A stretch of DNA of 62,987 nucleotides from contig PEWR01000139.1 of assembly GCA_002779395.1 (NCBI GenBank), positions 3,723-66,709 on the forward strand, written 5' to 3'. Shown here piece by piece: positions 1 through 62,987 of the stretch (its first letter is position 1; every line of letters begins with the position of its first letter). Made by a program: the position numbers and the translations under genes. The stretch is from Ignavibacteriales bacterium CG07_land_8_20_14_0_80_59_12. GTDB taxonomy: Bacteria; Bacteroidota; Ignavibacteria; 0-14-0-80-59-12. Below the pieces are notes generated by a model that worked only from the letters and a program-made list of their open reading frames with translations, ran no database searches and was not told the DNA's origin.

Positions 1-1148
1 CGTATCCAGTCAATGCTCGCCGTCGTGTTGAAGATTCTCAGGTGAACGGCCTGCGGGTCGAGTGTCTGGGTCACAGTGTAGGCGACATGAAGCTGCATGG
101 GAACGACGATGTCCGTCCGGTCGGCATGGTCGAACGTTCGGACAAGCTCGACGGATGCTGCCGGGGATGGCGTTCCCGCAGGAAGCACCTTCACGCTTGA
201 TGACGGGACCCACGTGCAGAAGGTTGGCGAGAGATCAAGCCGTGTCCATCCTCCCAGCGACCCCCCGAACCGGGCACGCACGCTCCGCGGAATGAAGAAC
301 TCGTATCCGCCTCCCGGTTCGTTGCGCGTGATTGTCATGCTGTCTATGAATTCAACGACGCGGCAGACGGAATCGGGGAGGACCATCACGCGCGCGGCGA
401 GTGTATCGATAATCTCTCCGAGCTTCGGATGGACGAGTCGAACGAGAAGTGGTGCGGGAGCGAGAAGGGGGGATGAGGCGTGAAGCGTCGTGCGGTAAAT
501 GCCGCGGACCGTGTCGCCGGTTGAGCGCGGCCCCGGGCCGAACACCCCCTCGCCCCAGTAGAATGATTTCACGGTGAACGACTCGGGTGCGTCAGTCTCC
601 TTCAAGAGACCGGGAATCCAGACTGATGCTCTGCAGGCGGGCGTCGCCTTGAACTCCACATCGAAATCCTTCCCCGCATACAGCACCGCACTCCCGGGTT
701 TCCCATCGTAGGAGCCGTCGACTCCCAGGTGATCGACCGGACCCACCGTAAGCTGCGGTGCGATCTGGACGAAAAGAGTATCGACCTTCACGGTGCTTCC
801 CTTCCTCGCCTCAAGGACAAAGAACCCGTTGGCAGGATAGGTCTTTCCCTTGTACTCGGCGGGACGGGGGGCTGAAAGCTCCAAGACCGGCGCCACGCCG
901 ATAAATGCGCCGTCGATGTCGACGTCCGCTTTCAGGCCGTTGACAAGAAGTACGGTGCCGACCGGTGTCACTTTCCCCATGACAAAGGCCGGCGGCCGAG
1001 CCGTCCAGAGCGGTTCATTGAGCCGTGGATAGACAACTGAGATCGTGGGTGCCTGCGCTTGCGCTGCGGACGCGGCGAGAGAGGCGGCGGTGAACAACCC
1101 GGGAAGGAAGCGCGCACAGGAGAGTGAAGTGTGAGCGCGCTCTGGCAT
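1..1148 (-). CDS. hypothetical exported protein, 3' end beyond the window edge
   Basis: The reverse-strand frame is open from the window edge to ATG at 1148. It has no stop, so it is absent from the ORF track. My translation begins MPERAHTSLSCARFLPGLFTAASLAASAAQAQAPT (signal-peptide-like). It lies 17 nt downstream of purA on the same strand. Function not recognised. Confidence 0.55.
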   Translation of the reverse strand, partial: MPERAHTSLSCARFLPGLFTAASLAASAAQAQAPTISVVYPRLNEPLWTARPPAFVMGKVTPVGTVLLVNGLKADVDIDGAFIGVAPVLELSAPRPAEYKGKTYPANGFFVLEARKGSTVKVDTLFVQIAPQLTVGPVDHLGVDGSYDGKPGSAVLYAGKDFDVEFKATPACRASVWIPGLLKETDAPESFTVKSFYWGEGVFGPGPRSTGDTVRGIYRTTLHASSPLLAPAPLLVRLVHPKLGEIIDTLAARVMVLPDSVCRVVEFIDSMTITRNEPGGGYEFFIPRSVRARFGGSLGGWTRLDLSPTFCTWVPSSSVKVLPAGTPSPAASVELVRTFDHADRTDIVVPMQLHVAYTVTQTLDPQAVHLRIFNTTASIDWI

Positions 1149-1165
1149 GTGTGATCGTTGAGAAG

Positions 1166-2449
1166 TCATGGGAGGATGTGGATTGTCTCTCTTCTGGAGG
1201 GACCGACGGACACATATGAGAGTCTTGCTCCCGAGAGCTCCGCTAAGGCGCGGAGGTATCTTCGGGCGTTCCTTGGAAGTTCTCCATACGACCGCGCAGA
1301 GCGGGTGGAGGCGCGCCAGCCGGGGAACGTCTCATAGACCGGGACCGTCTGTGAAAGGACCTCGGGCTCTGTGGGGAACGACTTCCACGTCTTCCCGTTT
1401 GTGCGGTAACCGGTGCAGATGCGGATCTCCTCGAACCGGTCGAGCACGTCGAGCTTGGTGATCGCCAGCCCCTCGATGCCGTTGATCCGGATCACGTACT
1501 GCATGGCGAAGGCATCGTACCAGCCGCAGCGCCGCGGGCGCCCTGTCGTGGCGCCGAACTCGCCACCCGTGAGGCGCAGTGTTTCGCCGACGGTCCCAAG
1601 GTCCTCCGTCGGAAACGGCCCCTCGCCGACGCGCGTCGTGTACGCCTTCGCGACGCCGAGAACGGTCCGGATGGAGGTCGGGGGAATGCCGAGTCCGGTG
1701 CACGCACCCCCCGCGGTGGGGTTCGAAGATGTGACGAACGGATATGTCCCGTGGTCGACGTCGAGGAGAGCTCCCTGCGCCCCTTCCGCAATGACAACCT
1801 TTCCTTCGCGAAGCGCCCGTGAAAGGAAGAGTGAAGTGTCTGTCACGAACGGATCGATGCGCTTGTCGAATTTCACGTACTCGGCAACGATGGCGTCGGC
1901 GTCAAGCTCCTCCTTGCCGTAGATGCGGCGGATGAGACGGTTCTTCTCGGAAAGGTTGTGCGTCAGCTTTTCCTTCAAACGCGCGGGGCTGAGGAGGTCG
2001 ACAATCCGGATACCCGACCGGGCGACCTTGTCGGTGTAGGCAGGGCCGATGCCGCGCCCGGTTGTCCCAATTCGCCTCCCTCCGTCTGCCGATTCTTCCG
2101 CGAGGAGGTCGAGGAGCTTGTGGTACGGCATGATGAGGTGGGCGCGGTGACTGATGAAGAGCCTGCCCCGGACGTTGATGCGGAGCGATTCAACCTTCCG
2201 GACTTCCTGGAGGAGCGCCTCGGGATCGACAACAACGCCGTTCCCGATGATGCAGCGGATGCGGCGGTGGAAGATTCCGGATGGGATCTGATGGAGGACG
2301 TACTGCGCGCCCCGATAGATGACGGTGTGGCCGGCGTTTGCGCCCCCCTGGTAGCGGGCGACGATGGAGGCGTCCTCGCTGAGGAGATCGACGATCTTCC
2401 CCTTCCCCTCGTCCCCCCATTGCGCACCGATGATGATATCAACAGGCAC
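1166..2449 (-). CDS. purA: adenylosuccinate synthetase
   Basis: Carries GAQWGDEGKGK, GTTGRGIGPAY and TTGRPRRCGW motifs. The ORF opens with TTG at 2500. GTG at 2449, preceded by GGAG, gives the canonical N-terminus (M)PVDIIIGAQWGDEGKGK. Confidence 0.93.
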   Translation of the reverse strand: MPVDIIIGAQWGDEGKGKIVDLLSEDASIVARYQGGANAGHTVIYRGAQYVLHQIPSGIFHRRIRCIIGNGVVVDPEALLQEVRKVESLRINVRGRLFISHRAHLIMPYHKLLDLLAEESADGGRRIGTTGRGIGPAYTDKVARSGIRIVDLLSPARLKEKLTHNLSEKNRLIRRIYGKEELDADAIVAEYVKFDKRIDPFVTDTSLFLSRALREGKVVIAEGAQGALLDVDHGTYPFVTSSNPTAGGACTGLGIPPTSIRTVLGVAKAYTTRVGEGPFPTEDLGTVGETLRLTGGEFGATTGRPRRCGWYDAFAMQYVIRINGIEGLAITKLDVLDRFEEIRICTGYRTNGKTWKSFPTEPEVLSQTVPVYETFPGWRASTRSARSYGELPRNARRYLRALAELSGARLSYVSVGPSRRETIHILP

Positions 2450-2530
2450 GTTGGCTCCGTCTTCCCGGACAAAAAACCCGATTACAGCAATGAGCAGCAA
2501 TCGGGTCGAGACAGCCTCTGCGGTCGGTGA

Positions 2531-2875
2531 TTACGAGAAACTCGAGACTGCCGATTCGCTTGACTCATAATGCTCAAAAATAGTGAGAAGCTTTGTCACA
2601 TTCAACAGCTCGCGGATCTTCGCCGAAGCGTTCGCAAGCTTAAGATCGCCTCCGACGTTGCGCATGGTCGTGAGTCCGCCGATGAGCATCCCGAGGCCGG
2701 AGCTGTTCATCGCTTCGACCCCTCGAAGGTCGACGACGGCGCGCCGCACCCCCTGTTCGACGAGCTTGTGGATGTGTTCGTTGAGAGCCACCGCGTCGGG
2801 TCCCCCCATGATCTTGCCGCGGAGTGTGAGGAGTGCGACGCCCCGTTCTTCCGATGTGATGATGTCCATGATCAC
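2531..2875 (-). CDS. STAS-domain anti-sigma-factor antagonist (SpoIIAA-like)
   Basis: 114 aa, with an AMNSSGLGMLIG motif around the conserved phosphorylatable Ser. The GTG start overlaps the secF stop (GTGA). Confidence 0.75.
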   Translation of the reverse strand: MIMDIITSEERGVALLTLRGKIMGGPDAVALNEHIHKLVEQGVRRAVVDLRGVEAMNSSGLGMLIGGLTTMRNVGGDLKLANASAKIRELLNVTKLLTIFEHYESSESAVSSFS

Positions 2876-3804
2876 CTACCGTGTCGTGCGTTGAGTTTTG
2901 GTTTCCGGCGTATCGTCGTGTCGAGCACGAGCGCGCTTGCAACATAAATTGAAGAATAGGTGCCCGAGACCGACCCGATGAGGAAGGTGAAGGCGAATCC
3001 CCGGTTCACCTCGCCGCCGAAGAAGAAGAGGATGACGAGCACCATGACGACGGTGCCGGTGGTGATGATGGTCCGGCTCAGCGTCTGGTTGATGCTTTTG
3101 TTTATCACCTCCGCGAGCGATTCCGTCTTGTGGACCTTCAAATTCTCGCGGATACGATCGAAGACGATGACGGTGTCGTTGATGGAGAATCCGATAAGCG
3201 TGAGGAACGCCGCCATCATGCTCATGCTGAACTCGAGGTTCAGGTACGGCCCGATACCGTTGAACATTGCGACGAAGCCGAGCGTCAGGAGGACGTCGTG
3301 GAACAGCGCGACGACTCCCATGACGCCGTAGATGAACTTGAACCGGAAGCCGACGTAGATCATGATGATGATGAGCGTCGCCCCGATCGCGTAGACAGCG
3401 TCGCGACGCAGCTCTGAACCGATCTTCGGACCGATCTTGTCCTCCCGGAGCACTTTGAAGGGTGTGTCAGGAATGTTCTCCGTGAGCGCGGCCTTGATAG
3501 CGTCGGCGACCTTCGTCCCCTCGACCTGCATCGGGGTTCGGATGAGCATGTCTTGCGGCGAGCCAAAGGACTTTATCTCGAGCCCTGACATGCCGCTCCT
3601 GTCGAGAGCGCTCCGGATTCTTCCGACATCCACCGGCCGGTCGAACTGGACGATGAGCTCGGTCCCGCCGAGGAAGTCGATCCCGAATGTGAACCCCTTG
3701 AAGAGCAGACCCGACAGACCGATGAGGAGCGCGATGATGGAAACGGTGTACCAGACCTTCCGTTTCCCCATGAAGTCGATATGCGTTTCCTTGAAAAATC
3801 TCAT
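2872..3804 (-). CDS. secF: protein translocase subunit SecF
   Basis: 310 aa polytopic protein with GIDFLGGTE, INDTVIVFDRIRE and TLSRTIITT motifs. It lies directly downstream of secD. Confidence 0.92.
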   Translation of the reverse strand: MRFFKETHIDFMGKRKVWYTVSIIALLIGLSGLLFKGFTFGIDFLGGTELIVQFDRPVDVGRIRSALDRSGMSGLEIKSFGSPQDMLIRTPMQVEGTKVADAIKAALTENIPDTPFKVLREDKIGPKIGSELRRDAVYAIGATLIIIMIYVGFRFKFIYGVMGVVALFHDVLLTLGFVAMFNGIGPYLNLEFSMSMMAAFLTLIGFSINDTVIVFDRIRENLKVHKTESLAEVINKSINQTLSRTIITTGTVVMVLVILFFFGGEVNRGFAFTFLIGSVSGTYSSIYVASALVLDTTIRRKPKLNARHGR

Positions 3805-3840
3805 TCTATCTCCTGTGGAATGCTTCTCTCGTGGAAGTCC

Positions 3841-5709
3841 TCAGCCGTAGTTGATCGTTGAGGCGCCGCGCTCGAGCATGACGTCGAACAGGACGCGTGT
3901 GATGATGATGGCGCTGAACATGCTGGCGACGATGCCGATCATGAGCGTGAGGGCAAACCCCTGGATCGGTCCGGTTCCGAACTCGTAGAGGACCACGCCG
4001 CTGAAGAAGGTCGTGATGTTCGAGTCGAAGATGGCGGGAAAGGCCTTCGCGTAGCCGGGATCAATGGCAGCCCGGAGCGTCTTTCCGGTCCCGAGCTCCT
4101 CGCGGATGCGCTCGTAGATAAGCACGTTGGCGTCCACGGCCATACCGATGGTGAGAACAATGCCGGCGATGCCCGGGAGTGTGAGTGTTGCGCCGAAGCC
4201 CGCAAGCACGCCGAGGATCCAGAGGATGTTGAAGAGAAGGGCGAAGTCGGCCGCCGCGCCGCCGGTCCGGTAGTACGTTATCATGAAGAGAACGATGACG
4301 ATGAACGCGACAACCGCGGCCGTGAGCCCCTTGCGGATCGAGTCCTCGCCGAGGGATGGTCCGACGGTCCGCTGCTCGATGATGGTCACTGGGGCGGGGA
4401 GGGCGCCGGCTTTGAGGACGATCTCGAGGAGGCGCGCCTCTTCGATGTTGTCCATCCCTTCAATCTGTGAGCTTCCGCCGGTGATTTTCCCGCGCACTTC
4501 AGGTGCGGAGAAGATGGCGTTGTCGAGGACGATCGCAACATGCTTGTGGACGTTCGCCCCCGTGATGCGGGACCATTCCCGCGCCCCTTCACTTGACATT
4601 GACATGAGGACGATCGGTCCGTTCGTGTTCGGATCGATTGTTGCGCGCGCATCCGTGACGACGCCCCCTGTAAGCTCGGCCTGCTTCCTCACGGCGAAGA
4701 GCTCGAACCACTTCTTCCCCTCGCCGACGATGCGCTGATTCGGTTTCGCCGACCAGAGGAACTCCATGTCGTTCGGGATGAGCCGCTGGATGTCAGGACG
4801 AGCGAGGATGCGGTTTACGCGCGCGCGATTGTCGTCGGAGACGATTCCCACGAGCATGGCGCCGATCTGTTGCGGGCGCACGAGGTTGAGCCACGGATGG
4901 CCCTTTGCCGCCGTATCCTGGACGGCTGCAAATGCTGAATCCACAGCGGGTTTCGTAGTGTCCGTCGCGGCGGCGATGGCGGTTGTGTCGACCCCTGCGG
5001 ACGTCGTATCGCTCCCGTGCTTCGCGAGGTACGCATCGATCGCTTCGTAGACCTTTGCGGTCACGTCGTAGTCTTTGACGAGCTTGAATTCAAGGAGCGC
5101 TGTTCCCTGGAGAAGCTGACGCACCTCCGACTCCTTGCTCACACCCGGAAGCTCGACGACGATCCGGCGGCCTCCCTGTTTGGCGATCGAAGGCTCGGAG
5201 ACGCCGTACTGGTCAACGCGGTTTCGGATGATCTCCATGCCGCGGTCCACCGCGCTCATCGCATCCTTCTCGAGCTGGCTCAGGATGTCGCTGTCGCTGT
5301 CGCGGAGGCTACCGTAGTACCGGCTGAGTCTCACGCCGCGCGACTCAAACGCTGCGCGGACGATGTCGAAGAGGGGCTGGTCCGAGGTTGCCGCCTTCTG
5401 GCGGATCTCTGCCATGATCGCATTGAACACGTCGTCCTTGTTCTTTGCAAGGTTGTCAAGGAGCTTCACGACATCGACTTCGAGCACAACGCGCATCCCG
5501 CCCTGAAGGTCGAGGCCCAGCTTGATCCGCTTCATGCGGGCGTCCCTGATCTCCTTCTCGTGAGAGTCATAGTAGGAGAGACTGTCGGGCCCGTGAAGCG
5601 ACGCAAGCTTCCCACTGTAGCGGTAGCTCTGATAGGTCGGGTAGAGGAAGTAGAGGGACAGAAAGACAGCAGCGATGATGAGGATAATCTTGACGCGATG
5701 TTTTTTCAC
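3841..5709 (-). CDS. secD: protein translocase subunit SecD
   Basis: About 620 aa with LGLDLQGG, a large periplasmic loop and MAVDANVLIYERIREE. The ORF opens with TTG at 5715. GTG at 5709 has GGAGGA 6 nt upstream. Confidence 0.92.
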   Translation of the reverse strand: MKKHRVKIILIIAAVFLSLYFLYPTYQSYRYSGKLASLHGPDSLSYYDSHEKEIRDARMKRIKLGLDLQGGMRVVLEVDVVKLLDNLAKNKDDVFNAIMAEIRQKAATSDQPLFDIVRAAFESRGVRLSRYYGSLRDSDSDILSQLEKDAMSAVDRGMEIIRNRVDQYGVSEPSIAKQGGRRIVVELPGVSKESEVRQLLQGTALLEFKLVKDYDVTAKVYEAIDAYLAKHGSDTTSAGVDTTAIAAATDTTKPAVDSAFAAVQDTAAKGHPWLNLVRPQQIGAMLVGIVSDDNRARVNRILARPDIQRLIPNDMEFLWSAKPNQRIVGEGKKWFELFAVRKQAELTGGVVTDARATIDPNTNGPIVLMSMSSEGAREWSRITGANVHKHVAIVLDNAIFSAPEVRGKITGGSSQIEGMDNIEEARLLEIVLKAGALPAPVTIIEQRTVGPSLGEDSIRKGLTAAVVAFIVIVLFMITYYRTGGAAADFALLFNILWILGVLAGFGATLTLPGIAGIVLTIGMAVDANVLIYERIREELGTGKTLRAAIDPGYAKAFPAIFDSNITTFFSGVVLYEFGTGPIQGFALTLMIGIVASMFSAIIITRVLFDVMLERGASTINYG

Positions 5710-5947
5710 GAACAATCCTCCGTGACGGTCGGCGATGAGAGTTGCGCTTCGGGCAGAGAGATTCCAAAGTTTATAATATAGCCGAACCGCTCGAAAGAAT
5801 CAAATTTATTGCATTTTTGGTTACCCTCAACTATATTGAAATTTACGCTGCTCTGCAGGCGCGGGACACCATTTGCGATGACTCGCGGAGTGACGGTGTG
5901 GGCCCTGCGCACGCGAACCTCAATCGGAGAATGGGAGAATCATCCGT

Positions 5948-8053
5948 ATGTCCCTCATGACCAAAATGCGCGACAACATGGCGGGTATCTTCGCCGCCTT
6001 TGCCGCTATCTTTATCATCTACGTCGTCCTGGACTGGGGCATGGACATCACCGGCCGCAAGCAGCAGCAACGTGGTAGTGACGTCATCGGCTCGGTCGAA
6101 GGAACGGAGATCCACTACCAGCAATTCTCCGAGCTCGTTCGCCAGCGCGTTGACGCCCTTCGCCAGCAGACAGGAAAGGACGTGGACGCAGCGCAGGAGG
6201 CGCAGGTCCGCGAGGAAGTCTGGAACATGCTTGTGAACCGGGTTCTCATCGAGAGCCAGGCGGACCGCCTCGGCATCAAGGTCACCGACCAGGAGATCGT
6301 TGACTGGGTCAAGGGCCCGAATCCTCCCGACTACCTCGTGCGGCTCTTCACCGACTCCACCGGGAAGTTTAACCGCGCCGCGTACGACCAAGCACTGAGC
6401 AATCCGCAGTTCAAGAACGAGTGGGTGCAGATCGAGCAGGACCTCAGACTCATGCGCCTCCAGCAGAAGCTTGAAAGCAGCCTCACCGCTTCGCACATTG
6501 TTACCGAGGGAGAGGTCCGCCAGGCCTTTATCGACCGGAACACACAGTTGAGGGCTGACTACGTCTTCTTTACTCCGGCGCAGCTCTTCGACGATGCCTC
6601 CGTGAAGGTGACTGACGACGACCTTCGCCGGTACTACGATGATCATGTTGCCGACTACAAGCAGGAGGCGACGCGGCGACTGAAGATCGTCACGTTCCCC
6701 GAAGTCCCCTCCGCCCAGGATACCGCTGACGCGCTGACCGAAGCGAACAAGGTCCTCACGCAGTCGAAGTCCGGCGCCGACTTCCTCGAGCTCGCCAAGA
6801 CTTACTCCGAAGCACCGGTCTCCGAGGTGTACCAGAACATCGGATCCATGAGCCAGGCGAAGCAGAAGGCGCTTGCAAACGCGAAAAACGGTGATATCGT
6901 GGGACCGTTCAGCGACTACGACGGCTACCACGTCGTGAAGTTGCTCGACAGGCGGGACGGGAAAGACGAGTACATCCGCGCGAGTCACATCCTCTTCCAG
7001 CTCGGCGGGCCTGACAGCGAGGCGGTCAAGAAGGAAGCAAGAGATGTCCGCGCGCAGCTTCGGAGCGGTGCGAATTTCGCTGAGCTTGCGAAGAAGTACT
7101 CGAAGGACCCCGGTTCCGCGCAGAACGGCGGCGATCTCGGTTGGTTCGGCAAAGGGAGAATGGTGAAGCCGTTCGAGGAAGCGGCGTTCCGGGGAAAACT
7201 CGGTGAGCTCATTAGGCCGGTCCGGACACCGTTCGGACTCCACATCATCAAGGTGACCGGCAGGAGCCGGTCGGAATTCAAGATCGCCGATATCGATCTC
7301 CCGGTCATCCTGAGCAGCCAGACCCGCCAAGCCATCTCACAGAGGGCGTCTGACTTCGCATACATCGCGAGGAAGGGGGATTTCGACAAGGAAGCGCGCG
7401 GACTCGGACTCCAGGTGAGGGAGACTCCTCCTTTTACGAAGAAGGGTGTCATCCCGGGGATCGGCGTGCATCTCGAGATCTCGCGCATCGCCTTCGACGA
7501 GAAGGAGGGATTCGTTACCGACCCGATCTCGATCCGTGGCGCCACGGTCGTGTGCAAGATCACGGAAGTGAAAAACGAAGGTGTCAAACCGTTCGACGAG
7601 GTCAAGGAACAGGTTCGGAGCGCCGTTCTCTTTAAGAAGAAGATGGAGAGGGCAGCCGACTACGCGAGGCAAATCCGTCAGCGCCTCGGAAGCGGGACCG
7701 ACCTTGCAGCGGTGCCGACATTTGATTCGCGGCTCCGTACGGACAGCACGGGAACAATTACCCCGATGTCGGCGGTTGAGGGGATCACGGGCCGCGATCA
7801 GCGCTTTGTGGGCGCGTTGATGACCGCGGCGCCGGGTGCGGTGACAAACCCGATCCGCGGCGACAGGGGGTATTACATTGCGAAGCTCCTCTCGCGAACA
7901 ACGTTTGACGAGGCCGCGTACACGGCACAGAAGACCTCTCTCCGCGACCAACTCCTCCAGGGAGGGCGGTCCATGTTCATCAGCAAGTGGCTGGAGAACG
8001 TGAGAGAGAAGGCGGACATTGTCGACGACAGGGACAAGTTCTTCCGCGAGTAG
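5948..8053 (+). CDS. ppiD: periplasmic chaperone / peptidyl-prolyl isomerase, PpiD/SurA family
   Basis: 701 aa with an N-terminal membrane anchor (MAGIFAAFAAIFIIYVVLDW). Parvulin domain: ASHILF...FAELAKKYSKDPGSAQNGGDLGWFGKGRMVKPFEEAAF. Confidence 0.8.
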   Translation: MSLMTKMRDNMAGIFAAFAAIFIIYVVLDWGMDITGRKQQQRGSDVIGSVEGTEIHYQQFSELVRQRVDALRQQTGKDVDAAQEAQVREEVWNMLVNRVLIESQADRLGIKVTDQEIVDWVKGPNPPDYLVRLFTDSTGKFNRAAYDQALSNPQFKNEWVQIEQDLRLMRLQQKLESSLTASHIVTEGEVRQAFIDRNTQLRADYVFFTPAQLFDDASVKVTDDDLRRYYDDHVADYKQEATRRLKIVTFPEVPSAQDTADALTEANKVLTQSKSGADFLELAKTYSEAPVSEVYQNIGSMSQAKQKALANAKNGDIVGPFSDYDGYHVVKLLDRRDGKDEYIRASHILFQLGGPDSEAVKKEARDVRAQLRSGANFAELAKKYSKDPGSAQNGGDLGWFGKGRMVKPFEEAAFRGKLGELIRPVRTPFGLHIIKVTGRSRSEFKIADIDLPVILSSQTRQAISQRASDFAYIARKGDFDKEARGLGLQVRETPPFTKKGVIPGIGVHLEISRIAFDEKEGFVTDPISIRGATVVCKITEVKNEGVKPFDEVKEQVRSAVLFKKKMERAADYARQIRQRLGSGTDLAAVPTFDSRLRTDSTGTITPMSAVEGITGRDQRFVGALMTAAPGAVTNPIRGDRGYYIAKLLSRTTFDEAAYTAQKTSLRDQLLQGGRSMFISKWLENVREKADIVDDRDKFFRE

Positions 8054-8717
8054 TCTCCCGGCGGCGCTCCTGAGAGCGGGCGCTGTGTGCCTGATCGTTC
8101 TAGGTGCGGTGACTCTCCGCGCCCAGGACGAACGGTTGGGCAGAGGGTTCGACGTTCTGGCCTTCGGAAGCTACACGACCACTGCGAAGTTTTTTCCCTT
8201 CCCCGACTCTCCGAACGAGTCCTCCCGCGGGAGCTACGAGACGATCGACGACATCTTCGGTGCCGGAGTGTCGGTCGAATACCACGTCGGAGGACAGAAT
8301 GTGGCGCTCGGAATCTCAGCCGAATACATCAGGAAGAACCCCCCAACGGGTCACCTTGCAGGGGGGGAAGGGTTTCAGTTCATCCCCGTCGAGCTCACGG
8401 CCTACCTTCAGATTCCACTGCAGAGCGAACGAATCAGGCTCTTCATGGGAGGCGGAGGCGGAGTCTACCGCGGCGCGCGGGTCTTCAGCGGCCCCAACGG
8501 CATCGCGGAAGCCGGCTCGTCGGCAACGGCGTACGGCATCCATGTGGTTGGAGGCATGGACTACTTCATCACCGACCGGCTTTTCCTCCGGGGAGAGATG
8601 AAATTCCGGGATCCCGAGTTCAACACCGAAGACCGCTCGGACCGTTACCCGGCTATGCATGCCCGCATCAATATCGACGGGATCACATTTGTGCTCGCGG
8701 CTGGCATTGCCCTCTAA
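8019..8717 (+). CDS. putative outer-membrane beta-barrel protein
   Basis: Signal-like AGAVCLIVLGAVTLRAQ. Alternating aromatic/Gly beta-strand pattern with a terminal GITFVLAAGIAL. Start uncertain: TTG at 8019 overlaps ppiD, and GTG at 8085 is an alternative. Confidence 0.55.
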   Translation: MSTTGTSSSASSLPAALLRAGAVCLIVLGAVTLRAQDERLGRGFDVLAFGSYTTTAKFFPFPDSPNESSRGSYETIDDIFGAGVSVEYHVGGQNVALGISAEYIRKNPPTGHLAGGEGFQFIPVELTAYLQIPLQSERIRLFMGGGGGVYRGARVFSGPNGIAEAGSSATAYGIHVVGGMDYFITDRLFLRGEMKFRDPEFNTEDRSDRYPAMHARINIDGITFVLAAGIAL

Positions 8718-8793
8718 TTCGCTCTCTCCTCCCGCCCGTTGCAGGGGGCAGGCGGCGCTCTCCACCATCGTGTCTCATCGCACCACTGATGAC

Positions 8794-9723
8794 ATGAAGC
8801 CGAACCGGCTCACGGTACGTGTCGCGTTTCTCGGTCTCGCGCTTGTGTGGGGTCTTGTTACTCCGCTCTATGTCGAAGGGCTTAAGAGCATCGCTCCATT
8901 CATGCTTGGCGCCCTCCGGAACTTCGTGGCCGTGGCGGTTCTCCTCCCCTTTGCCCTCTATCAGCGAGTCCGTGCGCCGCGCGCTCCCCGGACGTGGTGG
9001 TTCCTTGTTGGAATCGGCCTTCTCTGGATTGCGCTGCCGTACGGACTCGTTCTCTGGGGAATCCGGTTCACAACATCCGGGGTTGCCGCGGTTCTCAACG
9101 GGACCAACCCGTTCTTCGTGGCCATCTTCGCCTGGGGTGTGCTGCGCACCGAGGATTTCTCAGCCGGGAAGCTCCTCGGGCTTCTGACCGGATTCGCCGG
9201 CGTCGCGGTGATTTTCCTCGATGTGCTCGACGGAGCGGCGGCGGGGAGCCTCGCCGGAAACGGGGCAATCTTCTTGAGCGCCGTGGCCATCGCCCTCTCA
9301 CTTGTCCTCGTGAAGAAATTCGCCAGCCGGGTCAACCCGCTTCTCCTCGTCATTGTGATCGATTTTGTCGGCGGCGTTGCCCTCCTCATCACCAGCCTGT
9401 TGTTTGATCGCTCCCCGCTCTGTATCTTTTCCATTGAGGCCCTCGCCGTCGTTCTGTACCTTGGAGTCTTTGCATCGGCCGCTGCATTCGTTGGCTACGT
9501 GTGGCTCCTCCGGCATGTCGACGCCGTCCGCCTCTCCATGATCGGATTTCTCATCCCGGTCGTCTCGTTCACCGTCGGTGCGCTCTATCTCCGTGAGCAG
9601 GTATCGCTCTCCGACGTTCTCGGCAGCCTCATCGTACTCTGGGGAATTGCCGTGATGAACGCGGGCATGGCGAAACGGATCCGTCTTCGACAGTCTCTGG
9701 GTCAGGGGGGGAGCGGTGAGTAG
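8794..9723 (+). CDS. EamA/DMT-family transporter
   Basis: About 10 hydrophobic segments in two EamA-like halves. ATG at 8794 gives MKPNRLTVRVAFLGLALVWG. Confidence 0.8.
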   Translation: MKPNRLTVRVAFLGLALVWGLVTPLYVEGLKSIAPFMLGALRNFVAVAVLLPFALYQRVRAPRAPRTWWFLVGIGLLWIALPYGLVLWGIRFTTSGVAAVLNGTNPFFVAIFAWGVLRTEDFSAGKLLGLLTGFAGVAVIFLDVLDGAAAGSLAGNGAIFLSAVAIALSLVLVKKFASRVNPLLLVIVIDFVGGVALLITSLLFDRSPLCIFSIEALAVVLYLGVFASAAAFVGYVWLLRHVDAVRLSMIGFLIPVVSFTVGALYLREQVSLSDVLGSLIVLWGIAVMNAGMAKRIRLRQSLGQGGSGE

Positions 9724-10264
9724 CGAAACATCCAACATCTACCTCGCGGGCTTCATGGGGAGCGGCAAGAGCACTCTCGGCCCGATCCTCGCCAACGTTT
9801 TCGGATACGGCTTTGTCGACCTCGATGAGCAAATCGAGGCAGTGGCGAAGAAGAGCGTGACCGCGATCTTCTCCGATGACGGAGAAGAGGGATTCCGGCG
9901 GATGGAGCTCTCCGTCCTCAGGGAAGTCAGCGGTCTTGGGCGTACCGTCGTCTCACTCGGCGGAGGAACGGTCGCACGTCAGGAGAACATCGACCTTATG
10001 AAATCGACAGGTCTTCTTGTCTACCTCAAGAGCAGTCCTGACGAGATCTTCAAGCGCATCCGCTGTAAACCAGGTAGGCCGCTCCTGCGGCGGGTTGACG
10101 GCGCTCCGATGGAGGACGCTGAGCTGATGAGCAGGATCGAGTCCATGCTCGCGGAGCGAGAAGCCTTCTACGCCCAGGCGGATCTCGTGCTTGTGACCGA
10201 CGGGAGGCGGATCGGCCTGACAGTCGATGAGCTTACACGCAGAATCCGGGGGCTGATTGGGTGA
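9716..10264 (+). CDS. aroK: shikimate kinase
   Basis: 182 aa. Walker A GFMGSGKST, then FVDLD and GGG motifs. GTG start. Confidence 0.9.
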   Translation: MSSETSNIYLAGFMGSGKSTLGPILANVFGYGFVDLDEQIEAVAKKSVTAIFSDDGEEGFRRMELSVLREVSGLGRTVVSLGGGTVARQENIDLMKSTGLLVYLKSSPDEIFKRIRCKPGRPLLRRVDGAPMEDAELMSRIESMLAEREAFYAQADLVLVTDGRRIGLTVDELTRRIRGLIG

Positions 10265-11358
10265 TGACGAAGGCGATCGAGGTCCGCCTTGGCGAACGGA
10301 CGTACGCCGTCTTCATCGGCGATGAAGAATTGTCGCGGCTCGGCGAGCGCACCGTGGACGCAGGGCTCCCGGCATCGGCTGTTATCATCACGGATTCGAA
10401 CGTAGCCGGATTGTATCTCCTTACTACCCGGCGGGCTCTTGAGGCGGCGGGCGTCCGGTCCGTCACCGTTGTCACACCTGCCGGCGAAAGCCAGAAGTCA
10501 CTCCGAAGATTCAACGCCATCCTGACCGAGATGCTCAGAAAGGGGGTGGGACGCGACTGGTTCGTCGTCGCGCTCGGGGGCGGCGTCATTGGGGATCTCG
10601 CCGGCTTCGTTGCCGCCACCTACATGCGGGGGCTTCCGTACGTCCAGGTTCCAACGACGCTGCTCGCGCAGGTCGACAGCTCCGTCGGCGGAAAGGTCGG
10701 GATCGACCACCGGCTCGGGAAAAACCTCGTCGGCGCCTTCCACCAGCCGCGCCTTGTGTGTGCGGACGTCCGTTCGCTCTCAACGCTCCCCGCTCGCGAG
10801 GTCGTGAGCGGCCTCGGTGAAGTCGTGAAGTATGGGTTGATTGAAGAAGGCCTCCTCGAGCTCGTCGAAGAAAACGTCGATGCGCTCCTCGCTGTGTCGC
10901 CGGAGAAGATGTTGGAGGTCGCGCAGCGCTGCGTCCGTACCAAGGCGGAGATCATTGAGGCCGACGAGCGAGAATCGGGGCGGCGCATGGTGCTGAACCT
11001 CGGCCACACGATCGCACACGGCCTCGAAGCTGCAACGCGCTACTCGAAGCTCCGGCATGGTGAGGCCGTTCTTGCGGGCATCGCCGCCGAGACGTGGATC
11101 GCTGTGAACCGGGGAACCGCGGAGAGCGCACTCCTTGATCGTGTGACGTTGCTCCTCGGCAAGCTGCCGCTCACGATCGACCTGGCGCATCTCCGCATGC
11201 GGGACATCCTGAAGCCGCTCCGGCTTGACAAGAAGAACCGCGGCGGCAACGTCCGCTTCGCGCTCCCCCGAAAGATCGGCGACGTGGTCATCGTTGACGA
11301 CGTCAGTGAACAGGAAATCATTTCAAGTATTGAGTTTCTCAGGACACTGTTTCGTTGA
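10264..11358 (+). CDS. aroB: 3-dehydroquinate synthase
   Basis: About 364 aa with ALGGGVIGDLAGFVAATYMRG, VQVPTTLLAQVDSSVGGK and LNLGHTIAHGLE motifs. ATG overlaps the aroK stop. Confidence 0.93.
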   Translation: MTKAIEVRLGERTYAVFIGDEELSRLGERTVDAGLPASAVIITDSNVAGLYLLTTRRALEAAGVRSVTVVTPAGESQKSLRRFNAILTEMLRKGVGRDWFVVALGGGVIGDLAGFVAATYMRGLPYVQVPTTLLAQVDSSVGGKVGIDHRLGKNLVGAFHQPRLVCADVRSLSTLPAREVVSGLGEVVKYGLIEEGLLELVEENVDALLAVSPEKMLEVAQRCVRTKAEIIEADERESGRRMVLNLGHTIAHGLEAATRYSKLRHGEAVLAGIAAETWIAVNRGTAESALLDRVTLLLGKLPLTIDLAHLRMRDILKPLRLDKKNRGGNVRFALPRKIGDVVIVDDVSEQEIISSIEFLRTLFR

Positions 11359-11402
11359 GAAGGATAGAAGCCTTCCCCATGCTGCTCAACCGTGAATTGG
11401 TC

Positions 11403-13178
11403 ATGCGAAGGCGCAGGCGCATCGCCCGTTCCATGTCCGCGCTGATCCTGACTCTTCTCGCATTCCCCGTCCCTCTAACGGGACAGGTCCGTTGTCCCAA
11501 GCAGGAGTTCCGTGCTGTCTGGCTCACCACGGTCTTCGGCGCGGATTGGCCTGGGGGAGCGGCGAATCCCTCGGATCAGCGGCGCCTGCTTGCAGGAATC
11601 TACGATACGCTTGCGTCGAACCACTTCAACGCCGTCATCATGCAAGTGCGCGCACGTGGCGACCTTCTTTATCCCTCTGAGTACGAGCCCTGGGCGGCGT
11701 GCCTCACGGGCACGCTCGGCAAGGATCCCGGATACGATCCCCTGCAGTTCGCCGTCGACGAGGCGCACCGGCACGGGCTTGAGTTCCATGCCTGGTGGAA
11801 TGTGTGTAAGGTGGCCGACGCAAATGACCTCGCCGTGACGACGCCGCTCCACGTGGTTCGCCGTCATCCCGAGTGGATTCGCACCTGGAAGAACCTGACG
11901 AAGGACGGGAGGGTTGCAAGCACTGAGTACTGGCTCGACATGGGGCTGCCGGAAGCGCGCGCGTACCTTGTGGACGTCGTTCTTGAGATGGTGCGGCGCT
12001 ATGACATCGATGCCGTCCATTTCGACTATCTTCGATATCCCGGCCTTGAGTTTGACGATTCAGCGACGTTCGCGCGATACGGCGGCGGCGCGGAGCTTGC
12101 TGAGTGGAGGCGCGACAATCTCACGAAGTTCGTACGTGCGGTCCACGACAGCGTCGTCCGCATCAAGCCCTGGGTGAAGGTCGGCTCCGCGCCGATCGGC
12201 ATCTACCGCAACCTTCCCGGCGCGTCGGGCTGGCAGGGGTACGAACTTCTTTCGCAGGATGCCCGTCGCTGGATGAGGGAAGGGATCATCGACTACGTCG
12301 CCCCGCAGATCTACTGGGGGCTTGAGAACAACCCGCGTTTCGGTATCCTCGCCGCGGACTGGATCAAGAACGCGTACGGACGGCATACGTACCTCGGCAT
12401 CGGTGCGTACCGTCCGGAGGTGATCTCTGAGATCGGAAGGATCATTGATACGAGCCGCAGCCTCGGCGGGCTGGGGCAGTCGTATTTCCGGTACCGGAAC
12501 GTCTGCCGCGACAGCGTCATCGCCGGGGAGTACACATTTTATTCTCTCATGCCCCCAATGCCGTGGAAGGACGGCGTCCCTCCCCAACCGCCGCTCGCCC
12601 TGTCGGGGCGGGTTGAAAACGGCACGAGTGTACGGCTCACCTGGCAGCCGCCGGAACGGGCGGGAGACGGGGAGATCGCATCGCGGTTCGTCCTCTACCG
12701 GCTTGGCGGGACGAAGAGAAGTCGCGATGATGCGTCGGCAATCCGGTGGGTTTCGCCCCGCACGGAGACGAGCTTCCTCGACGACCTGAGCCGTCCCGAC
12801 GCGGTCCGCTACACCTACTGTGTAACGTCTCTTGACCGACTTGGGAATGAGAGCGGCCCGTCGAATACGGTGGCTGTCCTCGTCCCTCGTGTGGCGAAGA
12901 TCGCGAAGGTGTTTGACGTGCGCGACGGTCTCGCCGAGCCGGTATCGACGGGACGGGACATATTGAGGGCGGCCTATCAGGTCTCCTCACCGGGAAGAGT
13001 GCGGCTCGAAGTCCGGGATGCCGGCGGGAATTCCGTCCGCGAGGTAGCGGGCGGATTCCGGTCAGGCGGCGAATATGTGGTCGGCGTCACTCTTGGCGGG
13101 CTGCCGCAAGGGTTCTACACGTTGACGCTTGTGACGGACAGCACAGCGTATTCGCGTGGATTTGTCGTCGGAAAGTGA
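11403..13178 (+). CDS. glycoside-hydrolase-like GHL10 (DUF187/YngK-like) secreted protein with a T9SS/FlgD-Ig-like C-terminal domain
   Basis: Signal peptide MRRRRRIARSMSALILTLLAF. FRAVWLTTV...HAWWN...HFDYLRYP resembles GHL10. The C-terminal beta-rich tail (VRLEVRDAGGNSV...GFYTLTLV) resembles a secretion/sorting domain. Confidence 0.7.
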   Translation: MRRRRRIARSMSALILTLLAFPVPLTGQVRCPKQEFRAVWLTTVFGADWPGGAANPSDQRRLLAGIYDTLASNHFNAVIMQVRARGDLLYPSEYEPWAACLTGTLGKDPGYDPLQFAVDEAHRHGLEFHAWWNVCKVADANDLAVTTPLHVVRRHPEWIRTWKNLTKDGRVASTEYWLDMGLPEARAYLVDVVLEMVRRYDIDAVHFDYLRYPGLEFDDSATFARYGGGAELAEWRRDNLTKFVRAVHDSVVRIKPWVKVGSAPIGIYRNLPGASGWQGYELLSQDARRWMREGIIDYVAPQIYWGLENNPRFGILAADWIKNAYGRHTYLGIGAYRPEVISEIGRIIDTSRSLGGLGQSYFRYRNVCRDSVIAGEYTFYSLMPPMPWKDGVPPQPPLALSGRVENGTSVRLTWQPPERAGDGEIASRFVLYRLGGTKRSRDDASAIRWVSPRTETSFLDDLSRPDAVRYTYCVTSLDRLGNESGPSNTVAVLVPRVAKIAKVFDVRDGLAEPVSTGRDILRAAYQVSSPGRVRLEVRDAGGNSVREVAGGFRSGGEYVVGVTLGGLPQGFYTLTLVTDSTAYSRGFVVGK

Positions 13179-14453
13179 TTGGCCTCAGTGATAGGCATTG
13201 CTGTGAGACTACTCATCCGAAATGCATCCCAGCTTGTCACGGTGAGTGCACATGGTGCCCGTACGAAGCGCGGCGCGGAAATGCGCGACCTCGGTATCAT
13301 TGAAGACGGGGCGCTCCTCATCGACGAGGGGAAAATCGCATGGGTCGGGAGGTCGGCAGATGCTCCATCGTTCGACCGCTCATCCCCCGACGTCGAAGTC
13401 TTCGACGCGGAGGGGAGGGTTGTCATGCCCGGGTTCGTTGACCCGCACACGCACCTCATTTTTGCCGGGAGCCGCGAAGACGAGTTCGCGCTCAGGTGTG
13501 AAGGGCTTACGTACCAGCAGATCGCCGAGCGAGGAGGTGGAATCCTCAACACGGTCCGCGCAACGCGGGGGACGGACCGGAAGAAGCTGCGAAGCCTTGC
13601 CTCGCACCGGCTTGATCGACTTCTCCGGTACGGCACAACGACCGCCGAGATCAAGAGCGGATACGGGTTGACCGAGGAAGACGAGCTGAAGATGCTTCAG
13701 GCAGCGCATGATCTCTCCGCGGAGCATCTCGTGACGGTTGTATCCACATTCCTTGGGGCGCACGCGCTTCCGCCTGAGTACGCGGATGACAGAACCGGGT
13801 ACATCGAGCTCATTACATCGCAAATGATTCCATATATCGCACGGAAGGGGCTCGCGCGGTTTGTCGATGTGTTCTGCGACTCCGGCTACTTCACGCGCGA
13901 AGAGACGGTGAGGATATTCGAGAGTGCAACTTCCAACGGCCTCGGCCTGAAGCTTCACGCCGATGAGCTGTCGGCGACCGGCGCCGTGGAGGACGCCGCT
14001 CGTTTTGGCGCGGCCTCAGTTGACCACCTGGAGTACATCAGCAAAGAGGAGATCGGCCTTCTCGCCAAAAGCGAGACGGCGGCGGTTCTCCTTCCCGGTG
14101 TCTCGTTTTTCCTCGCACAACGCTACGCACCTGCACGCGAGCTGATCGAGTCGGGCGCGGTGGTCGCCATCGCATCGGACTACAACCCGGGATCGTGCAT
14201 GTCGTTCTCGATGCCTCTCATGATCACAATCGCCTGCACTCAGATGAAGATGACACCCGAGGAAGCGATCACGGCGGCGACGCTCAACGCCGCGGCGGCC
14301 ATCGGATTGAGCGGCGAGCGGGGGAGCCTTGAGGTCGGCAAATGGGCGGACATCATCATCCTCGAGTCTTCGTCATATCGCTCCCTGCCGTATGAATTCG
14401 GCGGGAATCCCATCGCCCACGTTGTGAAGAATGGTGTGCTTCTCGAGTTCTAA
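13179..14453 (+). CDS. hutI: imidazolonepropionase
   Basis: About 420 aa amidohydrolase with PGFVDPHTHLIFAG and KLHADE...HLE motifs. Start is non-ATG: TTG at 13179, with GTG at 13203 as an alternative. Confidence 0.9.
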   Translation: MASVIGIAVRLLIRNASQLVTVSAHGARTKRGAEMRDLGIIEDGALLIDEGKIAWVGRSADAPSFDRSSPDVEVFDAEGRVVMPGFVDPHTHLIFAGSREDEFALRCEGLTYQQIAERGGGILNTVRATRGTDRKKLRSLASHRLDRLLRYGTTTAEIKSGYGLTEEDELKMLQAAHDLSAEHLVTVVSTFLGAHALPPEYADDRTGYIELITSQMIPYIARKGLARFVDVFCDSGYFTREETVRIFESATSNGLGLKLHADELSATGAVEDAARFGAASVDHLEYISKEEIGLLAKSETAAVLLPGVSFFLAQRYAPARELIESGAVVAIASDYNPGSCMSFSMPLMITIACTQMKMTPEEAITAATLNAAAAIGLSGERGSLEVGKWADIIILESSSYRSLPYEFGGNPIAHVVKNGVLLEF

Positions 14454-14476
14454 CGCATGTCCTCTTCCAACCATAG

Positions 14477-14521
14477 TCTTGATCCGTGTCAATCCGCGGC
14501 TTGTTTCGTGTAAATCCGCGG
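14477..14521 (+). repeat. 45-bp intergenic element, copy A (TCTTGATCCGTGTCAATCCGCGGCTT..GTAAATCCGCGG)
   Basis: Matches the reverse complement of 32398-32442 at 41 of 45 positions. It contains two direct TCAATCCGCGG-like boxes 21 bp apart. It lies 63 nt upstream of the ftcD ATG. Confidence 0.9.
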
Positions 14522-14583
14522 TTCAGTTTTTCTCTGTGTTGTCGCCCGCGGGCGAATTCCGCTGTTGAAAGGATTCCACTGAG

Positions 14584-15624
14584 ATGGAACGAATTGTCGA
14601 ATGTGTACCCAATTTCAGTGAGGGACGTGACCGGGGTATTATTGACGCGATCGCTGCTGCGATCAGCAGCACGCCTGGCGTGATGCTTCTTGACGTCGAT
14701 CCGAATCCTGACTACAACCGTGTCGTCGTCACGTTCGTCGGCAGTCCTGAGATGGTTGGCGAGGTCGCGTTCTGCGCGACGGCGGTCGCCGCGGAACGGA
14801 TCGACATGACGAGGCACAAGGGGGAGCATCCCCGGATCGGTGCGGCGGACGTTGTGCCGTTCGTGCCCGTCCGCGGCGTCACGATGACCGATTGCGTGGA
14901 GATCGCCAAACGGTACGGCAAGCGCGTGGCCGAAGAGCTTCACATCCCGGTTTACCTTTACGAGGAGGCCGCTACGCGGCCGGAGCGCAGGAACCTCGCC
15001 ACGGTGAGGAAGGGCGAGTACGAAGGGCTGAAGGAGAAGCTGCGCGATCCTGACTGGGCTCCCGATTTCGGCGCGGCGTTGTTCAACCCGCGCTCCGGTG
15101 CGACAGTGACGGGGGCGCGCGAGTTTCTCATCGCGTACAACGTGAACCTTGACACGGACGATGCGAAGGTGGCGCACGAGATCTCCTTGAGAATCCGTGA
15201 GAGCGGTAGGCCGATGAGGGACGGATCGGCGAAGATTGTCGTTGACGCTAGAGGGGAGAAGGTCATGATTCCGGGGCGCCTCAAAGCCATTAAAGCGATG
15301 GGCGTGCCGCTCGAGGCGCATGCGATATCGCAGGTCTCAGTGAATGTTGTGAACTACCACATCACACCGCCCCACGTTGTGTTTGAGGAGGTGAAGAACG
15401 AGGCCGCGACCCTCGGATGCAAGGTGACGGGGAGCGAGATAGTGGGGCTCATCCCGCTGGAGGCGGTCCTCATCGCGGGAAGGTTCTACGCGAAGAACAA
15501 TCCCGGCCTCACCGAAGGAGAGCTTGTTCAGGGTGCTATTGAGAACCTCAACCTGAGCCAGCTCGGCAGGTTTGACCCGAAGAAGAAGATCATCGAATAT
15601 CTCCTTGAGTCAGAAGGGGAGTAA
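14584..15624 (+). CDS. ftcD: glutamate formimidoyltransferase
   Basis: MERIVECVPNFSEGRD N-terminus and overall length (346 aa) typical of the formiminotransferase domain. Confidence 0.9.
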   Translation: MERIVECVPNFSEGRDRGIIDAIAAAISSTPGVMLLDVDPNPDYNRVVVTFVGSPEMVGEVAFCATAVAAERIDMTRHKGEHPRIGAADVVPFVPVRGVTMTDCVEIAKRYGKRVAEELHIPVYLYEEAATRPERRNLATVRKGEYEGLKEKLRDPDWAPDFGAALFNPRSGATVTGAREFLIAYNVNLDTDDAKVAHEISLRIRESGRPMRDGSAKIVVDARGEKVMIPGRLKAIKAMGVPLEAHAISQVSVNVVNYHITPPHVVFEEVKNEAATLGCKVTGSEIVGLIPLEAVLIAGRFYAKNNPGLTEGELVQGAIENLNLSQLGRFDPKKKIIEYLLESEGE

Positions 15625-15661
15625 TCATCGGCGATTCACTCCACGCTACGGGACGACGGCC

Positions 15662-16288
15662 ATGATGCGAACTCAATCGATCAAAGAGTTTCTTGGGAAC
15701 CTCTCATCCTCCTCTCCTGCACCGGGAGGCGGCAGTGTCGCTGCGCTCAGCGGTGCGCTTGCCGCGGGCCTCGTTGCGATGGTGTGCCGGCTCACGATCG
15801 GGAAGAAGAAGTATGCCGACGTGGAGGCCGACATGCTCGAGATACTCCCGCATGCAGAATCACTCCGCGAAGAGTTCCTCCAGCTTGCAGATGAGGACAC
15901 TGACGCATTCAACGAGGTGATGCGCGCCTACGGGATGCCAAAGGAGACCGATGCGGAAAAGCAGGTCCGGGGCGAGGCAATTCAAAAGGCGATGCATGTC
16001 GCAGCCGACGTACCATACGAAGTCCTCGAGATGTGCCGCGAAGGGCTGGAGTTGAGCCGCGAAGTCGCTTCGAAGGGAAACACCAACTCAATCAGCGATG
16101 CCGGCGTGAGTGCCCTCATGTTCTACGCCGCGGCGTTCAGTGCGGCTCTCAATGTGCGGATCAATCTTGGCTCCTTCTCCGACCAGGAGGATGTCGCCCG
16201 CCGCAGTGAGAACGTACACGACATCATGTCCGTTGTGCAAGACCTCCGCGACGGAGTGCTCACCATCGTCGAGTCCAAGCTCGGTTGA
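15662..16288 (+). CDS. formimidoyl-/methenyl-tetrahydrofolate cyclodeaminase-cyclohydrolase family protein
   Basis: 208 aa from ATG at 15662, with a PAPGGGSVAALSGALAAGLVAMV motif. Confidence 0.85.
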   Translation: MMRTQSIKEFLGNLSSSSPAPGGGSVAALSGALAAGLVAMVCRLTIGKKKYADVEADMLEILPHAESLREEFLQLADEDTDAFNEVMRAYGMPKETDAEKQVRGEAIQKAMHVAADVPYEVLEMCREGLELSREVASKGNTNSISDAGVSALMFYAAAFSAALNVRINLGSFSDQEDVARRSENVHDIMSVVQDLRDGVLTIVESKLG

Positions 16289-16559
16289 GAAAGAGGGAGA
16301 TCGCTCGGACGCTTGGCTATGACCGCAAAACCATTCGTCGCTACATTCGCATCGCGGTAGAGAAGGGACTCTCAAGAGAAGCACTGCTTCCGCCGCGGCA
16401 GGAGGTCGAGAGCTTTCCGTGGCGATCAAAGATGGCACGCGGGGAGAGAACACCCAAGGCTATAGACAGTTCAGAGAACCCTACCTCCCCGAGATCACAG
16501 CGCTGGTCAGCTCTGGGCGATCTCACCCTCAAGTGTCAAGACTGCCTTCGATGTCCTTT

Positions 16560-16590
16560 GCCAACGGCCCGCCATCGGCAGGCCAACGGC
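16560..16590. repeat. 22-bp unit repeat, locus 1 (about 1.4 units)
   Basis: GCCAACGGCCCGCCATCGGCAGGCCAACGGC. Removing 22 bp restores contiguous IstA-like coding (DVLCQRHDLTGTVSY). Confidence 0.9.
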
Positions 16591-16740
16591 ACGACCTAAC
16601 GGGCACGGTTAGCTATACCTCCTACAAGCGCTTCATCCGCGCACACAACATCGAGATCGATCCCGCACGCTCGACCTGCCGTCCGCCATGGGCGGATCGA
16701 CTACGGTCTCTTAGCCATACTGAGTGATCGGCTCTGACGG

Positions 16741-16766
16741 CAGGCCAACGGCCCGCCATCGGCAGG
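16741..16766. repeat. 22-bp unit repeat, locus 2
   Basis: CAGGCCAACGGCCCGCCATCGGCAGG, the exact 26-mer. Confidence 0.92.
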
Positions 16767-17271
16767 CGAAGTGTGTTCTACGCCTTCATCGGCACACTCT
16801 CCCACAGCCGGCTCAAGTATGTCGAACTCACATTCACCCAAAACCAAGGAGCTAGAGTCAACTCCCATATCCGGATGTTCTTTTTTCTTCGGCGGCGTAG
16901 AGAGAGCGCGTCGTGCAAAGATAACCTGAAGTCCGGTGTCTTACGTCCCGACATCTACTCTCCCCATGCTCTCTCCGGAGCTACCGTGAGATGGCCGAGC
17001 ACTACGGCTTGTTCATCGATCCGGCACGGCTTCTCTAGAAGCAGAAGCCAACAACCTTTCGTATGCTCTCGTTCCTCTCCATGCTCCTCACCGATGAGCT
17101 CGAGATGAGAATCAGCCGGAGAATCGTCCGCCTCAGGCGGACCGGTCAAAGGCCGCGAGATGACGCTCGAGTCATTCGATTTCGCCTTCAACCCCTCCAT
17201 CAACCCCAAGCGCATCAAGAGCCTGGCGAGCTGCCGCTTCATGGAGCGCGGCGAAGTTGTCTTCTTCCCTG

Positions 17272-17297
17272 CCTGCCGATGGCGGGCCGTTGGCCTG
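17272..17297. repeat. 22-bp unit repeat, locus 3 (inverted)
   Basis: CCTGCCGATGGCGGGCCGTTGGCCTG is the exact reverse complement of locus 2. It sits where the IstB Walker A would be. Confidence 0.92.
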
Positions 17298-17568
17298 TCG
17301 ATTGATGTTCTCGGTCGCCTTCTACCTGCCCGTCCGGTCAGGCGGGCAGCTTCCAACAGCTCTTTGCCGACCAAGACAGCGCAGACCTCCAGAACAAATT
17401 GCCTGTCGTGATGAAGCGGCTCCTCAAGGTCGATCTCCTCTTTTGTCGACGACTTCGGCTTCTCTGGCCACCAGACCAACTCTCAGCCGTCCGCCCTGGG
17501 CGGATTGGTCGATGGACGCTTCCGTTCCAAATCCATCATTCTCACGTCCAACCGTGCAATCACCGACT

Positions 17569-17593
17569 GGCCCGCCATCGGCGGGCAGGCCAG
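17569..17593. repeat. 22-bp unit repeat, locus 4 (degenerate)
   Basis: GGCCCGCCATCGGCGGGCAGGCCAG shares the GGCCCGCCATCGGC core. Confidence 0.7.
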
Positions 17594-17780
17594 GGCTCTT
17601 CCCCGATCCGGTGAAGAGCCAACGCCATCCTCGACCGCCTTGGCGCGCCTTGCACACACGAGCCACCAGATCGTTATCAAAGGTCAGTCGTACAGAAAAG
17701 AAAAAAACTTCAAGTTACATCAGACGAGGATTGACCGTATGACCACCAAGCGCTTCATCGTCTACCTTGCCACCGATATC

Positions 17781-17806
17781 CCTGCCGATGGCGGGCCGTT
17801 GGCCTG
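17781..17806. repeat. 22-bp unit repeat, locus 5 (inverted)
   Basis: CCTGCCGATGGCGGGCCGTTGGCCTG, the exact 26-mer, located just before the GC drop. Confidence 0.92.
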
Positions 17807-17810
17807 CTAC

Positions 17811-17839
17811 TTGACAAGCGGCAAAGGACTTCGTATACT
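17811..17839 (+). promoter_or_regulatory. sigma70-like promoter (TTGACA-17 nt-TATACT) facing the AT-rich island
   Basis: Exact TTGACA at 17811-17816, a 17-nt spacer, and TATACT at 17834-17839. The first island ATG is about 280 nt downstream. Confidence 0.4.
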
Positions 17840-18123
17840 ATCAATCATAAGTGCAGCAGGTGGGGAAATACTTTTGGCCCACCTGGGGGAATATGATGGC
17901 CATTGACACAAAAAACCCTTTGGTGCGTAACATCAGCGGTCATGAATCCGGGATTCACCACCCCGGATGAAAATTGGCAGCGCGAGTCGTACATTGCAAC
18001 CAACCACGTGTCCATGGTATTTTCATAGCAGTTATTATAACGCAAAAGAGTGACAGGTTGCCAAGAAACTAAGTTCGATCCTGGTCGGGAGTCGGTAGTG
18101 GAAACTACTAGTTTCTGAAGGAC

Positions 18124-18694
18124 ATGGAGATGAGGTCACCGATAGCAAAATTTACGGGTAAGAAGAAGGCAGCGGCGGCTGTTCTTGTTGTTTTCATTGC
18201 AGTCCCGCTTTTACTGCTGGTTTATCTTCATAGTAAGTTAGATGTCGAATCCTTCCCGTTGGGGAAAGCCCCTTCCCTCCTTGAAGCTCGTTGCGACCGA
18301 CGGTAGACAATCCTCGATCAGTGATTACAAAGGCTCAAAGTTAGTTCTGATGTTTTTCAAGGTTGAATGTCCTCATTGCCAGAGAACTTTAGGGATATTC
18401 AAAAGCTTGTGCGAATACTACTCTACGCAACACTTCAAGATGATCGCCATTTCCTTGAGTTCTCCAGAGGAGACAAGTAAATTTACATCTGAAAATGCAT
18501 TCCCTTTTCCCATCGTTTTAGCAAGTTATGATAAGGTGAAGAGAGAATACGGCATCTCAGCGCTTCCGGCAGTGTTTTTCGTAAACGAGAGTATGGTGGT
18601 TATCCATAGAGTATTTGGTGAAATGTCTGCCGCTAATTGGAAATCCATATTTGATGATTCTCTTTCAGAAAAGCCGCAAGAACAAAGGAAATAA
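18124..18694 (+). CDS. membrane-anchored TlpA/ResA/MauD-like thioredoxin-fold oxidoreductase (CPHC), apparent frameshift
   Basis: The anchor ORF at 18124-18306 (KKKAAAAVLVVFIAVPLLLLVYL...PLGKAPSL) and the catalytic ORF at 18242-18694 (LKLVATDGRQSSISDYKGSKLVLMFFKVECPHCQ) are in different frames. They would join with a 1-nt correction near the C-run at 18269-18285. Confidence 0.7.
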
Positions 18695-18698
18695 AAAA

Positions 18699-19250
18699 GT
18701 GAAAGAAATATTTAGCGGTCGGAGAAGAATTATAGCGGCAGCCGGACTCGCATCAATTGTTGTATTCATTTCCGCTGTAATTGGCATGATTTATATTTGG
18801 GATTCTCCAACCGCGCTTCGGAAGTTTGAGGCATGGCGAACTGGAGCAACGTATCTTGGAGATAGCGGAGTGGTCATTCAAGAAAGGTACAACGACTGTG
18901 GTCCTGCAGCATTGAAGATGGTATTTGACCATTACAACATCCACGTGGCTTTGATTGAAATTGAAAAAAGTGTCCATCTGACCAGGAAGGGATCCAGCAT
19001 CCTATCTCTCAAGGATATGGCAGAGAAGGAGGCACTCGGTGCTGAGGGTTGGAGGCTGTCACCGGAAGATTTCTACAAGGCTGCAAAGCCCCTCATCGCG
19101 TTTGTGCGTGGAGATCATTTTGTAGTAATCGACAGCATTACTTCAGATGGAACTGTTCACATTCGCGATCCGGCAATAGGAAAACTGAGGATGAGCCAGA
19201 ACAATTTTTTGAAAATATGGAAAGGTGAAACATTGGTATTTCGCAGATAA
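18699..19250 (+). CDS. stand-alone membrane-anchored peptidase C39 (bacteriocin-processing type)
   Basis: QERYNDCGPAALKMV (Gln and Cys with the spacing seen in ComA/LagD-type C39 domains), HFVVI (His) and IRDPA (Asp). One N-terminal TM preceded by RRR. The likely start is GTG at 18699, after the upstream stop. Confidence 0.8.
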   Translation: MKEIFSGRRRIIAAAGLASIVVFISAVIGMIYIWDSPTALRKFEAWRTGATYLGDSGVVIQERYNDCGPAALKMVFDHYNIHVALIEIEKSVHLTRKGSSILSLKDMAEKEALGAEGWRLSPEDFYKAAKPLIAFVRGDHFVVIDSITSDGTVHIRDPAIGKLRMSQNNFLKIWKGETLVFRR

Positions 19251-19454
19251 ATGCCGAGAGTTTGCGCGCAAAGACAGGTGCACGTCACGTCCGGATGTGC
19301 AACCAAATATCTTGCTCGCCGGTCTGCTTTCTGCGGAGGAGGAGATGACATTTCGGCTGGCTCCACGAATGTTATTTCCAATTTCGCAAGTAAAGCAGAC
19401 GGAGCCCGGCGGGCAAGAAGGTTAAACGGACGAAAATGATAGGAGGATTATGCT

Positions 19455-19742
19455 ATGAAGAAAGTAGCTTTAGTTATCTTGGCCCTGGCATTAGTCTTGA
19501 CTAGTGTGGCGTCATCGGGGGTGGCGCGAAACGAGACGATGCAATCGTATCAACTTAGCGCAGGACAACTGTCTTACGCTGTTGGCGGTACTGTATTGGG
19601 ATGCGTCGCCGGAATTGCTGGGGGCGTGGCCACTGTAGCATGCTTTGGAGGCGCATCTACCCCTATAACCTTCTGGGCAGTCCTTGGGTGCTCGGCGTTG
19701 GGAGTCGCCTCTATTGCGACAATCATAGACCAATGTTTTTAG
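19455..19742 (+). CDS. 95-aa Gly/Ala-rich 4-Cys peptide precursor (Sec-like signal plus double-glycine-leader-like motif)
   Basis: AGGAGG lies 8 nt before the ATG. Signal-like MKKVALVILALALVLTSVASS, then MQSYQLSAGQLSYAVGG, then a 50-aa tail TVLGCVAGIAGGVATVAC...IIDQCF. A terminator hairpin follows directly downstream. Confidence 0.7.
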   Translation: MKKVALVILALALVLTSVASSGVARNETMQSYQLSAGQLSYAVGGTVLGCVAGIAGGVATVACFGGASTPITFWAVLGCSALGVASIATIIDQCF

Positions 19743-19762
19743 GTCAATGTTAATGTCCTGAA

Positions 19763-19806
19763 GGGTGCATCCCATGTGTAAACGTGGGATGCACTCCATT
19801 TTCTGA
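19763..19806 (+). terminator. rho-independent-type terminator after the peptide gene
   Basis: The perfect 10-bp stem GTGCATCCCA/TGGGATGCAC (19765-19774 / 19785-19794) is extendable by 2 pairs. It has a 10-nt loop and is followed by TCCATTTTCT. Confidence 0.65.
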
Positions 19807-19851
19807 GAAGTTCGATTCGCAAGGAACTTATGACTCAATGTAGGTGCTCCG

Positions 19852-20616
19852 TTGGATTCAGATATAATATGCAAAACCAACCTTATAATCTCTTTCCGAC
19901 AGGGAAGGCGTGCCCTGTCTTTGTTCTTGCTCTTATTTGAAGCCTTTTCCCTTTCATTAGTTCTTGGTATCGCTCTGATTTCCGCGAAAGTTAGAATACT
20001 GCCTGAGAATAGTCAACTAATTGATCTTAGTATCTGGTGCTTGTTCATTTTTGAGTTTTTTCAGGCGAACGCTAAATCGAAGCCAAGCAATTTTTTTGCA
20101 AGAGGCGCGTTTTCAATCTTTCCAATTAGTCGGTTTGGTGTATTTCTATTGAGGCTCTTCCTTTTTATTACGGATTATAGATGGATACTTTATGCTCTTC
20201 CGCTGGTAATGTTTGTTGCATACTTTCTAATTGGTGGAAAGTTAGTCATGGCGTTTGGAGCCATTTTCGTGTATTCCATTGCGTACATATGGATGTCTGT
20301 GGTATTCTTGACTATACTCCTTTTTCTTAAGACCTTGTTTGCTCGTTTTGGCGAAGTGAATGCAAGTATAGTTGTCGCATTTTTCTCTATCCTTCTTTTT
20401 TCTCTTATCATAAATACCAGATTTCTTCCGTATTTTACTGGCTCTCCTTTACTGGTGTTGATTCGGGACGCTTTGTCATGTTTATGCATAGGCAATCTAA
20501 ATTGTTCAATCGGTTACGCTTTTGATATGTTGGTGTTTCTATTTGCAGGTGGTCTTATGGTCTTTCTCATCAGCAAGATTCGGTTGCCTTTTGGGAGGCG
20601 CATTGTTATTGATTAA
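19852..20616 (+). CDS. polytopic membrane protein (about 7 TM), putative permease/immunity component
   Basis: AT-rich ORF of 254 aa, very hydrophobic. TTG start, uncertain. No recognisable family motif. Confidence 0.55.
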   Translation: MDSDIICKTNLIISFRQGRRALSLFLLLFEAFSLSLVLGIALISAKVRILPENSQLIDLSIWCLFIFEFFQANAKSKPSNFFARGAFSIFPISRFGVFLLRLFLFITDYRWILYALPLVMFVAYFLIGGKLVMAFGAIFVYSIAYIWMSVVFLTILLFLKTLFARFGEVNASIVVAFFSILLFSLIINTRFLPYFTGSPLLVLIRDALSCLCIGNLNCSIGYAFDMLVFLFAGGLMVFLISKIRLPFGRRIVID

Positions 20617-21265
20617 GTTAATATGTATTGATTTGAAAATTCTTGTACGAGAGGAAAAACTGTTGTTGAGTATTGTTGTAATTCCTCTGTTCGTAGTCGT
20701 GGCGGACATACTCTTCAAGAAGACATCCAATTTTGCTTTGGGAGCTGGCCTACCTTTTGTTCTTATGGTGACGATGGTTTTTGGAACCATTTTTCGGGCT
20801 CTCTATACTGGGTATGGGCTGCACATGAACACCATGCTTGTATTTCCCTTATCCTCAATTGAAGTTGTTATCATCAAGAATCTCTCGAGTACTTGTGCGC
20901 TGGTACTTTCTAATTTATGGATTTCTATGTTCGCGTGGGTTTACCTTCGCTTCACTGCAGATACCATCCTCTCAGGTTTACTTTTTTCTGTTTATCTTCC
21001 CATAGTCCTCATTGAAGTCTACAACTTGCTTGGGTTCTGGATTGGTAACCCATCACGCCACGCTGGACTGTGGCTACTCTTGGTTGCAATGTTGCTTTCC
21101 ACTGCTAGTGGTATCTTTTTCTTATGCCAAATGTGGGGCTTTGGGCCGGTTGTAGCACTTACAGGAACCACCGTGTGCGCGTTCTGGCTTTCGCTCCGCT
21201 TCTGGGCTTTAATGTTTAGCAAGAAGAAATTTTGGTTGTTGCAAGAAGCGGAGAGTGGCGAATGA
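20522..21265 (+). CDS. polytopic membrane protein (about 6-7 TM), putative permease/immunity component
   Basis: 247-aa ORF overlapping the previous one by 95 nt; the true start is probably near 20610-20640, or the pair is frameshifted. Its stop overlaps the ATPase ATG (ATGA). Confidence 0.55.
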   Translation: MICWCFYLQVVLWSFSSARFGCLLGGALLLIKLICIDLKILVREEKLLLSIVVIPLFVVVADILFKKTSNFALGAGLPFVLMVTMVFGTIFRALYTGYGLHMNTMLVFPLSSIEVVIIKNLSSTCALVLSNLWISMFAWVYLRFTADTILSGLLFSVYLPIVLIEVYNLLGFWIGNPSRHAGLWLLLVAMLLSTASGIFFLCQMWGFGPVVALTGTTVCAFWLSLRFWALMFSKKKFWLLQEAESGE

Positions 21266-22047
21266 ATTGTATCGAGATCAAAAGACTAAGGAAGACATAC
21301 AAGAAAAATGTTGTTGCACTATGGAATCTCGACCTTAATGTGCCAGCTGGGTGCATCTTTGGTTTTGTCGGTCCAAATGGGGCCGGTAAATCAACCACGA
21401 TAAACATTATGGCTGGCATTATACCCAGAGATTCTGGTGAGATATTCATACTCGGGGGGGAAATAGATGAAGATGATTACAAGTACAAGCGGAATGTCGG
21501 ATTCATTCTCGAAAAGCCTCACTTTATTGAGAAGCTTACGGCGAAGGAATACTTAGAATTTGTCGCAACAATGTACAAAATCGATAAGGTCGAAACTCAA
21601 AAACGTGTCAATGAGCTGTTGGAATTCTTCGAACTTGAAGAAAAGCGCAACGACTGGATTGAAACCTATTCAGCTGGCATGAAGAAGAAAGTTTCCCTTG
21701 CTGCCGCAACAATTCACAACCCCAAATTGTTAATCCTCGATGAACCATTGGAAGGAATTGACCCTGTGTCTGCGAAAGACATCAAGGATATGCTCAAGAT
21801 GATGAAAGAAAAGGGTACAACGATTTTTCTAAGTTCCCATAATCTTGATATGGTTGAGAAGCTTTGTGAAGAGGTAGCCATCATGAACAAGGGGAAAATC
21901 GTTTTCCAAAGCAAGACAAAGGACATAAGAAAGAAGCTTAAAGACGAGGTAAGTCAGGAGACATATTCTTCACTTGAAGAGATTTTTATAGATATTGTTT
22001 CAGAAGAGAATCAGGAGAATAGGAAGAAGGCGCTTTCATGGTTGTAA
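21262..22047 (+). CDS. ABC transporter ATP-binding protein (ABC-2/DrrA-like)
   Basis: Walker A GPNGAGKST, signature YSAGMKKKVSLA, Walker B LLILDEP and H-loop SSHNL. Confidence 0.9.
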   Translation: MNCIEIKRLRKTYKKNVVALWNLDLNVPAGCIFGFVGPNGAGKSTTINIMAGIIPRDSGEIFILGGEIDEDDYKYKRNVGFILEKPHFIEKLTAKEYLEFVATMYKIDKVETQKRVNELLEFFELEEKRNDWIETYSAGMKKKVSLAAATIHNPKLLILDEPLEGIDPVSAKDIKDMLKMMKEKGTTIFLSSHNLDMVEKLCEEVAIMNKGKIVFQSKTKDIRKKLKDEVSQETYSSLEEIFIDIVSEENQENRKKALSWL

Positions 22048-22751
22048 GTTTCGAAAATCTTTTCCTGGTCATTAGTAGTCCTCCTAAAGCTTTCAGGAAC
22101 TTGAGGGAACAACCCAAGTGGCTTGTCGCTTTTTTGTTTATCTCATTTCTTTCCATTATCGCTGCTTGGAGGCTCATCCCTTTTTCAGAACAACTAAGTT
22201 ATCAAATCCTTGCACAGCGGTTGGGTGAAGAACAAGCGGGACAAGCAATCAGTATGGTCGAACGTCTTAAATACATTGAAGTAGCATTCGTACCAATTGG
22301 GCTCCTCCTTCGGTGGCTGGTTCTTACTGCCGTACTTTACTTTGCATCAATATTGTTGAGTGCACCAGATGAATTGAAGTTCAAGTCGGTTTATTCGCTC
22401 GTAGTTCACTCCGAAACAATTTTGGTATTGGCGGGGCTTCTAAACGTCATCATACTCAACTTAAAAGGTGTCTATTCTATTCATGCTCCTGCAGACTTGC
22501 AAGCTATTGTCGGTCTTGATTTCTTCCTTAAGAATAGAGCCTCCAATCTTTCACTTTTCACGCTCCTTAACGCCATCAACGTTTTCAATATCTGGTACAT
22601 CGCGGTCCTTACTATCGGCATTTCTGTCGCCACCGGCTTCAAGAAATTTAAGTCAGCCATTTTGGTAACGACTGTCTGGCTTTTAGGCGTAGGCTTCCAT
22701 GTCGCGCTAACCGCAATATCGAGCAATTCGCCATTGGGATTGGGCAATTAA
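22038..22751 (+). CDS. Yip1-domain-like membrane protein
   Basis: 237 aa, about 5 TM. The N-terminal FENLFLVISSPPKAFRNLREQPKWLVAFLF resembles Yip1/DUF1282-type proteins. Overlaps the ATPase stop by 10 nt. Confidence 0.55.
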   Translation: MVVSFENLFLVISSPPKAFRNLREQPKWLVAFLFISFLSIIAAWRLIPFSEQLSYQILAQRLGEEQAGQAISMVERLKYIEVAFVPIGLLLRWLVLTAVLYFASILLSAPDELKFKSVYSLVVHSETILVLAGLLNVIILNLKGVYSIHAPADLQAIVGLDFFLKNRASNLSLFTLLNAINVFNIWYIAVLTIGISVATGFKKFKSAILVTTVWLLGVGFHVALTAISSNSPLGLGN

Positions 22752-22933
22752 CACAAAACCATTGACTAAAATGTCATTCTCCTTTGCTGCCAACGGTGAA
22801 ACGATGAACCACTGCCAAGCGTAGGCTTGCGAGGACGCGCGGTCTTGCAAGCGGCGTTGACAGACTTCTGCCGATAAACAAGTATGGATCGTTCACAACA
22901 ATAAGTAGTGGTATTTGATGAACCTCTATTTAA

Positions 22934-23125
22934 TTGAACGCCAAAGATATCATCTTCGCTGCTCTTCGCATTCTAATTGGCTTGCTGTACGCAGGCACAG
23001 GGTTGTCCAAAGCCATCTCCTTTGAACAATTCCTAACGGACATTTGGACTTACCAGATTGTTTCGCCTTCCATTGTTTCTGTTTCCGCCGTTATTATTGT
23101 GATTCTTGTCTGTAGTATCTTCTGA
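22934..23125 (+). pseudogene. truncated MauE/DoxX-like gene fragment (AT-rich)
   Basis: 63 codons. RILIGLLYAGTGLSKAISFEQFLTDIWTYQIVS aligns with RIALGITFVVASIDKIADPGAFAQSILNYKLVS of the full-length gene at 23750-24244. It ends after about 1.5 TM. Confidence 0.6.
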
Positions 23126-23142
23126 TTCTGAGTCTTCTCGTG

Positions 23143-23172
23143 CAACATGGCCCGCCTTAGCGGGCCATGTTG
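23143..23172. other. perfect 13-bp inverted repeat at the island/GC boundary
   Basis: CAACATGGCCCGC-CTTA-GCGGGCCATGTTG, with no following T-tract. Confidence 0.85.
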
Positions 23173-23236
23173 TGTCGTGCGCCCGACAGGGAGCGCTCCC
23201 TCCGTGCCGATTCCGCTGTGCCGTCTTGCTGTCCAC

Positions 23237-23265
23237 TTGACAACATGAACGGTTTTCCGTAAACT
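23237..23265 (+). promoter_or_regulatory. sigma70-like promoter (TTGACA-17 nt-TAAACT) upstream of the rhodanese gene
   Basis: TTGACA at 23237-23242, a 17-nt spacer, and TAAACT at 23260-23265. The ATG is at 23286 with GGAGG upstream. Confidence 0.35.
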
Positions 23266-23285
23266 TGCACTGGAAAACTGGAGGC

Positions 23286-23750
23286 ATGGTGTTGTCCTTT
23301 CGTGTGCCGCTGCGCGAAGCCGCAATGCTCGTTATTGCCGCGATCATCCTGGGCTTCGCCTACACCGGTTTCACAAAGCGAGCGTTGTTCGCACCGCCGC
23401 CCCAGGTGGCTGGGCACTCCACCTCCGCTCATGAGAACGCTTCTCCCTGGGTTGCCTACCAGGAGGCGCGACGACTCATGGATTCGCGTGCGGCTCTCTT
23501 CATCGATGCCCGCCCCGAAGCTGAGTTCCGGTTCGGCCACATCGAAGAAGCCGTGAACATCCCGTTTGATGAGTTCGAGAGCAAACGGGATATGCTCGCG
23601 AGCATTTCAAGGGACACACTCATTGTTACCTACTGTAGTGGTGTGGGATGCGATCTAGCCTCGATGCTCGCCTCTCGACTGAGGGACGACGGATTCAGGA
23701 ATGTGAAGACCTACATTGGAGGATGGAACGAGTGGAGCGCACACCAGTGA
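23286..23750 (+). CDS. membrane-anchored rhodanese-domain protein
   Basis: N-terminal TM (AAMLVIAAIILGFAY). Rhodanese core LFIDARPEAEFRFGHIEEAVNIP...VTYCSGVGCDLAS...GGWNEW. Confidence 0.8.
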   Translation: MVLSFRVPLREAAMLVIAAIILGFAYTGFTKRALFAPPPQVAGHSTSAHENASPWVAYQEARRLMDSRAALFIDARPEAEFRFGHIEEAVNIPFDEFESKRDMLASISRDTLIVTYCSGVGCDLASMLASRLRDDGFRNVKTYIGGWNEWSAHQ

Positions 23751-24244
23751 TGGAAAGACCGACGACTGAGGCGGACGGGTGGCTCCTCATCTCGCTCCTC
23801 GTTCTCATCGTCAGGATCGCCCTCGGCATCACGTTTGTTGTCGCAAGCATCGACAAGATTGCCGACCCGGGGGCCTTTGCGCAGTCCATCCTGAACTACA
23901 AGCTTGTCTCACTTGATGTTGCCCTCGTCATCGCGACCGTTCTTCCGTGGCTTGAGCTGCTCTGCGGCCTCGGGATTCTCGCCGGGGTCCTCATTCGCGG
24001 CAGCGCGCTGCTCCTCTTCGTCATGTTGGTCGTTTTCACGGCGTTAGTTGTTAGCGCGCTTGCCCGCGGACTTGACATCTCCTGCGGCTGCTTCACCTGG
24101 GACCCGACGGCTGACAGGATTGGCTTGTGGAAGATCGGCGAGAACGCACTGCTGGTCCTCGGTTCAGTGATCATCTTCTACGCGAAGAGCACGAGGTTCT
24201 CGCTGGAACACTACTTCAGGGTTTCATCCTCCGGGACTGGGTAG
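23750..24244 (+). CDS. MauE/DoxX-family redox-associated membrane protein
   Basis: 164 aa, 4 TM, with a terminal DISCGCF motif. ATG overlaps the rhodanese stop (GTGATGG). Confidence 0.75.
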   Translation: MERPTTEADGWLLISLLVLIVRIALGITFVVASIDKIADPGAFAQSILNYKLVSLDVALVIATVLPWLELLCGLGILAGVLIRGSALLLFVMLVVFTALVVSALARGLDISCGCFTWDPTADRIGLWKIGENALLVLGSVIIFYAKSTRFSLEHYFRVSSSGTG

Positions 24245-24401
24245 CACTGGGGCCCCCGGTTCAGGTTGCCTCGATGCAGAGTCCGAGCTTCAGCACGTGA
24301 CGCCAGAGGGCGATTCGTGAATTGCCCCGGGCCACGCAGGTGTACGGTGTGTCTTGCGAGGCTCCCGCAAGTGATTTGTTGGCGACGGGGAAGGGGGGTG
24401 C

Positions 24402-24600
24402 CTATCGCGCGAGGCGGTCCATCATGATGGCTGCTGCAGCAATGGCGGCGGTTTCGGTACGAAGGCGTGCCCCACCGAGCGAAGCGAGATGTGCCCCCGA
24501 TTGTTTGAGGAGCGGCACCTCCGCGTCAGTGAACCCCCCTTCAGGTCCTACGTAGAGACGAATCTCCGAGCATGAAGGCGGAGGAGAGAGGGAAGATAGA
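24402..24600 (-). pseudogene. rsmE: rsmE (16S rRNA m3U1498 methyltransferase) C-terminal remnant
   Basis: Only IRLYVGPEGGFTDAEV...LGGARLRTETAAIAAAAIM is present, the C-terminal quarter of RsmE. The upstream three quarters are replaced by the end of the Omp85 gene. Confidence 0.7.
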
Positions 24601-24603
24601 TGT

Positions 24604-25917
24604 TCAGATGGACGCATTGAGGTCGAAGATGAACTGTCCCTTGAGCGACTGGTTGAATGCGTAGTCGAAGCGAACAACGAAACTATATGGAAGCTCAACG
24701 TGGATCCCCGCGCCGAACCCGGCGTAGAACTTCTTGTCGAGCGGGTTCTCATTTCTGAACCAGACCGTCCCGCCGTCCGAGAAGAGGGCAAGGTCAACGG
24801 CGATACGCCACGTATCGAACTGCGGTACGGGGATCTCGCTCACATGGATGTATACCGGCTGGAGGAGCTTGATGCGCAGCTCCACTGTGCTGCCGAAGAT
24901 GTTCTCCCCTTCGATCGTATCGTAGAAGTACCCTCTGATGCGCTCCAGGTATCCAAAGTAGACATGCCTGTAGGCGGGGACCGCATTCCCCCCCGTAATC
25001 TCGGCGAATGCGCGCACGCCGACGCTCGCCGCCGGTGAGAACCGAATAAACCGTCGGGCATCGGCCAGGAGTCTGACGTAGTCGTTCTTTCCTTCAAAGA
25101 ACTTCCCGTACGATAGTCCACCGTTGAGGTAGGTTCCGTCAGTGGCGTACTCCTTGAAGTCCCGCGTGTCGTACGATGCCCCGAGCGAGAGCATTGCAAG
25201 GTTGTCGACTCCGTCCGGCGAGACCGTCCTCCCGGCCCTCGTCTCATTGACGGAGAGCCGGTTGTACTCAAATCGACTCCACAGCGAGGTAAAGAGAGTA
25301 AGCCGTTTCCCGAAGAGGAACGAAGCATTCGTTTGGAGCTGATCGTAATTCGGTCCTTTCCCCTGCGCAAGGAGACTTCTGTTTCTCGGTTTCGACCACG
25401 AGATATCAGTCTCAAAGAAGAGATTGTGCTCCCGACTGATCCAGGGACTCTTGTAGGCAATTGATGCCCACGGATCGTACCCGAGCGAGAACCCCGCCCA
25501 CAGCTTCTCGTTCATCCCCCGGAAATTATCGTGGAGGAACCCGAGCCCGTAGTACGGCTTTTTCCAGTCCCTGTCCCTAAACCCGAACATCGGTACGGGG
25601 AAGATGTACCATCGTTCGCGCACCATGACGAGGAGAGGAGTGCGGCGGCTTGCGCCATCGTAGACGAGATCGACCTTCGTGAAGAGCCGGAGGCTGTAGA
25701 TGCGGTCGCGGTCGTAGCGGACCTTCTCGGGTGTGATGAGGGAGTCTTTGCGGAGAGACATCTCCCGGAGGATGATGTCCGAATCCGTCGTTGAGTTGCC
25801 GCTCACGAGGACGGTGTCTACGACGGGTGCGAGTGAATCCGGAGGGGGGCTCTGTGCGCGGAGCAGCCCGGCCGTGCAGGCGAGAAACACGATGATGGCA
25901 CGGAAGGCGAATCGCAT
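24604..25917 (-). CDS. Omp85/BamA-TamA-family outer-membrane protein (single POTRA)
   Basis: Signal MRFAFRAIIVFLACTAGLLRAQS, a POTRA-like VSGNSTTDSDIILREM, a beta-barrel, and a C-terminal GQFIFDLNASI. Confidence 0.8.
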   Translation of the reverse strand: MRFAFRAIIVFLACTAGLLRAQSPPPDSLAPVVDTVLVSGNSTTDSDIILREMSLRKDSLITPEKVRYDRDRIYSLRLFTKVDLVYDGASRRTPLLVMVRERWYIFPVPMFGFRDRDWKKPYYGLGFLHDNFRGMNEKLWAGFSLGYDPWASIAYKSPWISREHNLFFETDISWSKPRNRSLLAQGKGPNYDQLQTNASFLFGKRLTLFTSLWSRFEYNRLSVNETRAGRTVSPDGVDNLAMLSLGASYDTRDFKEYATDGTYLNGGLSYGKFFEGKNDYVRLLADARRFIRFSPAASVGVRAFAEITGGNAVPAYRHVYFGYLERIRGYFYDTIEGENIFGSTVELRIKLLQPVYIHVSEIPVPQFDTWRIAVDLALFSDGGTVWFRNENPLDKKFYAGFGAGIHVELPYSFVVRFDYAFNQSLKGQFIFDLNASI

Positions 25918-26059
25918 GGACCCTCTATTCTCAGGAGGGTCACTGACGGCTGGGTTCACCTGAATGATCCTCTAGCCGTGGCGCTGTAGGTAGGCTGCAA
26001 TGGCATGACTGTCGCGGTGCGGCTTGTCGGAACATCCGACCGACGCGATGGTTTTCGCA

Positions 26060-27571
26060 TCACCGAGGACTGAACGAATCCGGTCGTCCGGCGGAACAAA
26101 CAGATCCTGAATCACCTGAACTCTCCCCGGGAACATATTTCACGTTGAGCTGCTTCGCCGCCCTTACTTCGTCGAGCCGACGCACCGGAGTCGTGTGCGG
26201 CGCATTGAGGACGGTCTCCTTGTTTGTCTCGATCTCCTTGTCGATCTCAAGGAGCGCGTGGGCGAAGTAGTCGAGTGATTCTTTCGTCTCCGTCTCCGTC
26301 GGCTCGATCATGAGGGCCTCATGGACGATGAGTGGAAAATACGCCGTCGGGGCGTGGACGCCGTAGTCAAGAAGACGCTTCGCGATATCGAGGGCACGAA
26401 CGCCCTTCTCCTTCTGCCGCGACGCGGAAAGAACGAATTCGTGGAGCGGCTGAGTCCCGTACGGGAGCTCAAACGCACCCCGGAGACGGCTGAGAAGGTA
26501 GTTTGCATTGAGGATGGCGCCCCGGCTCACGGCGCTCAGCCCTTTGGCGCCGTTCGCCCGGATGTACGCGTAGGCTCGCACGATCACACCGAAGTTGCCG
26601 AAGAAGGTCTGCACCTTTCCGATCGATAGCGGGCGGTTCCAGTTCATGACGTACCGGTCGCCGTGTTTCTCTATGACAGGCCTGGGGAGGAACGGCTCAA
26701 GGCGGCTGTTGACCGCGACCGGTCCCGCGCCGGGTCCCCCGCCGCCGTGCGGCGTGGAAAACGTCTTGTGAAGATTGATATGCATGACGTCGAACCCGTG
26801 GTCGCCTGGACGGGTGATGCCGAGGAGGGCGTTGAGGTTCGCGCCGTCCATGTACATGAGTGATCCGTTCCCGTGCAGGAGCTTCTCGATCTCGACGATG
26901 TCGCGCTCGAAGATGCCGAGGGTATTCGGATTCGTGAGCATGATCGCCGCGACGTCGCTCGCGAGATGAGCCTTGAGGTCATCGAGGTCGATAGTCCCCT
27001 CGGCGTTCGACTTCACACTCGCCGTTGTGAAACCGCCGATGACAGAGCTCGCCGGGTTTGTCCCGTGCGCCGAATCGGGGACGAGGATCACGTGTCGTTG
27101 CTCGCCGCGCGACTCAAAGTACTTTCTGATCATCATGAGTCCGGTAAGCTCACCGTGCGCCCCCGCGGCCGGCTGCAGGCTGATGCCCGCCATGCCGTTG
27201 ATCTCCTTCAGCATCTCCCCGAGTTCGTACATGAGCCGAAGGGCTCCCTGGACATGCGATTCCGGCGTGAGGGGATGAAGGTGTTGGAATCCGGGCATCG
27301 CGGCGGCCACTTCGTTCATCTTCGGGTTGTACTTCATTGTGCAGGAACCGAGCGGGTAGATGCCGCGGTCGAGGTGGTAGTTGAGCGACGAGAGGTTGAT
27401 GAAATGCCGGACGACCTCGTTCTCGCTCACCTCCGGGAGCCGGGGGCCTTCAGTGCGAAGCGCACCTCGCGGGATGAGAGAATCGACCGGTTGTTCGGGG
27501 ACATCGAGCGCCGGGAGGGTTGCCCCGCGGCGCCCGTGCCTGCTTCGCTCGTAGATGAGAGGCTCAAGCAT
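26060..27571 (-). CDS. gcvPB: glycine dehydrogenase (decarboxylating) subunit 2
   Basis: 503 aa with [14 protein letters not shown] and [16 protein letters not shown] (PLP Lys) motifs. Confidence 0.93.
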
Positions 27572-28448
27572 GTGAGGATCCTGGTCTTTGGGTGGACGTG
27601 TCGGAGAGAGAGAGATTGAAATCCTCTGCCCTCAGATGGAAAAGGGCATCGGCGGCGGCGCGCTGCTCCGCCTCCTTCTTGCTTTTCCCCTCACCGACTC
27701 CGAGAGGTGTGTCTCCGAGGAGTGCTTGGACCGTGAACCTTCGGTCATGGTCCGGGCCTTCTTCGCGGACGACCGCATAGGAAAGAGGGGGAAGGCGGTG
27801 CGCCTGGGCGAGCTCGAGAAGGACGCTCTTGTAGTTCTCGTCGTTCGAGATGAGGAAATCGTCCGGGAGAGCGGAAAGGAGCGTTCGCGCGATGAACCGA
27901 ATTGCCGCTTTGGGCCCGCTGTCGATGTAGACAGCGGCGATGACCGCTTCGAACGCGTCGGCTATAAGCGAGTCGTACCCCTTTGATACCGATGCCTTCG
28001 CCCCTTCGCTTGCGAGGATCATCTCATCGAGGTGGAGGTTGTGTCCGGCGGCCCCGAGCGCCTTGCGATTCACGAGGCGTGCGCGCCCGCGTGTGAGATC
28101 CCCTTCCTCCGCATTTGGAAACTTCCTGAAGAGGCGTTCGGCGACTGTGAGGTTCAGAATTGCGTCGCCGAGAAACTCAAGCCGTTCATTCGAGGCGGCG
28201 GCGGTTGCTCCTGCGAACGGGAGGTACGAGCGATGAGTGAGCGACTCGATGAAAAGCTGCGGGTCTCCAATGGGACAGCCGACGATGGATTCGAGCCGTT
28301 TGAGGTCGATTCTTGCCCCTCCGGTCCGGGGCGACACCCCTGAAGCCCGGCGCACGTCGGGCCTCGGGGGGCGGAACAACCCGCGTAGCAATTCCGCGGC
28401 CGTCGACCAATACGAAATCAGGGTACGTGACCGACGCCGTCGCGTCAT
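27564..28448 (-). CDS. rnc: ribonuclease III
   Basis: [18 protein letters not shown] and a dsRBD ([10 protein letters not shown]...[14 protein letters not shown]). ATG at 28448 lies just after the fabF stop. The upstream part of the ORF overlaps fabF and is not used. Confidence 0.9.
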
Positions 28449-28456
28449 GTCACGGG

Positions 28457-29713
28457 TCACTCCGTGAAGCGAGTGAAGATGAGGGTCGCATTGTGGCCTC
28501 CGAAGCCGAAGGCGTTGCTCATTGCGGCTTCTACATTCTTCTTGATCGGAGTGTTCGGGACGTAGTTGAGGTCGCACTCCGGATCCGGGAATTCATAGTT
28601 GATGGTGGGTGGCATCTCGTTGTGCACAATCGTGAGGATGGAGATGACGGCCTCGAGCGCTCCGGCCGCACCAAGGAGATGCCCGGTCATCGACTTTGTC
28701 GAGCTCACGTGAAGCTTGTGCGCGTGCTCGCCGAAGGCGGTCTTGATCGCGGCCGTCTCGTTCTTGTCGTTCGGCGGAGTCGAGGTCCCATGCGCGTTGA
28801 TGTAGTCGATGTCGGCCGGCTCGAGCCCCGCATCCCTGAGTGCGAGCTTCATCGCACGCGCTGCGCCTTCGCCCCCGGGTGCCGGCTGTGTGATATGGTA
28901 CGCGTCGGCGGTAAGTCCGATGCCGGCGAGCTTGGCGAGAATCTTCGCGCCGCGGGAAAGGGCGTGATGCAGCTCCTCGAGTATGAGTGTCGCCGCCCCC
29001 TCGCCGATGACGAAGCCGTCGCGCTGAGCATCGAACGGACGGCTTGCCTTCTTCGGCGCATCGTTCCGCGTCGAGAGGGCCTTCATGGCGTTGAACCCCC
29101 CCACACCCATCGGGCAAATCGCCGCCTCGGCGCCTCCTGCCACCATGATGTCGGCGTCTCCGCGCTCGATCAGCATCATCGCGTCGGCGATCGCGTTTGC
29201 CGATGTTGCGCAAGCCGCTGTCGTGGCGTAGTTGGGCCCTTTGAACTGGTACCTCATTGAGATCTGTCCCGCCGCGATGTCAGAGATCATCATCGGAACA
29301 AAGAATGGGCTGATGCGCTGCGGGCTTCCACCGTTCTGGTAGATGGTTTCCTGCTGCCGGTGGTACGTCCACATCCCTCCGATGCCGGAGCCGTAGATGA
29401 CCCCAGCCCGCTCCGCGTCGAACGCCCCTCCCTTGATCCCCGCAGCGTCAACCGCCTGGGCGGAGGCCGCCATGGCGAACTGGGTAAAGAGGTCCATCCG
29501 CTGGACCGTCTTCCTGTCCAGGTACTTCAGCGGGTCGAACTTCTTCACCTCGCAGGCGAACTTCGTATCGTGTTTCCTCGTGTCGAAGTAGGTAATAGTG
29601 TCGGCACCGCTGACACCCGCGAGGAGCGACTGCCACGTCTCCTCCACGGTGAGGCCTACGGGACTGACGGCCCCGACTCCGGTCACGACGACGCGCCGCC
29701 GGTTAGGATCCAT
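28457..29713 (-). CDS. fabF: beta-ketoacyl-ACP synthase II
   Basis: 418 aa with ACATSANAI (active Cys), NAHGTSTP and NAFGFGGHN motifs. Confidence 0.95.
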   Translation of the reverse strand: MDPNRRRVVVTGVGAVSPVGLTVEETWQSLLAGVSGADTITYFDTRKHDTKFACEVKKFDPLKYLDRKTVQRMDLFTQFAMAASAQAVDAAGIKGGAFDAERAGVIYGSGIGGMWTYHRQQETIYQNGGSPQRISPFFVPMMISDIAAGQISMRYQFKGPNYATTAACATSANAIADAMMLIERGDADIMVAGGAEAAICPMGVGGFNAMKALSTRNDAPKKASRPFDAQRDGFVIGEGAATLILEELHHALSRGAKILAKLAGIGLTADAYHITQPAPGGEGAARAMKLALRDAGLEPADIDYINAHGTSTPPNDKNETAAIKTAFGEHAHKLHVSSTKSMTGHLLGAAGALEAVISILTIVHNEMPPTINYEFPDPECDLNYVPNTPIKKNVEAAMSNAFGFGGHNATLIFTRFTE

Positions 29714-29756
29714 GCGTGTCTCCAGTCAGAATAGTGAGAGTGCAAACGGACACGCT

Positions 29757-29996
29757 CTACGCCCCGAGCTTCCCCTTCAGGTAATTGATGGCATCGCCGA
29801 CCGTCGCAATCTTCTCGGCATCCTCATCCGGGATCTGGACGTTGAACGACTTCTCAAACTCCATCACGAGCTCGACGGTGTCGAGGGAGTCCGCGCCGAG
29901 GTCGTTCGTGAAGGACGCTTCCGGCGTGATCTGCGATTCCTCGACGCCGAGTTTGCTGACGATGATTTCTCTCACCTTTGTTTCAATGTCTGCCAT
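29757..29996 (-). CDS. acpP: acyl carrier protein
   Basis: 79 aa with the [16 protein letters not shown] phosphopantetheine site. Confidence 0.95.
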
Positions 29997-30051
29997 TGTT
30001 GTGGCTCCTTAGTGAATGATTGGATAGTGGGCGAATGAGAAACGAACACGT

Positions 30052-30810
30052 TCACATACCGAGCCCGCCGTCGACGGGGATCACCTGCCCCGTGATGTAA
30101 CTTGCGTCGGGTCCGGCGAGGAATCGGACCACGGAGGCGATCTCCTCCGGCGACGACGTGCGCCGCAGGGGGATCGCTTCTACGAGGGCGTTCCGCTGCT
30201 CGTCGTTGAGCTTCCGCGTCATCGCGGTCTCGACGTAGCCGGGAGCGATCGCGTTCACGAGGACGTTCCGTGAGGCGAGCTCCTTTGCCATGGACTTTGT
30301 GAAACCGATGATGCCGGCCTTCGAGGCGGCGTAGTTTGCCTGTCCCGCGTTCCCCATCACACCGACGATTGAGGCGATGCTGATGATCCGTCCCTGTCGG
30401 CGTGAGATCATGGGGCGCATGGCGGCCTTTGTGAAATTGAAAACGCTCTTGAGATTCACCGAGATGACGGCATCCCATTCCTCCTCCGTCATGCGGAGAA
30501 GGAGGTTGTCCTTCGTGATACCGGCGTTGTTCACGAGGATTGAGAGCGTGCCGAAATCCTTTACGACTTCGTCGACGACCGCTGCGGATGCCGCGAACGA
30601 GGTCGCGTCCGCCTCAAACGCACGTCCCCGCCGGCCGAACGCCTGGATCCTCTCGACGACCTCGTCCGCGTCGGCACCGGTCACGAGGTCGCTGATCGCA
30701 ACGTCCGCACCCGCCTCGGCGAGTGCAAGCGCAATAGCACGACCGATGCCTCGCGCCCCGCCGGTGACGAGGGCTACCTGGTTCACAAGGGGTTCCGGTG
30801 ATACCGCCAT
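30052..30810 (-). CDS. fabG: 3-oxoacyl-ACP reductase
   Basis: SDR: TGGARGIG, NNAG, YAASKAG. Confidence 0.92.
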   Translation of the reverse strand: MAVSPEPLVNQVALVTGGARGIGRAIALALAEAGADVAISDLVTGADADEVVERIQAFGRRGRAFEADATSFAASAAVVDEVVKDFGTLSILVNNAGITKDNLLLRMTEEEWDAVISVNLKSVFNFTKAAMRPMISRRQGRIISIASIVGVMGNAGQANYAASKAGIIGFTKSMAKELASRNVLVNAIAPGYVETAMTRKLNDEQRNALVEAIPLRRTSSPEEIASVVRFLAGPDASYITGQVIPVDGGLGM

Positions 30811-30815
30811 TCCTC

Positions 30816-31412
30816 TTACCTCCTCTCAGTGCGCTGATGTATGATGGATAGAAGCTCGCGATAGTTCTCTTCGCCGATCGCCCGGATGAATTCCCTCTTC
30901 CACGCTTCAACCGCCGGACGTTCGCAGGCGGGCGAGAGGGTGCAGCACTCGTTGCTCCCCGCGTGCGCGTCGTCGTAGGTAAGGGTCCGCTCGGTGATGA
31001 CAAGCGGAAACAGGGCGCAGTAGAACGGCTTCAGTGCAAACGGCTCCATCCCCTCGCCCACGGCGGCATGCTGAAGGACACACCGCCCGTCCTTCATCAG
31101 GAACACGCATTTCCCGTTGAAGCTCTCCGTCCCCGCGCAGCGTCCCGAGGCGAAATCTTTGTCCTCCTCTTCCGGCCCGAACCAGGCCGAAGGTGCCCTC
31201 GGCTGCGTCTCGTCCATGTGGCGGCTGATCAGTTCTTTCGCGGCGAGTATGGCGTCGCGCTCTCTCAGTTCGACCCACACGCCGTCCACGCAACATCTTC
31301 CGCGGCAGAGATGCGGACCTTTCGATCCGTTGTATCCGTCCGTGAGGAGAACGGGATCGACCTTCATGTCGTCTACGTAGATCGTCCCGTCGGCCTCGAC
31401 TCGTACCGCCAT
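30816..31412 (-). CDS. Cys-rich DUF3109-like protein
   Basis: 198 aa with 10 Cys (CRGRCC, GKCVFL..GRCVLQ, YCALFP, ECCTLSPAC). The family call is from memory of the DUF3109 / YkgJ-like pattern. Confidence 0.55.
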   Translation of the reverse strand: MAVRVEADGTIYVDDMKVDPVLLTDGYNGSKGPHLCRGRCCVDGVWVELRERDAILAAKELISRHMDETQPRAPSAWFGPEEEDKDFASGRCAGTESFNGKCVFLMKDGRCVLQHAAVGEGMEPFALKPFYCALFPLVITERTLTYDDAHAGSNECCTLSPACERPAVEAWKREFIRAIGEENYRELLSIIHQRTERR

Positions 31413-31415
31413 CGG

Positions 31416-32360
31416 CTACGAGACCCTCTTCATGAACATCTCGACATCGTGAGGTGTATCGATCCCCACAGCGGTCGCTTCGGGTGCGATCCGCTTGAGA
31501 AGCCCCTGGAGAACCCTCCCCGGTCCAATTTCGACAAATGTCGTGACTCCCTCAGCAACCATTTTCTGCATGCTTCCCAACCACAACACTGGGCTTACGA
31601 GCTGCCGGTCGAGCAGCGTGCGAATCTCTTCCGCATCAGTCACCGGCTGCGCTGTCACGTTCGCCACAACCGGGATACGCGCATCGCGGATTGTTGCGCC
31701 TGAGAGCGCGGTCCAGAGCGGATCACGCGCAGGGAGCATGAGAGGCGAGTGAAAGGCACCGCTCACCGAGAGCTCCTTTGCGAGCCTTGCCCCGTGTGAC
31801 TTCGCGAGCTCGACGGCACGCATCACCCCGGGGATGCTCCCGGAGATGACAACCTGCCCCGGCGCGTTGAAGTTTGCTGGCTGAACAATCCCTTCTGCCG
31901 CTGCTTCGGCACAGAGCGATTCCACTTCCTCGTCGCTGAGCCCCACGATTGCCGCCATCGCGCCCGGGTTCTCTTCGCCGGCCTGCTGCATCGCCTCGCT
32001 CCGAACACGGACGAGATCGAGCCCCTCTTCGAAGCTGAGCGCGCCGGAAGCAACGAGCGCTGAATACTCGCCGAGAGAATGCCCCGCCGTGAAGGCGACG
32101 CCGTCCGTCGCGGGAGCACTTCCATCGCCCATGACTGTGAGGAGTGCAACACTGTGGACGAAGATGGCCGGCTGCGTGCAGCGCGTCTGGCGGAGCGCCT
32201 CCTCGGGTCCTTCAAAGCAGACCCGAGAGAGGTCCGTGCCGAGGATTTCATCCGCGTTCTGGAAGACCGCGCGTGCAGCGGGAGACGACTCGTAGAGGTC
32301 GCGTCCCATGCCGACATACTGGGATCCCTGTCCCGGGAACATGAAAGCGGTGGCACACAT
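31416..32360 (-). CDS. fabD: malonyl CoA-ACP transacylase
   Basis: FMFPGQGSQYVGMG, GHSLGEYSAL and SGAFHSPLM. ATG at 32360 gives MCATAFMFPGQGSQ. Confidence 0.93.
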   Translation of the reverse strand: MCATAFMFPGQGSQYVGMGRDLYESSPAARAVFQNADEILGTDLSRVCFEGPEEALRQTRCTQPAIFVHSVALLTVMGDGSAPATDGVAFTAGHSLGEYSALVASGALSFEEGLDLVRVRSEAMQQAGEENPGAMAAIVGLSDEEVESLCAEAAAEGIVQPANFNAPGQVVISGSIPGVMRAVELAKSHGARLAKELSVSGAFHSPLMLPARDPLWTALSGATIRDARIPVVANVTAQPVTDAEEIRTLLDRQLVSPVLWLGSMQKMVAEGVTTFVEIGPGRVLQGLLKRIAPEATAVGIDTPHDVEMFMKRVS

Positions 32361-32397
32361 TACGGTTTCCTGAGAACGACACACCCGGGAGATGCAG

Positions 32398-32442
32398 CCG
32401 CGGATTGACGCGAGAGAAGCCGCGGATTGACACGGATCAAGA
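32398..32442 (-). repeat. 45-bp intergenic element, copy B
   Basis: The reverse complement TCTTGATCCGTGTCAATCCGCGGCTTCTCTCGCGTCAATCCGCGG matches 14477-14521 at 41/45. It lies between the fabH stop and the fabD start, in the same orientation relative to the downstream gene. Confidence 0.9.
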
Positions 32443-32526
32443 TCATGTGTGAAAGACCGTACCGATGTTCGATTTATTGTTGGACGTTGTTCTTCGACTC
32501 AGCCCCTCCTGGGCGGAGTGCATGGC

Positions 32527-33519
32527 TTAGAACGACCACCGAATGAGTGCGGCACCCCACGTATAGCCCGCGCCAAACACAGAGATGACGACCCGATGTC
32601 CCTTTTTCAGTTTCCCCGCCTTCCACCATTCGGAGAGGCAGACGGGGATTGAGGCAGTCGTCGTGTTGCCGTACCTGTCAATGTTGATCATCACCTTCGA
32701 CGGGTCGAGCCCCATCCGCTGCGCCGTGGCGTTAATGATGCGGAGGTTCGCCTGGTGCGGCACAAGCCAGTCGACGTCATCACACGTGAGCCTGTTCCGT
32801 TTCATGATTTCTGCGGCGGCCTCGGCCATCTTCACGACGGCGATCTTGAAGACCGCCTTCCCATCTTGGTAGATGTAATGCATCTTCTTGTCGACGGTCT
32901 CGTGCGTGGGCGGGTTGAGACTTCCGCCGCCGAGCATATACAGGAAGGGGGCACCAGAGCCGTCGGAGTATTGGCTCTGGTCGATGATCCCGTAGCCGGG
33001 GTCGTCGCTCGGCTCGAGGAGAACGGCACCGGCTGCGTCTCCGAAGAGGATGCAGTTCGCCCGGTCGGTGTAGTCGGTAATGGAGCTCATCTTGTCCGAA
33101 CCGACGACAACCACCTTCTTGTGTGTGCCGGTCTCGATGAACTTCGCGCCTGTGGTCAGTGCGAAGAGAAAGCCGGAGCAAGCGGCCGTCATATCGAATC
33201 CCCAGGCGTTCTTCGCGCCGATCTTCTCCTGCACGAGGACCGCCGTTGTCGGGAAGAACATGTCGGGCGTCACCGTCGTGAGGATGATGAGGTCGATCTC
33301 GTCTGGCCCAATGCCGCGGTTTGCAAGGAGATCGCGGACCGCCGCGGCAGCCATGTCGGACGTCGCACCATTCTCAAGGATCCGCCGTTCGCGGATGCCC
33401 GTGCGCGTTACGATCCATTCATCATTCGTGTCGACCATCTTCTCAAGGTCGGCGTTGGAGAGGATCTTTTCGGGGGCGTAGTGCCCGACGGCAGTGATTG
33501 CTGCTCGGAGATTGCTCAT
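32527..33519 (-). CDS. fabH: beta-ketoacyl-ACP synthase III
   Basis: MSNLRAAITAVGHYAPE, AACSGF (active Cys), VPHQANLRI and GNTTTASIP. Confidence 0.93.
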   Translation of the reverse strand: MSNLRAAITAVGHYAPEKILSNADLEKMVDTNDEWIVTRTGIRERRILENGATSDMAAAAVRDLLANRGIGPDEIDLIILTTVTPDMFFPTTAVLVQEKIGAKNAWGFDMTAACSGFLFALTTGAKFIETGTHKKVVVVGSDKMSSITDYTDRANCILFGDAAGAVLLEPSDDPGYGIIDQSQYSDGSGAPFLYMLGGGSLNPPTHETVDKKMHYIYQDGKAVFKIAVVKMAEAAAEIMKRNRLTCDDVDWLVPHQANLRIINATAQRMGLDPSKVMINIDRYGNTTTASIPVCLSEWWKAGKLKKGHRVVISVFGAGYTWGAALIRWSF

Positions 33520-33545
33520 GTATCCCTCCTGTGAATCTTTCAGAG

Positions 33546-34559
33546 TTACGTGGTTGCAAGAAGAGCCTTCTGAATGCATGCGGGGATCTTTTTCGCGGCG
33601 GCTTCCTCCGCCTTCAGGATCATGTTCTTAATGGCCTTCGGAGAGGAGCGCCCGTGACCGATCACAGAGATCCCTCTCACGCCGAGGAGTGGGACGCCTC
33701 CGTGTTCCTGGTAGTCGAAGGTGCGGAGCGCCTTTTTCAAAGTGCCGTAGGCGAGTGCCATGGAGAGCTTGTGGAAGAGGTTCTTGTACGAGATCTGGCG
33801 GATCCGGTTCTTGAGAACGAAGAGGACGCTTTCTCCGAACTTGAGCAGGACGTTACCGACGAAGCCATCGCAGACGATGATGTCTGATGTCCCCAGGAGA
33901 ATATCGCGTCCCTCAATGTTGCCGATGAAGTTAAGCTTGCTCTGCGCGAGGAGCTGGTGCGCTTCCAGTGTCCGCTCGTCCCCCTTGACGTTCTCCTCCC
34001 CGTTGCTGAGGAGCCCGACGCTGGGTCTCTCCACGCCCATCATTTCGGCATAGTAGATGCTTCCCATGATGGCAAACTCGAGGAGGTGCCGCGGCTTCGA
34101 ATCGATGTTTGCCCCCGCATCAACGATGAGGGAAACTCCCTTCTCGGTGGGGAAGAAGGCCCCTATCGTCGGCCGGCTGACCCCCTGGAGTTTCCCGAGG
34201 ATGACAGTTGAGGCGACGAGCATTGCCCCGGTGTTTCCTGCGCTCACGAAGGCCGACCCCTCGCCGCGTTTCACCATCTCGAGCCCGATGACGATCGACG
34301 AGTGTCTCTTCGTCCGCAGGGCGGCGATGGGAGTGTCCTTCATCTCGATCACTTCCGGCGCATCGACGACAGTGAGCCCCATCGGCAGTCCACCCCCCGT
34401 GAGAGCTCGCACCTGCTCCTCGACCACGACTCTTTGACCGACAAGGATGATTTCAAAGCGGTTCCGGCCCTCCCTCAGCGCCTCAAGCACCCCCTCGACC
34501 TCCACCCTGGGGGCGTGATCGCTCCCCATTGCATCCACGATGATACGCAGGCGCTGCAT
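33546..34559 (-). CDS. plsX: phosphate acyltransferase
   Basis: IVDAMGSDHAP N-terminus, 337 aa, in the conserved rpmF-plsX-fabH context. Confidence 0.92.
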   Translation of the reverse strand: MQRLRIIVDAMGSDHAPRVEVEGVLEALREGRNRFEIILVGQRVVVEEQVRALTGGGLPMGLTVVDAPEVIEMKDTPIAALRTKRHSSIVIGLEMVKRGEGSAFVSAGNTGAMLVASTVILGKLQGVSRPTIGAFFPTEKGVSLIVDAGANIDSKPRHLLEFAIMGSIYYAEMMGVERPSVGLLSNGEENVKGDERTLEAHQLLAQSKLNFIGNIEGRDILLGTSDIIVCDGFVGNVLLKFGESVLFVLKNRIRQISYKNLFHKLSMALAYGTLKKALRTFDYQEHGGVPLLGVRGISVIGHGRSSPKAIKNMILKAEEAAAKKIPACIQKALLATT

Positions 34560-34615
34560 CAGGATCCGGACCTACGAGAAGAGGACACGGGCATCAGCGA
34601 TTGTGAACGGGGCGG

Positions 34616-34798
34616 TCAGGACTCTTTCGGAACCACGATGGAAAGGCCGTTGTAATAGCCGCAGTTCGGGCATGCCCGGTGACGGAGTTTCGGCTCGTGG
34701 CAGTTTGGGCAGGTCCCGACGGAAGGTGCGTTGGCCTTGTAATGCGTGCGGCGCTTGTCCCGGCGGGTTTTCGAGCTCCGCCGTTTCGGGTTTGGCAT
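34616..34798 (-). CDS. rpmF: 50S ribosomal protein L32
   Basis: [19 protein letters not shown]...[20 protein letters not shown]. Confidence 0.95.
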
Positions 34799-34832
34799 AG
34801 TGGCGCGAACCTCCTACGATGTGCGATGGCAT

Positions 34833-35345
34833 CTATTTCTGTGCACTCAGGCGAGCGAGGGGCGCCCAGCGCGGGTCCACCGTTTCTCGTTTGCATGAGC
34901 ACTGTTCATTGTTCAGGTTCCGCCCGCAGACGGGGCACAGTCCCCGGCACTCCTCTTTGCAGAGGAGCTTCCGGGGGACGGCGAGAAGGATCTCCTGCCG
35001 GACATCCTCGCCGAAGTCGATGATGTTTGCCTCCGGTGCGATCACTGTCGCCAAATCGTCCTTCTCCTCCTCCTCTGCACCGGTCGTCGCAACAGAATAG
35101 AGGAGCGTGAATGTGGTCTGAAGGTCGAGGTCGAATTCGCCAAGACAACGGTCGCACGAAAGGTGCGCTGCAGTAAGCGCGGTTCCCCTCAAGGCAAACC
35201 CGCGTGTGATCCTGTCGAGATCGGCGTTGACACGGATCAGCCGTGTGAACTGCTCATCGAGGTTGATCTCCGCGGGGGAGCCTTCGAGGGCATACGAATG
35301 GGTCCCCGGCGAGAGATTTGATATGTTGATGATGAACGGAGTCAT
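34833..35345 (-). CDS. YceD/DUF177 family protein
   Basis: About 170 aa from ATG at 35345. C-terminal CKEECRGLCPVCGRNLN..C.C motif, upstream of rpmF. Confidence 0.8.
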   Translation of the reverse strand: MTPFIINISNLSPGTHSYALEGSPAEINLDEQFTRLIRVNADLDRITRGFALRGTALTAAHLSCDRCLGEFDLDLQTTFTLLYSVATTGAEEEEKDDLATVIAPEANIIDFGEDVRQEILLAVPRKLLCKEECRGLCPVCGRNLNNEQCSCKRETVDPRWAPLARLSAQK

Positions 35346-35556
35346 GTCTCTTGCAGGACTCCCCCGACTACAAAGAGAAAAAGCTCTCCTTCGGTCTCTC
35401 TCCGGGAGAGCAATGAACGTGACAAAAAATATAGGAAAACTGCACCTGAAAATCAAGCAGACGCCGTCTCCGGCTTCCTTGACTTTTTCGGCGGGTGCGG
35501 TTAAATTGAATTTCATTGAAGACATGTGACCGAGAGCGCACCCATCACCGGGAAGG

Positions 35557-36354
35557 ATGAACGCTATTCCGCCGGATCCCCAAGATCAGCAGGCCCGAGA
35601 AGGGCTGATATCAAAAGGCGACATCCCCTGCCATATTGCGATCATCATGGACGGCAACGGCCGATGGGCGAAGGAGCGTGGACTCCCGAGGGCGGCCGGG
35701 CACCGGGAGGGAGTGAATTCCGTCCGCGATATCGTGGAGGCGTGCGGTCTCCTCAATGTGAAATACCTCACGCTCTACACGTTCTCCACGGAGAACTGGA
35801 AGCGCCCGAGAAACGAAGTGTCCACACTCATGAGGCTCCTCCTCAAGGCCCTTCGCGACGAAGCGGATCGCCTCCGGAGGAACAACGTTCGCCTCACGGT
35901 TATCGGCGATATCACTTCCCTTCCCCTGGAGGTGCAGGCGGAGTTGAGCGACGCAATTCAAAAGACCCGAGGCAATACGGGTCTGACGCTCAACCTTGCA
36001 CTCAGCTACAGCGGCCGCTGGGATATCATCGCCGCCATACGCGCCCTTCTCCGCGATGCGCGCGCGGGGAAGCTGCCGTCCGACGATGTGAGCGAAGAGG
36101 TCTTCGCGGGGTACCTCTCGACGTCGTCGATGCCGGACCCGGACCTTCTCATCCGAACAAGCGGAGAACTCCGTATCAGCAATTTTCTTCTCTATCAGAT
36201 CGCGTATGCCGAACTCTACATCAGTCGTCAATACTGGCCCGATTTCCGGCGGGCGCAGCTCTACAAAGCGATCAGCGACTACCAGCGGCGGGAGCGCCGA
36301 TTCGGCCTTGTCAGCGAGCAGGTCGGAGCGCAAGCGCATCATAGGACGTCGTGA
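35557..36354 (+). CDS. uppS: undecaprenyl diphosphate synthase
   Basis: HIAIIMDGNGRWA, LYTFSTENWKRP and RTSGELRISNFLLYQ. Confidence 0.94.
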   Translation: MNAIPPDPQDQQAREGLISKGDIPCHIAIIMDGNGRWAKERGLPRAAGHREGVNSVRDIVEACGLLNVKYLTLYTFSTENWKRPRNEVSTLMRLLLKALRDEADRLRRNNVRLTVIGDITSLPLEVQAELSDAIQKTRGNTGLTLNLALSYSGRWDIIAAIRALLRDARAGKLPSDDVSEEVFAGYLSTSSMPDPDLLIRTSGELRISNFLLYQIAYAELYISRQYWPDFRRAQLYKAISDYQRRERRFGLVSEQVGAQAHHRTS

Positions 36355-36474
36355 CCCCGGCCGGTCATCAACGCCAAACATCAGGAGCGTATGATCAGGT
36401 ATTCAAGAAGCGGTGCAGCAGTGGGAGCATCCCGTTATGGCCGCCAGGAAACGATCGCCGCACGCGGCGCGGCC

Positions 36475-38841
36475 ATGAAGCGGACAGTGCCCCTCGGTGC
36501 GCTGCTCCTCCTCGCTGCGACCCTCTTCGGCATCCATCGTGCGTCTGCGCAGGTTGAGAAGCCGGAGATCTACAAGATCCTCAGCATCACCGTCGAGGGG
36601 AACCAAACCGCCGAGACCGGCGCGATCATCGCGAACTCCGGCCTCCATGTCGGTGACGAGATCGCCATCCCGAGCGACCGGACCCGCCAGGTCGTCGCTC
36701 GTCTCTGGGCCCTCCGGATATTCTCCGATGTCGAGCTCGTCATAGAGAACCGGGTCGGGAACGGCATCTACCTCCTCATCAAGGTGAAGGAATACCCCCG
36801 CCTCGAACGTGTAGAGTTCAAGGGGAACCATGAGTTCAGCGACGACGACCTGAAGAAGAAGGTCACGATCCTCAAAGGACAGGTTGTCAACCCGCAGACC
36901 GCCTATGAGAACGCCGAGGCGATGCGCAAGGACTATTCCGAGAAGGGATACCTCAACGCGACCGTGACGACCGACACGGTCGGGGATCCGCTTGGAAGCG
37001 GCAGGGTGGACCTCGTCTTCAACATCGCGGAAGGCGAGGAGGTGAAGGTCTCGAAAATCGAGTTCACGGGCGACCATGCCTTCACGGCTGACAAGCTGAA
37101 AGACCAGATGGACGATACGTTCGAGGACCGCTGGTGGAGGTTCTGGAAGAGCGCGAAGTTCGACCCGAAGAAGTTCAAGGAGGACGAAGAAAAGGTCGTG
37201 AAGTTCTACCAGAAGAACGGCTTCCGGGACGCCGAGATTCTCGGCGATTCGCTCTCCTATGACACGATGAAGACGAAGCTCACGATCCACATGTCGCTCT
37301 ACGAGGGACCGAAGTACTACATCCGCAGCATCAAGTGGATCGGGAACACCAAGTATCCCTCCGCCGTCCTCTCCGCGCGGCTCGGTCTCCGCCCGGGCGA
37401 CGTCTACGACCTCGAGAAGTTCGAGCAGAACCTCCGCGGGAATGAGACGCAGACCGACGCGCTTTCGCTCTACCTCGACACCGGCTACCTGCTCGCTAAC
37501 CTCGAGCCCGAGGAGCAGCGCGTCGGTGCGGACAGCATGGACATCGTCATCCGCGTCGGGGAACGGAACCAGTTCCGGGTCGGACAGGTCTTCATCCGGG
37601 GGAACACGAAAACGAACGACAAGGTGATCCGCCGGGAGCTCTTCACCGTGCCAGGCGACTACTTCAGCCGTCAGGACATTGTGCGAAGCCTCCGGCAGCT
37701 CAATGTTCTCAACTACTTCAACCCCGAGAAACTGAAGCCGGACTACGTGATCGCGGGCGACAGCACCGTGAACCTCACGTACGAGGTCGAGGAGAAGTCA
37801 AGCGATACGTTCAACGCGTCGATCGGGTACAGCGCGGCATACAAGTTCATTGGCTCCATCGGCCTCACGTTCAACAACTTCTCGCTCACCGACCCGCTCT
37901 CCGGAGGCGGCGGACAGGTCCTCGGCCTCGACTGGCAGTTCGGCGAGGCGAACCGGTTCCGGACGCTGTCCCTCTCGTTCACGGAGCCGTGGTTCATGGA
38001 CACGCCGACCACCGTCGGGTTCAGCGTCTACGATACGCGGCAGAGCTACTACGGCAACTATTCCCAGACCGGCACCTCGCTCCACGTCGGACGGCGTTTC
38101 CGGTGGCCGGACTACTACTTCCGGGGCGACTGGACGATCGGCTTCAAGAACATGGACATTGTCTCCGCCCCGCTCGGCTACGACGTGGGGAAGACGACCC
38201 AGCACAGCATTTCGCAGGTCATATCTCGCAGCACGATCGACAACCCGACGATGACGACGCGTGGCACCTCCTTTGCCTTTTCCGTCGAGCTCGCCGGCGG
38301 CCCCCTGCTCCCCGGCAATATCAACTATCAGAAGTACGGGTTATCCATCGACTGGTTCACGCCCCTCTCGGAACGGTTCACGCTCTACACGGGATCGCAG
38401 CTCGGCGCGATCTTCGGTTGGGGGAACGAGCTCTACGTGCAGTGGCCGGACCGTTACTTTATGGGCGGAACGGGGCTCGGGTACATCGCGACGACACCGC
38501 TCCGCGGCTACGATGACCGCGTCATCGGACCGGTGGACGCGAGCGGGACGCCGATCGGCGGTCGTGCAATGGCGAAGTACACGGCGGAGCTCCGTCTCAA
38601 TGTGTCGCAGAACCCGATCCCGATCTACCTTCTTGCATTCGCCGAGGCCGGGAACGTATGGGACAGCTGGTCGCATACCTCTCTTTTCGACCTGAGGCGA
38701 TCGGCGGGTGTCGGTGCGCGACTCATGATCGTCCCGATCGGTCTCGTCGGCTTCGATTACGGTTACGGTTTCGACGGCGTGGTTCCCGGCGGTCCGCCGT
38801 CCGGGTGGAAACTCCACTTCCAGTTCGGCCGCGGCTATTAA
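36475..38841 (+). CDS. bamA: outer-membrane protein assembly factor BamA
   Basis: About 790 aa with a signal MKRTVPLGALLLLAATLFG, five POTRA-like repeats, a barrel, and a terminal HFQFGRGY. Confidence 0.9.
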   Translation: MKRTVPLGALLLLAATLFGIHRASAQVEKPEIYKILSITVEGNQTAETGAIIANSGLHVGDEIAIPSDRTRQVVARLWALRIFSDVELVIENRVGNGIYLLIKVKEYPRLERVEFKGNHEFSDDDLKKKVTILKGQVVNPQTAYENAEAMRKDYSEKGYLNATVTTDTVGDPLGSGRVDLVFNIAEGEEVKVSKIEFTGDHAFTADKLKDQMDDTFEDRWWRFWKSAKFDPKKFKEDEEKVVKFYQKNGFRDAEILGDSLSYDTMKTKLTIHMSLYEGPKYYIRSIKWIGNTKYPSAVLSARLGLRPGDVYDLEKFEQNLRGNETQTDALSLYLDTGYLLANLEPEEQRVGADSMDIVIRVGERNQFRVGQVFIRGNTKTNDKVIRRELFTVPGDYFSRQDIVRSLRQLNVLNYFNPEKLKPDYVIAGDSTVNLTYEVEEKSSDTFNASIGYSAAYKFIGSIGLTFNNFSLTDPLSGGGGQVLGLDWQFGEANRFRTLSLSFTEPWFMDTPTTVGFSVYDTRQSYYGNYSQTGTSLHVGRRFRWPDYYFRGDWTIGFKNMDIVSAPLGYDVGKTTQHSISQVISRSTIDNPTMTTRGTSFAFSVELAGGPLLPGNINYQKYGLSIDWFTPLSERFTLYTGSQLGAIFGWGNELYVQWPDRYFMGGTGLGYIATTPLRGYDDRVIGPVDASGTPIGGRAMAKYTAELRLNVSQNPIPIYLLAFAEAGNVWDSWSHTSLFDLRRSAGVGARLMIVPIGLVGFDYGYGFDGVVPGGPPSGWKLHFQFGRGY

Positions 38842-38872
38842 GTGTGTGTTGTTGTTCCGTTCACTACAAACG

Positions 38873-39430
38873 ATGAGGATTACCGTGAAACAATTCCTTG
38901 GAGTGACTCTTTTCATTCTTGCCTGCGCGGCTCTCGTCACAACCCCCTCGGCGGCGCAGAAATCAACGACGCTTAAGCTCGGGTATGTAAGCTCTGACGT
39001 CATCCTCCAGCAGTACCCGGAGGCGGTTGAGGCCCAGAAGAAGCTGGACTCACTCGTCCGCGGCTGGCAGGGCCAGATCGAGAAGATGGGGAAAGAGCTG
39101 CAGGACAAGTACGACGCTTACCGGAAGAAGCAGGGGACGATGACCGATGCGGCGAAGGCCGCCGAGGAGCAGAAGCTCGTGCAGGAACAGCAGAAGGTAC
39201 AGGAGTTCCGCGACCAGAAACTCGGGCAGGGCGGAGAACTTCAGAAGGAGCAGGAGAGGACGATGCGTCCCGTCCGGGACAAGATCTTCAGGACCATCGC
39301 GTCGATCGCCAAGGAGGAGGGAGTGAGTTTCGTGTTCGACAAGACCGAGCAGGCGCTCGTGCTCCTCTACGCCGACGAGAAGTCCGATCTTACGTTCAAG
39401 GTCCTCGATCGACTGAAGCGCGGACAATAA
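38873..39430 (+). CDS. OmpH/Skp-family periplasmic chaperone
   Basis: Signal peptide, then a K/Q/E-rich coiled coil. Tandem with the next gene after bamA. Confidence 0.8.
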   Translation: MRITVKQFLGVTLFILACAALVTTPSAAQKSTTLKLGYVSSDVILQQYPEAVEAQKKLDSLVRGWQGQIEKMGKELQDKYDAYRKKQGTMTDAAKAAEEQKLVQEQQKVQEFRDQKLGQGGELQKEQERTMRPVRDKIFRTIASIAKEEGVSFVFDKTEQALVLLYADEKSDLTFKVLDRLKRGQ

Positions 39431-39458
39431 CGACCTTTCGATCCCGGAGGGACGCATC

Positions 39459-39995
39459 ATGATATCACACACAGTGCGCGGTCTATGCGTCGTTGCAGCG
39501 CTCGGATTCTTCGCAATGCACGCCGCCGCCCAGCAGAAGATCGGCTGGGTGAGCACGGAGGCGATCATGCAGAAGCTTCCCGAGGCACAGGATGCGCAGA
39601 AGCAGCTCGATGCGCTCGTCGCCGACTGGCAGAACGAGCTGAAGAAGACGCAGGACGGATGGCAGCAGAAGTTCAACGATTATGACAAGAAGAAGCTCCT
39701 CATGAGCGACACGCGCCGCGCGGAAGCGGAGCGGGAGCTCATGGACCTCGAGAAGAAGATCTCCGACTACCGGAACCAGAAGTTCGGCCCCAACGGCGAG
39801 CTCTTCCAGAAGCAAAACGAGATCATGAAGCCGGTCCAGGACAAGGTCTTCAACGCAATCCAGAAGGTCGCCGCAGACAACGGCTACGACTATATTCTCG
39901 ACAAGAGCGGCGACGCGCTTCTCCTGTTCTCCAACGACAAGTACGACCTCACCGACAAGGTCCTCGCTGCATTGAAAGCACCACCCTCGAAGTGA
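39459..39995 (+). CDS. OmpH/Skp-family periplasmic chaperone (second copy)
   Basis: Same architecture as the previous gene ([25 protein letters not shown]). Confidence 0.8.
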
Positions 39996-40002
39996 CGCCG
40001 GC

Positions 40003-41076
40003 ATGAAACTCCGAGCACTCGCAGAGCTTCTCAACGGCGACATCGCTGGCGACCCGGAGACGGAGATCCTCCGTCCCGCGAAGATCGAGGAGGCACGGCC
40101 GGGGGACGTCACCTTTCTTTCGAACCCGAAGTACGCACGGTTCCTCGACGCTACACTGGCGAGCGCGGTCATCGTAGCCCGGACGCTCGATGCACCCCCG
40201 CGGCCGGGCATGAGCTACCTCCGGGTCGATGATCCCTACCTCGGCTTCCTCACCGCCCTTGAGGCGCTCGTCCCCCGGCCGGATCCCCTCCCGCCGGGGA
40301 TCCATCCGACTGCCGTCATCGCACCGACCGCACAGATCGGACCGGGCGCGCGTCTCGGCGCCCACGTCGTCATCGGCGAACACGCATCGGTCGGGGCGCG
40401 CTCATCCATCTGCCACAATACAGTGATCGGTGATGGCTCTTCAGTCGGGGATGACAGCCTTCTCTATCCGAACGTCACGGTGCGCGAGGGATGCCGCATC
40501 GGGAGCCGCGTAATCCTCCATCCGGGTGTCGTCGTCGGGAGCGACGGGTTCGGGTTCGCCCCGAAACCCGACGGCTCCTACAAGAAGATCCCGCAGCTCG
40601 GCGGCGTTGTGATCGAGGACGACGTCGAAATCGGCGCGAACACCACGATCGACCGGGCGACGGTCGGCGAGACCGTCATCAAGCGCGGCGCGAAGCTCGA
40701 CAACCTCATCCAGATTGCCCACAACGTTGTCGTTGGGGAGGACACGGTGATCGCGGCGCAAACCGGTATCGCGGGAAGCACGAAGGTCGGCGCACACTGT
40801 ATCCTTGCCGGACAGGTTGGGCTGGTCGGCCACATCGAGGTGGCCGACCGGACGACGATCGGAGCGCAGTCGGGGGTATCGAAGTCCCTGACCGCTCCCG
40901 GAAGAGTCTACTTCGGGAGTCCGGTCAAAGAACACATGACGGCCCTCCGGATCGAAGGGGCCATTCGCCGGCTCCCGGAACTCGTGACCCAGCTGCGTCA
41001 GCTCCAGCGGGAGATCGAGAACCTGAGAGAGGCGCTCGCCGCCCGCGGCCCTGAACCCACGAACGAGAAGGGGTGA
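40003..41076 (+). CDS. lpxD: UDP-3-O-acylglucosamine N-acyltransferase
   Basis: 357 aa with left-handed beta-helix hexapeptide repeats, in the lpx cluster. Confidence 0.9.
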
Positions 41077-41080
41077 TTGC

Positions 41081-42529
41081 ATGCTTGTTCAGCAGCAGAC
41101 AATCAAGCGCCCGGTGCCATACTCCGGGATTGGCCTGCACACCGGCAACCGGTGCACGATCACGTTCAAGCCGGCTCCGGTCGATTTCGGGATTCGCTTC
41201 CGGCGTATCGACCTCGGCGGTGAGCCCGAGATTCCCGCCCTTGCCGACCATGTCGTCGATGTGTCGCGTGGAACGACGCTCGGTATCGGCGACGTGCGCG
41301 TCCACACGGTGGAGCACGTCCTTGCGGCCGTTGCCGGACTTGAGATCGACAACGTCATCATCGAGCTTGACAACAATGAGCCTCCCGTCGGCGACGGGAG
41401 CTCGAAACCGTACGTCGAGGCGCTCCTCAGAGCCGGGATTGAGAAGCAGGATGCACCGAAGGACTACCTCATCATTGACCAGACGATCCACTACCACAAC
41501 GAGGAGAAGGAAGTCGACATCGTTGCCCTTCCCACGGACGACTTCCGGATCACGGTCATGATCGACTACCACAACCCGGCGCTGGGCAGCCAGCACACCG
41601 GGCTCTTCTCCCTCGAGAAGGAGTTCGTGACGGAGTTCGCCCCGGCGCGGACGTTCTGCTTCCTCCACGAAGTTGAAGCACTTGCCGGCCAGGGGCTCAT
41701 CCGCGGCGGGACGCTCGATAATGCGATCGTCATCATCGACGAGGATCTCACGAAGGACGAGCTCGTCGAGCGGGCGGAGCGCCTCGGCATCAGCGCGTCG
41801 GTCATGTTAGGCGCGAACGGCATTCTCAACAACCGTCCGCTTCACTACAAGAACGAACCTGCGCGGCACAAGCTCCTCGACCTCCTTGGCGACCTCGCAC
41901 TCATCGGCGCCCCGATCAAGGCGCAGATCCTTGCCGGCCGCCCGGGACATGCGAGCAACGTTGAGTTCGTGCGGATGGTCCGGCGGCTCTACCTCCAGAA
42001 GAAGTTGGTGAAGAAGTACCAGTTCGAGAGGAAGGGGGGAGTGGTCTTCGACATCAACGCCATCAAGCGGATCCTCCCGCACCGCTACCCCTTTCTCCTC
42101 GTCGACAAGATTGTCAATTTCCAGCTCGATGAGAAGATCGTCGGTGTGAAGAACGTGACCGGCAACGAACCCTTCTTCGAAGGGCACTTCCCGGGGCAGC
42201 CGGTGATGCCGGGCGTCCTCATCATCGAGGCGATGGCGCAGACGGGCGGGATACTCCTCCTCAACGGCACCGACGATCCGCGGAGCAAACTCGCCTTCTT
42301 CACGAGCATTACGTCTGCGAAATTCCGCAAGACCGTCGTCCCGGGCGACCAGCTCGTGATGGAACTTGAGATGGTGAGCCGCCGTTCGAAGATCGCCGTC
42401 ATGCGCGGGCGTGCCTACGTTGACGGCCAGCTTGTGTGCGAGGCGGAGCTTTCGGCCGCGATCGTGGACCGCGTGACCGGTCCCGACGGGGGCGATGGGA
42501 AGAAGAGTGTCGAACCTGACAAAAACTGA
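41081..42529 (+). CDS. lpxC/fabZ: bifunctional UDP-3-O-acyl-GlcNAc deacetylase / 3-hydroxyacyl-ACP dehydratase
   Basis: The N-terminal half is LpxC (GIGLHTGN, HTVEHVLAA, HKLLDLLGDL). The C-terminal half is FabZ (LPHRYPFLLVDK, FFEGHFPG.PVMPGVLIIEAMAQ). Confidence 0.92.
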   Translation: MLVQQQTIKRPVPYSGIGLHTGNRCTITFKPAPVDFGIRFRRIDLGGEPEIPALADHVVDVSRGTTLGIGDVRVHTVEHVLAAVAGLEIDNVIIELDNNEPPVGDGSSKPYVEALLRAGIEKQDAPKDYLIIDQTIHYHNEEKEVDIVALPTDDFRITVMIDYHNPALGSQHTGLFSLEKEFVTEFAPARTFCFLHEVEALAGQGLIRGGTLDNAIVIIDEDLTKDELVERAERLGISASVMLGANGILNNRPLHYKNEPARHKLLDLLGDLALIGAPIKAQILAGRPGHASNVEFVRMVRRLYLQKKLVKKYQFERKGGVVFDINAIKRILPHRYPFLLVDKIVNFQLDEKIVGVKNVTGNEPFFEGHFPGQPVMPGVLIIEAMAQTGGILLLNGTDDPRSKLAFFTSITSAKFRKTVVPGDQLVMELEMVSRRSKIAVMRGRAYVDGQLVCEAELSAAIVDRVTGPDGGDGKKSVEPDKN

Positions 42530-42537
42530 CTGGGATC

Positions 42538-43347
42538 ATGAGCACGTTTGTCCACCCACAGGCCATTGTCAATCCTAAAGCGGAACTTGCCGACGGCGTA
42601 ACCGTCGGGCCGTTCACGGTTATTGAAGAGGGCGTCACCATCGGCGAGGGGACCTGGATCGCCGCGAGTGTCAGCATCGACCGCGGCGCTCGGATCGGAA
42701 AAGAGTGCAAGATCTACCAGGGGGCGATCCTTGCGACACCTCCGCAGGACCTGAAGTACAGGAACGAGCCGACGGTCCTTGAAATTGGTGACAGGACCAC
42801 GGTGCGCGAATACTGCACGCTCCACCGTGCGACACCGGCGACGGGTGTGACGAGGATCGGGAACGACTGCCTCATCATGGCGTATTCTCACGTCGCACAC
42901 GATTGCCACATCGGTAACAACGTCGTCATCGCGAACACCGTGCAGATGGGCGGGCACACGGTCATCGAGGACTACGCCATCATCGGCGGCATGTCTCCGA
43001 TCCATCAGTTCGTCCGTATCGGATGCCACTCGATGATGGGCGGGGGATGGGGTGCCGGGAAGGATGTCCCCCCGTATGTCCTCGCCATGGGCAGACCGCT
43101 CTCGTTCGAGAAGCTTAACACGATAGGGCTCCGGCGGCGGGGTTTTTCTCCTGAGACCATCGCATCGATTGAAAACGCTTACAGGATCCTCTACAAATCG
43201 GGATTCAACGTATCGGACGGCGTCCGGCACATCGAGGAGGAAATCAAGGGTGTGCCCGAAGTCGACCACATCGTTGAGTTTGTGAGATCAAGCAGTCGTG
43301 GCATCATCCCCTGGCGCCGCCGCGTAGAGGGCGCTCCGGAGATCTAA
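42538..43347 (+). CDS. lpxA: acyl-ACP-UDP-GlcNAc O-acyltransferase
   Basis: 269 aa with hexapeptide repeats and NTIGLRRRGFS. Confidence 0.9.
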   Translation: MSTFVHPQAIVNPKAELADGVTVGPFTVIEEGVTIGEGTWIAASVSIDRGARIGKECKIYQGAILATPPQDLKYRNEPTVLEIGDRTTVREYCTLHRATPATGVTRIGNDCLIMAYSHVAHDCHIGNNVVIANTVQMGGHTVIEDYAIIGGMSPIHQFVRIGCHSMMGGGWGAGKDVPPYVLAMGRPLSFEKLNTIGLRRRGFSPETIASIENAYRILYKSGFNVSDGVRHIEEEIKGVPEVDHIVEFVRSSSRGIIPWRRRVEGAPEI

Positions 43348-43350
43348 AGG

Positions 43351-44160
43351 ATGGAATGGTGGATTCTCGGGCCCCGCGCTCTGACGGGTCTCGAGAACAT
43401 GGCGGTTGACCTTCACCTTGCCGACCTCCTTTCGCAGGGGGAAATCCTTCCGACGCTGCGCCTTTACACATGGGAACCGTGGGCGATTTCGCTCGGTTGT
43501 CATCAGCGCGCCGACAGCATTGACATGGATTGCTGCATCGCCGACGGAATCGACGTCGTGCGCCGTCCCACGGGCGGCCGCGCGGTTTTTCACGCTGAGG
43601 AGCTGACCTACAGCGTCGTGATGCGGACGGAGCGTCGGACCATTCTTGAGGTGTACAATGACGTCTCGCGGTCGCTCGCTCGCGGCCTCCGGTTTCTCGG
43701 GGTTCCGGCGGAGCTGGTGTCGGTGCAGGAGGACTTCCGCGGCGCCTACAGGAGGGCCTCTTCCGTGATGTGCTTCTCGAGCTCGGCGCTCCATGAAGTC
43801 CAGGTTGGCGGAAAGAAGCTTGTCGGCAGCGCACAGCGCCGGTTCGAGATGCCCGATGGGAACACATCACAGGTCATCCTCCAGCACGGCTCGATCCTCA
43901 TCGGGTCCGCGCATCGGCGGCTTCCCGACTATGTGCGGACGGGCGACGAGCAGCGGTCGCGGATGCGGACTGAGATCGAGTCGAAAAGCACTGAGATTGA
44001 GACAGAGCTTGGCCGGAGTGTGACCATCCCGGAGGTCGCCGACGCCGTGCGGCGGGGCTTCGAAGATGAGTGGGGAATTCGGTTTTCGGTCCCGGAGCAG
44101 TGCGACGAACTCGTCGAGAGGCTTGCCGGGGTCGACGACAAAATGCTGATCCATGCCTGA
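43351..44160 (+). CDS. lipoate-protein ligase / octanoyltransferase family (BPL/LPL catalytic domain)
   Basis: LRLYTWEPWAISLG.HQ, VVRRPTGGRAVFH and KLVGSAQRR motifs. Confidence 0.75.
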   Translation: MEWWILGPRALTGLENMAVDLHLADLLSQGEILPTLRLYTWEPWAISLGCHQRADSIDMDCCIADGIDVVRRPTGGRAVFHAEELTYSVVMRTERRTILEVYNDVSRSLARGLRFLGVPAELVSVQEDFRGAYRRASSVMCFSSSALHEVQVGGKKLVGSAQRRFEMPDGNTSQVILQHGSILIGSAHRRLPDYVRTGDEQRSRMRTEIESKSTEIETELGRSVTIPEVADAVRRGFEDEWGIRFSVPEQCDELVERLAGVDDKMLIHA

Positions 44161-44162
44161 AC

Positions 44163-44987
44163 ATGCCATCGTCTCTGAGACAACAGCACGTGACGACACA
44201 AACGCTCCGTGACATGAAGCAGCGCGGGGAGAAAGTCGCCATGCTCACCGCGTATGACTTCCTCATGGCGAAGCTTCTCGACGAAGCAGGCATCGACATC
44301 ATTCTCGTTGGCGACAGCCTTGGCAACGTCGTTCAGGGGCAGGCCACGACCCTCCTCGTCACGCTTGATGAGATGATCTACCACACGAAGATTGTCCGCC
44401 GCGGCGTGAGCCGCTCTCTCCTCATCGTCGATATGCCGTTCCTGAGCTACCAGGTGAACATCGATGAAGCGGTGCGCAACTGCGGCCGTGTGTTGAAGGA
44501 AACGGGTGCAGAGGGGGTGAAGCTTGAGGGAGGGTTGCCGATCGTTGAGACGGTGCGCCGCCTTGCCGATGTCGGGATCCCCGTGATGGGGCACCTCGGA
44601 CTGACGCCGCAGTCTGTCCACAAGTTCGGCGGCTACGGTGTGCGTGCAACAGGCGAGAGGGAAGCCGAATGGCTCCTGAAGAGCGCTCACGCGCTTGAGG
44701 AGGCGGGAATTTTCTCGATCGTGCTCGAGAAGATACCCGCGTCACTTGCGAAGAGAGTCACCTCGGAGGTGACCGTTCCCACAATCGGCATCGGTGGGGG
44801 CCCGAATTGCGACGGGCAGGTGCTTGTCCTCTACGACATGCTCGGCCTCTATGAGTTCCCCGGCGGCATGGCTCCGAAGTTCGTCCGCCGCTACGCCGAT
44901 CTCGCCGGCACGGTCCGTGTTGCCGTGCGCTCGTACATCGACGACCTCAAGCACGGACGATTCCCCTCCGAAGAAGAGAGCTACTGA
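44163..44987 (+). CDS. panB: 3-methyl-2-oxobutanoate hydroxymethyltransferase
   Basis: MLTAYD, ILVGDSLG, GHLGLTPQS and IGIGGGP motifs. ATG at 44163. Confidence 0.92.
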   Translation: MPSSLRQQHVTTQTLRDMKQRGEKVAMLTAYDFLMAKLLDEAGIDIILVGDSLGNVVQGQATTLLVTLDEMIYHTKIVRRGVSRSLLIVDMPFLSYQVNIDEAVRNCGRVLKETGAEGVKLEGGLPIVETVRRLADVGIPVMGHLGLTPQSVHKFGGYGVRATGEREAEWLLKSAHALEEAGIFSIVLEKIPASLAKRVTSEVTVPTIGIGGGPNCDGQVLVLYDMLGLYEFPGGMAPKFVRRYADLAGTVRVAVRSYIDDLKHGRFPSEEESY

Positions 44988-45200
44988 AAGCGGTTCTCGA
45001 TCTTTGTACTTCCTTCGGTTTTCTGTCTGCACCCCGTCGCGTTGATTCCCGGCTTGTTTGAATCCCTTTCGATTCGTTCGTATATTACTATGATTCCTGC
45101 TGGTCCACACCGGAGCAAGACTCTGAAGAGTCAAACCGCACATGTATCAACGCGAGGGGGCGGCCGAACAGCAACCGCCGTTTCTCGAGGACGGCGTCCG

Positions 45201-46055
45201 TTGAGGCGGAAGCCGCTTCTTCTGATCTCAAACGACGACGGGATTGGCTCGCGCGGGATAAATGCGCTGGCACAATCGCTGAAAGAGATTGGAGAGATCG
45301 TCGTCGTCGCTCCCGACCGGCAGCAGAGTGCCGTCGGACACGCGATCACCGTGAACACTCCCCTGCGCGCCTCGAAGTTCTACCGTGACGGCGTGTTCTT
45401 CGGGTATGCAGTGACCGGCACGCCCGCAGACGCGGTGAAGCTCGCGGTCCGCTCGCTCCTCAAGCGGCGGCCATCCATTCTCGTGTCGGGCATCAACCAC
45501 GGCTCCAACACGGCGGTCAGCATCCTCTATTCAGGGACCGTCTCGGCCGCAACCGAAGGGACAATCCTCGGCATCCCGTCCGTCGCGATCTCACTTGCGA
45601 CATTCAAGAAGCCTGACTTCAGTTTCGCCGCAAGGTTTGCGGGGCGCATCGTGAGGCTCGTGCTCGAGCACGGGCTCCCGAACGGGGTGCTTCTCAACGT
45701 CAACGTCCCCCCTGTCCCGGAGGAGAAGATCCGCGGTGTGAAGGTGACACGGCAGGGGGAGGCGGTGTGGGACGACACCTTCGATGTCCGCCGCGACCCG
45801 AACAACAAGGAGTATTTCTGGCTCACCGGGAATCTCATCCAGGCCGATACATCGAATGATGCCGACGAGGTCGCCGTACGCCATCGGTACGTGTCGATCA
45901 CCCCGATCCAGTTCGACCTCACAGCGTATACAAAGATGGAAGACCTCCGGGGATGGATCGAGCCCGCATTTGCGACGCGGATGCTCGACGGCCGGTCCGG
46001 ACTCGAAGGAGGCGTCACGCACTGCACAGAGCGATCAAGGGAGAAGACGAAATGA
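45201..46055 (+). CDS. surE: 5'/3'-nucleotidase SurE
   Basis: [14 protein letters not shown] and GINHGSN motifs. The ORF is open from 45042. TTG at 45201 (GAGGA upstream) gives the usual short N-terminus. Start uncertain. Confidence 0.85.
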
Positions 46056-47212
46056 GAATAGGCATACTCACTGGCGGGGGAGACGTTCCGGGTCTGAATC
46101 CGTGCATCAAATCCGTGGTATACCGCGCAATCGACGACGGTGCCGATGTCATCGGCATACGGAGGGGATGGGCGGGGCTTCTGAAGTACAACATCGACGA
46201 CCCGTCGGAAGCAGACGAGTGCATCATCCCGCTCAACAAAGCGAACACACGGGTCATCGACCGCTCCGGCGGGACGTTTCTCCACACCTCCCGGACGAAC
46301 CCTGGGAAGGTGAAATGGAGCGAAGTCCCCGATTTCCTCAAGGAACCGGACAATCCGCCGAAAGAGGGAGACCTTCCGTATGATTTCACGCCGCACATCC
46401 TTAAGGTCCTCGAACACCTCGGAATTGACGTCCTTATTCCGATCGGCGGCGACGACACACTGAGCTATGGTGTTCGCCTCCACAAGGAAGGGTTCCCCGT
46501 CGTCGCGATCCCGAAGACAATGGACAACGACGTCTTCGGGACCGACTACTGCATCGGCTTCTCCACGGCCGTGACGCGCAGCACCCACTTCATCACCGCG
46601 CTCCGCACTCCCGCCGGCTCCCACGAGCGTATCGCGATCGTCGAGCTCTTCGGCCGGAATTCGGGTGAGACATCTCTCATCACCGCCTACCTTGCCGGCG
46701 TCGACCGTGCGATCATCTCGGAAGTCGCGTTCGATCCCGAGAAACTCGCAGGTTTCCTCATGCAGGACAAGAAGGAGAATCCGAGCAACTACGCGATCAT
46801 GACGATCTCCGAAGGGGCGCAGATGGTCGGCGGGAAGATCATTGAGTACGGGCAAGAAGATGCATACGGGCACAAGAAGTTAGGCGGTATCGGCGAGATC
46901 ACCGGTGAGGCGATCGAGAAGATCACCGGCTCACACATCATCTACCAGCCGCTCGCGTACCTCATGCGGAGCGGCGAGCCCGACGCCCTCGACCGGATGG
47001 TGGCGATCAGCTACGCGAACCTGGCGACGGACCTCGCCGTTCGCGGTGACTACGGGCACCTTGTCGCACTCCGCGAAGGTAAGTACACGACCGTGCCCAT
47101 CATGACGATGACGCAGGGGAAGAAGCACGTTGACGTCGACGAGCTCTACGACGTCGATCAATACCGGCCAAAGATCTACCGGATGCTCGGCAAACCGATG
47201 TTCCTCTATTGA
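46052..47212 (+). CDS. pfp: 6-phosphofructokinase, PPi-dependent-type signature
   Basis: [16 protein letters not shown]. The GGDD and PKTMDND motifs carry Asp and Lys at the positions equivalent to E. coli PfkA G104 and G124. ATG overlaps the surE stop. Confidence 0.8.
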
Positions 47213-47244
47213 GTCTGCGAGTACCAAGTCTCGTGAGAGAGAAG

Positions 47245-47278
47245 CCCTGTCCTCCCGCTAGGGGGCACGGGGTTTTTC
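47245..47278 (+). terminator. putative rho-independent terminator between the two pfk genes
   Basis: CCCTGTCCTCCC-GCTA-GGGGGCACGGGG (12 positions, 1 mismatch, 2 G-T) followed by TTTTT. Confidence 0.5.
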
Positions 47279-47312
47279 TGCGAATCGACGCACATATGGA
47301 CGAGGAAGAAGC

Positions 47313-48278
47313 ATGAGGCGCATCGGCGTTTTTACGAGCGGCGGCGACTCGCCTGGTATGAACGCGGCCATCCGCGCGGTGGTCCGCACAGGTATCCACC
47401 AAGGGGTGGAGGTCTGCGGCATCCACCGCGGATACGCCGGCATGATCCGCGGGGAGGTCACGCAGCTCGAAGCGCGATCGGTTTCAAACATCCTCCAGCG
47501 CGGAGGCACCATCCTCAAGACTGCCAGGTCGGACGAGTTTATGGCGAAGGAGGGGCGTGCGAAGGCCGCGGCGAAACTCAAGAAGAAGGGAATCGAAGGA
47601 CTCGTCGCCATTGGCGGCGACGGGACCTTCCAGGGCGCGGTCGCCCTCAACGAAGAGCACGGCACTCCCATCGTCGGCATCCCCGGGACGATCGACAACG
47701 ATCTCTACGGGACCGATTTCACAATCGGCTACGACACGGCGGTGAACACGGCAATGGAGGCTATCGACAAAATCCGTGACACCGCAGGGTCCCACGAACG
47801 TCTCTTCTACGTGGAAGTCATGGGACGCCAGTCGGGTTTCATCGCGCTCGATGTGGGCCTGACGAGCGGCGCGGAATACATTGCGATTCCCGAGACAAAG
47901 ACCGATATCGATGAGCTAAAATCTCTCCTCAAGGGATTCCGCAAGGACAAGTCGAGCGCCATTATCGTTGTCGCGGAGGGGGACGAACAGGGTGGTGCCT
48001 TCACGCTCGCGAAGAAAGTGAAAGATGCATCCGGGTACGAGTACCGGGTCTGTGTTCTCGGCCATGTCCAGCGCGGCGGCTCACCGACATCGCGCGACCG
48101 GCTTCTCGCAAGCAAACTCGGCTACACGGCTGTCACGACGCTCCTGAGCGGCGCCTCGAACCTCATGGTCGGCGAAGTGAACGGGAAGATCGTGCTCACA
48201 CCTCTGCGCGAGACCTGGCAGCACCGAAAGATCATCGACCCGGGACTCATCGAGATCGCGAGCATCCTGTCGTTGTAG
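47313..48278 (+). CDS. pfkA: ATP-dependent 6-phosphofructokinase
   Basis: MRRIGVFTSGGDSPGMNAAIR; GGDG and PGTIDND (Gly/Gly signature). 321 aa. Confidence 0.9.
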   Translation: MRRIGVFTSGGDSPGMNAAIRAVVRTGIHQGVEVCGIHRGYAGMIRGEVTQLEARSVSNILQRGGTILKTARSDEFMAKEGRAKAAAKLKKKGIEGLVAIGGDGTFQGAVALNEEHGTPIVGIPGTIDNDLYGTDFTIGYDTAVNTAMEAIDKIRDTAGSHERLFYVEVMGRQSGFIALDVGLTSGAEYIAIPETKTDIDELKSLLKGFRKDKSSAIIVVAEGDEQGGAFTLAKKVKDASGYEYRVCVLGHVQRGGSPTSRDRLLASKLGYTAVTTLLSGASNLMVGEVNGKIVLTPLRETWQHRKIIDPGLIEIASILSL

Positions 48279-48462
48279 ACGCGTTTGGGGGGACCCAATG
48301 AAAGACCCCCCATTCTGTCCTTCCACCACAAAGGGAGAAGAAGCGCTCAAACAACGTGATTCCCTCGCCTGGGCAGTTCGGACGCCGTTGATTCTCACTT
48401 CGTCCCTCCATATATTCGTTACTATAAGAGACAACGACTCAATCCCGATTTCCGGAGGACGC

Positions 48463-49470
48463 TTGGTTCAAATTACCGAAGCCCGCCTCGAAGAACTTTT
48501 CCAGAGATTCAACGGGAAGCGAATCGCTATCCTCGGAGACCTCATGCTCGACCGGTATCTCTGGGGCACGGTCCATAGGATCTCCCCCGAAGCCCCGGTC
48601 CCTGTCGTCGAAGTCGAATCGGAGTCGGCCCGCCTGGGCGGCGCGGCCAACGTCGCGAACAACATCAAGTCCCTGGGTGGAGAGCCGATCTCAATCGGAA
48701 CCGTCGGAGACGACGACGGCGGATCCATCCTCCGAGGCCTCATGGAGGAAGGAGGATTCTCCTCTGAAGGGCTCATACGCGACCCCTCACGCCCGACGAC
48801 TGTGAAAACCCGTGTCATCGCCCACAGCCAGCACGTCGTGCGGATCGACCATGAGGTGAGACATGACATTGCGCCGGAAACCCGGCACCGGATCATCGAT
48901 TTCCTCAGAGAGCGGTTCCCCGGCCTTGACGGCCTTATCATCGAAGACTACAACAAGGGTGTAGTGGTCAGGGACCTCATCGGCGCCGTCGTGACACTGG
49001 CGCGGAAGCACAACGTGCCGGTGACGGTGGATCCGAAGTTCAACAACTTCTTTGATTTTCGCGATGTCACGGTGTTCAAGCCCAATCGGCAGGAGGTCGA
49101 AGAAGCGCTCGGGCTCCGGCTCATAACTGATGCCGACGTGGAGGAGGCTGGGAGGGAGATTCTCCGCCGCCTCAATGCCGACTCCGTTCTCCTGACGCGG
49201 GGGGAGAAGGGGATGTCGCTCTTCGAGCCGGGCGGGGAAGTCACCCACGTGCCGACGAAAGCGCGAAGGGTTGCCGATGTTTCCGGTGCAGGTGACACCG
49301 TAATCTCGACCCTTACCATGGCAATCGCCGCGGGGGCCACCATCCGCGAGGCGGCGAACCTTGCGAACTTCGCTGGAGGCGTTGTCTGCGGCGAAGTGGG
49401 CATCGTCCCCGTTCAGCCTGCGCTCCTGAAAGCGGCGGTCCTCGACGACGAGGTCGACGAACAGCCATGA
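48463..49470 (+). CDS. hldE: D-glycero-beta-D-manno-heptose-7-phosphate kinase (RfaE/HldE domain I)
   Basis: PfkB-family sugar kinase: GGAANVA, DVSGAGDT. TTG at 48463 has GGAGGA 6 nt upstream. The ORF is open from 48298. Confidence 0.8.
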   Translation: MVQITEARLEELFQRFNGKRIAILGDLMLDRYLWGTVHRISPEAPVPVVEVESESARLGGAANVANNIKSLGGEPISIGTVGDDDGGSILRGLMEEGGFSSEGLIRDPSRPTTVKTRVIAHSQHVVRIDHEVRHDIAPETRHRIIDFLRERFPGLDGLIIEDYNKGVVVRDLIGAVVTLARKHNVPVTVDPKFNNFFDFRDVTVFKPNRQEVEEALGLRLITDADVEEAGREILRRLNADSVLLTRGEKGMSLFEPGGEVTHVPTKARRVADVSGAGDTVISTLTMAIAAGATIREAANLANFAGGVVCGEVGIVPVQPALLKAAVLDDEVDEQP

Positions 49471-49946
49471 TAGGCGCGATTCTCTCGCTCGCCGAGGCCG
49501 TTGCGTGGCGCGCTGAGCTCCGCACCGAAGGGAAGCGTGTCGTCTTCACGAACGGGTGCTTTGACATCCTTCACCGGGGACACGTTGAATATCTGAAACG
49601 AGCGCGGGTCCTTGGCGACGCGCTTGTTGTCGGGTTGAACTCCGATACGTCGGTCCGCCGGGTGAAAGGCGATCTGCGTCCGATCCTCCCGCAGGACGAC
49701 CGCGCCGCCATCCTCGCATCGCTGCGGGCCGTCGATGTGGTAACGATCTTCGATGAGGACACACCGTATGCGCTCATCTCCGCACTTGTCCCCGACATCC
49801 TCGTGAAGGGGGCGGACTGGAAAATCTCCGATGTCGTCGGACGTGATGTCGTGGAGGGAGGTGGGGGACGCGTCGTCACGGTCGAGTATGTCCCCGACCG
49901 ATCGACCTCCGTAGTCATTGACACGATCCGCTCCCGATACTGCTAA
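49467..49946 (+). CDS. D-glycero-beta-D-manno-heptose 1-phosphate adenylyltransferase (RfaE/HldE domain II)
   Basis: 159 aa cytidylyltransferase fold with TNGCFDILHRGHV. ATGA overlap with the kinase gene. Confidence 0.85.
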   Translation: MIGAILSLAEAVAWRAELRTEGKRVVFTNGCFDILHRGHVEYLKRARVLGDALVVGLNSDTSVRRVKGDLRPILPQDDRAAILASLRAVDVVTIFDEDTPYALISALVPDILVKGADWKISDVVGRDVVEGGGGRVVTVEYVPDRSTSVVIDTIRSRYC

Positions 49947-49961
49947 GTCCGCGGGTGCCCG

Positions 49962-52900
49962 ATGGTGCAGCTGAAGAAATTCGTGCGCGCGCTGTTCACC
50001 GGCGCCTTCCTTCTGGCCCTTGTCGCCGCAGCCGTGGTCGGGTTCACACAGACGCAGGTTTTCCGCTCGTACCTCCGGTCATTTCTTCTCACTCAGCTCG
50101 GCGACTTGCCGCACGGCTCCCTCTACCTCGGTGAGTTCCACGGGAGCCTTTTTACCGGTCTCACAATCGACGGTGTGGCCCTGAAGGTCGACGGGACCTA
50201 TCTGGCCGCGGCGGAGAAGCTCGAGCTCCGCTATGACCCGTTCGTCCTCGTCGAACACCGGATCGCGTTCGGGAAGGTCATCCTCTATGAGCCGCGCATA
50301 CGGCTTGTCCGTTACGCCGACAGCACGTGGAACTTCGAGCGCCTCTCGACGGAGGAGGAAAAGCCGAAGGCGAAACGGTTCGACTGGACCATCGTCCTGC
50401 GCGACCTCGAAATCCGGTCCGGGGTGCTCGCGGTCGTCGACTCCACGGCGCTCCCGGCAGACACATCGAAGGAGTATCTGCACTACACAAACCTGACTGC
50501 ACGCGACCTCAACCTCCTTCTCGAAGGGGAGATCGGCCCCGACCATCTCAGGGCTCGCGTCGAGAATCTTGCGCTCAGCATCGATACGCCTGCGGTGGCC
50601 GTCCGAAGGATCGCAGCCTCGATCCTCGTCGCCCCCCAGGGTATTGCCATCGACAGCCTGCGCTTCGACCTTGATCAGACGCACCTCACGGCGAACGCGC
50701 GGCTCGACGGCGTCGATCTCCTTGGCGGAGAGGTGACCCTCGCTTCCCTCCGGTCGAAGAGAGTCCACCTTTCATGCGATGCGCAGCCCATCTCCGCACG
50801 CGAGCTGAGGACCTTTCTTGGATCTCTCCGCTTCATGGACGGCGCTGCGACCATCCGCGGCCGCATCGAGGGGACGTTCGGCTCGATGGCGGTGCAGGAG
50901 TTGACGTTGAAAACCGGGGAGTCCGAGATCTCTCTCCATGGAAGGCTCGACAACGTCCATTCGCCGGCAGACCTCTACCTGAACGTCGAGACGTCGCGTG
51001 CTCACCTCGTCTACCGCGACGTGATGGACCTCCTCGCGGGTCTTCCGATACCGGACTTCTCCTCCCTTGGGGAAACCGACGCGTTGCTCCGCTTCGTGGG
51101 GCGGCCGCTCAATTTTACGGCATCGGTCGCGCTCAGCAGTCTCTTCGGGCACGCGGAGGCGGAAGCCAAGTTCGACCTGACGCGCGGACCGATGCAGTAC
51201 GACGGGAAGATATCTCTCCGCGACATGAACTTCGCGTTCCTCCAGGATGGAATGTCCCCGAGCAAGCTCAGCGGGTCGGCAGCCATCAACGGGACGGGAA
51301 CACGGCTCGACCAGATGAACGCGCATGCCGAGCTGCGCATTGACACATCGTCCTACGGGCGATTCAGCATCAGAAACCTCTCGGCGCGGGTGGATGCATC
51401 TCAGGGGTTCTTTCAGATAGCGGCCCAGGGAGCAACGGACGCCGGGACAGCCGACTTCGTCTCGACGCTCGATGCGACCCGGACGGCCGCCGACTCGGTC
51501 CCGTCCTATACCATCGACGGCAGCCTTTCCTCCGTAAACCTCGCGGATCTTCTACGCGACCCGTTCTACAACAGTTCGTTGAACTTCGGGCTCCATGTCG
51601 TGGGCTCTGGAACCGGGCTTGAGGACTTCCTCGGGATGGTCTCCGTCCGGCTCGCGGGCTCGACGGTTCGGTCAAAACCCATCGATGACATTCCGGTTGA
51701 TCTCAACGTCGCGGGCGGACCGCAGGGCGGCCGCCATATCACATTCCGCTCGCCGGTAGCGGACGCGACGTTCAAAGGGAAGTTCTCCTACGGCGGACTC
51801 ATCGAGGCGGTGAACCGTCTCGCATCGCGCCTCGCAGGCGAGGTGGCGGCACGAACGGGAGCGGGCAGCAGAGTGAACATGACAGTCCCCACGTTCCCGG
51901 ACAGCGGGCGCGATTCAGTCCGGTACTCCGTCGACATTCGGGACATCTCTCCGATCGCCCGCTTCTTCACTGAGGACGAAATGGCGGGGAGCGGGACACT
52001 CACCGGAAGCATCGACCGCCGCGGACCGCATGTCGATTTCGAGGACACTCTCTTCATCGACTACTTCGCACGCCTCCTCGCTGAAGGAGGTTTGTACGTC
52101 CGAGGCGGCCGGCTCAGCTTCGGTGCGCACGACGACGCCCTGGGAGCGGACCTCGATTCCATGGTGCTTGCCCTCGAGGCGAACGCGGACCGACTGGTCG
52201 CGGGGAAAAGGGAGATAAGCACTCCGACCCTCGCCCTTGCACTCTCCGGGCGACGCGGCACAGTCTCCGGCTCGGCGATGGTCGATTCCGTCCTCAACTG
52301 CCGCGCGGCTGCACGCATCGATGCGCGCGATTCTATCGTGACGCTCGTAGACGTCGACACGCTTGAGGCGGCGTACCGGCTGTACCGCTGGTACCTCGCC
52401 CACGATGTTAACGTGACCCTCGCGCCGCGCTCTCTGGCTGCGCATGCGATCGACGTCGACGGTCCGTCCGGGCGCATCCATCTCGCCTCCGCAGCCGTCA
52501 CCGGTGATTCAGTAGCAGGTGAGCTCTCCGCCGACCGTCTCCGGCTCGACAGCCTCGTTGCCATGGTGGTCGATACGTCCCAGCACGTTTCGCTCGATGG
52601 AATGCTGAGCGTCGGCGCGCGACTGACCGGCACGCTCTCGGCGCCCGAGGTCAGCGCGAACCTTCAGCTCGACAGCGTGACGTACGGCAGAGTGCGGGTC
52701 GGCGATCTCAAAGGTGATGCGCTTCTCGCATCGGGCCGTGTCTCCGGATCACTTGCACTTCGGGGAAGCAAGGCGTCGGTCGCACTGCCGCTTGTGTTGG
52801 GTGGATCATTTCCGCTCTCAAACGAGAATGACACCCTCGCCCTCAATCTGGGTGCCGAATCGTTCCCGCTCGCAATCCTTGCCCCGCTTGTCAGCGTCGG

Positions 52901-54380
52901 ACAGGACTTCGGCGGTACACTCACGGGGAGCCTGCGTGTGACGGGGACAGCGAAGGCTCCTGTCTTCTCCGGGGGACTTTCCGCCCGCGCCGGGATGGTC
53001 TTTCTCCCGAACAACATCCCGTACGATATCACACTGTCAGCCGTAACCTCCGGCAGCAAATGGCTTATCGACAGCATCGTTGTCCGGAACGACCAGGCGG
53101 ACAACCCCGATGGGAAGCTTCTCGTGAGGGGCGAGGTCCTCATGGATGGTTTCAACATGGGTTCGTTCGACGCAGCGGCCATCGGCCAGCTTCTTATCAT
53201 GAAGGAGCCGGAGCATGCCTCGCCATACGAGATGCACGGGACCCTTTCCATTGGTACAGGCCCCGACAGCGTGTGCGTCTCCGGGACCTCACAGCACGCA
53301 ATGGTGAGAGGGCTTGTGCGCGTGCGCCAGGGGAGCATCGTGTTCCCCGCAAGCGTCCAGTTCGGAGAGGGCTCCACGGAGAGCGGGACGAACTATGTGT
53401 TCGTTGACTCCACCGCAGCGCCGAAAGTCGAAAGCCAGCAGGCGCGCCTCGAGCGCCTCATCGGCGAGCGGCGGCGGCAGGCCAAGCAGGAAGCGGAGGC
53501 GCCGTCGTTCGTCGATCAGCTCTCCACCGACCTCACGCTTGAGACCTTTGGGAAAACGGAGATCCGCTACGTCATCAATCCGCTGACAGACGAGGAGCTC
53601 TTTGCCGTCCTCAACGGGAAGCTCCACCTCGTCCGTAGCGGCAGGGATATCCGCCTCGCCGGTGATATCGGGATCGGCGAACACTCCTACTACAATTTCT
53701 ACAAGCGGTTCTCCGCCGGCGGGAAGCTCATGTTTACCGGCGACCCCGTGAACCCGGAGCTTGACATCACTGCGACCTATACCGGCATGCATACGCGCGC
53801 GCTTTCGGATTCGGTCGACCGCGTGGTCGTCACACTCCACATCACCGGGACGAAGGACCATCCCGACGTTGCGATGAGCATGACGGAGAACGACAAGCCT
53901 CGAACCGGCACCGACGTTCAGTCGGATGTGGTCTCGTTCCTCATCTTCGGGAGGTACAAAGACGAAGTGCTCGGGCCTGAGCGAGGACCGTACAACCCGG
54001 ACATCGGGACGGCGCTGTCACGATCGATCATCTCGGGGTTCGCGTCGTCCCTTTTCTCAGCCGCGCTTACGAACTTCGCCCGCGAAACTGGTTTTATCCA
54101 ATCTGCCGAGCTGAGCTACGGCGGAGGAGGGATGTCATCGGCCGGGCTGCGGCTCAGCGGCGAGATCCAGGGGGCGTACTGGAGGTACGAAGGGAAGGTG
54201 TTCAACGACGTGACTAACGCCGACATCGTTGTGCAATTCTCGGTGGGAGATATGCTGCGCGAGGATCGTCTGCGGAGCCTTATCCTGGAGTTTGCCCGGA
54301 GGAGCCGGCAGGCGAACGAGTTCCAGGAAGAAAAGCAGAACATGTACGAAGGACGGCTGTTTTACCGGATTACTTTCTAA
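49962..54380 (+). CDS. tamB: TamB-like translocation and assembly module protein (DUF490)
   Basis: 1472 aa with an N-terminal anchor and a long beta-rich body. C-terminal DUF490-like GDPVNPELDITATY...VTLHITGTKDHPDV...SFLIFGRY. Confidence 0.8.
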   Translation: MVQLKKFVRALFTGAFLLALVAAAVVGFTQTQVFRSYLRSFLLTQLGDLPHGSLYLGEFHGSLFTGLTIDGVALKVDGTYLAAAEKLELRYDPFVLVEHRIAFGKVILYEPRIRLVRYADSTWNFERLSTEEEKPKAKRFDWTIVLRDLEIRSGVLAVVDSTALPADTSKEYLHYTNLTARDLNLLLEGEIGPDHLRARVENLALSIDTPAVAVRRIAASILVAPQGIAIDSLRFDLDQTHLTANARLDGVDLLGGEVTLASLRSKRVHLSCDAQPISARELRTFLGSLRFMDGAATIRGRIEGTFGSMAVQELTLKTGESEISLHGRLDNVHSPADLYLNVETSRAHLVYRDVMDLLAGLPIPDFSSLGETDALLRFVGRPLNFTASVALSSLFGHAEAEAKFDLTRGPMQYDGKISLRDMNFAFLQDGMSPSKLSGSAAINGTGTRLDQMNAHAELRIDTSSYGRFSIRNLSARVDASQGFFQIAAQGATDAGTADFVSTLDATRTAADSVPSYTIDGSLSSVNLADLLRDPFYNSSLNFGLHVVGSGTGLEDFLGMVSVRLAGSTVRSKPIDDIPVDLNVAGGPQGGRHITFRSPVADATFKGKFSYGGLIEAVNRLASRLAGEVAARTGAGSRVNMTVPTFPDSGRDSVRYSVDIRDISPIARFFTEDEMAGSGTLTGSIDRRGPHVDFEDTLFIDYFARLLAEGGLYVRGGRLSFGAHDDALGADLDSMVLALEANADRLVAGKREISTPTLALALSGRRGTVSGSAMVDSVLNCRAAARIDARDSIVTLVDVDTLEAAYRLYRWYLAHDVNVTLAPRSLAAHAIDVDGPSGRIHLASAAVTGDSVAGELSADRLRLDSLVAMVVDTSQHVSLDGMLSVGARLTGTLSAPEVSANLQLDSVTYGRVRVGDLKGDALLASGRVSGSLALRGSKASVALPLVLGGSFPLSNENDTLALNLGAESFPLAILAPLVSVGQDFGGTLTGSLRVTGTAKAPVFSGGLSARAGMVFLPNNIPYDITLSAVTSGSKWLIDSIVVRNDQADNPDGKLLVRGEVLMDGFNMGSFDAAAIGQLLIMKEPEHASPYEMHGTLSIGTGPDSVCVSGTSQHAMVRGLVRVRQGSIVFPASVQFGEGSTESGTNYVFVDSTAAPKVESQQARLERLIGERRRQAKQEAEAPSFVDQLSTDLTLETFGKTEIRYVINPLTDEELFAVLNGKLHLVRSGRDIRLAGDIGIGEHSYYNFYKRFSAGGKLMFTGDPVNPELDITATYTGMHTRALSDSVDRVVVTLHITGTKDHPDVAMSMTENDKPRTGTDVQSDVVSFLIFGRYKDEVLGPERGPYNPDIGTALSRSIISGFASSLFSAALTNFARETGFIQSAELSYGGGGMSSAGLRLSGEIQGAYWRYEGKVFNDVTNADIVVQFSVGDMLREDRLRSLILEFARRSRQANEFQEEKQNMYEGRLFYRITF

Positions 54381-54387
54381 GGAGCAT

Positions 54388-56538
54388 ATGAAACAGCAGC
54401 GATCGTTGGTTTCTCTCAGCCGCGAAGTGATTTCGCTTCTCAAGACTCATCCGGATGAAGCGTTCACCACGGCCGAAATTGCGGCTGCGGTCGGACTTCG
54501 TGGCGGGACTGCGCACCGCCTCCTCCACGAGGCGCTCTCGTCCTCGGTTGAAGAGAAGATCATCGAGCGCGTGAAGGGCAACCGCTACCGTTACCCCCGG
54601 CGCCGGGCTGTCCTCACAGGACGCCTTTCCATGATGAAGGGAGGGACGGGGATCGTTGAAGTGGAAGGGGAAGGCCAGCGCGTCTTCATCCCGCACAATT
54701 TTCTCTCTACAGCGTTGGACGGTGACCGCGTGGGAATCGCTCTGTTCGCGGAGTCCAGGAAGGGGAGGGACGACGAAGAGAAACGCCTCCCCGATGGAGA
54801 GGTCGTCGAGGTCATCGAAAGAGGACGCGTGCGGATCGTCGGCACGATGGAGAAAAGCCGCGGCTTCTTTTTCGTTGTCCCCGACGATTCCCGAATCACG
54901 AGAGATATCTACATTCAGAAAGGTTCGACGGAAGGAGCACGGCCGGGGGAGAAGGTCGTAGCGGAAATCACGGAGTGGTCATCCCCCGAGCTGAACCCCG
55001 AAGGGCGCGTCGTCGAAGTGCTCGGGAAGTCAGGCGAGCCGCTCGTCGAAGTCCGTGCCGTTGCCCGCGCGCACAGCCTTCCCCTCTCTTTTCCAGCGGA
55101 CGTTCTCGCTGAGGTACGTGCAATCCCGGAGAGGATCCCTCCAGAGGAAGTCCGCCGCCGCCGTGACCTGCGGGGAGCTGTCGCGTTCACGATCGACCCG
55201 GAGGATGCGAAGGACTTTGATGATGCGGTCTCCATCGAGCCTCTGAACGGAGGGCGATGCCTCCTTGGCGTTCACATCGCAGACGTGAGCTACTATGTGA
55301 AGGAGGGGACGCCGCTCGACCGTGAGGCGTACGAGCGGGGGACAAGCGTCTATCTCCCAAACGCGGTCGTCCCGATGCTTCCTGAGAAGCTCTCGAACAA
55401 TCTCTGCAGCCTCCGCCCGCTTGAGGATCGGCTCAGCTATTCGGTCCTCATGACGGTGACGAAGCAGGGGGTGGTTGAGTCGGCGGAGATCGTGAGGTCC
55501 GCCATCCGGAGCCGCAGGCGATTCTCGTACGAGGAGGTCCAGCGGATCATTGAGTCGGGGAAAGGGGATTTTGCAGGAGAAATCAGCCGAATGCGTGCCT
55601 TGAGCGAGGTTCTCCACCGCAAGCGGCTGAGAGAGGGGAGCATCGACTTCGAGACGGCCGAGGCGAAGTTCCGGTTTGACGGGGAGGGGTATCCGGTCGA
55701 GATTCTCAAGAAGGTCAGGACCGACGCGACAAACCTCGTCGAGGAGTTCATGCTTCTCGCGAACAAGACCGTCGCTGAATCGGTCGAGAGCACGGGCCGC
55801 GGCCCGGCTATGAGCCCGTTCCTCTACCGGGTGCACGACGCGCCCAACACAGAAAAGCTCCGCGAGCTCGCCGACTTTGTCAAGCGGTTCGGCTTCAGGC
55901 TCCATGTCGACGGGGGAGTCAACTCGAAGGCGCTCCAGAAGCTCATCGAGCAGGTGAAGGGGAGCGAAGTCGAGGACCTCATCAATGAGATTGCAGTTCG
56001 CTCGATGGCAAAGGCGGTCTACTCCCCGAAGAACATCGGACACTACGGTCTCGGCTTCGCTCACTACGCACAGTTCACCTCGCCGATCCGCCGTTACCCT
56101 GACCTAATTGTCCACCGGCTCCTCGTTGAATACGGGGGCGGGATGGCCGCCGTGCGCGTGCGCCAATGGATGAAGCGCCTCGATGAGATCTGCCGTCATT
56201 CGTCGGAGATGGAGCAGAACGCGGTGGAGGCGGAGCGCGAGGCGGTTCGCGTGATGCAGGCGGAGTATATGAAGCGTCACCTCGGCGACGTCTTCAAAGG
56301 TGTCATCAGCGGTGTCACCAATTACGGGATCTACGTCGAGATCACCGACCTCCTCATCGAAGGGATGGTCCATGTCCGGGAGATGGGGGACGACTACTAC
56401 GTCTACGACGAAAAGCGGTACGCTCTCGTCGGGAGGAGGAGGAAGCATGAGTACCGGCTGGGGAGCCCTGTCATGGTTCAGGTGGTCTCGGTCGATGTCG
56501 AGCGTCACCAGGTGAAGCTCGCTCTCGCGGAGGAATGA
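54388..56538 (+). CDS. rnr: ribonuclease R
   Basis: RNB domain (FTIDPEDAKDFDDAVS, YLPNAVVPMLPE, FTSPIRRYPDLIVHR) plus a C-terminal S1 domain. ATG at 54388 follows AAGGAG. Confidence 0.92.
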   Translation: MKQQRSLVSLSREVISLLKTHPDEAFTTAEIAAAVGLRGGTAHRLLHEALSSSVEEKIIERVKGNRYRYPRRRAVLTGRLSMMKGGTGIVEVEGEGQRVFIPHNFLSTALDGDRVGIALFAESRKGRDDEEKRLPDGEVVEVIERGRVRIVGTMEKSRGFFFVVPDDSRITRDIYIQKGSTEGARPGEKVVAEITEWSSPELNPEGRVVEVLGKSGEPLVEVRAVARAHSLPLSFPADVLAEVRAIPERIPPEEVRRRRDLRGAVAFTIDPEDAKDFDDAVSIEPLNGGRCLLGVHIADVSYYVKEGTPLDREAYERGTSVYLPNAVVPMLPEKLSNNLCSLRPLEDRLSYSVLMTVTKQGVVESAEIVRSAIRSRRRFSYEEVQRIIESGKGDFAGEISRMRALSEVLHRKRLREGSIDFETAEAKFRFDGEGYPVEILKKVRTDATNLVEEFMLLANKTVAESVESTGRGPAMSPFLYRVHDAPNTEKLRELADFVKRFGFRLHVDGGVNSKALQKLIEQVKGSEVEDLINEIAVRSMAKAVYSPKNIGHYGLGFAHYAQFTSPIRRYPDLIVHRLLVEYGGGMAAVRVRQWMKRLDEICRHSSEMEQNAVEAEREAVRVMQAEYMKRHLGDVFKGVISGVTNYGIYVEITDLLIEGMVHVREMGDDYYVYDEKRYALVGRRRKHEYRLGSPVMVQVVSVDVERHQVKLALAEE

Positions 56539-56578
56539 CCCGGCGCGAAGGTTTGGTTTTCAGGCGTCGTTGTGATAA

Positions 56579-58057
<1,479 letters not shown>

Positions 58058-58059
58058 GG

Positions 58060-58473
58060 ATGCCGAGCGGCAAGTCGTTCCAGTGTGACCTTGTCACGCC
58101 GCAGCGGATCCTCTTCTCGGGCGAGGTCGTGAGTGTCACCGCGCCGGGGACGGTCGGGAGTTTTCAGGTGCTCTACAACCATGCCCCACTGCTGAGCTCT
58201 CTCGCGGTCGGGAAGGTCATCCTGCGGTTTTCGGATGAGAAAGAGTCGCTCTACGCAACAAGCGGCGGCTTCGCCGAAGTCCGCGAAAACAAGGTCGTGA
58301 TCCTTGCGGAGACGGCCGAACGGGAGGATGAGATCGACGTGGCGCGGGCACGCGAAGCCCGAGACAGGGCTCTCAAGAGGCTCAAGGATCATGCCGCGGA
58401 AATTGATGCCGCGCGCGCCCGAGGCGCCCTGGTCCGTGCTATCAACCGGCTCAAAGTCGCCGGGGCTGGGTAG
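58060..58473 (+). CDS. atpC: F0F1 ATP synthase subunit epsilon
   Basis: 137 aa, directly after atpD. C-terminal helical ERAREARDRALKRL. Confidence 0.88.
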   Translation: MPSGKSFQCDLVTPQRILFSGEVVSVTAPGTVGSFQVLYNHAPLLSSLAVGKVILRFSDEKESLYATSGGFAEVRENKVVILAETAEREDEIDVARAREARDRALKRLKDHAAEIDAARARGALVRAINRLKVAGAG

Positions 58474-58493
58474 AGACGGAGACGGAAGCCGTG

Positions 58494-58532
58494 ACTCACT
58501 TCGTTGGTCGGTTGACGAAGTGAGTTTTTTTG
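58494..58532 (+). terminator. rho-independent terminator after atpDC
   Basis: The 11-bp stem ACTCACTTCGT/ACGAAGTGAGT has a 10-nt loop and is followed by TTTTTTTG. Confidence 0.8.
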
Positions 58533-58614
58533 TGCTTGTGCAGGGGCCCGACACAGGTGGGTCCCATCGCCCGAAGGGCGGTTCATCACCGCGTACAATC
58601 TGAAGGGACGGTCC

Positions 58615-60258
<1,644 letters not shown>

Positions 60259-60301
60259 AAGAAGCGGCTCACCGACCGGAGGTCACCGAACGGGGGAGAG
60301 G

Positions 60302-61093
60302 ATGATTCCGAAGAACCGGCTCAAGGCAATCCGTCAGCTCACGGAGAAGAAGGGGAGGCAGGAGCAGCACAGGTTCATTGTCGAGAGCGTGCGTGCGGTT
60401 GGAGAGGCAGCTTCCTCCGGTTGGAAGATCGATGCCGTTCTCTACGTGAGCGGGTTCGGAAGTGACGAAAGGAAGAACCTTCTGCTGACGTCGCTCCTTG
60501 ACCGCGGCGCGTCGCTCTATGAGGTGAGTGAGAAGGAGCTCGAAGAGGTGAGCAACGTCGTGACGTCGCAGGGGATCGTGGCGGTCGCGGAACAGCGGGA
60601 TATTCCAGTGGATGAGATCCTTGCATCGAAGCGGTCAGTCCCCGTCGTGCTTGCCACGGATGAGCTGCGCGATCCCGGAAATCTCGGGACCGTCATTCGC
60701 GCGGCAGATTGGTTCGGAATCCGCGGCGTGGTTCTCGGCAAAGGGTCGGTGGACCTCTATAACCCGAAGGTCGTCCGGTCGACGGTCGGGTCCCTTTTCC
60801 ACCTCCCGGTGGCGCACGGAGTCGAGCTTCATGCCTTCATCACGCAGGCGCGCGCGAAGGGGTACAAGGTCGCGGCGGCGGATCAGCGGGGGGAGGTGGC
60901 ACTTGACCGGTTTGCGCCTGAGGGGCCGCTCGTTCTCGTGATAGGGAACGAGGCGCATGGGGTTTCGCCGGCTCTTGCGAAGTCAGCCGACGTGAGGATC
61001 AACATACCGAAGTTCGGGGAAGCAGAGTCGCTCAATGCGACCGCTGCGGCCAGCATCATCCTCTGGCATCTCGCTTCGCGCACGCGCGCATAA
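60302..61093 (+). CDS. TrmH/SpoU-family RNA 2'-O-methyltransferase
   Basis: DPGNLGTVIR, IGNEAHGVS and ESLNATAAASIILW motifs. ATG at 60302. Confidence 0.85.
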   Translation: MIPKNRLKAIRQLTEKKGRQEQHRFIVESVRAVGEAASSGWKIDAVLYVSGFGSDERKNLLLTSLLDRGASLYEVSEKELEEVSNVVTSQGIVAVAEQRDIPVDEILASKRSVPVVLATDELRDPGNLGTVIRAADWFGIRGVVLGKGSVDLYNPKVVRSTVGSLFHLPVAHGVELHAFITQARAKGYKVAAADQRGEVALDRFAPEGPLVLVIGNEAHGVSPALAKSADVRINIPKFGEAESLNATAAASIILWHLASRTRA

Positions 61094-61111
61094 ACTTGGA
61101 TGGGACTCACC

Positions 61112-61888
61112 TTAAAGGTGGGCTCCATCTCTCCACTCCATTTTCTTTGCCTCCTCCCACAGCGCCTCCATCTCTTCGAGCGTTGAATCGTGGACGGTGG
61201 TTCCGCGTTCGGCGAGCTTCCCTTCGATGTACCTGAATCGCCTCGAGAACTTGTCGATCGTGGAACGAAGTGCGTTCTCGGGCGTCACATTGACGAACCG
61301 CGCGTAGTTGACAAGTGCGAAGAGAAGGTCTCCGTACTCCTCCTGAAGTCGTTCGGCGTTTCCTTCTGACGCCGATTCCTGCATCTCTCGAAGCTCCTCC
61401 TCAACTTTCTTCCATGCGTCCTCGGCTCGCCCCCAGTCGAAGCCGACGTTCGATACCTTCTCCTGCAGCCGCTGTGCCTTCAGGAGGGCAGGCATCGACT
61501 TCGGGATTCCCTCGATGACAGATTCCCTTCCTTCGGCTTTCTTCAACCTCTCCCAGTTCTGCTCCACTTCGGTATCGCTTGACACCCGAACGTCGCCGAA
61601 GACGTGGGGATGACGGTGGATGAGTTTCTCCGTGATCCCTGTGATTACGTCATCAAGCGAGAATGCCCGCTCCTCTTCCGCGATCACCGAGTGCATCGCG
61701 ATGTGAAGGAGGAGGTCGCCCAGCTCTTTCTTCAACTCCGGCAGGTCATGCCGGTCAACCGATTCGACTGCCTCGTATGCCTCCTCGATGAGGAGGTGTT
61801 TGATCGACTCATGTGTCTGCTCCCGGTCCCACGGGCATTCCTTCCGGAGCCTCCGCACGACCTCAACGAACTTATCGAAAGAATCCAT
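61112..61888 (-). CDS. mazG: nucleoside triphosphate pyrophosphohydrolase MazG
   Basis: CPWDREQTHESI, EEAYE, ELGDLLL and RHPHVF, with a second MazG repeat. ATG at 61888. Confidence 0.9.
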   Translation of the reverse strand: MDSFDKFVEVVRRLRKECPWDREQTHESIKHLLIEEAYEAVESVDRHDLPELKKELGDLLLHIAMHSVIAEEERAFSLDDVITGITEKLIHRHPHVFGDVRVSSDTEVEQNWERLKKAEGRESVIEGIPKSMPALLKAQRLQEKVSNVGFDWGRAEDAWKKVEEELREMQESASEGNAERLQEEYGDLLFALVNYARFVNVTPENALRSTIDKFSRRFRYIEGKLAERGTTVHDSTLEEMEALWEEAKKMEWRDGAHL

Positions 61889-62233
61889 GCACGCTCCCAT
61901 TAGGCGTTGTACGCTTCCATAGAAGCTAACGGGAGCATGGAAGAGAAGCAAAGTGCGCCCTCCTGTGCCCGGTGGCGATTCCCGGATACCTTTGAAGGGA
62001 CCCCGCGCGCACGCCCCCCGGAAGGAGGAGGCGAATTGACTTTCTCGTTTTGATGAGACATATTGAAGTGGTGCGCTGTTACTCGGTGCAGCTCAAAGCG
62101 CCGCCGAGCGATGTCTCGGGGTTCGATGAGCCCGGGATCGCCGGTGCCTGAAAGAACACGGGAAGTTGGAGGTTTTACCCGCAGCGCGATCAACACTGCG
62201 CTACTATAGATCACTCTGGGGGAGGGCCGTGCC

Positions 62234-62987
62234 ATGAAGCACCTCTCGCTTGCGCTGTCCCTGGCGGCGCTATCAGTCGTCCTTTTCACATCTCCAGCGC
62301 CGGGTCAGGGGAGCTGGAACGCACTTCTCGTTGTCCAACCCTATCCGTCCCCATACTTGAGTGACTGGCAGAGCAATCCGTCTATCGGATCGCTCACACT
62401 CCTCAACAACACGGGCAGGCTGGCACAGGTGAAGATATCGCTGAGCATCACACGGCGCGACGGTTCGCCTGTGGCAAACGGCACCGGCAGGCCGGTCACT
62501 GTCCCCCCCAATCCTCCGCCGCTCATCCTTAACTCGACTCAGTTCGCTGACTGGGGGTCTGTCGAATACGACCGGAGTGTGAAAGATATTGCCTACCGTG
62601 TTGGACGTTTCCCCGAAGGGGACTACCGCGCGTGTGTCCAGCTTCTTGATCTCTTCGACCGTCCCCTTCTTACCGGACCGGTATGCGCCGACTTCTCGAT
62701 CGTCTACCCCGACCCGCCGAATCTCATACTCCCTATCAACGGTGATACCCTCCGTACACAATACCCCCAGTTCGTGTGGACGCCTCTCCAGGTGCCCGTG
62801 CGCTACCAGTTGAAGTACGTTCTTCGGATCGTAGAATTGCTCCCCGGACAAGTCCCATCGCAGGCACTCGCAGCAAACGTCCCCCAGTACGAGAACAGCC
62901 AGCTCGTCACACCGAACCTTCAGTACCCGATTGATGCACTTCCACTCCAGCTTGGGAAGACGTACGCGTGGCAGGTCCAGTCCCTCG
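62234..62987 (+). CDS. hypothetical secreted protein, 3' end beyond the window edge
   Basis: From ATG at 62234 the frame stays open to the window end (251 codons, my translation). Signal MKHLSLALSLAALSVVLFTSPAPGQG. It is not in the ORF track because it has no stop. The 192-aa minus-strand ORF over it is a shadow. Confidence 0.65.
   Translation, partial: MKHLSLALSLAALSVVLFTSPAPGQGSWNALLVVQPYPSPYLSDWQSNPSIGSLTLLNNTGRLAQVKISLSITRRDGSPVANGTGRPVTVPPNPPPLILNSTQFADWGSVEYDRSVKDIAYRVGRFPEGDYRACVQLLDLFDRPLLTGPVCADFSIVYPDPPNLILPINGDTLRTQYPQFVWTPLQVPVRYQLKYVLRIVELLPGQVPSQALAANVPQYENSQLVTPNLQYPIDALPLQLGKTYAWQVQSL

What the first reader, a model, noticed from the sequence alone, without database searches (positions are those of the whole stretch)
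19455..19742. Peptide with two stacked leaders: Sec-like signal, then a near-consensus double-glycine leader, then a 50-aa Gly-rich 4-Cys core
The sequence is MKKVALVILALALVLTSVASS-GVARNET-MQSYQLSAGQLSYAVGG-TVLGCVAGIAGGVATVACFGGASTPITFWAVLGCSALGVASIATIIDQCF.

Counting back from G44-G45 gives L(-12) S(-11) Q(-8) L(-7) G(-2) G(-1). This fits the LSxxELxxIxGG double-glycine consensus except E to Q at -8 and I to A at -4. An internal Met sits exactly at -17. The core has GCVAGxxGG and a Cys next to the C-terminus, reminiscent of lactobin A/cerein 7B-type class IIb peptides, and four Cys (C50, C63, C79, C94) that could form two disulfides.

The AGGAGG SD serves the upstream ATG at 19455, not the internal Met at 19539, so the Sec-like segment is probably translated.

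Two caveats apply. The core is almost uncharged (one Asp, no Lys/Arg), which is atypical for cationic bacteriocins. The ORF could instead be a small 3-TM membrane protein.
Basis: partly seen in the sequence, partly recalled or inferred. Interest (0 to 1): 0.75.

Follow-up and report, generated by a model that had tools for sequence, protein, structure and literature searches.

The report
Sec-exported peptide cut by outward-facing protease
This small gene encodes a peptide with a normal secretion signal stacked on a bacteriocin-type "double-glycine" leader. It belongs to a widespread, undescribed family in uncultivated bacteria, in which the leader-cutting protease appears to work outside the cytoplasm and is not part of an export pump.

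Summary
The ORF at 19455-19742 is real and reads as reported. It has a 21-aa Sec-like signal, a 24-aa double-glycine leader (L-12, L-7, A-4, G-2, G-1) and a 50-aa uncharged Gly/Ala-rich core with four Cys. It lies in a low-GC island directly after a stand-alone C39 protease gene. That protease has a basic N-terminus and one TM segment, so its domain is predicted to face the periplasm.

I fetched 80 loci carrying related C39 genes, all from MAGs (Bacteroidota, Ignavibacteria, Acidobacteriota, Latescibacterota and others).
- 57 loci carry, just downstream on the same strand, a small ORF with the same three parts. About 8 more have GA/GS cleavage sites.
- 64 of 69 candidate ORFs fall in 11.5% of the searched space.
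- 77 of 80 proteases are membrane-anchored, and none is fused to an ABC transporter.
- 23 of 24 partner redoxins with a CxxC motif are anchored too.
- Cys spacing in 4-Cys cores is symmetric (12 of 16), which fits a helical hairpin stapled by nested disulfides.

Best reading: the precursor is exported by Sec, oxidised and cut after GG outside the cytoplasm. This releases a membrane-active, probably antimicrobial peptide, and an ABC ATPase plus a YknW-like protein protect the producer. I found no curated family or paper describing this. Nothing is shown experimentally, and in this genome the island's redoxin is frame-broken.

The parts
19441..19446 (+). Shine-Dalgarno AGGAGG, 8 nt upstream of the ATG at 19455
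   Evidence: Read directly from the sequence.
19455..19517 (+). Sec-type signal segment (residues 1-21, MKKVALVILALALVLTSVASS): n-region KK, h-region of about 12-17 residues, small residues at -3/-1 (VAS / ASS)
   Evidence: In the family the hydrophobic span has a median of 15 residues, and 60 of 64 peptides have an SPase-I-like site. SignalP could not be run.
19518..19589 (+). Double-glycine leader (residues 22-45, GVARNETMQSYQLSAGQLSYAVGG): L-12, S-11, Q-8, L-7, A-4, G-2, G-1
   Evidence: Family profile: -7 is L/M in 45 of 63, -12 is L/M/V/I in 39 of 63, -4 is T/A/V/I/L in 57 of 63. Hydrophobic -4/-7/-12 are the known C39 recognition determinants (PMC10885120).
19590..19742 (+). Core peptide (residues 46-95, 50 aa, plus stop): uncharged, 34% Gly+Ala, Cys at 50, 63, 79 and 94. 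Predicted helix-loop-helix with nested disulfides C50-C94 and C63-C79
   Evidence: The low-confidence AF2 model shows helices 37-64 and 69-94. All four Cys are conserved in the L015 homologue.
19763..19806 (+). Terminator/attenuator-like hairpin (15-bp stem) with a T-rich tail, 21 nt after the stop codon
   Evidence: Fold energy -31.2 kcal/mol, z = -6.2, and 0 of 200 shuffles fold as well.
18654..19250 (+). Stand-alone C39 cysteine protease: basic N-terminus, one TM segment, then the protease domain. It is not fused to an ABC transporter. The ORF could also start at 18615 or 18618
   Evidence: PF03412 at 103.5 bits against a cut-off of 22. Gln76, Cys82, His155 and Asp172 are invariant in 20 homologues. 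In the family, 77 of 80 have the TM anchor and 71 of 77 have the more positive N-flank. The closest solved structures are LahT150 6MPZ and PCAT1 4RY2.
18124..18694 (+). TlpA/ResA/MauD-like redoxin (CPHC) split by a +1 frame break near 18261-18272. The TM-anchor ORF is 18124-18306 and the catalytic ORF is 18242-18694
   Evidence: The break is identical in six independent assemblies. Intact anchored homologues precede the C39 gene in 26 of 80 loci, and 23 of 24 with a CxxC motif have an anchor.
19852..20616 (+). Polytopic membrane protein 1 (no family match). In L018 it is fused with the next ORF as one 511-aa protein, a putative permease partner of the ABC ATPase
20609..21265 (+). Polytopic membrane protein 2 (no family match)
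21262..22047 (+). ABC transporter ATPase of the DrrA / ABC-2 type, with no peptidase domain
   Evidence: A homologue lies downstream in 45 of 80 loci.
22038..22751 (+). Yip1-domain, YknW-like membrane protein
   Evidence: PF04893 at 57.5 bits. NF052650 YknW_fam at 73.7 bits, below its 110 cut-off. A homologue is present in 41 of 80 loci.
22934..23125 (+). Truncated MauE-like fragment (63 aa) at the right end of the low-GC island
   Evidence: PF07291 at 24.9 bits, below the 27 cut-off. Full-length MauE closes the cassette in L013, L014 and L018.
23286..24244 (+). Host-GC rhodanese (23286-23750) and full-length MauE/DoxX (23732-24244), immediately after the island
   Evidence: GC is 0.56-0.60.

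Best explanation
The ORF encodes a pre-pro-peptide with two leaders in series.

Steps:
1. The N-terminal signal takes the precursor through Sec to the periplasmic face of the inner membrane, where signal peptidase probably removes it. This step is inferred.
2. What remains looks like an ordinary double-glycine precursor: a 24-aa leader plus a 50-aa core.
3. The adjacent C39 protease is tethered to the inner membrane by one N-terminal helix with its catalytic domain outside. It recognises the leader's hydrophobic -12/-7/-4 positions and cuts after G44-G45. This step is inferred from sequence, synteny and topology.
4. A membrane-anchored TlpA/MauD-like redoxin, working with a MauE/DoxX membrane protein, forms two nested disulfides (C50-C94 and C63-C79). 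These staple the core into a helix-loop-helix hairpin. This step is inferred from Cys symmetry and gene association.
5. The product is a very hydrophobic, uncharged peptide of about 4.76 kDa. It is most likely a membrane-active antimicrobial. The downstream membrane proteins, the ABC ATPase and the YknW-like Yip1 protein would then clear it from the producer's membrane or help it out. This is the least certain step.

The cassette sits on a horizontally acquired low-GC island in an FCB-group (Kryptonia-like) host. In this copy the redox module has decayed.
For: The ORF, the SD sequence and the motifs are as described.

The cassette order is conserved: redoxin, C39, peptide, membrane proteins, ABC, Yip1, MauE.

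Peptides:
- 63 non-redundant neighbouring peptides share signal + GG leader + Cys-rich core.
- 64 of 69 candidates lie in the 11.5% of searched sequence just downstream of the C39 gene.
- 57 of 80 loci pass the strict filter, and about 8 more have GA/GS sites.
- The leader profile matches the known C39 determinants (PMC10885120).
- Relatives give sub-threshold hits to genuine GG-leader models, for example TIGR01847 at 14.9 bits against 15.7.

Protease:
- The catalytic residues are invariant.
- It aligns to LahT150 and PCAT1.

Topology:
- 77 of 80 proteases have one TM segment about 34 residues before the catalytic Cys, and the charge bias predicts N-in in 71 of 77. None is fused to an ABC transporter.
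- 23 of 24 partner redoxins with a CxxC motif are anchored.
- The peptide hydrophobic spans have a median of 15 residues, and 60 of 64 have SPase-like sites.

Other support:
- Met29 is not conserved.
- Symmetric Cys spacing occurs in 12 of 16 four-Cys cores, against a null expectation of 3.5.
- The redoxin weakly hits MauD (TIGR02661, E = 1.5e-4), and MauE is present in the cassette.
- A strong hairpin follows the peptide gene.

Precedents:
- FapD is a C39 protease active in the periplasm (PMC5557850).
- Bacteroidetocins are a GG-leader 4-Cys toxin with a dedicated thiol oxidoreductase (PMC6671954).
- YknWXYZ protects against the SDP peptide toxin (PMC4887032).
Against: - Nothing is shown experimentally. 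Export, both cleavages, the disulfides and any activity are all inferences.
- SignalP and DeepTMHMM could not be run. Topology rests on hydrophobicity and the positive-inside rule.
- The closest full homologue (L015) reads G-E at the cleavage site.
- In the window the redoxin is frame-broken in all six assemblies, and the island's MauE is truncated. This copy may be decaying, or it may depend on host factors.
- No route across the outer membrane is evident.
- The core is uncharged, unlike most characterised bacteriocins.
- The ABC/Yip1 genes are absent from roughly half of the loci, and the redoxin from two thirds, at the tblastn threshold used.
- The AF2 model has low confidence (pLDDT 65).
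- The Cys-symmetry statistic counts related sequences. By distinct pattern it is 7 of 10.
Confidence: 0.6

Rival explanations
1. The pathway is the same, but the N-terminal hydrophobic segment is an uncleaved signal-anchor. The precursor sits in the inner membrane with its C-terminus outside. The single cut by the anchored C39 after GG releases the core, leaving signal plus leader in the membrane.
For: - Protease and substrate would both be tethered to the same membrane face, which favours their meeting.
- 4 of 64 peptides lack an obvious SPase site, and some have Pro just after the h-region.
- The mature product would be identical.
Against: - The hydrophobic spans have a median of 15 residues, which is typical of cleaved signals and short for a stable anchor.
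- 60 of 64 peptides have small -3/-1 residues at the right distance.
Confidence: 0.15
2. The peptide is exported and cut as proposed but is not a toxin. It could be a signalling peptide, or a structural or self-assembling envelope component. In that case the periplasmic C39 would act as in the Fap amyloid or Fil pilus systems.
For: - The protease gives sub-threshold hits to FapD (NF058616, E = 9e-11) and FilB (NF050078, E = 8.5e-9).
- FapD is a periplasmic C39 needed for fibre secretion (PMC5557850).
- The core is uncharged and Gly/Ala-rich.
- No dedicated immunity gene or outer-membrane exporter was identified.
Against: - Both hits are far below the family cut-offs: 41.5 against 330, and 35.2 against 475.
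- No Fap- or Fil-like partner genes are present.
- The cores are hypervariable between loci while the leaders are conserved, and some loci carry two different peptides in tandem. That pattern is typical of bacteriocins.
- A DrrA-type ABC ATPase plus a YknW-like protein co-occur in about half of the loci, which resembles peptide-toxin self-protection (PMC4887032).
Confidence: 0.15
3. The ORF is an ordinary small three-helix integral membrane protein that is never processed. The GG and the neighbouring protease are coincidental.
For: The protein has three hydrophobic segments of about 20 residues and a GRAVY of 1.13. The AF2 model shows three helices.
Against: - A conserved GG (or GA/GS) site with canonical -4/-7/-12 positions recurs across 63 divergent peptides, always next to a C39 gene.
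- Family cores can be as short as 24-29 aa with 5-6 Cys, for example KTGCGYVMGIGYCCLDLWIIQLCFCAYIG. That is too short for two TM helices.
- The region between signal and GG is hydrophilic (GRAVY -0.25).
Confidence: 0.05
4. The real product starts at Met29 and is a conventional cytoplasmic double-glycine precursor with a 17-aa leader. The upstream 28 codons are not translated.
For: A Met lies exactly at -17 from the cleavage site, which is a typical GG-leader length.
Against: - The strong SD serves the ATG at 19455, and there is none before 19539.
- Homologues have E (L015) or A (P0067) at that position but keep the signal segment.
- All 63 family members carry the N-terminal signal.
- There is no C39-ABC exporter in the cassette, and the protease is predicted to face outward.
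Confidence: 0.03

Closest known systems
Double-glycine-leader class II bacteriocins and microcins processed by PCAT/AMS transporters (for example PCAT1, LahT, ComA, CvaB)
   Same: - The leader has GG at -2/-1 and hydrophobic residues at -4, -7 and -12.
- The protease is a bona fide C39 with the Gln/Cys/His/Asp set. It aligns to LahT150 (6MPZ) and PCAT1 (4RY2).
- The core is a small, Gly-rich, disulfide-containing peptide, as in class IIa microcins (comparison from general knowledge).
   Different: - Here the leader is internal and preceded by a Sec-type signal.
- The protease is a stand-alone, single-pass membrane protein predicted to face the periplasm. It is not the cytoplasmic N-terminal domain of the exporter.
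- Cleavage is therefore uncoupled from ABC export.
- The cassette's ABC ATPase is of the DrrA/ABC-2 type, with no peptidase domain. No MFP or TolC partner was seen.
Bacteroidetocins (proposed class IIf; PMC6671954)
   Same: - They come from the same broad lineage (Bacteroidota).
- They have a GG leader, a four-Cys mature peptide and a dedicated thiol oxidoreductase gene in the cluster.
- An accessory multi-TM protein is required for activity.
- The route across the outer membrane is likewise unresolved.
   Different: - Bacteroidetocins have a short N-terminal GG leader with no Sec signal, and they use a C39-ABC fusion transporter.
- The window core has no K or R.
- Sequence similarity between the two was not tested here.
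FapD, the periplasmic C39 protease of the Pseudomonas Fap amyloid system (PMC5557850)
   Same: A C39 protease acting outside the cytoplasm on Sec-exported substrates. It shows that this location is workable for the fold.
   Different: - FapD has a cleavable Sec signal and no N-terminal anchor.
- Its substrate was unresolved, and Fap proteins lack canonical GG leaders.
- The family here has an obvious adjacent substrate with a canonical leader.
- The NCBIfam FapD model scores 41.5 bits against a cut-off of 330.
Glycocins (sublancin, glycocin F)
   Same: - The predicted architecture is the same: a helix-loop-helix stapled by two nested disulfides. Some family members have the same CX6C...CX6C spacing (the glycocin disulfide maps are from general knowledge).
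- They also have a GG leader and thioredoxin-like genes in the cluster.
   Different: - No glycosyltransferase is present in the island.
- Glycocins lack a Sec signal and use PCAT export.
- The window peptide's spacing is CX12C...CX14C.
SDP cannibalism toxin of Bacillus subtilis with YknWXYZ protection
   Same: - SDP is a hydrophobic, disulfide-containing peptide toxin made from a Sec-exported precursor by further proteolysis outside the cell (general knowledge).
- Protection comes from an ABC system that includes the Yip1-type protein YknW (PMC4887032).
- The window encodes a YknW-like protein next to an ABC ATPase.
   Different: - The precursor and processing enzymes are unrelated, with no GG leader or C39 in SDP.
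- The YknW model scores 73.7 bits, below its 110 cut-off.
- Bacillus is monoderm.

Membership tests
Double-glycine leader peptides | Gly-Gly (or GA/GS) at -2/-1 | tested here: met
   G44-G45. GG, GA or GS is present in about 65 of 80 related loci. The exception is L015, which reads G-E.
Double-glycine leader peptides | Hydrophobic residues at -4, -7 and -12 | tested here: met
   The window has A, L and L. The determinants are as stated in PMC10885120.
Double-glycine leader peptides | Leader forms the extreme N-terminus of the precursor (15-30 aa, no other targeting signal) | tested here: not met
   A 21-aa signal-like segment precedes it, and this segment is conserved in all 63 relatives.
Double-glycine leader peptides | Curated leader model (TIGR01847 bacteriocin_sig) reaches its cut-off | tested here: not met
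   There is no hit for the window peptide. The best relative scores 14.9 bits against a cut-off of 15.7.
Double-glycine leader peptides | Cleavage after GG by a cognate C39 protease | not testable with these tools
   Only adjacency and conservation are shown.
Peptidase C39 (adjacent protease) | Pfam PF03412 above the gathering score, and the Gln/Cys/His/Asp catalytic set present | tested here: met
   103.5 bits against 22. Q76, C82, H155 and D172 are invariant.
PCAT/AMS bacteriocin export system | C39 domain fused to the N-terminus of an ABC transporter and acting in the cytoplasm | tested here: not met
   The protease ORF ends 117-226 residues after the catalytic Cys in all 80 loci. It has an N-terminal TM segment with N-in charge bias. 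The cassette's ABC ATPase has no peptidase domain.
Class IIb bacteriocin, lactobin A/cerein 7B family (TIGR03949) | Family model reaches its cut-off (21.5 bits) | tested here: not met
   There is no hit for the window peptide at E up to 10. Two relatives score 12.4 and 13.4 bits.
Sec-type (SPase I) signal peptide | Basic n-region, h-region of about 7-15 hydrophobic residues, small uncharged residues at -3/-1 | tested here: met
   MKK, VALVILALALVL, then VAS / ASS. This is a heuristic only.
Sec-type (SPase I) signal peptide | Prediction by a trained classifier (SignalP) or demonstrated export and cleavage | not testable with these tools
Bacteroidetocin-type cluster | GG-leader Cys peptide + thiol oxidoreductase + multi-TM protein + C39-ABC transporter | tested here: not met
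   The first three are present (the redoxin is frame-broken in the window). The fourth is replaced by a stand-alone C39 plus a DrrA-type ABC ATPase.
Glycocins | Glycosyltransferase in the cluster acting on a nested-disulfide hairpin | tested here: not met
   None of the island ORFs has a glycosyltransferase domain. The hairpin is supported only by Cys symmetry.
FapD-type periplasmic C39 | NCBIfam NF058616 at its cut-off, and fap operon context | tested here: not met
   41.5 bits against 330, and no fap genes are present.

The most novel reading that the evidence does not exclude
This is the first recognised member of a phylum-spanning peptide-maturation pathway in diderm bacteria, seen in Bacteroidota, Ignavibacteria, Kryptonia-like lineages, Acidobacteriota, Latescibacterota, Gemmatimonadota and others.
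- Sec export comes first.
- The double-glycine leader is then removed in the periplasm by an outward-facing, membrane-tethered C39 protease.
- A dedicated MauD/MauE-like redoxin pair forms the disulfides.

This reverses the textbook order, in which cytoplasmic GG cleavage is coupled to ABC export. It would also give the uncharacterised class of extracytoplasmic C39 proteases its first clear substrates.
Probability: 0.55. Interest if true: 0.8.

Novelty: new variant of a known kind. Interest (0 to 1): 0.68.

Why it matters
- Double-glycine leaders are taught as cytoplasmic export tags, cut by the N-terminal domain of a dedicated ABC exporter. If a family stacks that leader behind a Sec signal and pairs it with an outward-facing stand-alone C39, then leader recognition by C39 proteases has been reused as a periplasmic maturation step, uncoupled from transport.
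- Genome-mining tools would miss this family. They look for N-terminal GG leaders next to PCATs, and they discard signal-peptide proteins.
- The family would provide defined substrates for studying extracytoplasmic C39 proteases. The FapD substrate was unresolved in PMC5557850.
- It would add hundreds of hypervariable, disulfide-stapled hydrophobic peptides from uncultivated phyla as candidate antimicrobials.
- It would offer a compact, portable module (signal + leader + protease) for releasing peptides in the periplasm.

Tried and rejected
1. The word-indexed homology search with the peptide found only the peptide itself. The exhaustive HMMER search found one true relative, P0067, which is truncated. 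It also returned two repeat-protein false positives, P0068 and P0069.
2. Pfam and NCBIfam at E up to 10 gave no family at its cut-off. The NF053514 BLB8/JUQZ-1 hit (E = 0.034) covers only residues 1-32, the signal segment. JUQZ-1 is a Brevibacillus bacteriocin (PMC11747845), so I rejected the hit as compositional. I disregarded the weak Ssp4, HblD and TMEM100 hits as hydrophobic noise.
3. Lactobin A/cerein 7B membership was rejected.
4. Single-sequence AF2 gave pLDDT 65. I did not use it for a fold search, because matches to a low-confidence model are meaningless.
5. The exact look-up of flanking proteins for taxonomy returned no names. I inferred the host from FabF homologues instead.
6. My first regex for the C39 catalytic motif missed most Acidobacteriota sequences, so I redid it with a looser motif.
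7. I considered an assembly error as the cause of the redoxin frame break. I rejected this because six independent assemblies are 100% identical over 5.3-5.8 kb.
8. The sigma-70 promoter scan was not informative: 6 sites were found against 8.6 expected, and FCB promoters differ from that consensus.
9. Four literature searches for the cassette found no description of it.
Full report
**1. The observation**

- AGGAGG lies at 19441-19446, 8 nt upstream of the ATG.
- Met29 is at 19539 and G44-G45 are at 19584-19589.
- The four Cys are residues 50, 63, 79 and 94.
- Counting back from GG gives L-12, S-11, Q-8, L-7 and A-4.
- The 50-aa core has no Lys or Arg, one Asp, 34% Gly+Ala, GRAVY 1.50 and a mass of 4761.6 Da.
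- A filter for a signal-like N-terminus, GG at residues 25-75 and at least 2 Cys after the GG finds only this ORF in the whole 63-kb window, on both strands.

**2. Genomic setting**

The gene lies in a low-GC island from about 17.7 to 23.2 kb, with GC 0.37-0.52 against about 0.60 elsewhere in the window. All island genes are on the + strand.

| Coordinates | Feature |
|---|---|
| 18124-18694 | TlpA/ResA/MauD-like redoxin with CPHC. The TM anchor (18124-18306) and catalytic domain (18242-18694) are in different frames |
| 18654-19250 | Stand-alone C39 protease (PF03412, 103.5 bits) |
| 19455-19742 | The peptide |
| 19763-19796 | 15-bp hairpin with a T-rich tail (-31.2 kcal/mol, z = -6.2) |
| 19852-21265 | Two polytopic membrane proteins with no family match |
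| 21262-22047 | DrrA-type ABC ATPase |
| 22038-22751 | Yip1 / YknW-like membrane protein |
| 22934-23125 | 63-aa MauE fragment |

- Host-GC rhodanese and full-length MauE/DoxX genes follow the island.
- Broken IS21 remnants (an IstA HTH fragment and IstB fragments) lie on the left side at 16285-17906.
- The island is 100% identical in six independent metagenome assemblies, redoxin frame break included. The break is therefore real in this population.
- The host is a diderm, because an Omp85 gene lies nearby.
- The host's FabF is closest, among named hits, to Candidatus Kryptoniota/Kryptonia at 72-74% identity. Ignavibacteria, Kapaibacteria and Bacteroidota follow.

**3. Relatives of the peptide**

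Direct searches are nearly blind to relatives.
- The word-indexed search found only the peptide itself.
- The exhaustive HMMER search of 1.84 billion representatives found one real relative, P0067. It is 56% identical, truncated, and keeps the signal and LSYVIGG.
- No Pfam or NCBIfam model reaches its cut-off.

**4. Relatives found through the protease**

- The C39 protein has many homologues of 175-235 aa.
- In 20 aligned homologues, Gln76, Cys82, His155 and Asp172 are invariant.
- The domain aligns to the solved double-glycine proteases LahT150 (6MPZ) and PCAT1 (4RY2).
- Neighbourhoods of two homologues showed the same gene order. Each had a small ORF with MKK/MKR plus a hydrophobic stretch, then ...LxxIxGG, then a Cys-rich hydrophobic core.
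- A scan of GTDB species representatives found 201 confirmed relatives of the protease, and I fetched the best 80 loci. All are MAGs from Bacteroidota, Ignavibacteria, Latescibacterota, Acidobacteriota (Thermoanaerobaculia, Holophagales, 'Ca. Multivorans'), Gemmatimonadota, Poribacteria and Aminicenantia.

**5. Family-level tests**

Position:
- Of 69 ORFs in these loci that pass the three-part filter, 64 lie on the protease's strand within 2.5 kb downstream. That region is 11.5% of the searched sequence.
- 57 of 80 loci pass strictly, and about 8 more have GA or GS at the site, the known alternatives.
- Several of the 12 empty loci have little or no sequence downstream.

Leader, in 63 non-redundant peptides:
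- Position -7 is L/M in 45.
- Position -12 is L/M/V/I in 39.
- Position -4 is T/A/V/I/L in 57.
- E is the commonest residue at -8.
- These are the determinants C39 proteases are known to need (PMC10885120).
- Relatives give near-threshold hits to real GG-leader models: TIGR01847 at 14.9 bits against 15.7, plus TIGR04149, TIGR03949 and PF14406.

Signal:
- The hydrophobic span has a median of 15 residues.
- 60 of 64 peptides have small -3/-1 residues just after it.
- The segment left between that site and GG has a median length of 31 residues, and is 24 in the window. That is ordinary GG-leader length.

Met29:
- It is E in L015 and A in P0067, so an internal start is not conserved.

Core:
- The median length is 44 aa and net charge is mostly -2 to +1.
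- There are 2 Cys in 36 peptides, 4 in 14, and 5-6 in 9.
- The first Cys is at core position 4-6 and the last is 0-5 residues from the C-terminus.
- The window peptide's lack of charge is therefore the family norm.

**6. Topology**

- 77 of 80 protease ORFs have one hydrophobic 17-mer about 34 residues before the catalytic Cys.
- The N-flank is more positive than the C-flank in 71 of 77, with mean charges of +3.4 and +0.8.
- All 80 end 117-226 residues after the Cys, so none is fused to an ABC transporter.
- By the positive-inside rule the protease domain faces the periplasm.
- 23 of 24 partner redoxins with a CxxC motif have an N-terminal anchor about 61-66 residues before the motif, as expected for extracytoplasmic TlpA/ResA-type proteins.
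- Protease, redoxin and substrate are therefore all predicted to meet outside the cytoplasm. This explains the otherwise odd stacking of a Sec signal on a GG leader.

**7. Shape of the core**

- If the core is an antiparallel hairpin with nested disulfides, C1+C4 should equal C2+C3.
- This holds within 2 residues in 12 of 16 four-Cys cores and is exact in 9. By distinct Cys pattern it holds in 7 of 10.
- The spacings are CX6C...CX6C, CX10C...CX10C and, in the window, CX12C...CX14C.
- A permutation null expects 3.5, and none of 20,000 trials reached 12. The sequences are related, so this overstates independence.
- Spacings of i/i+7 and i/i+11 put both Cys on one helix face.
- In two-Cys cores the Cys sit at the two ends, spanning about 83% of the core.
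- The single-sequence AF2 model (pLDDT 65, weak) shows helices 37-64 and 69-94 with a break at 65-68.

**8. Most likely mechanism**

1. The signal directs Sec export, and signal peptidase probably removes it.
2. A periplasmic pro-peptide remains, consisting of a GG leader plus the core.
3. The redoxin, probably with MauE/DoxX, forms the disulfides. This would parallel the MauD/MauE pair needed for the disulfide-rich methylamine dehydrogenase small subunit (general knowledge). The redoxin weakly hits MauD.
4. The tethered C39 cuts after G45.
5. This releases a hydrophobic, disulfide-stapled hairpin of about 4.76 kDa.

What the hairpin does is the least certain part. A membrane-active antimicrobial is the best fit, for three reasons.
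- The cores are hypervariable behind conserved leaders.
- Some loci carry two different peptides in tandem.
- A DrrA-type ABC ATPase (45 of 80 loci) and a YknW-like protein (41 of 80) co-occur with the cassette. YknWXYZ is the pump that protects Bacillus from the SDP peptide toxin (PMC4887032).

All steps are inferred and none is shown.

**9. Points against, and open questions**

- The closest full homologue (L015, a Bacteroidota MAG, 52% identical, all four Cys conserved) reads G-E where the window reads G-G. This is a one-base difference. It could be a dead copy, an assembly error or a tolerated variant.
- L018's peptide has a frame break between signal and leader, in a MAG with 2.6x coverage.
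- In the window the redoxin is split and the island's MauE is truncated. This copy may be decaying, or it may rely on the host's MauE/DoxX and other oxidoreductases.
- No route across the outer membrane is visible. The same gap is acknowledged for bacteroidetocins.

**10. Comparison with known systems**

- The leader and the protease are of the double-glycine/C39 kind.
- The defining PCAT arrangement (a C39 fused to the exporter, an N-terminal leader and cytoplasmic cleavage) was tested and is not met.
- Bacteroidetocins share the lineage, the GG leader, four Cys, a dedicated thiol oxidoreductase and an accessory TM protein. They use a C39-ABC fusion and have no signal peptide (PMC6671954).
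- FapD shows that a C39 protease can act in the periplasm. Its substrate was unresolved and non-canonical (PMC5557850).
- Glycocins share the predicted nested-disulfide hairpin, but no glycosyltransferase is present here.
- The 2023 review of RiPP leader proteases treats C39 only as a PCAT domain (PMC10885120).
- Four full-text searches found no description of this cassette.

**11. Verdict**

The peptide is a member of a widespread, apparently undescribed variant of double-glycine peptide systems, in which export precedes leader removal. I classify it as a new variant of a known kind, with interest 0.68. Confidence is about 0.75 for the processing pathway and about 0.5 for the antimicrobial role, giving 0.6 for the combined statement.

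Noticed in passing
window 17700-23200: A low-GC island (0.37-0.52 against about 0.60) carries the whole cassette. It was probably acquired horizontally from a lower-GC Bacteroidota/Ignavibacteria-like donor into a Kryptonia-like FCB host.
   Followed up: partly
window 18124-18694 (break near 18261-18272, GGGGAAAGCCCC): The redoxin's TM anchor and its CPHC domain are in different frames (+1). The break is identical in six independent assemblies, so this is a real pseudogene or a split gene, not an assembly error.
   Followed up: yes
window 16285-17906: Fragmented IS21-type element: an IstA-like HTH fragment and two IstB fragments in different frames. It lies at the left border of the island, at host-like GC.
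   Followed up: partly
window 22934-23125 and 23286-24244: A 63-aa MauE fragment ends the island, and host-GC rhodanese plus full-length MauE/DoxX genes follow immediately. The island may have integrated, or recombined, at a MauE gene.
   Followed up: no
L015:4599-4892 (Bacteroidota MAG JBMFJZ010000020.1): The closest full homologue of the peptide has all four Cys conserved, but the cleavage site reads G-E (ggc gag) instead of G-G.
   Followed up: partly
L018:6555-7039 and L018:7151-8686: In L018 the peptide's signal segment is in a different frame from the leader and core (the MAG has 2.6x coverage). Its counterpart of the window's two membrane ORFs is a single 511-aa ORF.
   Followed up: partly
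L039, L049, L050, L070, L076 (about 0.5-2 kb downstream of the C39 gene): Several Acidobacteriota loci carry two different signal + GG + Cys peptides in tandem. This is reminiscent of two-peptide or multi-variant bacteriocin loci.
   Followed up: no
L001-L006 versus window 17600-23400: Contigs from at least three different projects (ENA ERZ2729xxxx, JGI 3300025022 and 3300004238, SRA SRR6261447) are 100% identical over 5.3-5.8 kb. A single, very clonal population seems to have been sampled repeatedly.
   Followed up: no
window 19450-19458: A three-codon out-of-frame mini-ORF (ATG CTA TGA) overlaps the peptide's start codon, between the SD and the ATG at 19455. It is probably incidental.
   Followed up: no
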